Assembly (NCBI GenBank): GCA_951406725.2
Contig: OX597816.1
Span: 132,556,001-132,620,000 of the forward strand
Length of the DNA: 64,000 nucleotides
Reading direction: 5' to 3'
Source of the DNA: Octopus vulgaris
Lineage: Eukaryota
Position 1 is the first letter of the stretch, and each line of letters begins with the position of its first letter. The translations under genes and the position numbers were made by a program. Under the pieces are notes generated by a model. The model did no database searches. It was not told the DNA's origin and was given only the letters and a program-made list of their open reading frames with translations. Positions 1-64,000 of the stretch are shown here, piece by piece.

Positions 1-347
1 GCGTTACAGTTAGAATACATTGTGGCCAGCTGAGTTTTTGATTGTTATCTTTATTCTTAGAACTCCTTTTCATTACTATTTATATTCTAGTGGACCCCTA
101 TAGCCATTTGATGTTTAAAAACTGGTTGTATAAATACATTTTTCAAGATTCCTTTTTTGTTTTTGACAAATTCACTTGTGTAGGTTGAACTATGTAAAAC
201 GTTTGCAAAAGATATCTAGCTGTTTCTTACATCTAAAGTAAAATTTTTTCATGGACCCTTAAAATAGTACTGTGGATCCCCAGTTTACTGTTTTGCTTGC
301 GTGGACCTCCAAAAATCTTATATAGACCCTTGTTGAGAACCATTGTT
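1..347. mobile_element. Partial hAT-type MITE (right end)
   Basis: Repeated gtggacccc subterminal motifs and a terminus gttgagaaccattg resembling the inverted CAGTGGTTCTCAAC end of hAT MITEs. Confidence 0.5.
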
Positions 348-1271
348 GCAGAATGTCATACATGTTGCCTTATGGTATTTGGCCATGTTCTGAGTTCAAA
401 TCTAGCAAGAGTTGACTGTAACTTTTCATCCCTCCAGGAAAGATAAAATCATTACCAGTCAATAATTGAGCACCATTAAATTAACTGTGCCTTATTTTTC
501 ATCCCTCTGGACCCAATAAAATAAGTACCAGTGATATACTAGATATCACAGTTAACTGCAAAAGAAACAAAGCAAAAAAACAAGAACATCAGTGAAAGAA
601 GTCCTTATCATTGAGTTGTGTGCTACAGTGCAATGGTGATGAATCTAGTGATTGTCATTGTTGTTCAGCCCCAGATCATTTCTGATTGAGCTGGCCTGTT
701 ATCCACCATGTTCAGCTACTTTATCTTGTTTCTGACTATAGTGTATCTCCATGGTTACATTATTCAATATAACCTTCTCTTTTAAGCCATTAAGAGTTAT
801 TTGGTTGCTATTTCTAGAGGTTTAAGCAATCATGAAGCTCTCATAAATTTATTGTTTACGATCAACTCATTTCTTATACATTGTTGGTAGAGGCATGAGT
901 ATTACACAATCCCATTTCATCTCTCATAGAAGTCTGAAGTAGTGTACCTAACTGAAAAATTATGAATAACAATTATTAAAATAATAATATTTTATTTTTA
1001 GTGTATTACCTTCTATTATGTATCAATGCTATATATAGAAGTAAGATTTTTTAAACCAAGTCTATGACTCCAGGCTGGTTTCCAGTTGCTGTTGTTTGGG
1101 TGTTGAGCTGGGAATCTTTAGGCCAAGTGTTCAGTTCTTGAATCCAATAGTGTATTGTGTTTTTGAGCAAGTCACTTTCATATTACTTCAGTCTACTCAG
1201 CTAAAAATGAATGCCACAATAGTTGAGTTAACCCTACAATGGATTATTTTTACTCTTGTACTCTCAACCCC

Positions 1272-1837
1272 TTAACCCTTTAGCATTCAGGTTATTCACT
1301 GAGCCATGTGAAGGTGCATAGCTCAGTGGTTAGAGAGTTGGGCTCACAATCATGAGGTAGTGAGTTTGATTCCTGGACCGAGCTGTGTTGTGTTCTTCTG
1401 CAAGGCACTTTATTTCACATTGCTCCTGTTCACTCAGCTGTAGAAATGAGTTGAGACATCACAGATGCCAAGCTGTATCAACCTTTGCCTTTCCCTTGGA
1501 TAACATTGGTGACATGGAAAGGGGAGAATGGTATGCATGGGTGGTTGCTGGTCTTCCATAAACAACCTTGCCTGGACTTGTGCCTTGGTGTCCCATGGTC
1601 ATTCATGACTTAAGGGGTTCTTTACCTTTTTATTCTTTTAAGTTTGATGCTTATTTATTTAAATTGTTTTGAATTAATCATACATTATCTCATAGCTTCT
1701 GGATTTCGATGATATGATTGTTTATTATTAGAATGCTATTGTAAAGTCAATGTGAGTGGCTAGATCTGGTCAGCTAAAGCGTAAAATGCATAGAATATTT
1801 GGGCTTGAAATGGGTGATTTAAATGCTAAAGGCTTAA
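1272..1837. mobile_element. piggyBac-type MITE interrupted by a tRNA-derived SINE (~1308-1628)
   Basis: TTAA-ccctttagcatt...aatgctaaaggc-TTAA. The inner SINE has A/B-box-like tagctcagtggttaga and gagtttgattcc. Uninterrupted copy at 9509. Confidence 0.8.
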
Positions 1838-3821
1838 ACACCTTAGAAACTGAGGAAAGCTCCACTTAATGAACCTATAGACTCAAAATAGACTTCATCT
1901 TTAGCTGATATATGTGAACCACTCCGTATCTTTTGCTTGAAGTCAGTATGGCTCTTTACCGAGTGTTTATTTGCTTGTATCTGATCATTAAAAGTCAAGC
2001 AACTGACTTTAAAATTGTATCATGCTTTTATACTTTGTTTACATAGCATTTATCCTTTGTTGACACACATCAAAGCAAAGTATCTTTTATTTCACAGCAT
2101 ATCATAATACAATTGTCTATGATAGCTTGAAATGATCTATTTTCAGATTGAAAAAACAGAAAAAGAATCCTAAAATCTTGCTAGTCATATTCATGTTTGA
2201 AATCAATCTCCAATGTACAAGATTAATGAAAATTTATTTGACAATCACCTTTTCTAGGATAAACCTTAACTGAAGTTGTTACTTGATATTTTTACACATA
2301 TATTTAATTGTATGAAATCAGAAGCTTAGTGACTTAAAGGGGAAAATAAATCTAATAACTGCAGCAAGGATGATACCAGCTATTATGTTTGATGGTGATT
2401 TTTTTTTTTTTTTCGAGTTTCATTTATTCTCCACATGATGTATTTCCAATAAACCTTGCTAATTTTGGAAAATTCTTTTTTGAAATGTTTTAACATGCTT
2501 CATCTTTTGAATTCTAAAATTTAAAAAATCATCATTGTTTGAACTGTAAAAAAAGGTGATATTTGTTCTGCTCTTAATTAGAATTCTGACATGATCATTA
2601 AACATAAAAAACTAAATTTTAAGAAATGAATGGTTGTTGCTTACACTGTTTCAGTCCTCATTGACTAGCTTGTCATCAAAAACATTCTGACTGATCATCC
2701 TGTATTTATATTTAGGTATTGTATATGTAGGACTACAACTGGCAAATTATAAGAGTTGTTAAAACAGACGACAAAATGCCTTATGACATTTGTTTTGACT
2801 GTCTGTACTCAGAGTTCAAATCTCACCAAGTTTATGTTATAAACTCCCTTTGGGGTTTTTGTACCCTGAGTTCTGGGTTAGTAAATTTAATCTCACACCC
2901 AGCTTAACATCACACCACTGGTATTAGAATGTTTTTAGTAGCATTTGCTCTGTTGCAAGCATTCAGGCAAAGACCATGATTTCAGGATATCTTCCTCCTT
3001 TCTTACCACCTGTCTCAGAGGCTCTGAAAAAATTAAGGGGCATGGGTTCTGCTTTTCCTTCACTAAGTGGTTAAAATTTTTTTTACCAAATATGACTTCC
3101 TTTTTTGAAATGGTAGTATGTGTGATTTAAGGGAAACTTGCTGTTACTAACAGATCAATTGACCATGTAGAGGTTCCCCTCATTGGCTTGTAACTACATA
3201 TATTGTTATTGAGTTGCTTCAGTAAACCTTGATTAAAGTGATATTGGAAATGTTACACAAACATTTTGTAACAACTAGTCCTAAGTATCTTCTTGCATAG
3301 CTTGGCCTTCTTGATATAGCCTTTTGTCTCTAGGTTCCTGCGTTGGTTGATATGGCCAATTTATATGGGTCAGATGATAGCTGGTATAGACAAGTAACAT
3401 GGAAAAGATGAGGTTCCACACTGTGTGTTGGTAAAAAAGGTCACATGAATTAGAATTGATCATAGATGATTTGGGACGAGTAACTATATAGGACTTCATA
3501 CACAGGTCTGCCTGAATTGTTTTGTACTGTTGGCCATCCAAACCATTATTGACCATTGTTGCAAGGAAGAAAGTTTAATAACTTTTGAGTTTTGAAGAGT
3601 TATCACTTGCCAGTGGATATTGATTATGTTTATCCCCATGTACTTACCTCCGAGAAGGGATAAATGTGAAACAGCTTCAATCAAGGAGAGGGTAATGTAG
3701 ATACACTATATATGGTGATTAAATAACCTATATTCAGTGTAAAAATTTTTTTAAACATTGGAGGTTCTATGGATGAATCCAGATTATACACCAAAAATGG
3801 AAAATACTTTGATTCTTTTAT

Positions 3822-5165
3822 TCAAACAGTAAGGATATTTAAGCAAGGCTATTGGTATGTAGTTTGGCATGAATAAGTGTGCAGTATTAATTATGAAAAG
3901 AACTCTAAAAATTAAATCTGGAATAAAAAAAATACCACAAGATGATAACATCAGATTACAGAAAGAGAATGAGGGATTCAAGTACCTAGGGTTGCTGCAG
4001 GATGAGAGGGTAATAGAAAAAGAAATGAGAAAGTCTTCAAAAAGTACAAGAGAAGGGTTAGGAGGGTATTTGAAAAAAACAAAACAAACAGAGGTCATGG
4101 GTCATACCCACATATTAATTGCTTTCATAATTTTACCTCAAAAAGGAGTATTGTGTTGAGATACACTGCTCCTATTTTTTAAAAGGGACAAGGAGTTACT
4201 GGAATTAGACAGAAGTAGGAAATAATGCATAATGATTATTAAGAAAAGGAGGAGGCAAACATTTGTTAAATTTAAAAGACACCAACAGTGTTGAAGTTTG
4301 AGGTTTGAAAAATTATGTTATGCATAGTCAAGAAAGACTATTATCTGCAAGTAGAAATATCGAAGAAATCACTAAAATGGTGAAAGATTGTGAGAATCAA
4401 AAGAATAATAGGAGAAATAACTGGAGAAAGAAAGAACAACTTAATCAGTTCCTGTAACAAAGTAAGGATGGTGTAAATGAAGACGGATGGTTGGGGCTGT
4501 GGGATGGAGCCTGAAACAAGAAACTGACTTACTATTTATAGCCACTAAAGAACAAGCTATAAGAACAAGCTTATTAAAAATAAACTTTAATAATAAAACT
4601 TAGCCAGATAGTAAATTCAGAGTGTGTGGAAAAGAGAATTACAGTATTAATCATCTTTTAAGGGAGTGCAGTAGGCAAGCACAAAAAGAGTATAAATACA
4701 AGCATGACTGTTGGTAAAAAAGTGCATTGGGTTATTAGCCGAGTTTGTGGATTTGAAGTAACAGAAAAGGTTTATGAACACAAGTCAGAGGCTCTCATGG
4801 TAAACAGTGATTATTTGGTTTTATGGAATTCCTCCATAGATGCAGGTCATATTATTGAAGCAAGGAGATGAGATATGATCATGGAATACAAACAGTGTAA
4901 GATCATTGACTTTGCAATCTTATTTGATTGTATAGTGGATGTCAAGGAAACTGAGAAAATTGAGAAATATCAAGACTTAGAGAGAAGAAATTGTAGAACA
5001 TAAAGATGAAAATTGTTTCTGTGGCAATTGGAACACTCAACTTAATGTCCAAACTGCTACATAAGAGCTGAACATTATTAGAATTGAAAAGCATATTGTC
5101 ATTCTGTAAGGAAGCTCCATCCTGTATTTTGCAAAAATTCGAGATTCTTGAGATTTGAGGAGCCT
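3822..5165 (+). mobile_element. Decayed non-LTR retrotransposon with restriction-like endonuclease (R4/Dong-like), 3' part
   Basis: Frameshifted motifs in order: FKYLG, IATKEQAIRT, RVCG..SINHLLREC (zinc knuckle), YKYKHD, KIIDFAI, KETEKIEKYQDL. Confidence 0.8.
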
Positions 5166-6946
5166 TGTCACCAAACCTCTAGATAACATCTCTGATAACT
5201 AAATTATGTAATTGCCTTTTGTATAACAGTAATAAAGTTTTTTAATATTGGTATAGGCCATGAATTTGTTGAATACAATTTAGTCAATTTAATCAACCTA
5301 GTATTTGGTTTCTACCTACTTCATTGACCATAGAGGAATGAAAGACAAATTCAACTGTGGTAAGATTTGAACTCAAAATTTAAAGAGATGAAATGCCAGA
5401 TCTTCCTCCATTAATAATGATAATAATAGGTACCTGACTCAGCAATGATTAAAAAAATCATTTAGATAATTACATAACATAAATCCTGGGACTTACAAAC
5501 ACACACAAAATGCAGAAAATAATACTACTAGGAATTACACATGTCCCATGCATGCACTTCATATGCTACATTACTTACTTTTGAGGTTAATAAATACAAT
5601 ACCAGTTTTATACTATGGTCAATTCTTCTCTTTCTGGAAGAAATCAATTGTAGGCAAACTTGGTGAGGAATGAACTCTACCAAGTTAAAATTAGCCAAGA
5701 CATGTTGTTTATTACAAAGGTATCTCTATGACTCCACCAGGAGTTGAAGGCCTAAGGCAAGGCAATTTAGAAAGTAAGTGAATGAAATTTAAAATACTGA
5801 TGAGCTTTAATAGTCTGAAACACCTCCCTAGTTGTCCTTAGCCTGCAAATAAAGATCAAACTTTCATTTCCCTAAGCATGTAATTTAACTTCTGATAAAT
5901 TAGGTCCAATTTCTTGAAATTGTCTCCCTTCTTTTCTGAAAGTCATCATAGATTTTGTTTTCTTTCTGCAGCAAAGAGGTTAAGAAGATATATTTCGCAC
6001 ACAACATACATAATATGTATGCATGTGGCATATGTATTACATATGTTGTATGAGAAATATATGCTTAAAGCTATTTTCTGAAACAGGACAATAAGAGGAT
6101 TCTTGCTTTCCTCATACTAACTACAAAAATGTTACTGATTGTTTCTACCAATTAAATGTGTAAAATTAGCACAGTGATGAGTTTTATCAGTCAATTGCCA
6201 AGTATCTATATATCTTTGGTTATATTCAATGATTCTGATTGTAGATGATGAAATTCTTCATCATTGGATTTATTAAATTTGAGTTCTAGTTATTAAATTT
6301 TAAGTTAAATTTGAGAATAATTTCCAGAGTCATTTCACCTTTGGGAAGAATATCTACAGTATTGTGACTTAGATCAAAGGGTTTTAAACTATGTAAAAGA
6401 GACAAGTCAACATGAATGAATTTAATTTTTTTCCAGAAAACTGTTTTTCTATCATTTATTCATTATAGTGTAAATTTTGTGGTTTTTATACATCAGTATA
6501 TAATAATTTGCTTGCTGAAAAATTGTTTATAATCAATAACTTGGATCACATGGAAACCACACAAATTCATATATATTTACTGGTATTTCATATTTCATTC
6601 TACATCCTGCCCTCTCCCCTTTTTTTTTTTACTTATCACTCATAGAAATGTTTTAAGTTTTCATGCATTGCAGAACAAGTTTTAAAACCCCTGGGGATTT
6701 GGGGGTCTTGCAGAAGATGCAGTTTTATGAAAGACTGGGTAAAATATTTAGTGCAATGTTTAACAGTGGAGTCTGATATAATGAAGATGATAATTGAAGG
6801 AAAGGCAGATGTCTCTGTGCAAGGGATATAATTTGTAATTGTTTTAATCTGTGTAATTAACAACAATTTTCACATACATTTCTTTGTTACATGAATCCTT
6901 GTTAAAAACATTTGCTTCAACAATAACCTAATATCCAAATTTTTGT

Positions 6947-7171
6947 TTAATCCTTTTGATAGCAGCCTGCCTGAAACTACCACTGGTTTTATGATACAAT
7001 TTCTGTTTTAAAATGATTTTAAAACTTTCCATCAAAATTTCATGCTAATTTGTGTTCCAAACACCAGCTTAATAATGATAAAATATGTTTTAATTAATTC
7101 TTTATTATTTTCAAAAGTAATTGAAACAATAACTGTACATTTCAACAGAAATATGGTAATACAAGAGTTAA
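6947..7171. mobile_element. Second TTAA-flanked MITE family
   Basis: TTAA-tccttttgatagc...ggtaatacaagag-TTAA; an inverted-orientation copy lies at 33787-34004. Confidence 0.75.
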
Positions 7172-9031
7172 TCTATTTCTTCAATGCTTCTATCTTAGAA
7201 AAATTAAATTCAAACACAGAACATGGAAATCTATGTATGAAAATAGTTTATTTTTAGCTATGAATTATTTCACTGAATAAAGATTCATCTTTCATTGCTC
7301 TCTTCATGTAAAGGAAGAAAAAATTTTGTGAAAAATTAAACTGTGGTTTATTAAAATATCAGTCATCGCTTTATTGAAATGAATCACATTAAAAAATTTA
7401 TTTATGGCACACCTAAGCAGCTTCATATATGGAATAATATAGCCACACGCATACACACTTATGTTAGACATTTTGTGTAATTTCTGATGTTCAGCATGCT
7501 ATTTTAATTTGAAACATTGTTTCATACAAATATATGTGTGTGTACACACACATACACTTGTCCACACAAGCACAAATTTACATGCAGTTATTTGTTCTGC
7601 TTAGTTTACTAAACTACTTACTGTCTAAATCGTAGTGGTTTGTTCTTTTGAGAAATTATACAATTTTGAATATAATAAAAAAAATATATTTTAATTTCTT
7701 TTTAATGATGCAGAAAACAATGGCATGTTTAATTTGTTTTATAATATTAATACTTTTTATACCCATCCCTTTATTAGGTAAAAAAAAAGTCTTCAAAGAT
7801 TCTTTTCAAAATTGCCTTCTGTTCTTTTTTAAATATTGAGATTTATGTATGTTCAAATTGAATCAGTGTGTAAATACACATACATACACTCAGTCACTCA
7901 CACACACACACACACACACTACAAGATTCTTATTGGAGTCTTGTTTTTCAATTAATAATTTCATTCTTAGCTAGAAAAAAGGAAATGCTTGTTGATGTGA
8001 TAAGAATTTAGAAACTCTTGAGAGAACATGAAATAATTCTTCTTTGGAACAGTGGACTTTGAAGCATATGAAGCTATAGATATTAGCATGTAAATACTGA
8101 GTAGAAAAAGCTGAAGACTGCCTGCGGGGCATGAACCCACAACTTCTGTAGACATGACAGGTCTTCTACAGGGTAGCCTTCAACTTTTTCTGTTCAAGGT
8201 TTAAACAACCTAATATTTACATACTATTATGTATAGCTTTATGTGCTTCAAGGTACTGTTCAAAACAAAAGAAAAAAATAGGGAAGGAATATGAGATATA
8301 TATCTTTACATGATTTTGGTGTCTTCAGAACACTCTGTAAAACATACACACACTGGTGAGCAGAGATGATGATGTTGCATCATATACCTTCTTCATAAAT
8401 CATTATTACCAATAAAGTGTTTCCTGATAGATTTTATTACCAATGGAAAATGGAAAAATAAGAACGATAATAAAATTGACTAGACACATTTTTTTTAAAC
8501 AATTAAAATCTAAAACCCTGTTTTGCATGCATGATCCAAGTGTAACAAACAGCACATAATTATATAGATTTATTAATCAGCCTCCATCGAGTTTTACTCT
8601 GATCTTGGAAAGTAGGTACATATGGAATTTGAAAAATTTGAGATATTTATAATACTGAACTTTTAAATTTTTATTAAGGTTCATATCTTTTTTTAATTTT
8701 TAGTGTAAAGGAACAAAATATTAACTAATGTAACAGACCAAAACAATATATATATATATATATATATATACGCACACACACACACACGCACGCACACACA
8801 CACACACATATGCACACACACACATACACAGAGGAATTTTGGAGTTTTAATTTTAAAGATACTTTTCCTTGTTCTATTTTTGCTATGAGAGGCACCAATA
8901 AAGTAGAATAGAAATAATTTAGATTTTATTAGTGTATTGAAAACCTAATTACTTGTTAATAATAATAATAATAACAATTATTATGACAATAATTATGATG
9001 TTCTTATAGCATGCACTGTTTTTGTATGCAG

Positions 9032-9052
9032 ATGACATTGGACTGAGCTCAC
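9032..9052 (+). CDS. RALGAPB: Candidate 21-nt microexon of RALGAPB, (D)DIGLSS(P), phase 1-1
   Basis: ttttgtatgcAG|atgacattggactgagctcac|GTAAGT. Consensus donor, length divisible by 3, no stop, phase matches the phase-1 acceptor at 28654. No homology support. Confidence 0.6.
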
Positions 9053-9508
9053 GTAAGTGTCTTGACTAAAACTCATTTTCTTCCTTTTAGACTTGTCTTT
9101 TTGTCTATCAATCTTTATTTTTGTGTTTCTCACTCAAACAATTTTTTTTTGCTTCTTTCTCATTTTTAACTGATGTTGTTGTTATTGTTGTTGGTGTTGT
9201 TATTGGTGGCATTCCCCACCCCCGGCCCATTTTTTGTTTCTTTTATGGCATAGTTGTATTTCTTATTGTTGGTGTTGTAATATGACCCCCACTCCTCCAG
9301 CTTGCCTTGCTTCACTGACCCTTCCCTCATATCTCAAATATTGATCACAGCAACTAAAAATATGCATTTTCTTTCATTAGTCTTTTTCTCTTCTCTTTAA
9401 CACTGGGCTATTTTGGTAAAATAATGGTATCATCACTGAAATGATCACATTGCAAATAAATATCAATTATGAGAGACAGAAAACTGGAATTAATTATTTT
9501 TTTTTTAA

Positions 9509-9736
9509 TTAATCCTTTAGCATTCACATTACTCTGTCAAATGCAATACTTATCTATTCACATTGTTTTGAATTAATCATGCATTATCTTGTAGCTTAAA
9601 AATTTCAATGATTTGATTGTTTATTTTTAGAATAACATTGTAGGGTAGGTGTGAGAGATCAGATCTGGCCAGTTTACACATAAAATGGATAGAATATTTG
9701 AGTTGGTTATGTCCCATTTAAATACTAAGGGGTTAA
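9509..9736. mobile_element. piggyBac-type MITE, same family as 1272; truncated copy at ~13966-14150
   Basis: TTAA target duplication with terminal inverted repeats tcctttagcatt/aatactaagggg. Confidence 0.85.
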
Positions 9737-10346
9737 ATTGATTTTTTTTTTTTTTTACTTAAGTTATCAAATTAACATTCAAACAGAAATTTTAAACACT
9801 CAAAAATTTTCTGACAATAATTCAAGTAAATTAAGGTAAAATATAATAAAAAATAATGATATTTTCAGGAAATTAATATTCTTCATTGAATTTTAATTGC
9901 TGACATCATTGTGGTTTGTTTCAATAATTAATTGATCTAAGTTGTTGCGATATTCAGTTAGTAATGATGTGAGTTTTCAAGAGTCTGAACCATTTAGGTG
10001 GTTGAATTATTGAACTGATATAAAAGCATTGGCTTATTAGAATTTATCATGATAATTGGGCAAGTTAACACTGGGAAAGTAAAATGTCAATGAATTTGGT
10101 ATTAGATCAATTGTGCATAGATTCATATCCAATATATGTATTTGATTAGTACACAATTCTGTGTCCTAGTCACTTATGGCACAACACAGCTAGCTGTCAC
10201 TTGTAAACAAGTGTGGCTTGGCAATGTGCACCCTGCTTTCGCTAATTGTTTTAGGTGCTTATGTTGTTGCAAACTGATGTAGGCATCCCCTTTGGCCCCC
10301 ACCTCCTCACCCTTGATTCAGTGGCACAGCCAGGATGTGACAGTTT

Positions 10347-10378
<32 letters not shown>

Positions 10379-11160
10379 ATGCAAGAGGGAAGAAAGCAGG
10401 AGAGTGTGTGGTAGAGAAGAGACAGAGAAAGTGCAATAGAGAAGAGTGAGAGAGAGAGCTATGCCAGTATCTGATTGGTACACATTTACAGCTGCATTGA
10501 CTGGAGCAATGTGAAATAAAGTGCCTTGTTCAAGATCACAATGCACTACTTAGTCTGGGAATTGAACCCATGATCTTTTGATTGTGAACCAAACACGCTA
10601 GCCACTAGGCCATGCACCTTTATTCCTGATCACTTAGATATAAAGATTAGGTATCAGTGATCAGCTGAGAATGCTCCTAACAATAAACTAACCTTATAAT
10701 ATGGGCAAGATTTATTTCTTCTCTGCTAAATGCCATCAAACCAGAACTATGAACTGGTCCTTGGGTCCCAGGGAGCTTGTATATTATTTTTATATGCATT
10801 AACATGGCACTAAGCCTAATGACTAAAAATATTGTAAGTTGAAAAAATCTAGTTCCATGATCAAAGCACATAGCACTATGTATTTTAGTTAATCTGAAGT
10901 AGATATCTGTGACTGTCATATTGGAATTAGACTGGAATTGACAATATATGCAATGTTACTATGTTTTATAAATATATGCTTGTACTTATTCAATCTGGGC
11001 AAAAGTAAGCATTGAAAAGGTCTCAGAGATGTCTACTGTGTTGATGTTTGAATGATTAAAAATTACTCTTTGTGTGTGTTTTGTAGTAGTAGAATAAGAA
11101 ATAGAAACTCCTTGGTATAGTATTATATATTTTAAAAAATGAATGGAAATGACTTGTCTT

Positions 11161-11255
11161 AATTTTTCCACTTTAATTATTAGATGTTTATAAAATATTA
11201 GGTGTTTAAAACACTTAATATCTTACAAGCATTTAATTATTAAAGTGGAAAAATT
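11161..11255. repeat. ~95-bp imperfect palindrome
   Basis: aatttttccactttaat...tattaggtgtt-taa-aacacttaata...attaaagtggaaaaatt. Confidence 0.9.
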
Positions 11256-14084
11256 ATCAGAAAAGCTATTTTCTCTCTCTCTTTCTCTCTCTCTCTCCCC
11301 CAAGAGACTGGTGTTGGTCTGTGTCAGCAAGACTTGTATTATTTAGTAAAATCAACAAAACAAGTACTGTGAACTTGCTTTTGGGAAGGGAAAATGCAAC
11401 ATTTTGGAGAGACTTCTTCTATGAAGATTTGACAGAAGTGAAATTAAAGAGTTTTACATCCTCTAAATTGCAACCAGTCTTTCTAACTTAAAGTACCGAA
11501 AACTCTGTGGTCTCTCTATAATTTCAGTCATGCTTAAAAAAAAGTTTATTTAGTAATTAACATTCTTCTGTTTCCATTTGAGGAAGCCAATAATAACTTG
11601 TCTTGTTATAGAATTATTACAAACATCAATGATATTAACAAAATTTCACCTGTTTCTTCATTCTTTTACTGGTTTCAGCCATCTAGTCATGGCTATGATG
11701 GAGTGCCACCATGAAATAAAACTAATTCAAAGAGAAAATTAAATATTTATTTATATATATATTAAATATATATTGAATCAATAGAATTAAAAATAAGAAA
11801 TACATAGTTCTGTTGTAGAAACAACAATGATATTTTTGTCTATTTGATGTCACTAATATGAGATTGATTTCAGCTGCTTGGCTTTTAGATATTCAAAGGT
11901 TACCCAGAACTGTTACCTTGATCAGAATGTTTTCTACAGAGGATTATGTGAAATTGTTATGTTGGATTCATGTAACAAAATTCACGGCATGTTTACAAAT
12001 GGAAAATATTTACTTTATGGAAACAATATTTATTGGTTAAGAAGAAAATTTGTTAATTCTCTAAGAAGAAATGTAAGTTTAATATCAAGTAGTTGTGTTG
12101 CTTTTAATATGTTTAAAGTACTTGATCTTTTAAGAAATGCCAGCTTAGCATTTAACAAAAGGCTTCTTTATTAGTTATGTTGAATATTTCCAACACTATA
12201 TTTTAGTATAAAGAATGAGAAATAGATTTAGAGGAGTATAGTCATAATAATTGAAGTTGGAGGCCAGAGATAACTATATAACCCAATAGAGAGCTACTGG
12301 TTGTATAATGTTGGTTGAGTGCAGATTTGATTATCATAAGGATAGCAGTTTTATGGACATGGTCTAGAATGTGACTTAGTACACCAATCCAGATGTGTGG
12401 CTAATATCTAATGGAAAGTATATTTGAACCTTGTAAAACTGTAATGGTAATTACTACCTAGAACAGATGTATCCTTTTCATTCTGAAGTGTAAACCTAAC
12501 ATTTAGTTCGGTTATGTGAAGTATGTGTTACCTCTGTCAAAGGTGCTTAGGTCTTAATTGCTAAACAGACATTGCAAATTATTATTATTGTTCTTTTATA
12601 AATATCTTAGTGGAAACTCATATTATTTCTTTTTGAAGCATTGAAGGTAGTTGCCAGTGCTTAATAATACTGTTAAAATTATGCAGAAATTGATTTGCAT
12701 GGTAACTTATATGATGACTAGAAATGAATTTAGCTCATCCGTATTCAGATACCACTGGGAGTAGTTACACCAGTCATGTAATAAAACCACATAAATGTAA
12801 ACTATTCATGTATTGTAATGAAAGAAAAAGCTGTAAAATATTTTTAAATGAAGAGATTAGACCAAGAAAGAAAAATAGACACAAATAAAGCTATATCAGC
12901 TTTGACCTCAAGTATCTGAATATCAAGTTTGAACTGATGCAAAGCAAGGTAGAATGTGTTGATGTCAGTGGCCTTCAACTGTTCTTGGGGATGAACAGAC
13001 AGACAATTGTGCAGTAGTGGAGGTATAATTTTGACAACATTTTTACTGTTACTTGTTGTAAGGAAAAGGAATAAGTTCAGCAAGCAGTGTCAAAATTATT
13101 GGTATTTGAGTTTTTAGAAGGCATAATTAGAATTAAGTGTTTCATATTTGAGACAGTTTCAAAATAAATTGGAAATGTTTGGATTGGAAAAGATTTATTT
13201 CTGTGGGGAATTGAGTTATTTTGAATATATTCTATGAGCATTTGAGTGAAAGTAATTTTGATGTGTGTGTGTGTGTTTGTAATGACATATGTGTGTGTAT
13301 ATACATATACATAACCTCACAGAAACACACATATTCAAACACATCTTTTATTTAGCAAAGAAATATTTATAAATGGTGGTCTAATATTTATACAGTAGTA
13401 TTTAATAGCTATCCTTCAATTAGTAGTTTTCATAATCAAAAATATTTCTACAATTTGGAAAGCGAGCAACCAAATGTTGTATTCTGCATTCTTCATTTAC
13501 CATTCTGTATACTCTTAAAACAGTAACACCTCAACTATCAATGTAAAAAAAATGGAATTTCTATACTCCTATTTATTATTTTTCAGGTTCATCCCCTTCA
13601 TTCATACACCACAAATCTGTTGTGTTATTAATTGTTCTCAATTGGAAACAAAACTCTTGTAATAGGTTTGAGTTTGCTTATGTAAAAACTATTAATTTCT
13701 TCAAGGGATCACTAAATACATACATATACACATGTGTATGTATATACACACACATAAAACATCAACAGTTATGTATAGAAGTTAATAACTATAAAGTTTT
13801 AGTTCTGTTTTGCTTCTTTGAATTCACATCCAATCTAATTTCTCTTTACCTTGGAAATCTTTCAGTTACTAATAGAATTACCATGTCTGTTATAGCAATT
13901 AAGGACATTTAAGGAGCAATATTTTCTGTTTTTCTGTTTAATATCTCCATATTGTTATCTTTATATAACCTTTTAGCATTTAGATAACTCTGTCAAATGT
14001 AATGCTTATTTATTCCCATTGTTTTGAATTAATCATGCATTGTCTTGTAGCATTGAGATTTCGTTGATGTGATCATTACAGTTT

Positions 14085-14425
14085 TAAAATGACATTGTCG
14101 AGTAGGTGTGAGAGGTTTGATATGGCCAGTTTGAACACAAAAGGGATAAAGACATTCAGACTGTTCTACTTTTGCTATGTCTTATTGATGGCTATATAAC
14201 TCTCACAGTGTCTAAATGACAACGAAAACTTATATTTTCCATTCCATGTGATTCTTATAGTTTTAGAATGACATTGTAAGGTAAGTGTGAGAGGCTTGAT
14301 ATGGCCAGTCTAAATGTAAAAAGGATAAAGACATTCAGACTGTTCTACTTTTGCTGTCTTATTGATGGCCATTCAGCTTTCACACTGTCTAAATGACAAT
14401 GAAAATTGTTATATTTTCCATTCCT
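14085..14425. repeat. Local tandem duplication, ~180-bp period
   Basis: aatgacattgt..gtgtgagagg..ggataaagacattcagactgttctacttttgct..ttatattttccattcc occurs twice. Confidence 0.9.
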
Positions 14426-15110
14426 TCATTAAAGTGTGTGAAGTGATATATATATATATGAGTTGGTCCTTCCCACCTCTCAGATTAAGCTGTATCAAGG
14501 ATGCCTTACACTTGCATCCTCCAGGAGTCAATAAAATAGTTTGATCCTTTACATAATGTCTTTTGACTACTTCTCCATTGATAATAACATTTACTTTTCA
14601 AAATATCATTTGTTAGTATTTTACCTATGATTTTTATTTGTGCAGTGTTAAGATATCCAACCTCCAGTATCCAGAAAAAAAAATCTAACTTTGTAATTGA
14701 AGTAAATAATTTTTAAGAAATAGTGTGATAAGATTTCGTTTCTTTTCGCATTTTGGTTTAGATTTCCTGCTTGTGTTTGTGGCCTTAGACTACTTCAATA
14801 AGCCTCAAAAATGTGAATTACTTTCTAGTAATTGCGTGTGTGTGTTTTATAAATATATAGATAATGGGTGTTTATGAGGTTTCAAATGGAAAGAGGTTGC
14901 CATTTCAACAGAGATGCATTTCCTCCAAGCATACACCGGTTTAGCTTCATTTCGATTAATTTTCCTGGAATTTGTTAATTAGTGTTAGTATTGGTATTTA
15001 TTGATGGTTCTTCTTCAACATCAGTGCTTAACACTTATGAAGTTCCAGCAGTCATTATAGATGTTTTCATCTATCCACTATAGAACAGAATTATTAATAC
15101 AATATATGAA

Positions 15111-15416
15111 AAAAATGGAGAGTGTGAACACAGAAAATCAATTCATTTATATAATACAAGTCAATTTCATGTCACCTACGCACGTTTCAATTCCTAACTT
15201 CATATTTTACAATTAAATTGCATTATGAATTTAAAAAAGTAAAAGTCTCTTCAGGGCAAAAATTGATATAAATTAATTTTCATCCTAAAAAGATGGAGAG
15301 TTCATTACAGACTGTAAAATATGAATGAAGTTAGAAATTTAAATATGTGTAGGCAACATGAAATTGACTTCTGTTATGTAAATGAATTTATTTTCTGTGT
15401 TCACAATCTCCATTTT
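15111..15416. repeat. Foldback with ~100-bp arms, outward-facing degenerate hammerhead motifs
   Basis: aaaatggagagtgtgaacacagaaaat... pairs with ...attttctgtgttcacaatctccatttt. Minus strand gcc-CTGAAGA (15254-15248)...GAAAC-gtgc-GTA-ggt (15188-15174); the plus arm has decayed CTAAAAA...TAAAT-atgt-GTA-ggcaa. Confidence 0.85.
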
Positions 15417-18179
15417 CTCTCTCTCGATATATATATATATACACACACATACACATACTCACAATCATAATTTTAAAATAAGTACTGGGATTGATTTGTT
15501 TGACTAAACTCTTCAGGGAAGTGCTCCAGTGTGGCTGTGTTCCAATGACCAAAACAAAATAAATAATTGAACCAGTGTCTTCTGTAATGTAATTCTTAGA
15601 AGTCATTAGTATTTATATTTCTATCTCTCACAGTTACTTTAGATAGTAAAAGGAGAATGGCCAGCACCCTTGACATTCTATCAGGGTCTTGAATACTGAT
15701 TGGATGACAGGAGGATGTTACCCTCAAACTGCAGATTTGACCCAAATATTAACAGCAGTGTAGACTCTACTAAAGGCAACCAAGGGTTAGGTGTTTGTCT
15801 TAAACTAGAGAGTAGATCGAGTCTACCATCTAATTCCAAGAATGGCTTTTCGGATGGATTTCCACAGTTTCTACCTGCTAAATTTCACAAACATTGCTTT
15901 GGTTGACTTGAGGCTATGGTAGTAGCCACTTGCCCCAAAGTGCAGTGCAGAAGGATTTACAAATGGACTATGCCCATGCTTGCACCCAAATACATATAAT
16001 CAGTGAAATTTCTTATTTCAAGTTATTCAAATATATATATTAATTATTCAGATGAAACTACTAATGATGCATAGACGATATCTTCAGAAGCAGATATATC
16101 TTTACATAGTCTTTATTATGGGTTTAGTGAAGGCTCACAGCCATGAGGTAGTGAGTTCGATTCCCAGACCAGGCTGTGTTGGCCTTTGCCTTTCCTTTGA
16201 ATAACATCAATGACATGCATGAGCTGGTCGTCCATAAAAAACAACCTTGCCCAGACTTGTGCTTTGGAAGGTAACTTTCTAGGTGCAATCTCGTTGTTAT
16301 CCAATGGGTCTTTTGTTTATCTTAGGTTTAAAGAATATATTTTGGTGTTATCCAGAAGCTTTCAGAATTATTTTAAAAAATGATAAATTTATTAGCTTTT
16401 TTTTTTTTTAGTATTTAATCTGAATTGATTACTTTTCCCTGAGAGACAGGGTATGATTTATAAATATATCATGGTATCAACCAGACTATCAGATGTTGTT
16501 ATGCATCGCTGGTCACAACACACTTTCCGTCATTGTAGCTTTCGAATGATGCCACCCAACTATCTGGGCGAGTAGGCCAGTATACTGCCTGATTGGAAGG
16601 CTAGTCTGTTGCAGGGTTACCCATTTACAGCTGAATGGACTGGAGCAATGTGAAATGACGTGTTTTGCTCAAGAACACAACCTGCAACCGATCTGAGAAT
16701 CGAAATCACAATCTGGTAATCATAAGTGCAACACCCCTTACCACTAGACCATATATGTACATATATAATATACATCTTTTAATTTATATATACATGTTAT
16801 ATATAGAGATGTATATGAATTAAAACAGTACTTCACATATATATATATATATATCATCATCATCATCATCATCATCATATATATATATATAAATACACTC
16901 ACACACATACACACATAAGCATGCATTCATATATGTATACATCTATGTATAAACATATGTTTATGTAATTGTATAAGCATGCATACATCATCATCATTTA
17001 ACGTCTAATTTTCCATGCTTGCATGGTTCAGACAGAATTTGTTAAGGTAAATTCTCTACAGCCAGATTGTCTTCTTGCTGCCCTTACTTGCTTCTAAACA
17101 AAGTAAGCAGATGAAGGTTGGTGACTGGAAAGGCATTCAGCTGTAGAAGATCTGCTTCAACATATATATGAATTGTATAAGCATGCATATATACATGTAA
17201 ATGTTTAAAAATGCATAAATATATTGTAATGTATAAATATACATATAGTATATAAATGTGTATACATAAATGTATACACATGCACACATATAAGCTAATG
17301 TATAAAATTGAATACATGCAAGTATTTACACACATATGTGTGTGTATATGTACAGGCACACATATATGTAAGTGTGAGTACAGTTTCCTTTTCCCTTCAC
17401 TGAGCTGCATGTCACATGTTTCTGTTTAACACCAACCAGTCTGTCTCCCATGGAACTACATCTAATCTGTTAACTATTCTCTTACTGGAAAATAATAATA
17501 CACAAAGTACGACCCTTAATTGTAATTAATCTGTGTGGCTTCAGTGGTTGGAATGCTATTTTTGTTATTTCACTCTGGTCAAGTTTATCGATGTTTTTTT
17601 TTTTGTTATTGTCATAGTACATATATTATATATATATATATATATCATTTATTTGCTCTCTTCAGTTGAGATACTCTTCAAACTTATTTTTGCTTTTTAT
17701 TTACATGGGTCTTGTGAACAATTTTTGCAGTCAGTGTTGACACATCTGTTGGTATTATTGCAGTTAACTAATATATAATCTTTTAATTGCAGCTTGAATA
17801 ATTATTATTTTCCTTTTATTCAGCTCTCTCTCAACATTTAAATAAATAACCTCATTATATATGCAATACATTTACTATATTCCAGATATGATATCAACTC
17901 TCTTTTATTATGTATAAAAAAGCTTGGGGCTAGAATCTTACATTGAAAAAGAAATGTTAAAAAAACTCAAATTTCATTGCCAAAATATATTTGTTCTTAC
18001 CTATTCATAAACACAAAACATACATTTGCATAATACTTACACACTTACTTACATATCTATGTATTATTTAAGTCCTTGAGAGAGTTCAAGCCAGTTGCTA
18101 ACAAAGCATTTTGAGTTAAGAGAGTTCCTGAGTTGATGTGTTAGTTGAAATGTTGATACATACACACAAGTGTATGTGC

Positions 18180-18376
18180 ATCTATTCCTATATGGAGAAT
18201 TTTTGGAATGACTTACAGATCTTCACTACACTGCTAATAGATTGGATTTAGAGAATCTGCATCAGTTTCTATTGCACTTTCTCCATGAAACCAAGTATTT
18301 CTAGGTTCTTGTGCAAATCTGTTGGCACATAGCCTAATGCAGCTATGATCATAGGTACAAACGAGAATTCATAGTC
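18180..18376 (-). mobile_element. Short fragment of restriction-like-endonuclease retrotransposon C-terminus
   Basis: Minus strand reads YEFSFVPMIIAALGYVP, the P-hhh-xALG-hP motif at the end of this domain. Confidence 0.5.
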
Positions 18377-19106
18377 AAGCTTCCCAACCACATGGTTCTG
18401 GGTTCAGTCTCACTGCAAGGCATCTTGGGCAAGCGTCTTCTATAGCCTCAGGCCAATCAAAGACTTGTGAGTGGATTTAGTAGATGGAAACTGAAAGAAA
18501 CCCATTGTATATATATATATATCTCTCTATATATAAACGGCAGTTTGTCTGTGTGTGTGTTTCTGTGTCTGTTTGGTTGTACCCTCACCCTGACCACGGC
18601 TTTCAACCAATTCTGATGAAACTTGACACACACATAGCCCAATGTCATAATTCAAAACTAACGCAGCGAAAATTTTGAAAAGTTCCCCCAGTTCTGAAAA
18701 AGATCAATAAATTCGACATGGGGTCGACAATCAGAAACACAAACCACAGATGGTCTAGGGGACGCAACTCGACCTTTTTAACTATCAAAAAAAAATTTAC
18801 CATCATTTTTTTCCCATTTTTTTTGCTATTTTTTGGCTATAACTCTCTAAAAATGCTTTATAGTTATTTCCCTTACAAACCCGAGCAACGCCGGGCGATA
18901 CTGCTAGTATATATATATATATATATTGTTACATTAACGGCTGACTTTAGCATACATTTCCAGCATGTAGCTTTACTTATAGTAACAGCCCTTAATATAA
19001 TAATGTATTTTAAAAAATTATACTTAGTATTAATTTTTTACCTTAATTGGTTTTACATGCTGGCTACTTGATAAAATCTTATGTAGATTTTATCCTTATA
19101 TTTAAT

Positions 19107-19144
<38 letters not shown>

Positions 19145-19348
19145 TTGTGTATCTGTGGTTGTCCCTCCACCATTGCTTGACAACCGATGTTGGTATGTTT
19201 ATGACCCCATAACTTAGTGGTTTGGCAAAAGAGACCAAAAGAATAAGTACTAGTCTTACAAAGAATAAGTCCTGGTGTTGATTTGTCCAACTAAAGGCAG
19301 TGCTCCAGCATGGCCGCAGTCAGAATGACTGAAACAAATAACAGAATA
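18377..19348 (+). mobile_element. tRNA-derived octopus SINE split at its internal (TA)n by nested insertions
   Basis: 5' half (cccaaccacatggttctgggttcagtc...ggaaactgaaagaa) and 3' half (cttgacaaccgatg...gactgaaaca) match the intact copy at 21533. Confidence 0.85.
18522..18907 (+). mobile_element. Non-autonomous Helitron
   Basis: 5' A|TC..TATATATAAA, internal (GT/CT) microsatellite, 3' hairpin cccg-agcaacgc-cggg (18880-18895), then CTAG|T; no target duplication. Confidence 0.85.
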
Positions 19349-19860
19349 AAATGTATGCATGTATGTATGTAAACATATAGGTAAGAATATGTATCTACAG
19401 TATACCAGGCTGAGATGAGTTGCCCATGTAGTTAATGTGGAAGATGATAGAAATTCCAAAGTTTCTACTCTATGTAGAGCTAATTTCTGGGAGGAAAATG
19501 AAGTTAAGGGCAGATTTAAATTAGATTGAAAGAAAACCAGTATTCATGTAGAATATTGAGAACTTATATTGTGCATCATAAAGAAAAAAATATATAGAAT
19601 GTATCCATTTACCATTTGAAATTAAAATAAAAATTCAAGGAAAGGAATTCCTATGAATAGTAACATTTCTTTCAAATGTTTAATTTGTGATAGAGTTTGT
19701 CTTTCTAAGGCTGGGCTTGTTAGCAACATAAGAGTACACGAATCAAAACAAGCTAATAAATTTTCACCATCTGAAGAAACACATGTTTGCCAATCATTTT
19801 ATAGATATTGGTTTACAGCCCACTAACAAGCAACGGTCATTCTTAAAATTGAATTTCTTT

Positions 19861-19901
<41 letters not shown>

Positions 19902-20246
19902 GAAATTCATATAAAAACAAAAGACAAAGACAGGTGTATGAACAACAAGCAAGTATATTAATTTGATGCTTGGGAAAATGAAAAAGTCTTTTACGTTTTG
20001 AGCCTATGCTCTTCAACAGAAAGGAATAGAAAATAAACAGAGAGAGAATGTGTGTATACATGTATATTTGTGTGTGTGTGTGTGTGTATGCATGTACATT
20101 TGTGTGTGTATATTATTTTTAGAAACAAAGTAATGTTATTTGATGCATTTAAATACTTAGTTTAGTATTTAGTAGACCTCCTTGTACATTTTTTAATGAT
20201 ATGACTGATTTAGGCACTGTGCTAATTAAGTAGTGTCTTCACAGAT

Positions 20247-20513
20247 ATTCCTTTGGCATGCCAGTCTCCACACAGCACTAATGCAATTTGATATGAAATG
20301 TTTTGCTGAAGAGCACAACATACTGTCCAGTTGGGAATTGAATCCATGATCTGGCAATCGTAATTTCAACATCCTAACCTCTAGGCCATATGCTTACAAT
20401 CACCAGATTGTCGAATCGATTCTCAGACCAGGTGGTGTGTTGTGTTCTTGAGCAAAACACTTCATTTCACATTGCTCTAGTGCTGTGTGTGTGGACCAGT
20501 ATGCCAAAGAATA
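20247..20513. repeat. Head-to-head inverted pair of SINE fragments
   Basis: tattcctttggcatgccagt..cacacagcacta..gttttgctgaagagcacaaca mirrored by tgttgtgttcttgagcaaaac..tagtgctgtgtg..ccagtatgccaaagaata. Confidence 0.8.
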
Positions 20514-20784
20514 GATGCAACGTTTCCTCTGTGTCGTAAAAAGGCAACTAAATGAGATTGAGGTAGGATTTGCACTCTGACCTCACCAACAATGACTACC
20601 AAAAACAGATCCATGGGGTGGAGGGTTGTCACCTGAATGGTATAGATGTGTCACCAACAAATGATGGATGCAGTGACATGCTGTTACAGCACAAGCCCCC
20701 ATATTCCCCATGCAACTACTACTACTGCTGCTATTCACAAACTGAATTGTGTAATGGGGGTGGTGTCTGTTTACTTTTGAGATG

Positions 20785-20787
<3 letters not shown>

Positions 20788-20863
<76 letters not shown>

Positions 20864-20945
20864 TTGTGTTGCATGTGTGTGTGTGTATAGACACACACAC
20901 ATATACACATACATACACACACGCACACATATATATGTATATATA
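20788..20945. repeat. Compound (TA)n/(TG)n/(CA)n microsatellite, representative of dozens in the window
   Basis: Direct reading; similar tracts at ~8745, 19110, 23230-23465, 39750-39975, 61365-61630. Confidence 0.98.
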
Positions 20946-21074
20946 AACTTATGTGTCTGGTTTACAAATAAAAAAATATATATATGGTAAAACAACAAAT
21001 GAATGAAAGAGACCTTGATATTATGTAAATAGAGGAATTTATCTGTAAATGTAATATGTGACAATTATTCGGTA

Positions 21075-21145
21075 GCCATGATAAAACTCTGAGTTTCAGA
21101 TGCCAAAGTAGAAATCCACGCCGCCATCTCTTCAATTATCCGGTC
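21075..21145 (-). ncRNA. Inverted partner hammerhead motif (C3->U variant, TTGAAGA)
   Basis: Reverse complement reads gaccggataa-TTGAAGA-gatg...catct-GAAA-ctcagag-TT-ttatcatggc, the mirror copy of 21188-21258. Confidence 0.55.
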
Positions 21146-21187
21146 ATCAGAAAAAATGCTATGGGAAAAAAATGCATTTTTCCCAAT

Positions 21188-21258
21188 GGCCGGATAACTG
21201 AAGAGATGGTGGCATGGATTTCCACCTCGGCATCCGAAACTCGGAGTTTTATCATGGC
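21188..21258 (+). ncRNA. Type I hammerhead ribozyme motif (Penelope/retrozyme-like minimal type)
   Basis: CTGAAGA 21198-21204, GAAA 21236-21239. Stem II GATG/CATC plus GTGG/CCAC, with one extra C before GAAA. Near-palindromic stem III ACTC-G-GAGT. GUU triplet 21246-21248. Stem I GATAA/TTATC extended by GCC/GGC. Confidence 0.7.
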
Positions 21259-21532
21259 TACCAAATAATTGTCATATATTACGTTTACAAATATATATGT
21301 GCCAATCATGTAATGAATGTTGTTTTGTGAAAACACATGCCTGAATACAATAACGATTGACATGATCCTGCATTTCATTTAAGTGAGAAGAGACATCTAT
21401 TGTGATAGCTGTGGGAAAAGCTGCAGATCAACTGGGCTGAATAGACATCTTTGGTTTGCAGTTCATTAACAAGGAATGGTCATACTCAGTATTGAGCTGA
21501 CTTACATCACAATTATGTGTGTGTGTGTGTGT

Positions 21533-21684
21533 GTGTGTGGTAAGTAGCTTGCTTACCAACCACATGGTTCCGGGTTCATTCCCACTGCATGGCACCTTGG
21601 GCAAGTGTCTTCTACTATAGCCTCGGGCTTACCAAAGCCTTGTGAGTGGATTTGGTAGATGGAAACTGAAAGAAGCCCGTCGTA

Positions 21685-21729
<45 letters not shown>

Positions 21730-21934
21730 GTGTGTGTGTTTATGTGTTTGTTCCGCCAACATCACTTGACAACTGATGCTGATGTGTTTGCGTCCCCGTT
21801 ACTTAGCGGTTCAGCAAAAGAGACTGATAGAATAAGTACTAGGCCTCCAAAGAATAAGTCCTGGGGTCGATTTGCGCGACTAAAGGCGGTGCTCCAGCAT
21901 AGCCACAGTCAAATGACTGAAACAAGTAAAAGAG
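21533..21934 (+). mobile_element. tRNA-derived octopus SINE with internal microsatellite (full length)
   Basis: B-box-like ggttccgggttcattccc and CORE-like ccttgggcaagtgtctt. Other copies at ~22305-22700(-), ~27965-28290(-), ~46315-46470(+), ~47365-47520(-), ~62585-62745(+). Confidence 0.9.
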
Positions 21935-22304
21935 TATATATGCATGTGTGTCTGGGTATATAAATAAAGCAAAAGAACTCACATAGTAATGTAGTGAAGA
22001 AGGTAAACATCAGCTTCAAATGTGTATGTATGTTTATATACTGTGCATGTGTGTATTTGTGATGCTGGATGATATTACAAGCACTGGTTGATGCTTATAA
22101 CATCTAAAATATTATTTATATTAAAAATCTCTGTCATGTGTTTGTGTGCCTAATTAAAAACATAACTTGAAAATCTTTTAAGAAGTTTGATGTTACCTGT
22201 TCTTCCTAACAACTTACCAGATTTAATAAAGTGGTTGCAAGAATTTGCGTCAGGCATTCGTTCTGATCAGTTGCCTATGAGTTTTTGTACTAGCCAGGTT
22301 TTAT

Positions 22305-22700
22305 CTTTTATCTGTTTCAGCCATTTGACTGTGGCTTTTTAGGCCTAGTACTTATTCTATTGCTCACTTTTGCCAAGACCACTAAGTTGCAGAGACATAA
22401 ACACACCAACACCGGTTGTCAAGTAGTGGTGGGGCGAGAAACAAAGACACACACACATAGATATATACATGTACATACAATACATATATATATATGCATC
22501 CAATGGGCTTCTTTTCAGTTTCTGTCTACCGAATCCACTCACAAGGCTTTGGTCGGGGCTTCTTTCTGCCAAATCCACTTGTATGTCTTTGGTTGGCCCA
22601 AGGCTGTGGTAGAAGACGTGTGCTCAAGATGTCATGCAGTTGGACTGAACTTGGAACCATGTGGTTGGGAAGGAGGCTTCTTACCACACAGCCACGTCTG
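22305..22700 (-). mobile_element. Same SINE family, inverted relative to 21533
   Basis: Reverse-complement match along the length; contains a short internal duplication (~22506-22600). Confidence 0.88.
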
Positions 22701-23258
22701 CACATATATATGTAGTTTTATTTTATGGCGAAGTAGTTTTAGACAATTAGGTTTGGAAACCGTGTATCAATCATTTAGTTTAAGATTTTGTTTGTAATTT
22801 CATATTGATATCTCATTTGTCTTGTGATTGTTCTTTGCTGATTCCCAGATATTATTTACATGAGATTCCACAGGTGTTGACATCTAGTATTTATATGATT
22901 ACTGTATAATTCATACACCTATTTTCATGTTTAATTGGACATCATTTACTTATTACACAATTTTTGATAATTTCCTCATTCATATCAGTTAACAGTTAGT
23001 AAATTAAATAAATTTAATGATATAAATTGAGTTTTTATATGTATATATATGTGTGTGTGTGTGTGTGTACACACACATATGGTAGTTTTTAAAATTCCAC
23101 TATACCAAAAATATTTAGTTTGTTAAAACTTCTCCATATCTCCATTTATGTTTCACTTTATTATCAGTACATCTGAAACATTACTTTATCTGATATATAT
23201 TGTATGGATATATGTATGTATGTGTGTGTGTGCTGTACATATATATATATATATAATA

Positions 23259-23297
<39 letters not shown>

Positions 23298-23388
23298 TTA
23301 TAGGGAATAATTTATAAATTTTTCCCTTATGAGGTTTTTCACACTAACTACTTGATAAATTCTTATAAAGATTTTATCCTATATTTAA

Positions 23389-23468
<80 letters not shown>

Positions 23469-23479
23469 ATATGAGAGAG

Positions 23480-24741
23480 CGGGTCATCCCATAAATAACG
23501 CAGTTTTTTTATACTTCTTTTATTTTTCAAAATTAAGGTAACGAAAATTATTTTTTAATCTAAAATATACTCTCCTTCATTTTCTACAATGCTCTTCCAT
23601 CTATTTGGTTGACTTGCAAGGCTCCTCTTCCAAAATTCACTTGTCAGACGAAAAATACTCCTCCAGTACTGTTCTGACCTCTTCTACAGAATTCATATTT
23701 TTTCCGTCTAAATGATTTTGAAGACTGCAGAATAAATGATCATCAGATGGGGCAATGTTTGGCGAATATGGTGGTTGGGGCATCATCTCTCATTCAAACT
23801 GCTCTAGCCTTTTGAATGTCATTATTTCTGTATGTGGCCAAGCATTATCTATTGGAAGAACACCTTTCGTCTTGAAACCTAAGATGGTCATTATTCTGAC
23901 TTAAGCTGCTCAAGCTGCTCACAGTAGTTCTCCTTTGTTATTGTTTGATTTGGGTTTAAAAGTCCAAAATGGACTAAACCTTTCATATCCCACCAAACAG
24001 ATAACAACACCTTATGTGAGTGAAAACCTTCTTCAGCCTGGGGAACTAGTGTTTCTCCTTTCCCTGCATTGCTTGACATTTTTATAGAGAACCCATTTCT
24101 TGTCACCAGTCACTATTCAGTCCAAAAAAGGTTCATTCATGAGATGTGCACACAAAGAAGAGCACACATTCACTCTCTGCATGTGATTAGACTCAGAAAG
24201 TTTGTGAGGAACCCATTGACCCAATTTGCTGACTTTTCTGATGGCATGCTTGCAGGTGTCAATGAATGGTTGAATGACCAAATCTAAGCTTCTCTGCTAG
24301 TTCCTCAACAATTACTATGGAATTTTTTTCCACCAGGGTTTGCAGGACGTCCTTGTTGAGCTCTACAGATCTTCCAGGATGAGGCTCGTCTTCTAGGCTG
24401 TAGCTTCCAGCTCAGAATTTCTGGAACCACTGTTGATGCTGGCTTACACTTATTGTCTGATCCCCATATACTGCGTTAATGTTCCTCACACTTTCTGTTG
24501 CATTGTTGCCTTTATTGAAATCATAAAGCAAAAATATGCTGAATATGCTCCTTTATCACTTCCATTATAGCTTTGAAAAACTGTTAAAATCAAACTGCAC
24601 TCTTCAAAACTCGTACTAAGAATACATACAAGGTAAAATTACCTGCTTTTATAGCAAGTTGATACAGGTAGTTTATCTCTTACCTCTCAACTTTTAGTTC
24701 ATGCAATTGAAAAAAACTGCATTATTTATAGGATGACCCAG
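23480..24741 (-). mobile_element. Near full-length decayed mariner transposon (~1.26 kb)
   Basis: TIRs gggtcatcccataaataacgcagtttttt / aaaaaactgcattatttataggatgaccc followed by TA. Minus-strand remnants KVLLSVWWDMKG and PPYSPNIAPSDDHLF, with stops and frameshifts. Confidence 0.92.
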
Positions 24742-26551
24742 TATATGTATAAAACACGTGTAATATTAAACTAATAACCTGTTATATGAAGTCTTTTCCA
24801 TACACACTATCTTAATTCAAGATGTTTGCTTGAAGCAATTATGTTTCAAAGTTAATTGCAGTGTCGCAATTATCATAAGTAAACTATCTGATTTTCTGGG
24901 GTTTTTTTTATTTATTTATTTTTTTTTTTTTTAAGTATTAATTACCAAACCACAAGGAAATGAAATATGGGACGGTGAACAACTGATATGATACTGTTGT
25001 TTTTGATGTGTTAAACCAGCTGAAATAGTTCTACACAAGCACACTTACACACAAACATGACTTAATGAGGTGATGGGTATTTTACAATTTCTCATTTTTG
25101 TGTTAAGATTTTATCTTTTCACTCACATGAGGGGTTTGGAATGATAAGAACTATTAAAACATGGTTTATTCAGAAGGGGAGTGCTATACCCATGACTTTT
25201 ATAAAGCCTCTGTGACTGGTCAGAGAATGTGCTTCATAGTCATTCATTATTAGCAATGGAAGCAGTATTAATCCAAAATTTGCAATCTGTATACATACTT
25301 AAAATTTGTATATATTGAAGGCCTTTTAAAGTGTGGTAGTCATCTTGAAAAAACCTCTCTTATAAATGTATAATGTTAAAAACACAGAAAAGTAGCAGCA
25401 GAAAACCGATTCCAACAATTCTACCACTGATGCTGGGCAACCTTTGCCTGCTGCTGTTATTTTTCTGTGTATTTAACACTATGTCTGTAAGAGATGCTTT
25501 CTCAAGACAAAGACCACACTTTAAAAGACTTTCAGCATATACACACTCAGTGTGTGTACAGATTGCTAACTGATAGTCAGTTTGAAGTTGATGGCTAGGG
25601 GAAATGATGGAATTCCAAATGGTTTATATCCTAGGGAGGAAGGATTGCCTTATATTGGTTGGAATAGGACATTAATAGGGAAGACAGTATAGGTACTGGG
25701 TGATGGGTATATCATGGCTATACAACTAACTGTCTCTAAAGAGTAGATGCTTTTATAGTGATAATAGTAATAGCAGAAAAAGACAGTGAAGAGACAGCAT
25801 AGTATGTGGGCTAGAGACAGAAGTGTGTTGGTATTAAAAATGTAGGTTAAAAATGATATACATCTAAAAGATGTTTTACTTATTCCAAGAATTTATTTAG
25901 CTAATTATCTTTTATTATCACTGTTATATTTTTGTTGTTATTTGTTCATTTCTTCATTTACTTTATATTTCTATCATTTTCATAATCGTGAAAAAATAAC
26001 TTTGCTAATACTACTTATTTTCAAAGCATTTCTTGCAAATAGCTTAAGACTATTGCTTCAACTGGTGACAGGGTTGCTTCCAAATGTCATAACACTTACT
26101 AATAATTTATAATTTTTGTTTTCTTAATTGACATTGGTGGTGAAGGTTTAGTTGATCTATACTTTGTATTTCAGAATATCATCAATCAGTTTATATTGTT
26201 CATATGAATCTGTTTTTGGCATTGATGTTATTGACTAGATATTAAGATTACATGTGTGCACGCAGGCACGTGCTTGCACACATATACACAAACATGCATT
26301 CATATACACACACATACACAAACATGCACACGCGCGCACACACACACACACACACATGCACAGATGAGAATACCGACAAAAAAAAATTAGAAAGACATTG
26401 ATAATAGATGTCAAAGTTATGATCTTCTTCATGGTTAAGAAAGAACTGAATGTTGAACACTGCGCATACTATGTAAATGTATTTGTTCATATACTCTTAT
26501 ATGGCCACTGTTGTTTCAGCTAAGCAAATGTTCACTAAGCATCATCATACA

Positions 26552-26595
<44 letters not shown>

Positions 26596-28653
26596 ATTGT
26601 TTTTCTCACACATGCAAATAGATTCGTTTTGGATATTGGTTGGAGGTATTTCTATTTTCTTATTTGTTGTTTGTATTAAAAAGCTATATTAATTTGAAGA
26701 AATGAATGTGAAAGTTTACTCTTGTATCTTCAGTGCCACAATAAATATAGTAAAATGATTAGTAAGTATGATTATAAAAGTATTAGTTTAACCTGTGTAA
26801 GCATGTATCATGTATTTCAATTTTGCACACCTTTTTAAACTTTGCAAAGCTCAATAAATATATGGAAGTGTAAACAAAGAGTGATGATTTTCTACTCTCT
26901 GATGAGCAAGAATCAACAGTACCTTAAGATCCTCACTTGATGTAAAGATGTAACTGTATGAAATATTTATAATACAAAGGTCATTTCCTATTAAGTTGAT
27001 TACTTGAACTGCTCTTTATTCTATTTCCATTTCATTTGACTGATATAGGTTTGTGAACATTGCATTTAACTTTCATCTTCACTACACAATCTTCATGCCT
27101 ACCCAGAGAAGGCAACAAGAGACCACAACAGTGTATCACTCTTGACATTTTTAAGAAAGCCACAAAGCATCAGTTCAATAATATACAAAAATGTTTACAT
27201 CAGCCTTGAAAATAATGTTTGGAAAATTTTATTCCAAAAAGAATTAACTCAATGATTATTGACAAATATTTTTCATTAAAACTACTCAGTTGATAAAATC
27301 TAGCCTTTTATCACTATTGTTATTACCTCATAGGATTCTCACCAATTATCTTTCATTACCATTAAAACTGAGAATTATAATGTAATGGAACATACAGTCA
27401 TTTGATTACTACTTTTAAGCTAAACAAATTCAACATTTCTGTTTAGTTTTTAAGTTTTAGTTTTTAAGCAAATAGCATCCAGTGATCTTGACAGGAGTCT
27501 ACTTCACTATGTATTCAGCTAAGTGCATCATCATCCATGAATAATTTTTTAGTATCAGTAGAGGAATTGAACTTTAGATTGTTACTTTTCCTATTAAATT
27601 GCAAGAAATATTAATTCTTCTATATATGTATTTTGTACTTAAACAGTTCTGTGAAATAAATTAATCTCATTTGATCTTGATTTAAACAATGATTTGATAA
27701 ACTGAATATTGTTTGTAGAGTGATTTTACATCTTTGCCCCGCAACTATTGCGTGAAACTGTAGGAGAAGGGATAGAATTAATGAAATACTTGAACCAGTT
27801 CTATATAAACTTGTAATTGCTTAATCAGTCTGAAACAAACTTGTATTTTAGCAAGTTCACAACTATTTCATATCTTGAAAGCATGATCTAATCATATCAG
27901 TTAAGTAAAATTGAATTAAATACGAAGGTATCATTGTTATTATATATCTGATTCTTATATTTTTCCACTAGTTTCAGTCATTAGACTGCAGCTACGCTGG
28001 GTTACCAACTTCAAGGGCTTAGTCAGTCATATTGACCCCTGTATTTATTTCGGTCTAAGGCTTATTTTATTGACTTCTTTTCAATAAACTACTAAGTTAT
28101 GGGATATAAAGGGTCACAATATGTAAGAATTAGCATGCGTATTTGAAGAGCTTGTGCACAGTTTCTGTTTACTAAATTTCTTTTGTAAGATTTTAGACAA
28201 CCCAAGGCTATAATAGAAGACACCCAAGGTGCTCCACAATAAAATCAAACTTACATGGTTGTGGAGTCAACTTATTGATCACATAGCCAAGTTTGTATCC
28301 ATGCATCATTTATGATACACATTCTCAATTTTTTTTTTCAACTACCAGAGTAACTTGAGACTTATGAAAGGAAACCTTTATATTACTCAGAATGTATGAA
28401 ACAAAGGCTAACTAAAAGTCTGAAAGCAAGCATAGGCATTTAGGACAAACTTGTGAAAATGTTTTGGACAGGCAAAGGGTAAAGTAACTTTCTGGTGGAG
28501 ATCTTCCTATTTTAATGGAGGAACATTCATCAGACTAATATGGTCACCAAGAGAGCCAAACAGATATTAACGAAACTAAATCTCATTATGTTGAACTTAC
28601 TATAATGTTTATTCAAAATATATTGTCAGCAGTTCTTTTCTTTTCTTTATCAG

Positions 28654-28887
28654 CTGACATTGCCGAACATCTGTGTGAACGAGTCCTAAGTGTTCTTTTC
28701 GAGATCTGGATTTTAGCATGTGCTCGATGTTTTCCATCCCCTTCCTTATGGAAGACTTTCCGTAATATGTGTGTTGATTGGCGCCATCATGATGCCCTTG
28801 TCCAACAGTGGCATCGCATCAACCATGCACTGTTATCGCGTTTGCTCAAGATCATGTATGGACCCAGTTATCCTGAATTACAAATAT
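28654..28887 (+). CDS. RALGAPB: RALGAPB exon (DIAEHLCERVLSVLFEIW...YGPSYPELQI), 234 nt, phase 1-1
   Basis: tttatcAG acceptor, GTAAGT donor; LACARCFPSPSLWKT and WRHH motifs of RalGAP-beta. Confidence 0.95.
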
Positions 28888-28952
28888 GTAAGTTGAATAT
28901 TCTTCTCAATATCTTTTACCTTTAAAAAAAAATTGTAAGTAAATATTACACC

Positions 28953-28983
<31 letters not shown>

Positions 28984-30375
28984 GAGTGAGAGAGTTGTGC
29001 ATGCCATTAAAGTGACACTGGGGTACAAATATATGAAGCCCAACATACCCATCATGACTACCCATCTCATAAGAATACACCAGGCACATTCCAGTGGTGA
29101 ATTATTCAAATCCCAAAGGGTTCCTCTCAGCACATGGCTATAATGCTCCCCAACTACTTCTGCTTGTGATCAAAGATGCACTTGTCAGCCACTAAGGGAC
29201 ATGCTCAACTGATTAAGGTCAAACAACTGACAAGCAAATCTGTGGTATTGAGCTGATTGTTGGCTGTAGTCCATCTTTTATACCAACACAAAACATGTAC
29301 ATGATAACACTTTTAATCATTTAAGATCAAAAGCCATGAGAGCCTGTGCCTGGTACGGCATTAGGGCATTTATCAATAATATTGATACGCTAACTTTTTG
29401 TTTTTGTATGTACCTGTTGTGTACGTCACATTTACTTCAAAGAAGTGGCAAAGCAAGAGAAAGTAAGTAAGAGAGTGAGAGAGAGAGAAAGAGAGAGAGT
29501 GAAAGAGACAGTGAGTGATGACAGCATTTGTTTTGTGTTTTTAAATGTTTATCACATCGCAAGAGAAGTAGATACATAGATATATATAAAGACATTGTTA
29601 AATCAGAAGCAGGAGAGAAGAAGGACACAAAGGAACTGAAAGAGAAAGAGTGAGACACAGTAGATACATAAATCCAAAGAAAAGTTCATACATACACACA
29701 GCAAATATTGGATGTCAATTTCACTTTCTATTACCATACAAGGATAAAATTAACTTACAAATGGCTGAGTACTCCACAGATATGCATAACATTAATGTAG
29801 TTCTCAGGGTAATTCAGCTTCACACAGAATATGACAAGGTTGGCCCCTTTTAATTACAGCTACAACTTGAGACATATATATATGAATGTATTTGTGTGTG
29901 TGTATAATTTACGTTAGTTAAAATATGTTTGCAATAATAAGTGTTGCATGGTGGAAATAAATGCAATTACCAAACTGTCATTCGTAAATCCACATATTAT
30001 TTCGTTCTTTTGCATTTCAATTTGTACATTAAGGTTCTTTGAATATGTACGATGTATTTTAAGGTTAAATAGTAATTCCATTTACATTTCTATAATTGAG
30101 ATATTTTGGTTGGATTATATAGTCATTGGTGTTACATTACTTACTATATTCTGTAGCTGTCACAATATACTTTTCTAGGCCTGACATTTTTGCGGGGACG
30201 GGGCCAATTGATTAGATCGACCCCAGTACACAACTGATACTTAATTTATCGACCCCAAAAGGATGAAAGGCAAAGTCGATCTTGGTAGAATTTGAACTCA
30301 GAGGTCAATTAAAATATCCTATGATCCTTCCCAGACAAAAAAGACATCATCAATGAACTGTTCATTGATGACATC

Positions 30376-30681
30376 TTGCATTTCTGTGACTGTTATGCTA
30401 AAAACTACGACTTTAAGTTCAACGTAAAATTTATGTATAGTCATTCAAAAACTAGTGTTGAATTTTTGGACACAAGAGTTAAGTTTTCTGGAGGCAGAAT
30501 AGTGACAGAATTATTTTGCAAGCGCACGTCATCTCACATTTATCTCCACTGCTACTCCGATCATTTACATCATATAATTTGGTCAAATCCGAAATCCCAA
30601 TTTCAGAAGATAAAACAGATTTGTACTGACTTAAGGGATTACTGGAAACATGTAACTGCAATTACAGTGAATCATGATTAA
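30376..30681 (+). mobile_element. Penelope-like element RT/thumb fragment
   Basis: VKF..S..SVEFLD..IVTELFCKRT..YLH..SDH..H..PKSQFQKIKQICT matches the C-terminal RT region of Penelope-like elements. Confidence 0.75.
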
Positions 30682-31743
30682 AGGAGACAGCAATTGACAT
30701 AGCTAAGATTGGTAATGAGAAGGTATGAGAAGGTGGGGAAGTGTCAGTGTGTAATAAAGAGAAAAGCTTAAATGAGCTCACTTGAGTTAGCCAGTTTATA
30801 TTCATGCTTAAGGAAGTTTTGAGTCATCTAGGGGTGGGTGGAGGATATGTGTTTCTCTTTTTTTTTATATGTTCTAAATTAAACTTTCCTTTTTTGTTAA
30901 AATCTGTTCCACCCTCACCTCTTTGCAGTTCTGTCACACTTTCCACATTGATCTTGCTTCACCAGTATCCTTTGCCTCCACATTCTCACCTCTTAGCATG
31001 CACAGTTTCATACCATCTACTTAACAATCACACACACATACACACACCAATACTCCACACCCCACTGACCTACACCACTATCTTCAACATTTGCATACCT
31101 CTACACACAAACACACATATACCACTCTAAAGCACATGCACACACACACACACACACGAACACCACTCCTTTTTTATGCCTTCTTTCTGACACACTACAC
31201 TCCTATACTTGTTCTTTCACACCTGTCCCTTCCTCCTTTCTAAAACCCAACTGTCACATAGAACAATATTCCCACCTGGTTTCTAACCCATTACTCATTT
31301 TTACCCTTTTCACTGACTATTCCTCTTTCTCACTCCCTATATGCTTCTCTCTTGCTTCTGGTGAAGTGCAAACTTCCAAAAATATTTAAGATGCTTTCTC
31401 TTTCCATCAAAGCTTTAAGCTAATATCTTATTCAGTACACTTTACTCCTATTTTCCCTTTTTTAATCTTTCTTCATATTTACACACACAAGCACACACAC
31501 ACACACACACACTCACACACAAAGTTAAAAAAACGTGTAGTAAACACACAAATGATCAGAAAACACACAGAGAAGGTCCTCAACTCCTCATCAGTTATTG
31601 GCCAAAGAGTCAAATGCAATATACATGTATACACATATACACACACATACATGCACATATGAATATATATATATATATAATATACATGCATACACACACA
31701 CACACATATAATATATTTTTCCATCTGTTTTATTTTTTGACAG

Positions 31744-32004
31744 CTGAAGAAGATTGCCAACTCATACCTCCAGAAATGACGAATGACTGTATAGCCCAAA
31801 GTTGGTTCCGTTTCTTACATATACTGCAGAACCCTGTCGACCTATGCCATCCAGAGATTATCAGCCAAACACCAAAATTCATTGAGATGGTTTTGGCTTG
31901 TGCCAATGTCATTGACCCTTCTGAACATGAATGTTTGAAATCTTTACCAGTTATATTTTTTCACTCCATGCATGGTATATCAGTTATGGTCAATGCCTTC
32001 CTTG
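31744..32004 (+). CDS. RALGAPB: RALGAPB exon (EEDCQLIPPEM...ISVMVNAFL), 261 nt, phase 1-1
   Basis: ttgacAG acceptor, GTGAGT donor; LIPPEMTNDCIAQSWFRFLH and NPVDL motifs. Confidence 0.95.
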
Positions 32005-32196
32005 GTGAGTAACAGACAGCATTTTTTTCAAACCTCATAACATTGTGTGTATATGTACAGACACACACACATACATATATGTATGTTTATGTGTATGTAT
32101 ATACTTATAAATAATATGAGTGGCTAATTCACAATTTTACAACCTAAAGGCTGAAATATATATATGTGTGTGTGTCTGTATATATCTATACATATA

Positions 32197-32592
32197 CAGG
32201 GTTATTCAAAATGAATGAACCGATTTCATTACGCAATATTTTAATTAGGAAAAGCAATAAAAAACTCTAGCTAAATCATAAGTATTTACTCACAATCAAC
32301 TTTTATTTCCTGTCTTACAAGTGTTCAATGTGGCCATCACCTGCAGCACAGGCAACATCAATGCAATAAGAGAATTCCTCCCAGACGTGTATCAGCATAT
32401 CACGATCCACTAAGTACTTCTTTGGCTGTCTGGTTGAATGCTTTATCAAAGTTTTTCCATTTCCCTTCTATGTCAATACCTTCTGGAATCGCCTCAAGCA
32501 AAGCAAATTTATTCTTTAGTTCCATAATAAACTTGCTTTTGATATACTGATATACATCTGGGAGGAATTCTCTTATCACATTGATGCTGCCA
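32197..32592 (-). mobile_element. Tc1/mariner-superfamily remnant with inverted duplication of the transposase 3' end
   Basis: TA-cagggttattcaaaatga terminus; minus strand WEEFSYCIDVACAAGDGHIEHL*; 32352-32402 is mirrored at 32541-32591. Confidence 0.7.
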
Positions 32593-32599
32593 AATGTAT

Positions 32600-33150
32600 T
32601 GTGTCAAAATACTATTGACCTAAATTAACAGAAGTGGTCAATGTCATCTCTGAGCAACTTTGTCTGAAGACATCTCAAAAAAGCCTTCAACCCTGACTGT
32701 TTAGTTCCTATAATGAAGCATGGAGGTGGCTTTGTGATGATTTGGCCAGCTGTATCACATAATTTTCTTGCCTCTTTAATTGTTCTACATGACAAATTTC
32801 ACACCAAGGATTGTCTGAGTACTTTGGGTGATCATGTTCATCCTGTGATACAAACATTGTTTCTCTGATGGTAGTACAATCATCCAGATCAATAAATGCT
32901 TCAATTTACATGGCTAATGTTATTCAAAATTGATACAAAGAATACAGAAGTGAAGTAGATCACTTGGATTAGTTCCCCAACAACCACTGGCTCTCAATAT
33001 AATCAAACATGATACATTTTGGAGCAGGAAATGAGGAGCCACTTCCTTTTGTCATCATCATTGAAATAGCTAAAGCAGGTTTCACTTGATGAATGGCTCA
33101 AAATCTCCCTAACAGCTTATCAGAAAAGCAATGATTCCATAATATGATGG
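32600..33150 (+). mobile_element. Decayed Tc1-like transposase fragment
   Basis: MKHGGGFVMIW (the KHGGG-xVMxW motif) with downstream degenerate DDE-region motifs and many stops. Confidence 0.65.
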
Positions 33151-33435
33151 ACACCTGTACTATTATTAGAATGGGTTAACTGTTTGTCCACAAAGAAGGG
33201 ATTAACTCTGTAGTCATAAAAGGTTTTTCAGTAGCTCCATGATTGGAGTACTCCATGTAAGGATTAATTTAAACACTTTCTCCCAAAATGAATTAAGTTA
33301 CATCTGTATCAAACATTTTCTAAGATTTTCTACTAAGCAGCTAAACAACTGGACAGAAAGTGCATATATATGTACAAGGTTTTATCTATAGATATAGAAG
33401 TCAGCATTTTTAACCACATTGTCTATTTATTTCAG

Positions 33436-33573
33436 GTATTCCCCAGTGTACTAAGGATTTAGCTACAACTACATCTAATACTCGAACTTCCAGCACAGCA
33501 TGTACTCCACCTGGTCAACGGAAACCACCCATGAGACCTTTCTCTGCTGTCACAGCACCACTCACACAAAAAA
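33436..33573 (+). CDS. RALGAPB: RALGAPB exon (GIPQCTKDL...CTPPGQRK...PLTQK), 138 nt, phase 1-1
   Basis: tttcAG acceptor, GTAACT donor; open frame continuing AFLG-I; S/T/P-rich linker with TPP as expected at this position. Confidence 0.85.
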
Positions 33574-33786
33574 GTAACTAGTGATTCCTATTAGTCTTAA
33601 TACGTTTTTTCTAATACAAAAGAGTACTCTTTCAGAATCAAAATATAAATCATTGTTGCTCTATTTAATGTTTGTATATGATGTTATAGTTGGTATCCTT
33701 ATTTTTTTTTTATATAGTTATTTCAAGTAACTATATAGTAGAAAAAAAATGTTTCAGTTTATTGAGGCCATTGTTTTCTGCCCACC

Positions 33787-34004
33787 TTAACCCTCTTGTT
33801 ACAACATATTATTGAAATACACTGCCTTTGTTTTAATTAATTTTGAAAATAATGAAGAATTTAGTAAAGTCATTTTGTCATTGTCAAGTTGATGTTTAGA
33901 ACATAAAATTTTGATGAAAAGCTTTAAAGTAAGTCACTTCCAAACAGGAAGCTTATATCATAGAAACATAGATGGTCTCAGGAGTGTTGGTGCCAAAAGA
34001 TTAA
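33787..34004. mobile_element. TTAA-flanked MITE, reverse-orientation relative of 6947
   Basis: TTAA-ccctcttgttac...ggtgccaaaaga-TTAA; internal sequence is the reverse complement of 6947-7171. Confidence 0.75.
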
Positions 34005-34915
34005 AAATTTTCTTTCAATAATCAACAGGAAGAGCAGTTTTAACATCAAAAAGAAGCTGGGAAATTTGGAAAATAAGTCATGATCTTAATTATTTGACAA
34101 AAATTAATGTAAAGATTCTGTGCATGGGAAATGTATATACAGAGATATGTGTGTGTGTTTCTATTTCAGTATGTATCAACATTGTTATGTATGTATATGC
34201 AGAAATGTGTACATGTCTATACAAAGTTGTCTATATGCTATAGCTGTTGTCATTATCATCATCATCATCATTTAACATCCACTTTCCAGGCTGGCATGGG
34301 TTGGATAGTTTGACAGGGAACTGTCCCGACACCAGTTGTCTATTGCAGCATGGTTTGTATGGCTGGGCACCATTCCTGACTTTAACCATTTAACTGAGTG
34401 TGCTGGATGCTTTGTATGTGCCACTGGCATGGGTGCTTTTTATGTGGCACTGGCACTTGGAAGGACAAGCCTGTATGTGTGGAGGACAGGGATTTTATTT
34501 AGCTTAACACATCAATATGTATACACACGTCTTTTTGTCTGTACACAGAGAATGTGTCAATTAAGCATATGAAGAGCCACATCTCTGTGTGCACACTGTA
34601 TGTGAGTTTGTCAATCAAGAATTGAAGGACAGTTTACCACTGTACACCATCCACTAACATCAGTGTGCAGATTGAATAAAACATGGCGATACTGACAAGT
34701 AAAGAGAATTATATTTGTTTGTAAACAACAGCACTTCATCTTAGGGAATTATAGTCTGTCAATAAACTGTTATATGTATGTGTGTGTGTGTGTGTGTGTG
34801 TGTATTTCTTTTGAACTTATATCTTAATTACATGTGGAATAATTTTAAAAATTTTGTACTTTTTTATTTTCCTGCACTTTAATTTTTTTCTAATTTCTTT
34901 ATATTATTATTTCAG

Positions 34916-35128
34916 CTTCCTCCAAGTCTTCATCAACATCATCTAATTTATGCAAAATGGCTTCATCGCTAACACCTTCAATAGGCACAGGTCAACTCCT
35001 GTTGGACTGCAGTCTCACAATGGCACCTAACCGTCCTCAATGTAATAGTATTTTGAATCTTTTTGGTGCCTGGCTTTTTGAAGCAGCTTTGGCTGGAGTT
35101 ATGTTGCATTCATGTCACAGTGAAACAG
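34916..35128 (+). CDS. RALGAPB: RALGAPB exon (TSSKSS...APNRPQCNSILNLFGAWLFEAA...SET), 213 nt, phase 1-1
   Basis: Long pyrimidine tract plus tttcAG, GTATGT donor; NSILNLFGxWLF motif. Confidence 0.93.
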
Positions 35129-35540
35129 GTATGTATATGAGTGAAATGGTACTTTACATGTTATGATTAATGTACAATCAAAGAACTGTTAATGTGGAAG
35201 CCATACAGATTTAAAGTAAATGAGAAATATCATCATCATTTTACCATTAATATTAACATCGTCAACTTTTCCATGATTGCATGGGCTAGGTAGAATTCAT
35301 TGAGAGTTTTTCTACACCAATATGCATTTCTGTTGCCAACCTTCACTTGTTTCCAAGATAATATTCCTCCATAACCAGACATGTTTTTGCAGAAAATTAG
35401 AAACACCACCTCTTGTAGGTCATTTTTAGTTTACAATTATTTATTTTTTTTTTTTTAATATTCTGTATCATATGACTAGTTCCTATACTACTAGCAAGCA
35501 GTGATGAAAATAATACATCGCTGACGAAACCTAATAAGCT

Positions 35541-36063
35541 GTTCAGCGACGTGCAACCAAAAGAATACCCTCCATCAGGCATTTGCCATATCCTGAACGC
35601 CTTACTTCCCTGGGCATGGACACATTGAAACTCCGACGTCTGGCAGCTGACTTGGCAGACACCCATAAAATTATCAACCATCGTACAAACAATAACTCTG
35701 ACCACCTTTTCAAACTCCACCCATCTAACACCCGTGAACATATTTACAAAGTAAGAAAACAGCACAGCTCCCATGACTTCAGAAAACATTTTTTCACGCT
35801 GAGAGTTGCTGAAGCATGGAACAAACTGCCGGCATCAGTTGTTAGTTGTCGGAGCACTGCATCCTTCAAAACTTCCATGCTTCCTGAGATTCACCAACAC
35901 TACACTTGATTTTCTCCCCTCCATACACACACAAGCATGTATCTGACTCATACATTTTTCGCTTTCCAGACATTTCTACATTACTGCATGTACTTTATAT
36001 GCACTTTCTGACAAGTTGTGGTGCACCTGAGCACTGTATACAATAATTTCATTATTATTATTA
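35541..36063 (+). mobile_element. 5'-truncated CR1/L2-group LINE 3' end
   Basis: VQRRATK..YPERL..L..RRL.ADL..KII..NTR.H..RKHFFTLRV..AWNKLP..VV..FK, followed by a 3' UTR and (ATT)n tail. Confidence 0.9.
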
Positions 36064-36353
36064 ATCAGAGACATCAGAGTCGTCTCCCTTACTTCCTGAT
36101 TCTAAGAATGTTACCTTATTTAATATTTTCTTTTAATCACTATTTAACCTTACTGGGGTTATTTCTGAAGTTCACAACATTGGACGTAATCAAATCCATT
36201 ATATTCTTCTTTTTTTTTTAAACAATCCTGTTAGTTTGTCTTTATTGATTAAATACAATGGTGTTGCTTTTAGTTTATTTCAAGGCATTAATTTTAATAT
36301 TCACATCCATGTTATTAACACTTTTATTTTTGTTTACTTTATTTCATTTTCAG

Positions 36354-36589
36354 CCCAGAAACAAGATAGACGGACCAATTCTTTGAGTGAAAGTCGACAT
36401 AGCTCTTTAGCTGTGGACTACTGTTCAGATAAGAACCGCATTGCTGACAACACTTACGAATGTGGACGGGCTGAAGCTTGTGGAACACTCTGCCGGATAT
36501 TCTGTGCTCATCGTACTGGTGAAGAAATTCTACCAGTGTATTATGCTCGGTTCTACATTACTATGTATTATGGACTACAGACAGATGAT
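36354..36589 (+). CDS. RALGAPB: RALGAPB exon (QKQDRR...[14 protein letters not shown]...YGLQTDD), 236 nt, phase 1-0
   Basis: tttcAG acceptor, GTAAGT donor; [14 protein letters not shown] and TGEEILP motifs. Confidence 0.95.
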
Positions 36590-37800
36590 GTAAGTTTTCT
36601 CTAGTATCTGTCTTTAATATCTCAAATACAGCCAAATTGAGCACCAAAAATTCTGAGTGTCTCGGATAGAGTTGGCATCTCCTAATAGCTGTTTCGCAGC
36701 TGCATATTCAGACACACCACAACACCTGAATATGTATTTGATATGTAAAAAACTTAGCCCAAACGTTGAGTTTCTAACAAAGACTTTCTGTTTCAACTGA
36801 ATGTTTCCAATTGTATTGCATGAACATTTTTCTTAAGCATATAACAAATAAAATATTTTCCTATACATGCAGAAGCTTGAAAGGGGCTTTTAAAAATCTA
36901 GTACTACATATTCCTTTACAACCAGGTAATCTGAAAGGTGTTATGTTCAACAAAACCTCTGCAGTGGATTTGAATTCAAGAACTTTGTGTTGTATATTAC
37001 TTCAGCCATTAGGCTTTAGTTGACTGGAGTCAGTGGTCAACTTTCAAATTGAATGTGTGACCTGGTTCTAATTGAGGTACATTTACACAAACTTCCACGA
37101 CCTTTTGATTATCTTAAAGAAATAGAAAAAAAATTAAATGGAAGACTTAAATGTCATAATCTTTCTATGGTTGCTTTGAGCACTAATCTTGTTGCAGATT
37201 ATGGAAGTTAACTTCAAGCATAAAGTAATTATAGCTTCTTCCTTATAAATTCTCCCTATTGTCCACTGTGCATATTGTACTAACATGTAGTAGAGTGCTC
37301 ACTATATATATGGTAACTGTAACTCCAGTGTCAGCAAATGACAAATAGGTACACTTTACATCTCTTTAATTTCACACATGCCAGGCCAAAATTCCTATAA
37401 GGAAAAGCTTTCTGACATATAAAACTTGTAGTTGATCAATTCCAAGTCAGCCTTGATTAAGCAGACCTATGATCAAAGACATTTCAGCAATGACATCTCA
37501 TCTTTTCTCTCAAGTACAGTGTATCTGGGACTACATTATCCAATACCTCTCTTCTTTCAAGTAGCTACTGTGTGATTTGAGGGAGACTAGGGTACTATTT
37601 CTAGCATATCAAGTGCCTACATTAGTTCAAAACCTCATTCTTAATTAGAATTGGAGGAAATGGCTTAGATTTTATCAGTAGCCAGTAATCTGAGAGTGGA
37701 GTAAAACAGGAGAATGACAAAAATAGAGGGAATTCATGGATAGCGGCAAATATTCCTTTTAAAATAAAACATAATTGTTGTTACTTTGGTTTTTTTGCAG

Positions 37801-37943
37801 AGCATGAGTAACGAAGTGCTATCAAGTATCTTGTTTAATTCTTGTGACCTCTTGCGAGTAGATTTGGCAGGAGCTCAGATTCTTGTTCCTGATATCCTAA
37901 ATGCTCTTGAATTAGTTCTCAGTGATTCTTCACAAAAATTCAA
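37801..37943 (+). CDS. RALGAPB: RALGAPB exon (SMSNEVLSSILFNS...ALELVLSDSSQKFK), 143 nt, phase 0-2
   Basis: ttttgcAG acceptor, GTAAGT donor; VLxSxxxNS..DLxG..VP..ALE pattern. Not in the ORF track; found by reading. Confidence 0.92.
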
Positions 37944-38715
37944 GTAAGTTCCAATCCTTATTTACTTTTTGTTTATAATGTTTAAAAGGATTGCTAACAT
38001 TTCAAATATGCAAATGTAATTCTTTTTTCAATTAATTTTGCTGCAATATTGTATTTTTACTAAATGTGCATTGGAAATTGTAGATAAATTTAATTATCAT
38101 CATCATTAAATTAGTATCCGTTTTTCATGCTAGCATGGGTTGGATGGCCAGGAATTACACCAGGTTTTGACTTGGTTTCTATGGCTGGATGTCTTTCTTA
38201 ATGTCAACCATTTTCAGAGTGCAATGGGCATATTTTACATGGCACCATTACTTGTGCTTTTTATGTGACTCCATCACCTGTGCTTTTTATGTGGCACCAA
38301 CACCTACACCAGTGCTTTTTAAATGACACAACCATTGTCAAGTTCATATGACTTTTTTGTTATTAGTTTTCTAATGACTGAAATTACATTAACTTTTTAA
38401 CATTAATTGTAACAAATAACATTAGATATAATGTGATTTAAAAAAAAATATGTTACCTATGGAGGGAACCCATAAAACAAAAAAGAAACAGTGCTTAGGT
38501 CTGGATTCAATAATGTTAAATAGGCAAAGTGAATCTCCAGAACAGAGTCAGAATATTTCCTTCAAATTTCATATATATTCTTAACAGTTACATGCCTTTC
38601 TTAAGGGACTCTTCAACAAATGAAAAGATTTCACCAAGTTAATAAGTCAACTTGCTAAATGCTTGCCTCTTTCCTTTTGCTCACCATGTATATATATATA
38701 TATATATCATTGACA

Positions 38716-38990
38716 TCATTATCATTTAACATCCGTTTTCCATGCTGGCATGATTTAGACGGTTTGACTGGAACTGGTAAGCTGGAGGGCTGCACCAGGT
38801 TCCAGGCTGATTTGGCATGGTTTCTACAGCTGGATGCCCTTCCTAATGCCAGCCACTCCGTGAGTGTAATGGATGCTTTTTATGTGCCACTAGCACAGGT
38901 GCCATTTATATGACACTGGTAATGACCATGACTACAATTTCATTTGGCTTAACGAGTCTTTTCAAGTACATCATATCACCAAAGGTCTCA
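38716..38990 (-). mobile_element. Representative of an abundant (ATG)n-tailed SINE/LINE-tail family
   Basis: (cat)n-ttaacatccgttttccatgctggcatg...tttctacagctggatgcccttcctaatgcc. Related copies at ~16987, 34255, 35231, 38097, 40466, 43513, 47055, 49571, 54885, and opposite-strand at ~57900 and 63940. Confidence 0.8.
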
Positions 38991-39075
38991 GTCATTTGTC
39001 ATCACCTCCAGTAATGGCCACGATTATGATTTCATGGGTGTCATTCACATGACACTAGCAATGCCCATGACTATG

Positions 39076-39115
<40 letters not shown>

Positions 39116-39152
39116 TTGATACAATTATGAATTATTCTATTTACAATGTATA

Positions 39153-39369
39153 CGAGGAATGCTGAAAAGTTGTGAGCTGTGGGTAAAAGGGAATACAGAA
39201 GGATCAGTTAATTATGATTTTATTCAACATATTCCCCTTCTCAGAGTCACACACTTATTACAGCAGTCCTTCAGTTTTTCTAAGCCCTGTAAAAGTACTC
39301 AGAAGGTTGGGCCTCCAATCAGGCCTTTTGCGATACCCTTAAGGCCTGGAACTTTTCAGTACCCACTTG
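39153..39369. mobile_element. Mariner-derived MITE
   Basis: TA-cgaggaatgctgaaaagtt...aacttttcagtacccacttg-TA; minus strand retains a frameshifted KCV..GEYVE* transposase end. Confidence 0.75.
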
Positions 39370-39542
39370 TATATGTTCTGCAAAGCATAAAAAAACTCTT
39401 CATTAAGGTATTCGTACTAAAACCTATATAATTTTGTATTTAGTATAACAAGCTATTTCTATAAGCTATTGCTTTTTGTTCCAACAACTCAAAGGTACTC
39501 ATTTCTTAAAGTAACTACTATTTTTGTTTCTTTTACTTTTAG

Positions 39543-39646
39543 ACCTCGGGAAACGATACCACTCGTTGATCTTCGCAAAGCATGTTTCCATCTCTTGTTA
39601 TCAATGTTATGCTTACCACTTCACTTCAGGGATCTTGAAATCAAAG
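39543..39646 (+). CDS. RALGAPB: RALGAPB exon (PRETIPLVDLRKACFHLLLSMLCLPLHFRDLEIK), 104 nt, phase 2-1
   Basis: ctttTAG acceptor, GTAAGT donor; LR..LLSxLxLPxHF motif. Confidence 0.92.
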
Positions 39647-39893
39647 GTAAGTATTTGTTAGCACTTGTTTGAATGTCTTCAGCTATGTATCTGTGTGTCT
39701 CTCTCTATGTGCGCGCATGCACACACACAAGCATGCATGCATATACCATTATATATATATATATATATATACACACACGCATACACACATCTGCACCTAT
39801 GCACACCTATACATACATGAATATATGTATAATTTATTTACACTGTATAACTATGAGAGAGACGTACATTTGTATGTATGCACTGTGTGTGTT

Positions 39894-39943
<50 letters not shown>

Positions 39944-40313
39944 TGCACGTGCGTACACACACACACTCTCACACACAAATAGCTCCAGATGTTTTCAATA
40001 CTTATGGGTTGTCCAAAGCCTCATCGATGGAACAAAGGGTTGTTTGAGAATTTCACAGTGGAAAAGAAAAAAGAAACTAGTGATGTACACCTACTTGCCT
40101 AACTTAGTTGAGCTAGATGTGGTTGGTGAAAGAATTATATATGCAAGCTCAAATCACTCGCATTAAAGTTAAAAATGTAATTTGTTTACTTACATCAAAG
40201 AGTAAATACCGGTCATATAATGGAGTTGATTAAATTTACATCATTAGCTTCATACACTCTAATGGTAAAGTTAACTTGTATATCTAGTCTTAATACATTT
40301 TGTTTCCTTTCAG

Positions 40314-40442
40314 ACATATTATCTAGTCCTGAAAATGGTGATCGAAAAATATCATTTATTTCTCTTAAATTCAAAATAACTGAACTATTACTTCGAGCAT
40401 TGCGCCAGGAAACAGATGCGTCAAACACACAGATGTTATTAG
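40314..40442 (+). CDS. RALGAPB: RALGAPB exon (DILSSPENGDRKISFISLK...QETDASNTQMLL), 129 nt, phase 1-1
   Basis: tttcAG acceptor, GTAAGT donor; FxSLK and ETDxxNTQM motifs. Confidence 0.93.
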
Positions 40443-41487
40443 GTAAGTTTGTCAATTGATACCTATCATCATCATTATCGTTTAACATCTGCTTTTCATG
40501 CTAGCATGGGTTGGACAGTTTGACAGCAGCTGACCAGATAAAATGCACCCAGATTTCTGTTGTCTGTTTTGGCATGGTTTCTATGGAACGATGCCCCTCC
40601 TAATGCCATCAACTTTACAGAGTGGGCTGGGTGCTTTTTATGTGCCACTGGCACAGGTGTGTCTACAAAACACTGGCACAAGTACATTTTACATGGCACC
40701 ATTACCTTCAAGACAAAGACTCCCTCAGCTAGGAGATTGAGTTGGGGCATAACCATAAAAGGCATGCCTGCAGTTTTACTTAGCTTGACATGTCTTCTCA
40801 AGTACAGCAAATTGCCACAAGTCTCAAATTTATTTTATATTTCTTTGTCATCAACATTGACCAATAATAAATAAATTACTTCAGTTAAAATTAAGTTTGT
40901 TATCTTCTGAAAATTTTTATTTCTCTCAAGCTTCATTGAATACAGATATTATATAGATGACTATACATTTGGACAAAAATGTGATCTATGAGGTATCCAT
41001 TTATATAGAGCTTGTCATTAAATGAAAGAAGAAATCCTATGAAAGCCGATGTTGAAATGTAAATAACTTGACCAAATGATCGTTGTCTGTGTATGTGTAA
41101 ACCTGAATATTAAATGACTTAAATACTTTGCAAGTGTTCAAATGGAAAGAAGAAAAATGTTATACATCTCATCTTTTGGAAACGCAGCAGGCTGGCAGAA
41201 TTGTTAACACGCCAGGCCAAATACTTAGCAGCATTTCATCCATTCTTATGTTCTGAGCTCAAATTCGGCCAAGGTCAACTTTGCTTTTTACCCTGTCAGG
41301 CTCAATAAAATAAGTACCAGTTAAACAGTTTAGCCAATGTAGTAGACTTACCCCCTCCCTTGAAATTGTTGGCCTTGTGCCCAAAATTAAAACCAATATT
41401 TTTCACATTATTAGAAGTGTTTTTTTTATTGATAAAGTATTAATTATTGTGATATCCCTTATCTGTTAATATTTGTTTTTGTGACAG

Positions 41488-41595
41488 GTGGTTTAATGTT
41501 ATTGGTGCAGGACCTAGCACTGTGTGAGGAGGCTGAGTTCCATTCTGTTCAGCCACAACACGATATCTGCTTGAATGATTCTGATGTGTCTTCAG
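41488..41595 (+). CDS. RALGAPB: RALGAPB exon (GGLMLLVQDLALCEEAE...DSDVSS), 108 nt, phase 1-1
   Basis: tttgtgacAG acceptor, GTATGT donor; VQDxAL motif follows NTQMLLG. Confidence 0.9.
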
Positions 41596-42665
41596 GTATG
41601 TAACATAATTTGACTAGTTTCTATACATGAAAATCTATATTGCTTCTGTTCCACATCTTAATGTAATGACATGAACTGGAGATGAGGGAAAATAAATAAA
41701 AGTGAAGCCATATAAATTTATACAATTAATGGAGAACAATAAGTAGCAGAAATGGTAGGAAGTTAGACTAGACACTTTGTGATATGTAGTTTCATCCCTT
41801 TACATTCTGTCTTCAGATCTTTTATTACTTTCATCATTTTTATGCCTTTTTTACCATATTGGCATTGGTTGGAAGGTCTCAATATTTAGCCATTTGTCAC
41901 TCTTTTCTCTTATTCAATACACAGTATAAAAAAAAAATAAAATAACCAATCATCTTTGCTATATTTGTCATGCTTTCTGATGGATTATAAAGCTAGATAC
42001 CTTTCTTATTATCAACCATTGTACAGTATAGACAAGATGCATTTTATTGTTTCCCAATATTAGAAAGAATATCTGTAGTCAGACTAAAGAGCCTTTGCTA
42101 CCCTGTATCAATATTTTTATTCTGGTTTACTGTTCTAGATAGTTTTCCTGCACTGAGTCTTGCAAAATCTTTATTTTACCTGTTCTTTCATTCATTTTTT
42201 GGCTGCTTAACAACCTGCCTATCACTAACAACTTTACAATGTTAACTGGGTGCATTTTATTGTGCCTCTGGCACTAGAGAGATTTGCAATAAGGTTAAAG
42301 AGCTATCATCTACTTGACATTGTCTCCTTTCACTCGCTCTTTTTTGCTATAGTTTTTACTGCTGAATGCCTTTCCTATCACTATCCACAATACGGTAGAA
42401 ACTGAATGCATTTTATCAATCATGCCCTAAGCAGTAGAGAAGATGTCATCAGCTTGACTAAAATGTCCCCTAAACTTTATATTGCTTCCATTTGATCCTT
42501 TATGTTTTTTAACAACTATAAGTCATTTAGTGTTAATTCAATCAACTATACCCCTCCAAATAATTTCTGGCATTGTTTCAGTGTGAAAAATCAATGTACA
42601 TACAATTATTTGATGATTAATAAAAAAAAAAAAATGTATATATTTCATTTCTGAATCTCTTCTAG

Positions 42666-42752
42666 ATTTCTCTAAGAGTAGCAGCTTATCTGGAGAGACA
42701 TCAGTTTTAGAGGGCTTTCAAAAGATTCCTCCAGTGCAAATGAATGGCTTTG
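42666..42752 (+). CDS. RALGAPB: RALGAPB exon (DFSKSSSLSGETSVLEGFQKIPPVQMNGF), 87 nt, phase 1-1
   Basis: ctcttcTAG acceptor, GTAAGT donor, open frame; lies in the poorly conserved Ser-rich linker. Confidence 0.8.
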
Positions 42753-45700
42753 GTAAGTCCTTTTTTTATATATATTTTTATTTTGTTCTTTATGCAAACT
42801 ATTTTTAAAATGTCTTTCATTTCCAACTTTTTCTTTTACTTGTTTCAGTCATTAGCCTGTGGCCATGCTGGGGGAAGAGATGTAGTTGATTTAACTGCTC
42901 CCAGTATTTAGGTCATATTTAATTTATCAACACTGCAAAAATGAAAACCAAAGTTGAATTGGTAGGATTTGAACTCAGAAAGTAGAGTTGTAACTCAATA
43001 CTATAAGTTCATTCTATTGTTTGTGTCACTAAGATGTAATTTGCTTATATGGATAAGTCCAGCATTGACTGTTTTGATTTCAGACACCCTCAAGGTTGAT
43101 TTTTGTATTCCATCTATATTGTCAATAAATTGAAAACCAGTAAATTTATAATAAATGTAATTTATCTGGTTAACTATACTGCTCTTCAATATAGAATTCA
43201 TTCATTTTTAGCTTTGTGAGTAAGGATCATTGTCAGTGACCTTTGTAACTCACCTTGGCAAAAACTGGGGAAATTGATGGAACTGATGCCCAGCCTGAAC
43301 ATCAGTAGGCTATTCACTGCAGGAAAACATTGGTAAAGAAAGAATAGGGGATCTGCAAGCGAGTGAATTTCACTAAAGGCTATCAGTGACCAGCAAATAT
43401 TGTTAAAACCAGGATATATGTTAGGCCCTGTTAAATGGGTCTTAAAGAATATAGATGGTAGAACTTGATGAGACAGTAGAATGCTGGGCTGGAAGGTTTA
43501 TAGTATCTAATTCATCATCATCATGTAATATTCATTTTCCAGGCTGGCATGGTTCAACCAGAGCTGGAGAGCTGCACTAAGTACCAAGTTCTAGTCTGAT
43601 TTGGCTTGGTTTCTACAGCTGGATGCCCTTCCTAATACCAACCACATTATAGTCTATGTTGGATGCTTTTAACATGGCACCATAGAAGCACTTTAATGTG
43701 GCACTGGCACATAACTCTTGAAGACCAATCCTCTTCAGCAGAAGGGATGGCCTTAACACTTCTGCTGTAGAGAACAGGTCTTGTTGAGTATAGCAAGGTA
43801 CCAGGTATCCCAGTCCTTTATTATCTCGTGTGAAAAGATCAACAGCTAGAGGTTGTCCTTCAGTATGGTACTAATTCATTACCATACTATTCTGATTTCA
43901 AATCTTGCTGTGATCAATTTTGATTTTCATCTCTTTTGATGCAGTATTATAACTGCCAATTAAATAGTGAGAGTGAGTAAATTAATTAAGTCCATACATA
44001 CCTAGTCAAAATAAACTTATTATTTCTTTTAGAAAATATTGTCTGAAAGAATTTGTATTATTGTTTATTTCAGCAATCACATGAGTTAGCTTCTCAATAA
44101 ATTCTTTCTGAATAACTTACCTTTTTAATAGTTCAAGAAAGCTTGAACTTGTACTAGCTAGAATATGAATATGTTGGTATGTTAAAATCAAAACAAAAGA
44201 CCTTAAAAATGTGTAAGAAATGTAAAATGATGTCAATGATAGCATGATATTTGAGTTCTTTTAACTGATTCCATCTGCAGAATTATATAAATTTCTTTCT
44301 ATTACTACAGTCTACTAAATTTATACTTAATACCAGTAATAAATACTAAGAAAAATTAACTACAAGACAGAAATTTCATAAATAATGATGCTATTATTTA
44401 TCAGAATTATGAATTCTAATCAAAATTATTTCAGTTTTGTGATAAATATGTGGAAAACAATCTTTGATTTCTTCCAAAACAAATTCTGTGTATGTGTATA
44501 TGTATATAAATATGTGTATATGTGTGTAAATATATATATGTGTGTAAATATATATATGTGTGTGTATGTGTATATCTATTGATATGTGTGTATCTGTTAA
44601 CTCACTTTTGTTAATTATCCATAATTTTTTTTATATAATTGGGTAAATGAATACTTATATGTATTATGTATTCTTATATGTATATAATGTATTCTTGTGT
44701 GTATATATATATACACACATGTATGTATCTATGTATGTATATGTCTATATATATTTCTTGTATTATATTGTCTAAGCATTGAATTATAAACATATTGGTA
44801 TAAAGTGAATTATTTCCCATGAAAATAAGAAGCTTATTTATTTATCTAGTGTATTAGACATAACAAAGTTTCAGTTAGTGGTTACCACAGAACGTAATGT
44901 TCCAGACTAAGTAATTTATGGCACCAAGTTAAATACATCATCATTGTTGAATGAGCTGCACTAGTCAGTATTGATAAAATATGTACCTATGTACATATAT
45001 ATATATATTGGTATTTATTCAGTTGATGCAATTAATGCAAACAAATGAAAGAAAGAAAGAAAATCAATTGTCATGTCTGAGAAAAATATACAATTTACTG
45101 ACTTAATATAACCTGTTCATAACTATAAATGTATGTTTGGAAACTTACAATGTATTATCTATTTTAAGTTTGTTTATGCTTTTATGACATTGTAAATGCT
45201 TCAGTTTTACCTGTGTTATTCTATTGGCTTGATTGTTTTGTCTCCAGTCTTTGCTTTCCATGACCTTACCTTCTTCTGTGTATGATGCAACTGTTAGAAC
45301 TACTAATGACTAATTCTTTGCATTTCTGTATGAAATACAAACAACTGTATTGTATGAAACTTTGCTTTTTAAATGTGGGATTCCATGATTCTAGCCAAAA
45401 AATATAAATATAATTGTTGAATGTATTAGTGTTTTGGCTTATTGGTAGAATATCTAGTAAGCATCTTAGTGTTTGATGACATAACTACAAAACACAAAGT
45501 AGAATATTGTTTGATGTTTTAACTGCAGCCACAAATGTCTCTTTCCTAGCACACTCAATGTCTGGTGACATTCGAAAACCATTGAGACCACAAGCATATA
45601 GTTTTGTGGGATGAGGTATGACAAGACTTGGTGGCAGTTTATATGCACATTTATTGCTACGTTTGTACAGAGTTTCATGAAAAACAGACAGCATCAAATT

Positions 45701-46487
45701 ATAAGAACATCGTATTTGTGGGAGTTGAAAATCTTAATGACTAAACTGACTTGCATATTGCTGCAAAAACATTTGGCGTTGATTCTTCTTCATCTGTGAG
45801 TTGGTATATACATGTGAAAATAGCTATTAGGAAGATTGTGTTGGTTTGAGTATGAAACCATGTAAACAGCTTTCAGAAGCAGAATTTGTTTATGACCATA
45901 GCAAGGGGAGTCCACTTTCTTTCTGCTTAACTGTGCCAAAAATGGCTGTTTACATTGCCATCACTGAAAGAATTTTCTAGAAATTAGCATGTGAATGCTT
46001 AACCCTGATTGGTTGAAATTAGTGTCTGCACAGATGATATATGGGTAATCCCCATGCAATCAAAAATGAAAATGAAGTCAACCACCCATAGTTTCAAACT
46101 TTTACAATCTTCTATTATTAAACACTGGACGTTAGATATGATTTGTTTCACCAATATTTCTGCTATGATATTTATGAACCAAGATGAATTGTTGAGTCCA
46201 GCAGTTTGAAATAAATGTCTTTTGTTCATTGTTTGCATAAGCAGAATTTAGTTAAATAACAGCTGAAGTATGATTCAAAGTAATCCAGCAAATACTACGG
46301 AGTTACAAAGATATGGCTGTGTGGATAAGAAGTTTGTTTTGCAGCTTTGTGGTTCTGAATTTCATGCCATTGCTTGGCACTTTGGGCAATATCTTCTACC
46401 TTAGTCTCAGGTTGACCAGTATTTCATGAGTGGAATTTGGTAGATGCAGTCTGTAAAGAAGTTCTTTCACACACACACACACACACA

Positions 46488-46519
<32 letters not shown>

Positions 46520-47953
46520 GATATATAGAAAGAAACACAAAAGTGGCAAGCCAGCTGAAGCCTATCAGAAAAAATCCTTAGCAACATTTCTTCTAGTTTT
46601 ACTTTCTGAGTTCAAATGCCATTGAAATCAACTTTGCCTTTTATCCTTTTCAGGTCAATAAAATATATAACAGTTGTACACTGGGGTCATACTGGCCCTG
46701 TCCCTAAAATTAGAAAAGTTGTATAGACACACACATTTGACATGATCAGATGGGTAAAAATGGCCATAATGTGACCTCTAAGATATAAAAATGTTGGCTT
46801 CATTTGAATCCTATTTGTGAAGAAAATAAAGAATATGTATGTGTGTTTGTGTCTTTTGTTGATGTGCATCAGTGAAAGATATGCAAATCAGCAAGAATAT
46901 GAAAAATCCAAGGCTTTGTAAACAAAGTTGGTTAAGATATTTGTTCTGCATTGAACTAGATACTCCTTTATCTCTGTTGCCATCAGAAATGTTAGTTCTC
47001 CATTGAAAACCGATAACTAACAAAGATATTCTTTGCAAATTGCGACATAGATAAATCATCATTGTCATTTTTGCATCTACTTTTCTATGCTTGTATGAGG
47101 CAGATTTTCTCTGGCCAGATGTCTTTCTTGTTGCCAATCCTCACCTGTTTCCAGTTAAGGGAATATTTTCCTATATCTGGACATGTTTTCCCGAAAGACT
47201 GGAAATAAACTATCTCACTTGTATGACACTGATGTTCATTTGAAGCTTTCACCTGACATTTAGACAAGGCTACACCAATCACATGCACACAAACACACAT
47301 ATGTGCATGGACACACACACGCACACACACACACACACACACACTTATACACATAACCACACAACTGACTTCTTTCAGTTTCCATCTACCAAATCTACTT
47401 GCAAGGCCTCAGTTGGTCCAGGGCTATTGTAGAAGGCACTTGCCCAAGGTGCCATGCAGTGAAATGAACACAAACCACATGGTTGGGAAGCAAGTTTCTT
47501 AACCACACAGCTATACCCACAGTTATTGCAATATAGATAAATATCTAAGATAAATCCATTACAATAACCTTATGTTGCAATTATAATCCATTCATTTCAG
47601 CTGTAAACTTATTGTTCATGTCCTTTAAGTGAAAACATATTGATTGACTTGTAGTCAAGAGTTTATGTCAGCTACTTAAATCTCATAGGTTTTGGCTTTG
47701 GTTGACTTGGAGTTACAGTATAAGACACTTGCCCAAAGTACCACACAATGGGATTGAACCTGGATCCATGGGGTTGGAAAGTTTACTTAATTATGACATC
47801 AATTCAATGATATTATAATGTTAGTCTTGTTTTTAACAGATCCGATTCCATTTTTCATGAAACCCATGTATTTTAATCAAGCTCATTGTACTATGAATTA
47901 GACAAGATATTTTTTAAAAAATTTATTAGGGACAGAGGCAGTATTAATACCAA

Positions 47954-48225
47954 GAGATAATATTTATCCCTTCTTAAATGTGGATGTTCTGATAGAACAA
48001 ACTATACTGCAGTAGTTACCACAAGAGAAGCTTTCATATTGGCTTTTGATGCAAAATGCACTCTGTTTATATTGCTATACGCAAGAGTGCATTTTAATTA
48101 AAGCAATATAAATAAAAGTGCATTTTGCACCAAAAGCTAATATGAGAGATTCTCTCATGGTAACTATTGCAGTATAGTTTGTTCTGACAGAGCATCCTCA
48201 TTTATGTGGGGATAAATATTACCTC
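47954..48225. repeat. Foldback with ~120-bp arms
   Basis: gagataatatttatccc...gcaaaatgcact..tatattgct mirrored by agcaatata..agtgcattttgc...gggataaatattacctc. Confidence 0.92.
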
Positions 48226-48278
48226 AAGATAGTTTTACTCTTATCTATATGAACTGCATTTCTAATACATTAATAATA

Positions 48279-49418
48279 GTTCCTACGCTAGGCATAAGGC
48301 TTGAAAATTTTGGGGAAGGAAAATAGCCAATTATTTCAACCCCAGTACTCAACTGGTACTTATATTATCATTCCTGAAAGGATAAAAGGCAACTTCAGAC
48401 TTGGTGGAATTTGAACTCAGAACAAAATGCTGTTAAGCTTTTTGTCTGGCGTGCTAATAATTTTGCCAGCTTGCTACCTTAGATTATACAGCAACAACAA
48501 TAATAATAATGATTTCAAATTTTGGCACAGGGCCAGCAGTTTTTGAGAGAAATGGGGAAGTTGATTACATTGACTTCAGTATTTGACTGGTACCTATTTT
48601 ATTGACCCTGAAAGTATGAATGGCAAAGTTGACCTCGGCAGAATTTAAACACAGAATGTAAAGATATTCAGAATTCCGCTAAGCATTTTGTCCAATGTGC
48701 TAACAATTCGACCAGCTTGCCACATTGAATAATACAATAACAACAATAATAATAATAGTTTCAAATTTTTGGCACAAGACCAGCAATTTCGGGGAAGAGG
48801 ATAAATCAGTTACAATGACCCCAGTACTTAACTGGTACTTATTTCACTGCTCCCAAAAGGATGAAAGGCAATGTCGATCTCGGCAGAATCTGAACTCAGA
48901 ACGTAAAGGATGAAATGCTGCTGAGCATGCTGACAATTCTGCCAGCTCACTACCTTAATAATAATAAGAAGAAGAATGGTTTCAGATTTTGGCACACAAC
49001 CAGCAGTTTTGGGGGAGGGGCTGAGTTGATTAAATTGATCTGTTTTCAACTGGTACTCAACCCCGAAATTGATCTGTGTTCAACTGGTATTGACCCCAAA
49101 AGGATGAAAGGCAAAGTCAACCTTGGCGGAATTTGAACTCAGAATGTAAAGACAGACAAAATGCTGCTAAGCATCTTGTCCAGTATGCTAACAATTCTGC
49201 CAGTTCACCATCCTATACCTTAATAATAATAATAATGATTTGACATTTGGGCACAAGGCCAGCAATTTTTTGGTGGGTAAGTTGATTATATTGACCCTCA
49301 ACACTTGACTATTACTCATTTTATTGACCCCCAAAAGGATGAAAGGCAAAGTTGACCTTGAACCCAGAATGTAAAGACAGATGAAATGCTGCTAACAATT
49401 CTGCCAGCTCTCCATCTT
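48279..49418 (-). mobile_element. Head-to-tail array of five Nin-domain-like SINE copies separated by (AAT)n
   Basis: Each ~230-bp unit has ggcacaagg..cagc, ctggtact, ggatgaaaggcaaagt, gaatttgaactcagaa, aattctgccagct. Confidence 0.88.
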
Positions 49419-49883
49419 TAATAATAACAATAACTTAAGATATTTGAGACATCAAGTATGTAATTACTCTGCTGAATTTATTATCATCAGCAAGAATATG
49501 GATTTGGTATTCAAAACCTTTCCAATCTCAAGCAAGCAACTTCACATTTTGCACCTCAAGTTGGGAAGTTATCATCATCATTTATAGTGATGGCAACATT
49601 CAATGTCCATTTTCCATGCTGGCATGTGTTGACAATTTTGACAGAATCCAGTGAGCCACAGGGCTGCATAAGACTCCAATATCAGATTTGGCATGTTTTC
49701 TACTATGGAGAGAGTATTTCAGAGGGTGGTAGGGGTGAGGGTGTAGGAAGTAACATTCCATTAGATATTGGGATGTTAAAGTATGATAGAGGGACAAGCA
49801 CAAGGGTCTTGTTACAGTGAAAGTAACATGGTTACTCTGCATTGTATAAACGTGAGTGGGAGTTACTGAGAAGATGAGACGGT

Positions 49884-50116
49884 AGGCGGCGAGCTGGCAG
49901 AATTGTTAGCATGCTGGGCGAAATGCTTTGCAGTATTTCGTCTGCCGCTACATTCTGAGTTCAAATTCTACCGAGGTTGACTTTGCCTTTCATCCTTTTG
50001 GGTCAATAAATTAAGTACCAGTTACACACTGGGGTCAATATAATCGACTTAATTCGTTTGTCTGTCCTTGTTTGTCCTCTCTGTGTTTAGCCCCTTGTGG
50101 GTAGTAAAGAAATAGG
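49884..50116 (+). mobile_element. Well-preserved Nin-domain-like tRNA SINE
   Basis: ggcggcgagctggcagaa...gagttcaaattc...gcctttcatcctttt gggtcaataaattaagtacca. Related copies at ~41185, ~46545, ~57160(+) and ~30180(-). Confidence 0.85.
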
Positions 50117-50429
50117 TAGGTATAGGGTGCCAGAACAAACTCTCAAGGAGCAATAGAGGATATAGACAGGTGCCAGAGCAAACCATTAAAGATCAAGAGA
50201 GTAGAAGGAGCAGACGGGGAAAGTGTCTTAAAACATACAGAATAATACAGTCAGTATACTTTAAACATCAAAAACTGAATGGGTAAAAAAAAGAAAAAAA
50301 ACTCTGAATCAATATTTTATCAAATGAATGATGCAGAAATGGTTTCTTCTTCACTTATAATTTTCTATTCACTAATATTGGTCAGTTGTTTCACCTTCCC
50401 CCATTTCCTACATGGTTTTCTTTAATCAG

Positions 50430-50522
50430 AGGATTGCCATGGCAGCAGAAACTTGCATGGAACAAAGCTTTCCTCCAGTTCGGGATCTTTCATGTTCACA
50501 AATATCAGATTTTGTGACACAG
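50430..50522 (+). CDS. RALGAPB: Candidate RALGAPB cassette exon (EDCHGSRNLHGTKLSSSSGSFMFTNIRFCDT), 93 nt, phase 1-1
   Basis: ttttctttaatcAG acceptor, CAG|GTATGA donor, open in the required phase, more GC-rich than its flanks. No recognisable homology. Confidence 0.6.
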
Positions 50523-51254
50523 GTATGATATTCTGATGAATTTACATTTTAAGCTTACAACAGGGGTATTTCATTCACATTATTACTAACTACTACTAGC
50601 TACTACTACTTTTTCTTCTTAACATTTTTTTTTTTACATTTCAAGTAATGTCCATTTTAATCATTGCTTCCCTATGTAGGCTTATACAGATATTTTTAAA
50701 GACTATATACAAATAACAATTGCCAACTAAATAAATAAGTTAGAAAATTTATGGCTGTATACAAATGGCCAAAGAAATTTAGTGGTTGTATAGTGAAGGC
50801 TCATGACCTAGTGGTTAGTGTGTTTAACTCATGATCATAAGATTGCAGTTTCAATTTCTACACCAGGCAACATATTGTGTTTTTGAGGGTAAAACCAGAA
50901 TTAGCTCCAGCCTAATAAGCTGTAAACTGTGACAGACCTGACACCTAAGATACATTTAGGAAGAAAATTGATAATTATACAAATAACAAAAAAAGAAAAA
51001 AAATTGACAGGATTCCAACATCCTTCTGGATAAGTCAGAACTAATTATATATATAGTCTATGAATGTATCTTTAATATTGTAGTTGTTCACTTAAGGTAA
51101 CTGATTGTTGTGTGTGTGTGTGTGTGTGAAGCTAGGTTGATATAGCAATATTAAAGGCGTCTACAACAAAATATAGCTGACTATTGTAATAATGCTTCTT
51201 ATTGTTTATAATGAAGTGTATTATGTCCTCTGCTGCTGCATTATTATTGGCCAG

Positions 51255-52700
51255 CTCTATGTCATCTACCCCCATGCTCTTATATGCAATATTGTTGTCT
51301 ACCCCCTTGCTCTTAAATACAATGTTGTTATCTTCACCCCACCCCTGCTCTTATATACAATATTGTCATCTACCCTCTGCTCTTATATACAATATTGTTA
51401 TCTACCCCCTTGCTATTATATGCAATATTGTCATCTACCCTCTGCTCTTATATACAATATTGTTATCTACCCCCTTGCTATTATATGCAATATTGTCATC
51501 TACCCTCTGCTCTTATATACAATATTGTTATCTACCCCCATGATCTTATATGCAATATTGTCATCTACCTTCTGCTCTTATATACAATATTATTATCTAC
51601 CTCCATGTTCTTGTATACAATATTGTTATCTACCCCCTTGCTATTATATGCAATATTGTCATCTACCCTCTACTCTTATATACAATATTGTTATCTACCC
51701 CCTTGCTATTATATGCAATATTGTCATCTACCCTCTGCTCTTATATACAATATTGTTATCTACCCCCATGATCTTATATGCGATATTGTCATCTACCTCC
51801 TGCTCTTATATACAATATTATTATCTACCTCCATGTTCTTGTATACAATATTATTATCGATCGCCTCTTCTCTTATATGCAATATTGTTATTTACACCCT
51901 ACCCCTGCTCTTATATGCAATATTGTTATCTACCCCCTGCTTTTATATACAATAGTGTTAATCTACCTCCTTGCTCTTATATGCAATATTGTCGTCTACC
52001 CCATGTTACTATATGCATTATTGTTATCCCCCCCCCCCGCTCTTATATGCAATATTGTTATCTACCTCTATCTCTAATGTGCAATATTGTCATTTACCCC
52101 TTGCTCTTATATGCAATATTGATATCTACCCCATATTACTATATGTAATATTGTTACCTACCCCCTTGCTCTTATATGCAATATTATCATGTACCCTATG
52201 TTACTATATGCAATATTGTTATCTATCCCCCATCTCTTATATGCAATATTGTTGTCTTCTCTCATGCCCTCATATGCAATATTGTTACCTACTCCTGTGC
52301 TCTTATATGCATAATTGTTATCTACCCCTATCTTATTGTATACAATATTGTTATCTGCTCCCACATTATTATATGCAATATTGTTGTCCACCTTCCTGCT
52401 CTTATATGCAATACTGTCATCTACTCCCATATGGACCACTATTCTCTTACCTGTAGTATATCTGCTGCCTACGTGTTACTGGATGTAATATGTCATAGCC
52501 TCCCTGTTATCATACACATAACATTGTTATCTACAAGCAATGCAATATTGTAAACCATTTGCCAACTGTTTATATGTAATATGTTATCTGCTCCCATTTT
52601 ACTGTAGTATCATCCATCTCCATGTTACTACATGTAATATGTCATCTATTCCCATGCTACTATTTGCAATATCATCTATCTCTATATTACCACATGTATA
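51255..52700. repeat. Minisatellite, 32-33 bp unit (tgctcttatatRcaatattgtYatctaccccY), 228-bp higher-order repeat in the core
   Basis: Variant tgatcttata recurs at 51541 and 51769; units alternate between two types; both ends degenerate. Confidence 0.97.
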
Positions 52701-54114
52701 TCATCTGCCACTACTGGATGTAGTGCATCCTCTGTCAGCAAACTATTTCATGTGCCCTTTATCTCCCCATAGACAGATGATTGTTATATCATATATTTAT
52801 ACGTTACTAGATGTAGCTATATGTTGGATGTATAACCATGGCTATTGTCAGTGACATTCAGGAACAAATATAAATGTTTTGAGCTTAATTTTGAAACTTA
52901 CATCTACCCCTATCCTGCACACTTCTACATGTAAATTAGAGATGGACATTAATATTAGACCTGTCAATCCCCAGATGGTACATCAACCTTATTGATTTCT
53001 TTGTGGTTATACATTTGAAAATATCCTGAATATTCATTACTGCTGCTTGCTATGTATACATTAGCATTGCAACTACTTTTATTTAGTCCATAATTTGCTT
53101 TTGTTGTTTCTTATTTTCACAGTTTTCTATTATATATACTTACACACACGCATGTGTGTATATATAGATATATATAGTATTAGCAAAAAAGCTGGTAAAA
53201 TTATGTTTAATTCCTTCCCTCATCTTGCAACTATTTCCTGTTAACCTTTTGGCATTGCTTGAATCAGTACTAAAGTACAATTCCAATATCACTTATATTA
53301 CTAATACAGTCTACTAAATTATTCACTGTAGCTTGTTGCCAAATTCTTCTAATAAACATTTTCCTATTTAACACAATGTAGGTATGTCTATTTGTATATT
53401 TAGACTAACACCTAGAAAGAGTGCCAGCATATTAAAACACAACACATCTACTTCTACAACAAGCAGCTGAGGGAACCTCTACATGGTGATTTAATCTGCT
53501 AGAAATAGGTACCATATTTCCCTCAAAATGAATCCATCTTAAAGAAAAAATGAAGAATAGACACCTGAGATAAAGCAGTCTTAGAAATACCTATAAAGGT
53601 GGTCAAAGCTGGAATCCCTTTAATCACAGATTTGCTCATTCAGGTGTGACATTGTGCTAAACAACAATAGCAAATGCATGAGCCAGTGAGGAAGTCACTA
53701 CACAGTCACTCAACCTGTTAGAAACTGCAACTAAACCCTCAAAATACATCCTGCTATCTTAAAAAAAAAAGAATACATTGGATAAAATAGTCCTAGATAC
53801 TGTATTTCTGGAAGAATAAAAAATACAGTTTGGCCATTTTTGGAATGCTTTTGATCATAGGGCTGCATAGGTACAGCTGACCTGAATTTTACAATGGAAA
53901 GTCAGTTATATTCTTATAGTAAAATTATAGACACAATAATATTTGTTTCATTTATTTCTTTAAAAATATGGAGCTAAAATCTACGTATAATGGAAGAACA
54001 AAATAATACTCTTCCATAATTCTTTCATATAGACACATACATATACTTATAAGTTTTAACTTTGATTAAAAAATTCTAGAATATTTAGTATTCTATCAGT
54101 GTAGCACTTATTAC

Positions 54115-54344
54115 TGGGGCCGGTTTTTAGGCAATGAGACAGCTTTTTTCAAATTGGGCTGTCTCAAGAGAGGGCCCTGCACTCATGCTCAAGTGGAGGA
54201 CACTATGATGTAATTTTAGTATATCGTTGTGGCCTCAAGCCCTCAATGCTTTTTGGCTGGGATTGGTATATTACACAACGCATAAAATATCAATCTTCAG
54301 CTTTTGTAGAGTAGAGGGCCCCGCACTTCCTAGCACTGGCCCTG
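54115..54344. mobile_element. hAT-type MITE (230 bp)
   Basis: 8-bp target duplication cttattac (54107-54114 and 54345-54352); imperfect TIR tggggccggt..tagg / ccta..actggccctg. Confidence 0.8.
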
Positions 54345-54609
54345 CTTATTACTTACTGTTAGTATTAAATTTTGTAATGGTTGAATGTCAATTATCATTA
54401 GTATACTAATAAGCTAATGTACACACATTTCAAGCTTTAACTATGTTAGTTTTATTGTTCTTTAAATAGCCAATTAAATAAACTAACAAGTTTGTTAATT
54501 ATATTGCTTATTATGAGAAAAATATATTGCACATTACCTGTATCCTTTTGCCAAACTGTCTAGAATTAAGCATTTAATAACTAATTTGATTAATAATCCT
54601 TATTTTCAG

Positions 54610-54835
54610 ACACTGCTCACAGCTTGTTTGGTCAAGCCACTTCTTTAGTATGTCACCAATTAATGTCTTCTTGGAAGACTGATCTGAACACAGCACTGGC
54701 AGCAATGGAACTTTTATCAGGTCTTGCTAAAGTTCGAGTGAAACCACCCAATGAAGGAATGAGCAAGCGAACAGTGAAGTGGATATGTGATTTTATTATG
54801 TATCAGTGTAGCCGACCACCAACAGCACATTCAAG
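54610..54835 (+). CDS. RALGAPB: RALGAPB exon (DTAHSLFGQA...ELLSGLAKV...QCSRPPTAHSR), 226 nt, phase 1-2
   Basis: tttcAG acceptor, GTGAGT donor; LAAMELLSGLAKV and YQCSRP motifs. Confidence 0.95.
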
Positions 54836-56832
54836 GTGAGTGAAATGTAATGCTACTTGTTCTCCTCAAGTAAATTGTTTTAACATCATTCTTGTTTTCA
54901 GTGTCCACTTTTCTATGCTTGCATGGGTTGGACAGATTTTATTAAGGGAAGCAGAGTTTCTATGGTTGGATGTCCTTACTGTCTCCAACTTATTTTCGCA
55001 GGGCCAGACTTGCTCTCATAGAATATTTGAAATGAAGGATACTGCTTGTATGACTGACACACTTTTACAACTATCATGTGATGTGAAGACAAGGACACAC
55101 ACACACACATATTATGTCAGGCTTTTTTTCAGTTTCCAGCTACCAAATCCACTCACAAATCAGTGCAGCCAGTATCATCAATTTTTATGTTGTTGTTTAC
55201 GCCCATGTCTTTCAACACACCCCACTCTTAAACATTCTGTCTTTTAAAAGATGTTTGGGACTACATTATCTACTGTGTCTTTCCTTCTTTAAGGCCATGT
55301 GATGTGCTTTGATAGACATTTGACTGCTTTCTCTAGCAGGTGAAGCAACTATGTCGAGGCTGTGTTGTTGGCTTTGGCATTTTTATATTCCACATCAGCA
55401 ACATTTTAGCACTAACTATCTAAATGAAAAGCTTTCTCAAGATAGATACTGCTGTTTGTGGCCTTCAATAATATAGGTACCTTAAGTAAGATATATAGAA
55501 TGCTGCTCTGAACCAATACTGCTTCTGCTGCAAATGACAAATTGAGGAAATTGTATTTTAGTGTCGTTTTGACCAAGTTAATTCAAGTTAAGACTACATT
55601 TATATAAAGCTTATTTAGATATCCATAAAGAAAATACACTTCTTTAAATTTGAGGCTAAAATCTTGATATGTCAGTAGACTTGTAATTTGAACCTCGTTA
55701 ATTGAACCAGATATATAATGAAGTTTCTGAAGTACTGTTGATGTTGAAACAACTTACATAAACATTGTTCATTCCCATTTGACTTCTTTATTAGAATGGG
55801 CAAGTCCTGCGACACAAGACTGTTAAGCCATTAGAAAAATGATTTTTTTCTGAATCATTAAAATATCAGGATTAATTCATTTAACTAATATCACAATGCA
55901 GAATTAGTCTTGCTTATGACTGATTAAAGAGAAAACAAATTCGTTAGGATACCTTTGTTGAATAACAATATTGTGTGAAGAAAACTAATTTTTAAGTGCC
56001 ACATAATTCTGAGCTTCAATAGTTTCAGCAACTCCAGCTTTGTGTGGCATCTAACAGATCAAATCTTGTGAACAACTGTTGTTAACTGAATAGTCTTGTT
56101 CATCACTGAACTATTCGTTGATATAGGAAAATGGAAATTATTTTTTATTGGTTTGGCCTGAAGGCCTTCACAGCTCCTTTGAGACCAGTGAGTTTGACAT
56201 AATGTTTCTCTTGAATAATTGCAAATTGATGATTGCTGGAAAAACATGAACTGGGAGAAAATTCTAGAAGGCTGATGTACTGGGAAGGAAGCACTGGGTG
56301 GGTGTAAAAATGGCTGATGCAGAACCAGATGGTGGTGGCAGTGACAGCAGAAAAACTGGACACCGAGTGAGGAGAAAATGGGAGACAAATGTGATGAGAG
56401 TATCCTAGTAAAGGCTGCACAAAACCAGTCAGTTCTAGGGACTGGGCAACACAGTTACAGCTATAGAAAAAGCAGAAAGAGGAAACAGCACTTTTATGAA
56501 CCAGAAGTTGGAGAATGTTCATGAGTGACTTTGTGTGAAGCAGTAAAGAAATGTGATTAATATTCTGATCTACTTGACCATTTCAAATCATATAACCATT
56601 TTGTTATGTTTATGAACAAGGTACATAAGTGTGTCGAAACTTCCACCCTTACTTCATAGTTGTAGTTTGTGATATGAAGGCCATCCAGCTATCTGTAATA
56701 GCAATTGCTCTAAAGAAATATTAAAAAAAAAAATTTTATCTTAGCAAATATGGAAAAGTGTGTAGGGTTGGGGTACACCATAATATTGACAAATATCACT
56801 TGTCATTAAAATATCTCCATTTATATTTTCAG

Positions 56833-56974
56833 AGACCTTCACTCTAGAATTGTTGCAGCTTTCAAGTGCCTGAAGCTGTGGCTTGTTGAGCATAGTAGCC
56901 TGCTGTATGATAAAGAATGTCTACATAATGTCCTCGAAGTTGTGGAGCTTGGTATTTCTGGTTCTAAATCTCAG
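56833..56974 (+). CDS. RALGAPB: RALGAPB exon ([20 protein letters not shown]...[15 protein letters not shown]), 142 nt, phase 2-0
   Basis: tttcAG acceptor, CAG|GTAAAG donor; DLHSxIVAAFxCL and ELGISGSKS motifs. Confidence 0.95.
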
Positions 56975-58981
56975 GTAAAGTTTTACATATGCATCTTTGA
57001 CTGTCTCTCTTTATTAAACAGCTACTTATACTGATACATGTATTTTTTAAGAAGTAATATGACTGTGCTATGTTCTTCAGTTTGAATCACTGCTGCTTTG
57101 GAAAAATCTTTTGATATTTATCTACAAAACAATTGGGATTTTAATATTGCTTCTTTCTAGGGCAGTGGAATGGTACAATCAGCAGAGTGGCAGATAAAAT
57201 AATGCCTTACAATCTTTAGTACATCCTTTTATGTTCAAAGTTCAAATTCTGTTGTAGTGGATTTTGCATTTACTTTTCATCTTTCCAAAGTTGACAAAAT
57301 AAAGTACCATAAAGTACAGAGGTTTATATATTCAAACCTACCCTTTCCTCAAAATGTGTGGCTTTGTGCCTATACTAGAAATCACTAATACTTCTTTTCT
57401 AATGAATTAGTTGTTTATTGATGTCAACATTGTAAAGCAAAACAAATTCTTTAAACATTTGCATTACGTTCTTATTTTTTTTTACTTATTTTTTCCTTAT
57501 TTGTTAAAACATTTTTTTTTATTGTTGATCCTCAAAACTAAACTCTGAGGGCTTATACTAATATTTTTATTTCTGTTACTGAACTGTAACATCGTATAGG
57601 TAATTTAGTATTTTCCAATCAATGTAATTTTACTGCTGAGCAATATAGCGAATATATAGTAAATATTAGTGGAGTTAAAAACTGAAGACAAATTGTTGGA
57701 TATTTGACTTCCTGTTCAGTCATTCTTACATCAAAAAGGACACTTCATTTGAAATGCATCACTTAACTATGAGAAATAGACAGCAGAGGCTGGTAGTTCA
57801 TTTCTCATCCATTTAACATGACTGAAGACACATGAGTGGAACATGGCCTTCCAACCCATCTGGGGTAACTCCAAATATGAACTACTTCTATCACCAGTAT
57901 GGAAAACATAGAATAAAGATGATGATGACATTGATTCCAGCCTTCTTGTGACCACTTTTGGTTCTGTGTTACAAAATTGTCTATTTTAAAGTGTTTATAT
58001 TTAAACTAAAACTTAACCTTGTAATTTTATGTAAGAAGCTATATTCCAAACACCAGCTTAATAAAGAATAATTTACTTACTTTATTTTACTAAACCTTTC
58101 CAAATCGTTGATTTCAAAATTGAAGGAAACAGACAAGCAATGTGCTCTTTTTGAAATGACTTACAAATTGGTTCTATGTGTTTCTGTGGTTTGTGAAGGC
58201 ATTTATCATTCTTTTTCCTATATATATATATATATATATATATCTGAGTGGTTGATCAGCTAGATAACAAAGTCATAATCTTTAATCAACACTCTCAAAA
58301 ATGATTGCACAGGACATAATACTCATATTATTTTATTTTCTTTCATTTAGCCTGCTAATACTTGGGTATAACTGTAACCACCCATTTTAGTTGTTGGGAT
58401 TAAAGCTTGAATGTCTGTAAAATGATAGCTGTAAATAGAATATGGGCAGAGAGGGAATTCCAGAGGTTTGTAGTTCTTGGAAGAACTGATTAAGTATGCA
58501 GTATGGGTTTTGGTGACAAGGATGAGACACAGTAAGGAGATTTCATGATAAACTTCTTTATCAGCTTTAAAATGGGAGCAGCCTGTTTTAACTTCTCCCT
58601 AAACATATTTTTTTACTTTTGCGTTCCAATTATCAATTATTCTTGCTGTTGTAGCTTATATTGTATTTAGATGAAATCTCCATTTCTGGAAAGCCTTCAA
58701 CCAATGAAGCAGCTTTAGAACCTGTAAGTATGGAGTGCTGCTGTCAATAATAACATTGCTTCAACCAAACCTGTTCTTCTGTTCAACCCTGTTTACAAAT
58801 TGTGTTACGGTTTTTTCTTTTTTTTTCTTCTTCATTGAGTTAAAAATGCACCCAACCTCACTTTCACTTTACCTTTTTTTTTCATTTTATTAATTCTGTT
58901 TTTGTTTCTTTTGTTTTTATTATTCCATTTCAAAAAACATATCATCATCACCTGTGTTTGTATTTCATTATTGAATTTCAG

Positions 58982-59053
58982 GATAAAGAGGATGACTCAC
59001 AGACAGTAAAAAGTAAAGTAGAGAAGGAGTCCAAATCTTCTTCGGCACTGAAG
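58982..59053 (+). CDS. RALGAPB: Candidate RALGAPB exon (DKEDDSQTVKSKVEKESKSSSALK), 72 nt, phase 0-0
   Basis: Very long upstream pyrimidine tract, tttcAG acceptor, AAG|GTAGTC (weak) donor, purine-rich open frame in the phase left by exon 56974. Confidence 0.65.
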
Positions 59054-61231
59054 GTAGTCTCAGCTGGTTTTCTTGACACTGATTCTCAATTTCCAGCTAT
59101 TTTACTACGCCTGCACTTTTTATAACAATCTACGTCTATATGTGTGCCTGTAATTTGTAAATATGTGTACAGAAGATGGTGTAACTACATACACATATTC
59201 TCTTGTATAATTACATGCACATACATTCACACACTCATCTACAAATAGGCAGTTTTAGATTTTGTGTTAGATATTATTATAAATAAGTGTGCTTTTCTAC
59301 AATTTTGGTCAACCGGTCTTTGCTTACTTACAACAGTTCTGTTTCTAATCTTTTATCGCAACCCTTTCCTACATGGTGTTTATGATTTTCAGATGTTGGT
59401 TTTAGTAATAGATGAAAGACCTTCATGAAATATTTGATGTTTTCATTTCAAAGAAACAAAACAATAACAACAATCTTTTCATTTGTTTCCATACCATATT
59501 CATTTTGTAATTTTTTGTTTCTCTCCATATAAGCTTCCTGTATATGATAGGATATACCATATTTTAGGTGTAGATTTATATTTTTAGAGACTACTGTATA
59601 CAGATGTCAGTCATTTGTTTTCTTTAAAATTACTTTCATTTCACCTTTCAAACTCATAATACACTTCAAAAATTGGAAACAAATAATGATAATTTTTATT
59701 TAGACTTCCAATATATTGGAAACTATTACCTAATTATACTGATGTGATAGATAGAGAAAGCAATATTACCAACAGTTTTTTGCAGTTTAATATTGCTAGG
59801 TTGTTACATAGCTTCCTGCTAGTATTTAGATGCTTTTCTCTAATCGCTTTCTATTTAAAATATAAGCCTATCTTGCTATTTATTGCTTAACTTCAATATT
59901 TCCAGTTTTATTTGACAGCTGTTGAAATATTGAATTAGATGATAGCTTTGCAGTGAATGAAATCACCATAGCAGTAATATATTGCTGTTCTAGAAGTAAC
60001 CAAACATGGTAATAAAAGTATATAAAGTATTTAACAGAGTCCCAAGCATGCAGCTGGCATAATATCCAGAATTACTTTATCTATGCACAAACACACAAAA
60101 CAATGGGCATTGTTTTTCAGCTCATAAAGAAAAGATAGAGGGTGAAACTAAAATTTATTTTAAAGTATGCTGAAGTGAAGTTCCAGCTAATATTAGAGAC
60201 ATAATATTTTTGAACATTTACAAGGGCAGGTTTCATAAAATATAATAGGTCTATATTTCCTTCACTCAATGATGAAGAAAACTGAATATGAGAGTAGCAA
60301 CAGAAAATATACTGTAGATCTATATATTAGCTCATATTACAACCAAAATCATATAATAAATATGTGTATAGGTGTATGTGTGTACTTGTGTATATATTTA
60401 GTCGTGTATTATTTTTCTAATTTTGAAGATATTTTAAATTAGGAACTGAGGCTTTTTAAAAAAATTTTTCAAGATAGTTGATAACATAATTTATCTGGGT
60501 TGATATCTCTTAAAAGAAATTAACTATGTCATGTTATTGGAAACTTAAAAGGTTCAGCAATCTACAATCATTATTCTGCTTGTCATAACATATGTTATGC
60601 TTTAAACAACTTCAACTGCAGAAGCAATCAAAGACATAACTCAAATTTTTATATAATGAAACATTTTAATGAAAATGATAAATTCATGAATCAGAATAGA
60701 ATTTAAAAATACTTATAAAACTTATAATTGCCATGGGCCCTGCTAGTTTGTATAATTGCATAAAATTTCCACCCTATAGGTTTCACATTCATTATTGTAT
60801 GTATATTACCACACCAAGTTGTCTAGAGAATCTGCTTGTTGTCTCTACTGTGTTGTTATATACACATAATATCATCTTTAACACTCTCTTTTTTTTTTGT
60901 ACCAGTGTTTGTGCATAATTTTAAATTGTTGTGTTCTGACTAAGAAATTTATTGCTTTCCAACTAATAATTTTGCATGCTTTCTTGATGTCTGTAAAGAT
61001 ATCCTTTCTTTGAGTCACAATGTTTTACAAAACATCCCTCAGATGACAAAGCTGAAGGGAACACATTCGAACATGAACACAAACGTTGCTACAATTGAAC
61101 TAATTCTTTTTAAAGCACCTTGTACAAGAGATAATTTACTTCACAGCTTTACAAGCATCTAAAAAAGAAGGAAAAGAAAAATGAATTGATGCATGCCATC
61201 AAAACATTTTCCCCCAATGTGTGTGTGTGTG

Positions 61232-61279
61232 ATGAAAGTTAGCACAACCACTGGCGCCAGTGGTTGTGCTAACTTTCAT
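61232..61279. repeat. Perfect spacerless 48-bp palindrome
   Basis: atgaaagttagcacaaccactggc followed by its exact reverse complement gccagtggttgtgctaactttcat. Confidence 0.98.
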
Positions 61280-61359
61280 TGGAAACATTTTTTATGTGGC
61301 TGAAACCCAGCGGATCTATTTTTAGTGCTAGAGTAGACCACATGGTGGTTACTCTCTTA

Positions 61360-61414
<55 letters not shown>

Positions 61415-61520
61415 ATGTACATGTATACCATATTTTAGGAGGTTTTTTCCCTCTTCAACAGCACCCATCTATATATGTGTGTGTATATAAAATGTGTATA
61501 TATATGTGTGTGTATGCATG

Positions 61521-61551
<31 letters not shown>

Positions 61552-61913
61552 ATATATATGCATACGTATGTGTGTGTATTTCATCATCATTATCGATGAT
61601 GATGATGTGTGTGTGTGTATATATATATATATGTAAACATTCTTGATTGCACATACATAGTGTATATGTTTTGATATTCACTAATTTCACTGTGGGATAG
61701 CATCTAGGAAGAGACTCCCTAGTATGCTGGGTGTTAAAATACCTGAAAGTCATAGACTAGGTGAGACAATTCATGTCAGATCGAATCAAGAATGATGGAT
61801 ATCAATATTTTGCTATTATTGTGGCTTATCAATACCATGCACTTAGTTTGAATCATATATGTACATGTATATGTGCATATGAGTGTGTGTATATATATCT
61901 GTATATGTATGTA

Positions 61914-62538
61914 TGAGGGGAAGTCAAAAATTATCTGCACTTTTGCCATATCTTTATTATTGTCACACTGCCTTCTGCATATTTGTATTTATAGTTGGTG
62001 CTATTGTGGTCACACCATTTTTCTTTCTGGCTTTACAGTGTAAGCATGGCCACTCCACTAGCAATGTGTACCAAAGAAAGGCAAAGAGCAGTGATCCAAG
62101 AGATGGTAATGGTGAACCGGTTCACCATTACCAGCTCTCAAACTTGCTGAATTTTCTTTTCACTGGTGGAGGTTGATGGGCGTCCTGTCCCCTCTTAATG
62201 CATCACACTTGTCCAGTCACTTTTAAACTTCTTGATCCACCACACAGTAGTGCACTATCCCTTTATTGTACTAAAAGCCTCCGATTAATTTCAGCACCTG
62301 ACACACCTTTTGACCAGAGAAATCGGATCACTGCTCTTTGTTTTTCTTTGGTGCACATTGCTAGTGGAGCAACCATACTTATGCTGTAAAGCCAGAAAGA
62401 AAAATGGAACAATCTGGCTAAAACTTTGATCACATGACTGCAATAGTACCAACTATAAGCACTCATGCACAGACGACATTGTGACAATAGTAAAGATACA
62501 TTATGGTGAAAGGGCAGATAATTCTTTACCTTCCCTTG
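61914..62538. mobile_element. Mariner-derived foldback element made of two 5' ends
   Basis: TA flanks, ~190-bp inverted arms. Both strands begin a transposase N-terminus: + MATPLAMCTKERQRAVI, - MVAPLAMCTKEKQRAVIRFLWSKGVS. Confidence 0.88.
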
Positions 62539-62773
62539 TACATGTGTTTGTGAGTATATGTCTATATATTTATGTGTAGGTGGGTGTACGGCTGCATGCT
62601 TAGGAAACTTGCTTCCCATCCTCATAGTTTTGGGTTCAATCCTACTGCACGGTACCTTGGGCAAGTATCTTCTACAATCACTTTGGGCAGACCAAAGCCT
62701 TTTAAGTGGACTTGATTGATGGAAACTGAAAGAAACCTGCTGTGTGTGAGTGTATGTGTTTTTATATGTGTAC

Positions 62774-62807
<34 letters not shown>

Positions 62808-63703
62808 CTGAAGTTTGATAAATAAGTATCCGGACTGTTACCATAGTAACAAAGCTAAAGCACACAGAGTGAAACCGCTTGGCAAAGATTGACCTTGAAC
62901 TCTGCTGTGCATGTGCACTAAGTTTTAACATTCTAGCTCACTTCCACTGTTTACAGCAGTACTTGGAAGGAAGGTGTGTTGCATGTGAATATCGCATTGG
63001 CCATGACAAAGAAAGCTGTCATGGTGATACCTGCTCAGAGGCCTACGCAAAGTTGCAGAAAGTGTATGGAGACGAGTGTATTAACTGTGCGCAAGTGTAC
63101 GAGTGGTTCAGATGTTTCCAAAATGGCTGAAAAAATGTCAATATTGACAAATGTTCTGGGAGACCTGCAACCAGCAGAACTGAGAAAAATGCTGCAGATG
63201 TGCATGCAGCTGTGAGGGGAAATTGTCTAATCACCATCCATGAGTTATCAGAGTATGTGCAGATTAGTTATGGTTCAGTTCAGTCCATTATCACTGAAGA
63301 TTTGCATATGAGACATGTGTCTGCCAAGTTTGTGCCAAAACTGCTTTTAGCTGACCAAAAAGACACTCTTGTTTCAGTTGCACAAGATCTCCTTGATTAT
63401 GTTGAGAATGATGAAAACTTTTTGAAAACTTTGCATAAGCCTCTAGGCAGATATCGCCAAGCTTTTGGCAACATTTGATGCAGATTCTCTGCTCAACTTT
63501 CTCTGTCATGGTCAATGCAATGATCACACGCTACACACCTTCCTTCCAAGTACTGCTGTAAACAGCAGAAATGAGCTAGAACATTAAAACTTAGTGTGCA
63601 TGCACAACAGAGTTCAAGGTCAGTCTGTGCCAAGCGGCTTCACTTTGCATGCTTTAGCTTTGTTACTATGGCAACAATCCGGATACTTATTGATCAGACC
63701 ACG
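62808..63703. mobile_element. Second mariner-derived foldback element made of two 5' ends
   Basis: ~240-bp inverted arms (ataagtatccgga / tccggatacttat). + strand HTH region ..QVYEWFRCF..ITIHELS..SAKFVPKLL; - strand MTEKVEQRICIKCCQKLG. No catalytic domain. Confidence 0.9.
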
Positions 63704-64000
63704 TATGTACATATATATATATATGCAGTTATGTATATCTGCATGTTTGTGTCTCCTTATCTTGGTGTTGCATGTTAGTTGTAAATGAGTGTCACTGTCA
63801 TACAAGCAGTGTAATTCAATACTCTGGAAAATATGTCTGGCTATGGGGAAATGTCACCTTATTTAGAAGCAGGTGGTAGTTGGTGAAAGGAAGGGCTTGT
63901 GGCCATAGAAAATCAGCCTCAATAAATTCCATCTGACCCATGCATGGAAAAGTGGATGTTAGAATGATGATGATGATGATGGTGGTGGTGGTAGTGCCGG

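What the first reader, a model, noticed from the sequence alone, without database searches (positions are those of the whole stretch)
21041..21293. Foldback made of two outward-facing hammerhead ribozymes; the sense copy is preceded by its own antisense
Seen: the right arm reads gccggataa-CUGAAGA-gaug-gugg..ccac..cauc-c-GAAA-cuc-g-gag-UU-uuauc-a-uggc on the RALGAPB sense strand. It has both core boxes, stems I and II, a near-palindromic stem III and a GUU site (cut after 21248). The left arm is the same motif on the minus strand (C3->U). Established: minimal type I hammerheads with palindromic stem III occur in the terminal repeats of Penelope-like elements and retrozymes and cleave as dimers, and these elements often leave inverted repeats. 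Inference: this is a non-coding, ribozyme-bearing mobile unit. In the pre-mRNA the left arm is transcribed first and would bury the ribozyme in ~115 bp of dsRNA, protecting the intron from self-cleavage and offering an ADAR substrate. GUU and the extra C before GAAA are non-optimal, so activity is unproven.
Basis: partly seen in the sequence, partly recalled or inferred. Interest (0 to 1): 0.85.

Follow-up and report, generated by a model that had tools for sequence, protein, structure and literature searches.

The report
Inverted Penelope retroelement stub with hammerheads
This hairpin is a decayed insertion of two short tail-end pieces of a very common Penelope-like jumping gene, joined head to head in an octopus intron, each still carrying the element's small self-cutting RNA motif; the arrangement is already described for this class of element.

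Summary
In detail: a 123-bp inverted repeat (106/123 identical) with a type I hammerhead motif in each arm; a descriptor finds only these two in the window and none in 100 shuffles. It is not a fixed foldback unit. Thousands of contigs from each of three runs (756 from a fourth) lie on it. The family runs 56 nt further at the left end only (a tail), both family ends abut (TA)n, and other copies are foldbacks with variable joints. An 11-nt repeat flanks the insertion. This is the published insertion structure of Penelope-like elements (PLEs); stem III, target and 3' end resemble the Hydra clade. No reverse-transcriptase ORF was linked. Family variation avoids the core (0 of 37 positions against 14 of 33), so the master's ribozyme was probably selected, but both local copies are damaged. 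Protection of the intron and ADAR editing are unshown. The scan has noted such PLE stubs in other genomes. One lead: the arms may come from two subfamilies. Verdict: new member of a known kind, low interest.

The parts
20960..20983 (+). Left copy of a candidate target-site duplication: 11-mer at 20960-20970, then an A run and a short (TA)n
   Evidence: 11-mer is identical to 21283-21293 and occurs only at these two places in the window; 44 of 5000 random windows give as long a match
20984..21039 (-). One-sided 3' 'tail' of the family (56 nt here; loose ends suggest the family tail is about 9 nt longer)
   Evidence: family depth continues to 20984; loose ends before 20984 (30, 26, 29 contigs in three runs) and before 21040 (33, 4, 31, 47) both run into (TA)n
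21040..21163 (-). Left arm: 5'-truncated 3' end of the element, antisense to RALGAPB
   Evidence: family sequence continues past 21163 in other copies (loose ends)
21075..21144 (-). Left hammerhead motif, C3->U (21135), private to this copy
   Evidence: 98% of laid depth has the C3 base
21162..21185 (.). Short palindrome at the joint between the arms (9-nt arms, 6-nt centre)
   Evidence: (I15)
21174..21293 (+). Right arm: 5'-truncated 3' end of the element, sense with RALGAPB, ending at the family's short (tailless) end
21189..21258 (+). Right type I hammerhead motif, core intact; predicted cut after 21248; private G->A at 21214 breaks a distal stem II pair
21283..21299 (+). Right copy of the candidate target-site duplication, overlapping the arm's last 11 nt and explaining its two non-family bases (21283, 21290)
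28650..28892 (+). Nearest downstream RALGAPB coding exon (residues 193-273); the element lies in the intron before it

Best explanation
A single, now decayed retrotransposition product of a high-copy octopus Penelope-like element, most like the Hydra clade. The element's RT/GIY-YIG protein (encoded elsewhere; inferred) cut a TA-rich site. Two cDNAs were made from the element's 3' end, one from the distal start (with tail, left) and one from the proximal start (no tail, right). Both stopped about 15-25 nt upstream of hammerhead stem I and were joined head to head through a short palindrome, leaving a target duplication. The hammerhead is the normal 3'/pLTR ribozyme of the master element, built to work as a dimer through its near-palindromic stem III. 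At this locus it is a passenger: C3 is lost on the left, stem II is weakened on the right, and in RALGAPB pre-mRNA the arms should zip into a ~120-bp duplex. Shown: repeat, motif, high-copy family, ends, variable joints, conservation pattern. Inferred: PLE origin, clade, priming order, inactivity.
For:: 5975, 756, 3092 and 5415 contigs of four runs lie on 551 bp; summed depth ~7e5 on the arm against 25-80 on the unique right flank in X1 (ratio ~2-3e4; the tool warns this is no copy number, so order of magnitude only). Two family ends, both at (TA)n, match the two ends of this locus. All 15 joints shown run from antisense into sense at different points and low depth (7-58). Depth at the CUGAAGA box is about one fifth of that at stem III, as with 5' truncation. 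0 of 37 core and proximal-stem positions vary at >=8% against 14 of 33 other hammerhead positions (Fisher p 4e-6); the bulge, loop-3 base and extra base all vary. Literature: inverted 5'-truncated copy, one-sided tail, (TA)n bias (PMC8557442); head-to-head pLTRs, 8-10-bp TSD, palindrome at the junction (PMC3846280); paired hammerheads 100-700 bp apart on opposite strands (PMC4209133). In the File S2 table of PMC8557442, 5 of 26 Hydra rows have this same stem III, Penelope-13_HM has a hammerhead on each strand, and Hydra-1_Obim shares 13 nt across the first core box (compared by eye).
Against: No RT or endonuclease ORF was linked to the family: loose ends give only ~20-35 nt upstream of the arms. 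The tail (56-65 nt) is longer than the 30-40 nt described. The core is not significantly better conserved than the 3' flank (0 of 37 against 3 of 35, p 0.11), many variable sites are CpG, and the structure classes were drawn by me. No phased copies were available, so true covariation was not tested. Joints rest on single contigs with sides of 24-57 nt at 80% likeness and 99 of 114 were hidden; some may be assembly chimeras. The depth fall could partly be an edge or divergence effect. The TSD is imperfect (extra A run; p about 0.01). Rfam finds no hammerhead.
Confidence: 0.85

Rival explanations
1. The family is a short non-autonomous derivative (SINE- or retrozyme-like pLTR) whose RNA begins just upstream of the hammerhead and is mobilised in trans by a PLE protein; no autonomous parent carries this exact end any more. 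Compatible with most of the best explanation; differs in what the template was.
For: Very high abundance of a <200-nt piece with little sequence upstream; loose-end agreement falls within ~20 nt; 9 of 15 sense arms in shown joints start at 21174-21195, near the stem I edge; both local arms stop 15-26 nt before stem I; pLTRs suffice for trans-mobilisation (PMC3846280); animal retrozymes derive from pLTRs (bioRxiv 10.64898/2026.07.22.740005).
Against: No head-to-tail array here; no promoter identified; ordinary 5' truncation or RT stalling at the structured RNA gives the same picture; the reference itself ends at 21163/21174, which biases where boundaries are seen.
Confidence: 0.3
2. One reading: the foldback is a mobile or selected unit whose antisense arm shields the host intron from self-cleavage and serves as a regulatory ADAR substrate.
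For: The duplex is overwhelmingly favoured in silico; the core is intact only on the strand sense to RALGAPB; retrozymes are depleted from introns in Xenopus, so sense ribozymes may carry a cost.
Against: Variable joints and unequal ends; geometry is the default PLE outcome; both arms carry private, mostly G:C->A:T changes at about 4-6%, as in neutral decay; PLE monomers barely cleave.
Confidence: 0.07
3. A miniature inverted-repeat DNA transposon (MITE) with 120-bp terminal repeats that happen to include hammerhead boxes.
For: Long arms, short spacer, TA at both ends; mariner-type foldbacks occur in the same window.
Against: Tail on one side only, many different centres, 5'-ward loss of depth, hammerhead matching PLE rows.
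Confidence: 0.03

Closest known systems
Hydra-clade PLEs (Craig et al. 2021, PMC8557442), e.g. Hydra-1_Obim, Hydra-2_Amil, Penelope-3/-13/-16_HM
   Same: Hammerhead close to the 3' end; 4-bp near-palindromic stem III with one central base (identical in 5 of 26 rows); pyrimidine before GAA; (TA)n targets; Penelope-13_HM has an inverted 5'-truncated copy with a hammerhead on each strand; 13-nt identity with Hydra-1_Obim over the first core box (by eye).
   Different: Not the same family as Hydra-1_Obim (different stems; 0 hits for 4 probes in that supplement); longer, interrupted stem II (31 nt between the boxes) with one unpaired base on its 3' side; much higher abundance; no ORF linked.
Minimal PLE hammerheads (Cervera and de la Pena 2014, PMC4209133)
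   Same: Type I, long helix II, palindromic helix III, no evident loop 1-loop 2 contact, massive solo copies, pairs on opposite strands 100-700 bp apart.
   Different: Lacks the consensus extra H between A9 and G10.1; stem III is longer than the 1-2 bp of most rows in their Fig. S3; Octopus is not in the searchable supplement file.
EN+ PLE insertion structure (Arkhipova et al. 2013, PMC3846280; Frangieh et al. 2024, PMC11167929)
   Same: Head-to-head inverted 3' ends, optional tail on one, TSD, palindrome at the joint; two RT start sites bounding the tail; both strands nicked and extended in vitro.
   Different: No ORF body between the arms; tail 56-65 nt; the TSD overlaps the element's end with 9 of 11 identity, whereas the anole element initiated without homology.
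Non-LTR retrozymes (PMC7229834; bioRxiv 10.64898/2026.07.22.740005)
   Same: Non-coding, type I hammerhead, animal, PLE-related.
   Different: Retrozymes are head-to-tail tandem repeats; this locus is inverted and truncated.

Membership tests
Type I hammerhead ribozyme | CUGANGA, GAAA and UH boxes in order | tested here: met
   Right arm. The left arm has C3->U and fails this on its own.
Type I hammerhead ribozyme | Stems I, II, III can form round the core | tested here: met
   19 of 20 model pairs in each arm; stem III homoduplex -9.7 and -7.4 kcal/mol. The isolated right arm's minimum-energy fold misses proximal stem II.
Type I hammerhead ribozyme | Covariation across copies | tested here: inconclusive
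   Variation avoids core and proximal stems (0/37 vs 14/33) but no phased copies were available.
Type I hammerhead ribozyme | Self-cleavage after H17 | not testable with these tools
   Only contigs served; they cannot show RNA ends.
Rfam hammerhead families | Match to a covariance model | tested here: not met
   0 matches at E<=10; not filed under an Rfam family.
Minimal PLE hammerhead, Cervera consensus | Extra H between positions 9 and 10.1 | tested here: not met
   G follows A9 directly; the unpaired base is on the 3' side. Works like it, not filed as a strict member.
Minimal PLE hammerhead, Cervera consensus | G10.1-C11.1 pair and palindromic stem III | tested here: met
Endonuclease-positive Penelope-like element insertion | Interspersed, 5'-truncated copies with shared 3' end | tested here: met
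Endonuclease-positive Penelope-like element insertion | Inverted 5'-truncated partner with variable joint | tested here: met
   This locus and 15 shown joints of 114
Endonuclease-positive Penelope-like element insertion | Tail on one end only | tested here: met
   20984-21039; longer than the 30-40 nt described
Endonuclease-positive Penelope-like element insertion | Target-site duplication | tested here: inconclusive
   11-nt repeat, p about 0.01, imperfect beyond it; no empty allele seen
Endonuclease-positive Penelope-like element insertion | RT plus GIY-YIG ORF upstream of this end in full-length copies | not testable with these tools
   No genome held; 0 hits in four collection scans
Hydra clade | (TA)n target and canonical 3' hammerhead with near-palindromic stem III | tested here: met
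   (TA)n preference is shared with Naiad, so it is not diagnostic alone
Hydra clade | RT/EN signatures (RWK, DKT, CxCX5C linker, no CCHH) | not testable with these tools
   No ORF linked; clade is a resemblance only
Non-LTR retrozyme | Head-to-tail tandem units each with a hammerhead | tested here: not met
   Only the two inverted arms match in the window
MITE | Fixed symmetric terminal repeats and uniform internal structure | tested here: not met

The most novel reading that the evidence does not exclude
The two arms were copied from two different RNA molecules. They differ at four sites that are polymorphic in the family; at two of these (21235, 21243) the depth tables suggest two linked haplotypes (mixed fraction <=0.25 against 0.51 if unlinked), and the left arm carries one, the right arm the other. 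If this holds across the family's many foldbacks, inverted PLE insertions arise by a dimeric RT priming both target strands on two RNAs, possibly held together by the hammerhead's stem III duplex, rather than by self-priming on one template. That would give the weakly cleaving PLE hammerhead a role as an RNA dimerisation signal, and this family, with thousands of marked copies, would make it testable by counting. Parallel CpG loss in the left arm is the plain alternative.
Probability: 0.2. Interest if true: 0.6.

Novelty: new member of a known kind. Interest (0 to 1): 0.25.

Why it matters
The locus itself is ordinary retroelement debris. The family is more useful than the copy: the role of PLE hammerheads is still stated to be unclear (PMC8557442; PMC11167929) and so is the origin of the inverted arm (PMC3846280). 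A very abundant octopus family with subfamily marks inside the ribozyme allows three counting tests: strand bias of intact solo copies in introns (cost of cleavage in vivo), truncation points against the cut site, and arm concordance in foldbacks. Its foldbacks would also be a ready source of intronic dsRNA in an animal known for heavy A-to-I editing (recalled), though no editing was shown here.

Tried and rejected
No whole genome is held, so solo versus inverted counts and a phased alignment were not possible. Exact-pattern scans found 0 loci in metagenome contigs, viral contigs and prokaryote genomes, as expected for an animal repeat. Rfam: no hammerhead match. Sequencing runs: no RNA holder listed; all 24 runs are contigs; 4 of 24 were laid. 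One contig of a run guessed to be RNA (X4) covers 21238-21494 with 2 unnamed differences that must lie in the arm; they cannot be told from family alleles, so no editing claim is made, and the counts of A>G places were alike in all four runs (8, 9, 9, 7). No empty-site joint was among the 15 joints shown (99 hidden); run X10 has no cover of 21349-21443, which proves nothing. Recalled RALGAPB motifs found no upstream exon; tblastn settled it. The RT-like relic at 30325-30681 got no Pfam hit, one chimeric-looking protein hit and feature-level HTH_animal/RVT_1 neighbours; nothing ties it to this family. Lunse et al. 2017 was not held; I saw only its title in a reference list. In-print check: 'hammerhead+ribozyme+octopus' gave 8 papers, 7 listed, none on this family by title or abstract; 'octopus+Penelope+transposable elements' 20 papers, 17 listed; probes hit nothing in two supplements (4 probes, 2 probes; line-wrapped FASTA could hide a match, and the O. 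vulgaris repeat library is not in the held file). Repbase and Dfam could not be searched, so the family may already be catalogued. One supplement file of PMC4209133 was not searchable and the bioRxiv preprint's supplements were not seen. Five shown joints share a skip of 94 nt; I could not explain this and did not use it.

Full report
Observation. The window holds an inverted repeat at 21037-21159 and 21174-21296, 106 of 123 bases identical, 16 of 17 differences transitions; the + strand folds into one hairpin far more stable than 200 shuffles (z -20.7). Each arm carries a type I hammerhead layout facing outward. On the right: stem I 21189-21197/21249-21258, CUGAAGA 21198-21204, a 31-nt stem II region, GAAA 21236-21239, a near-palindromic stem III round 21243, and UH at 21247-21248. 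The left arm has U for C3. A relaxed descriptor finds these two motifs and no other in 64 kb, and none in 100 shuffles (descriptor written after seeing the motif). Rfam does not recognise them. An exon at 28650 is 99% identical to Octopus sinensis RALGAPB; residues 193-922 map to + exons from there on and residues 1-192 are not in the window, so the element most likely lies in a long RALGAPB intron with the right arm in sense.

The family. No genome was held and four collection scans were empty, so family evidence comes from contigs of 4 of 24 listed runs laid on 20950-21500 at 80% likeness. 5975, 756, 3092 and 5415 contigs were laid. Summed depth is about 7e5 on the arm and 25-80 on the unique right flank in X1; the ratio of 2-3e4 is only an order of magnitude, since the tool warns that depth is no copy number. 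The family is present under three coded organism labels. It extends 56 nt beyond the arm on the left, to 20984. Loose ends cluster before 20984 and before 21040 and both run into (TA)n, so the family has a long and a short 3' end; this locus has the long end on the left and the short end (mirror 21293) on the right. Towards the centre depth falls: about one fifth at the CUGAAGA box relative to stem III. All 15 joints shown in the main table (of 114) lead from antisense into sense at different points and low depth, that is, other foldback copies with other centres; both arms keep the first core box in 3 of 15. Two joints in the second list go back on the same strand, as partial tandems would. 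These joints rest on single contigs with short sides and some may be chimeric.

Junctions. An 11-nt direct repeat lies at 20960-20970 and 21283-21293, nowhere else in the window; 44 of 5000 random windows match as well. It explains the two bases at which the right arm's end departs from the family, and resembles the family end at 9 of 11 positions, which suggests a target duplication with microhomology-assisted priming; this is one imperfect case and no empty allele was seen. A 24-nt palindrome sits at the centre.

Is the ribozyme real? Mapping sites that vary at 8% or more onto the model, and leaving out changes private to this locus, none of 37 core and proximal-stem positions varies, against 14 of 33 others (p 4e-6). 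The stem I bulge (21254), the loop-3 base (21243), the extra base (21235) and the facing mismatch 21213/21226 are all common variants; at two CpGs only the tolerated side varies. Against this: the 3' flank is nearly as conserved as the core (3 of 35, p 0.11), the classes are mine, and no phased covariation was possible. I read it as selection on master elements. The local copies are damaged: 98% of laid depth has C3, which the left arm lost; the right arm has private changes including 21214, and alone is predicted not to form proximal stem II (0.009), while inside the foldback hammerhead pairs vanish.

Mechanism. Shown: the parts above. Inferred: a PLE protein nicked a TA-rich site and two cDNAs, begun at the two family ends, stopped just upstream of stem I and were joined head to head. 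In vitro the anole PLE protein nicks and extends both strands and starts at two sites that bound the tail; its hammerhead cleaves only with protein and is not needed for insertion (PMC11167929, parts 1-2 of 4 read). Self-priming on one antisense template is the published alternative for the inverted arm (PMC3846280, passages).

Comparison. Cervera and de la Pena described minimal hammerheads in PLE repeats, thousands of solos, pairs on opposite strands 100-700 bp apart, and no monomer activity (PMC4209133, parts 1-3 of 4 and one supplement part). Craig et al. described the inverted truncated copy, the one-sided tail and (TA)n targeting, and listed Hydra-clade hammerheads (PMC8557442, passages, section 11, supplement parts 2 and 52 and searches): 5 of 26 Hydra rows have this stem III, Penelope-13_HM has one on each strand, and Hydra-1_Obim shares 13 nt over the first box but is a different family (by eye). 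PLEs cover 6.83% of the O. vulgaris genome in 190 families (PMC13282606, part 1 of 3, passages and supplement search). Also seen: passages of PMC6765202 and PMC7229834, part 1 and passages of the retrozyme preprint. It works like a PLE 3' hammerhead; membership of PLEs is met on insertion features but the defining ORF is unlinked, and it departs from the Cervera consensus in lacking the extra base after A9. It fails the retrozyme and MITE tests.

Antisense-before-sense is the automatic result of a head-to-head insertion and holds for either strand. With a weak, dimer- or protein-dependent ribozyme in a decaying copy, shielding is unnecessary as an explanation and unshown. The duplex is a plausible ADAR substrate, but the data served could not test it.

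Boldest reading. The arms differ at four family-polymorphic sites (21210, 21226, 21235, 21243). For 21235 and 21243 the tables imply linkage (mixed fraction <=0.25 against 0.51 expected in three runs, <=0.19 against 0.37 in the fourth; unphased and rough), and the arms carry opposite haplotypes. Two templates in one insertion would favour a two-RNA, dimeric mechanism and hint that stem III pairs the RNAs. CpG decay is frequent at this locus, so parallel mutation is not excluded; probability 0.2.

Verdict. Real feature, known kind: a decayed inverted PLE stub from an abundant octopus family that my searches did not find described, though Repbase and Dfam were out of reach. The scan's notes list similar stubs in other genomes (unchecked) and none like this sequence. 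Interest 0.25.

Noticed in passing
window 30325-30681 (+): Stop-free 118-aa stretch that reads like a retroelement RT C-terminal/thumb region (FIDD motif; PLE-like by recall); feature neighbours carry HTH_animal and RVT_1. No hammerhead near it.
   Followed up: partly
window 62769-63743 and 62015-62407: Two mariner-type foldbacks (250-nt and 83-nt arms); the larger holds a Mos1-type HTH_48 fragment.
   Followed up: partly
window 47940-48239 and 15112-15416: Further inverted repeats (123-nt and 92-nt arms), unrelated to this family and without hammerhead boxes.
   Followed up: partly
family sequence just upstream of window 21174/21163 (loose ends): Reads like a branch point, pyrimidine run and AG ending about 15 nt before stem I; in D. 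virilis Penelope an intron ends at helix I. Resemblance only.
   Followed up: no
window 21102 onward, loose ends in X3 and X10: A subfamily with a different distal stem II/loop 2 that appears to keep the same pairing pattern and the mismatch at 21209/21230.
   Followed up: partly
joints: 9 of 15 sense arms start at 21174-21195 and 8 of 15 antisense arms end within about 11 nt of the cut-site mirror; too few, and alignment-biased, to interpret. Five joints share a 94-nt skip.
   Followed up: partly
window 51200-52700: Tandem array of about 33/65-nt units in a RALGAPB intron.
   Followed up: no
window 23891-24109 (-): Transposase_1 (mariner DDE) fragment, E 2.8e-16.
   Followed up: no
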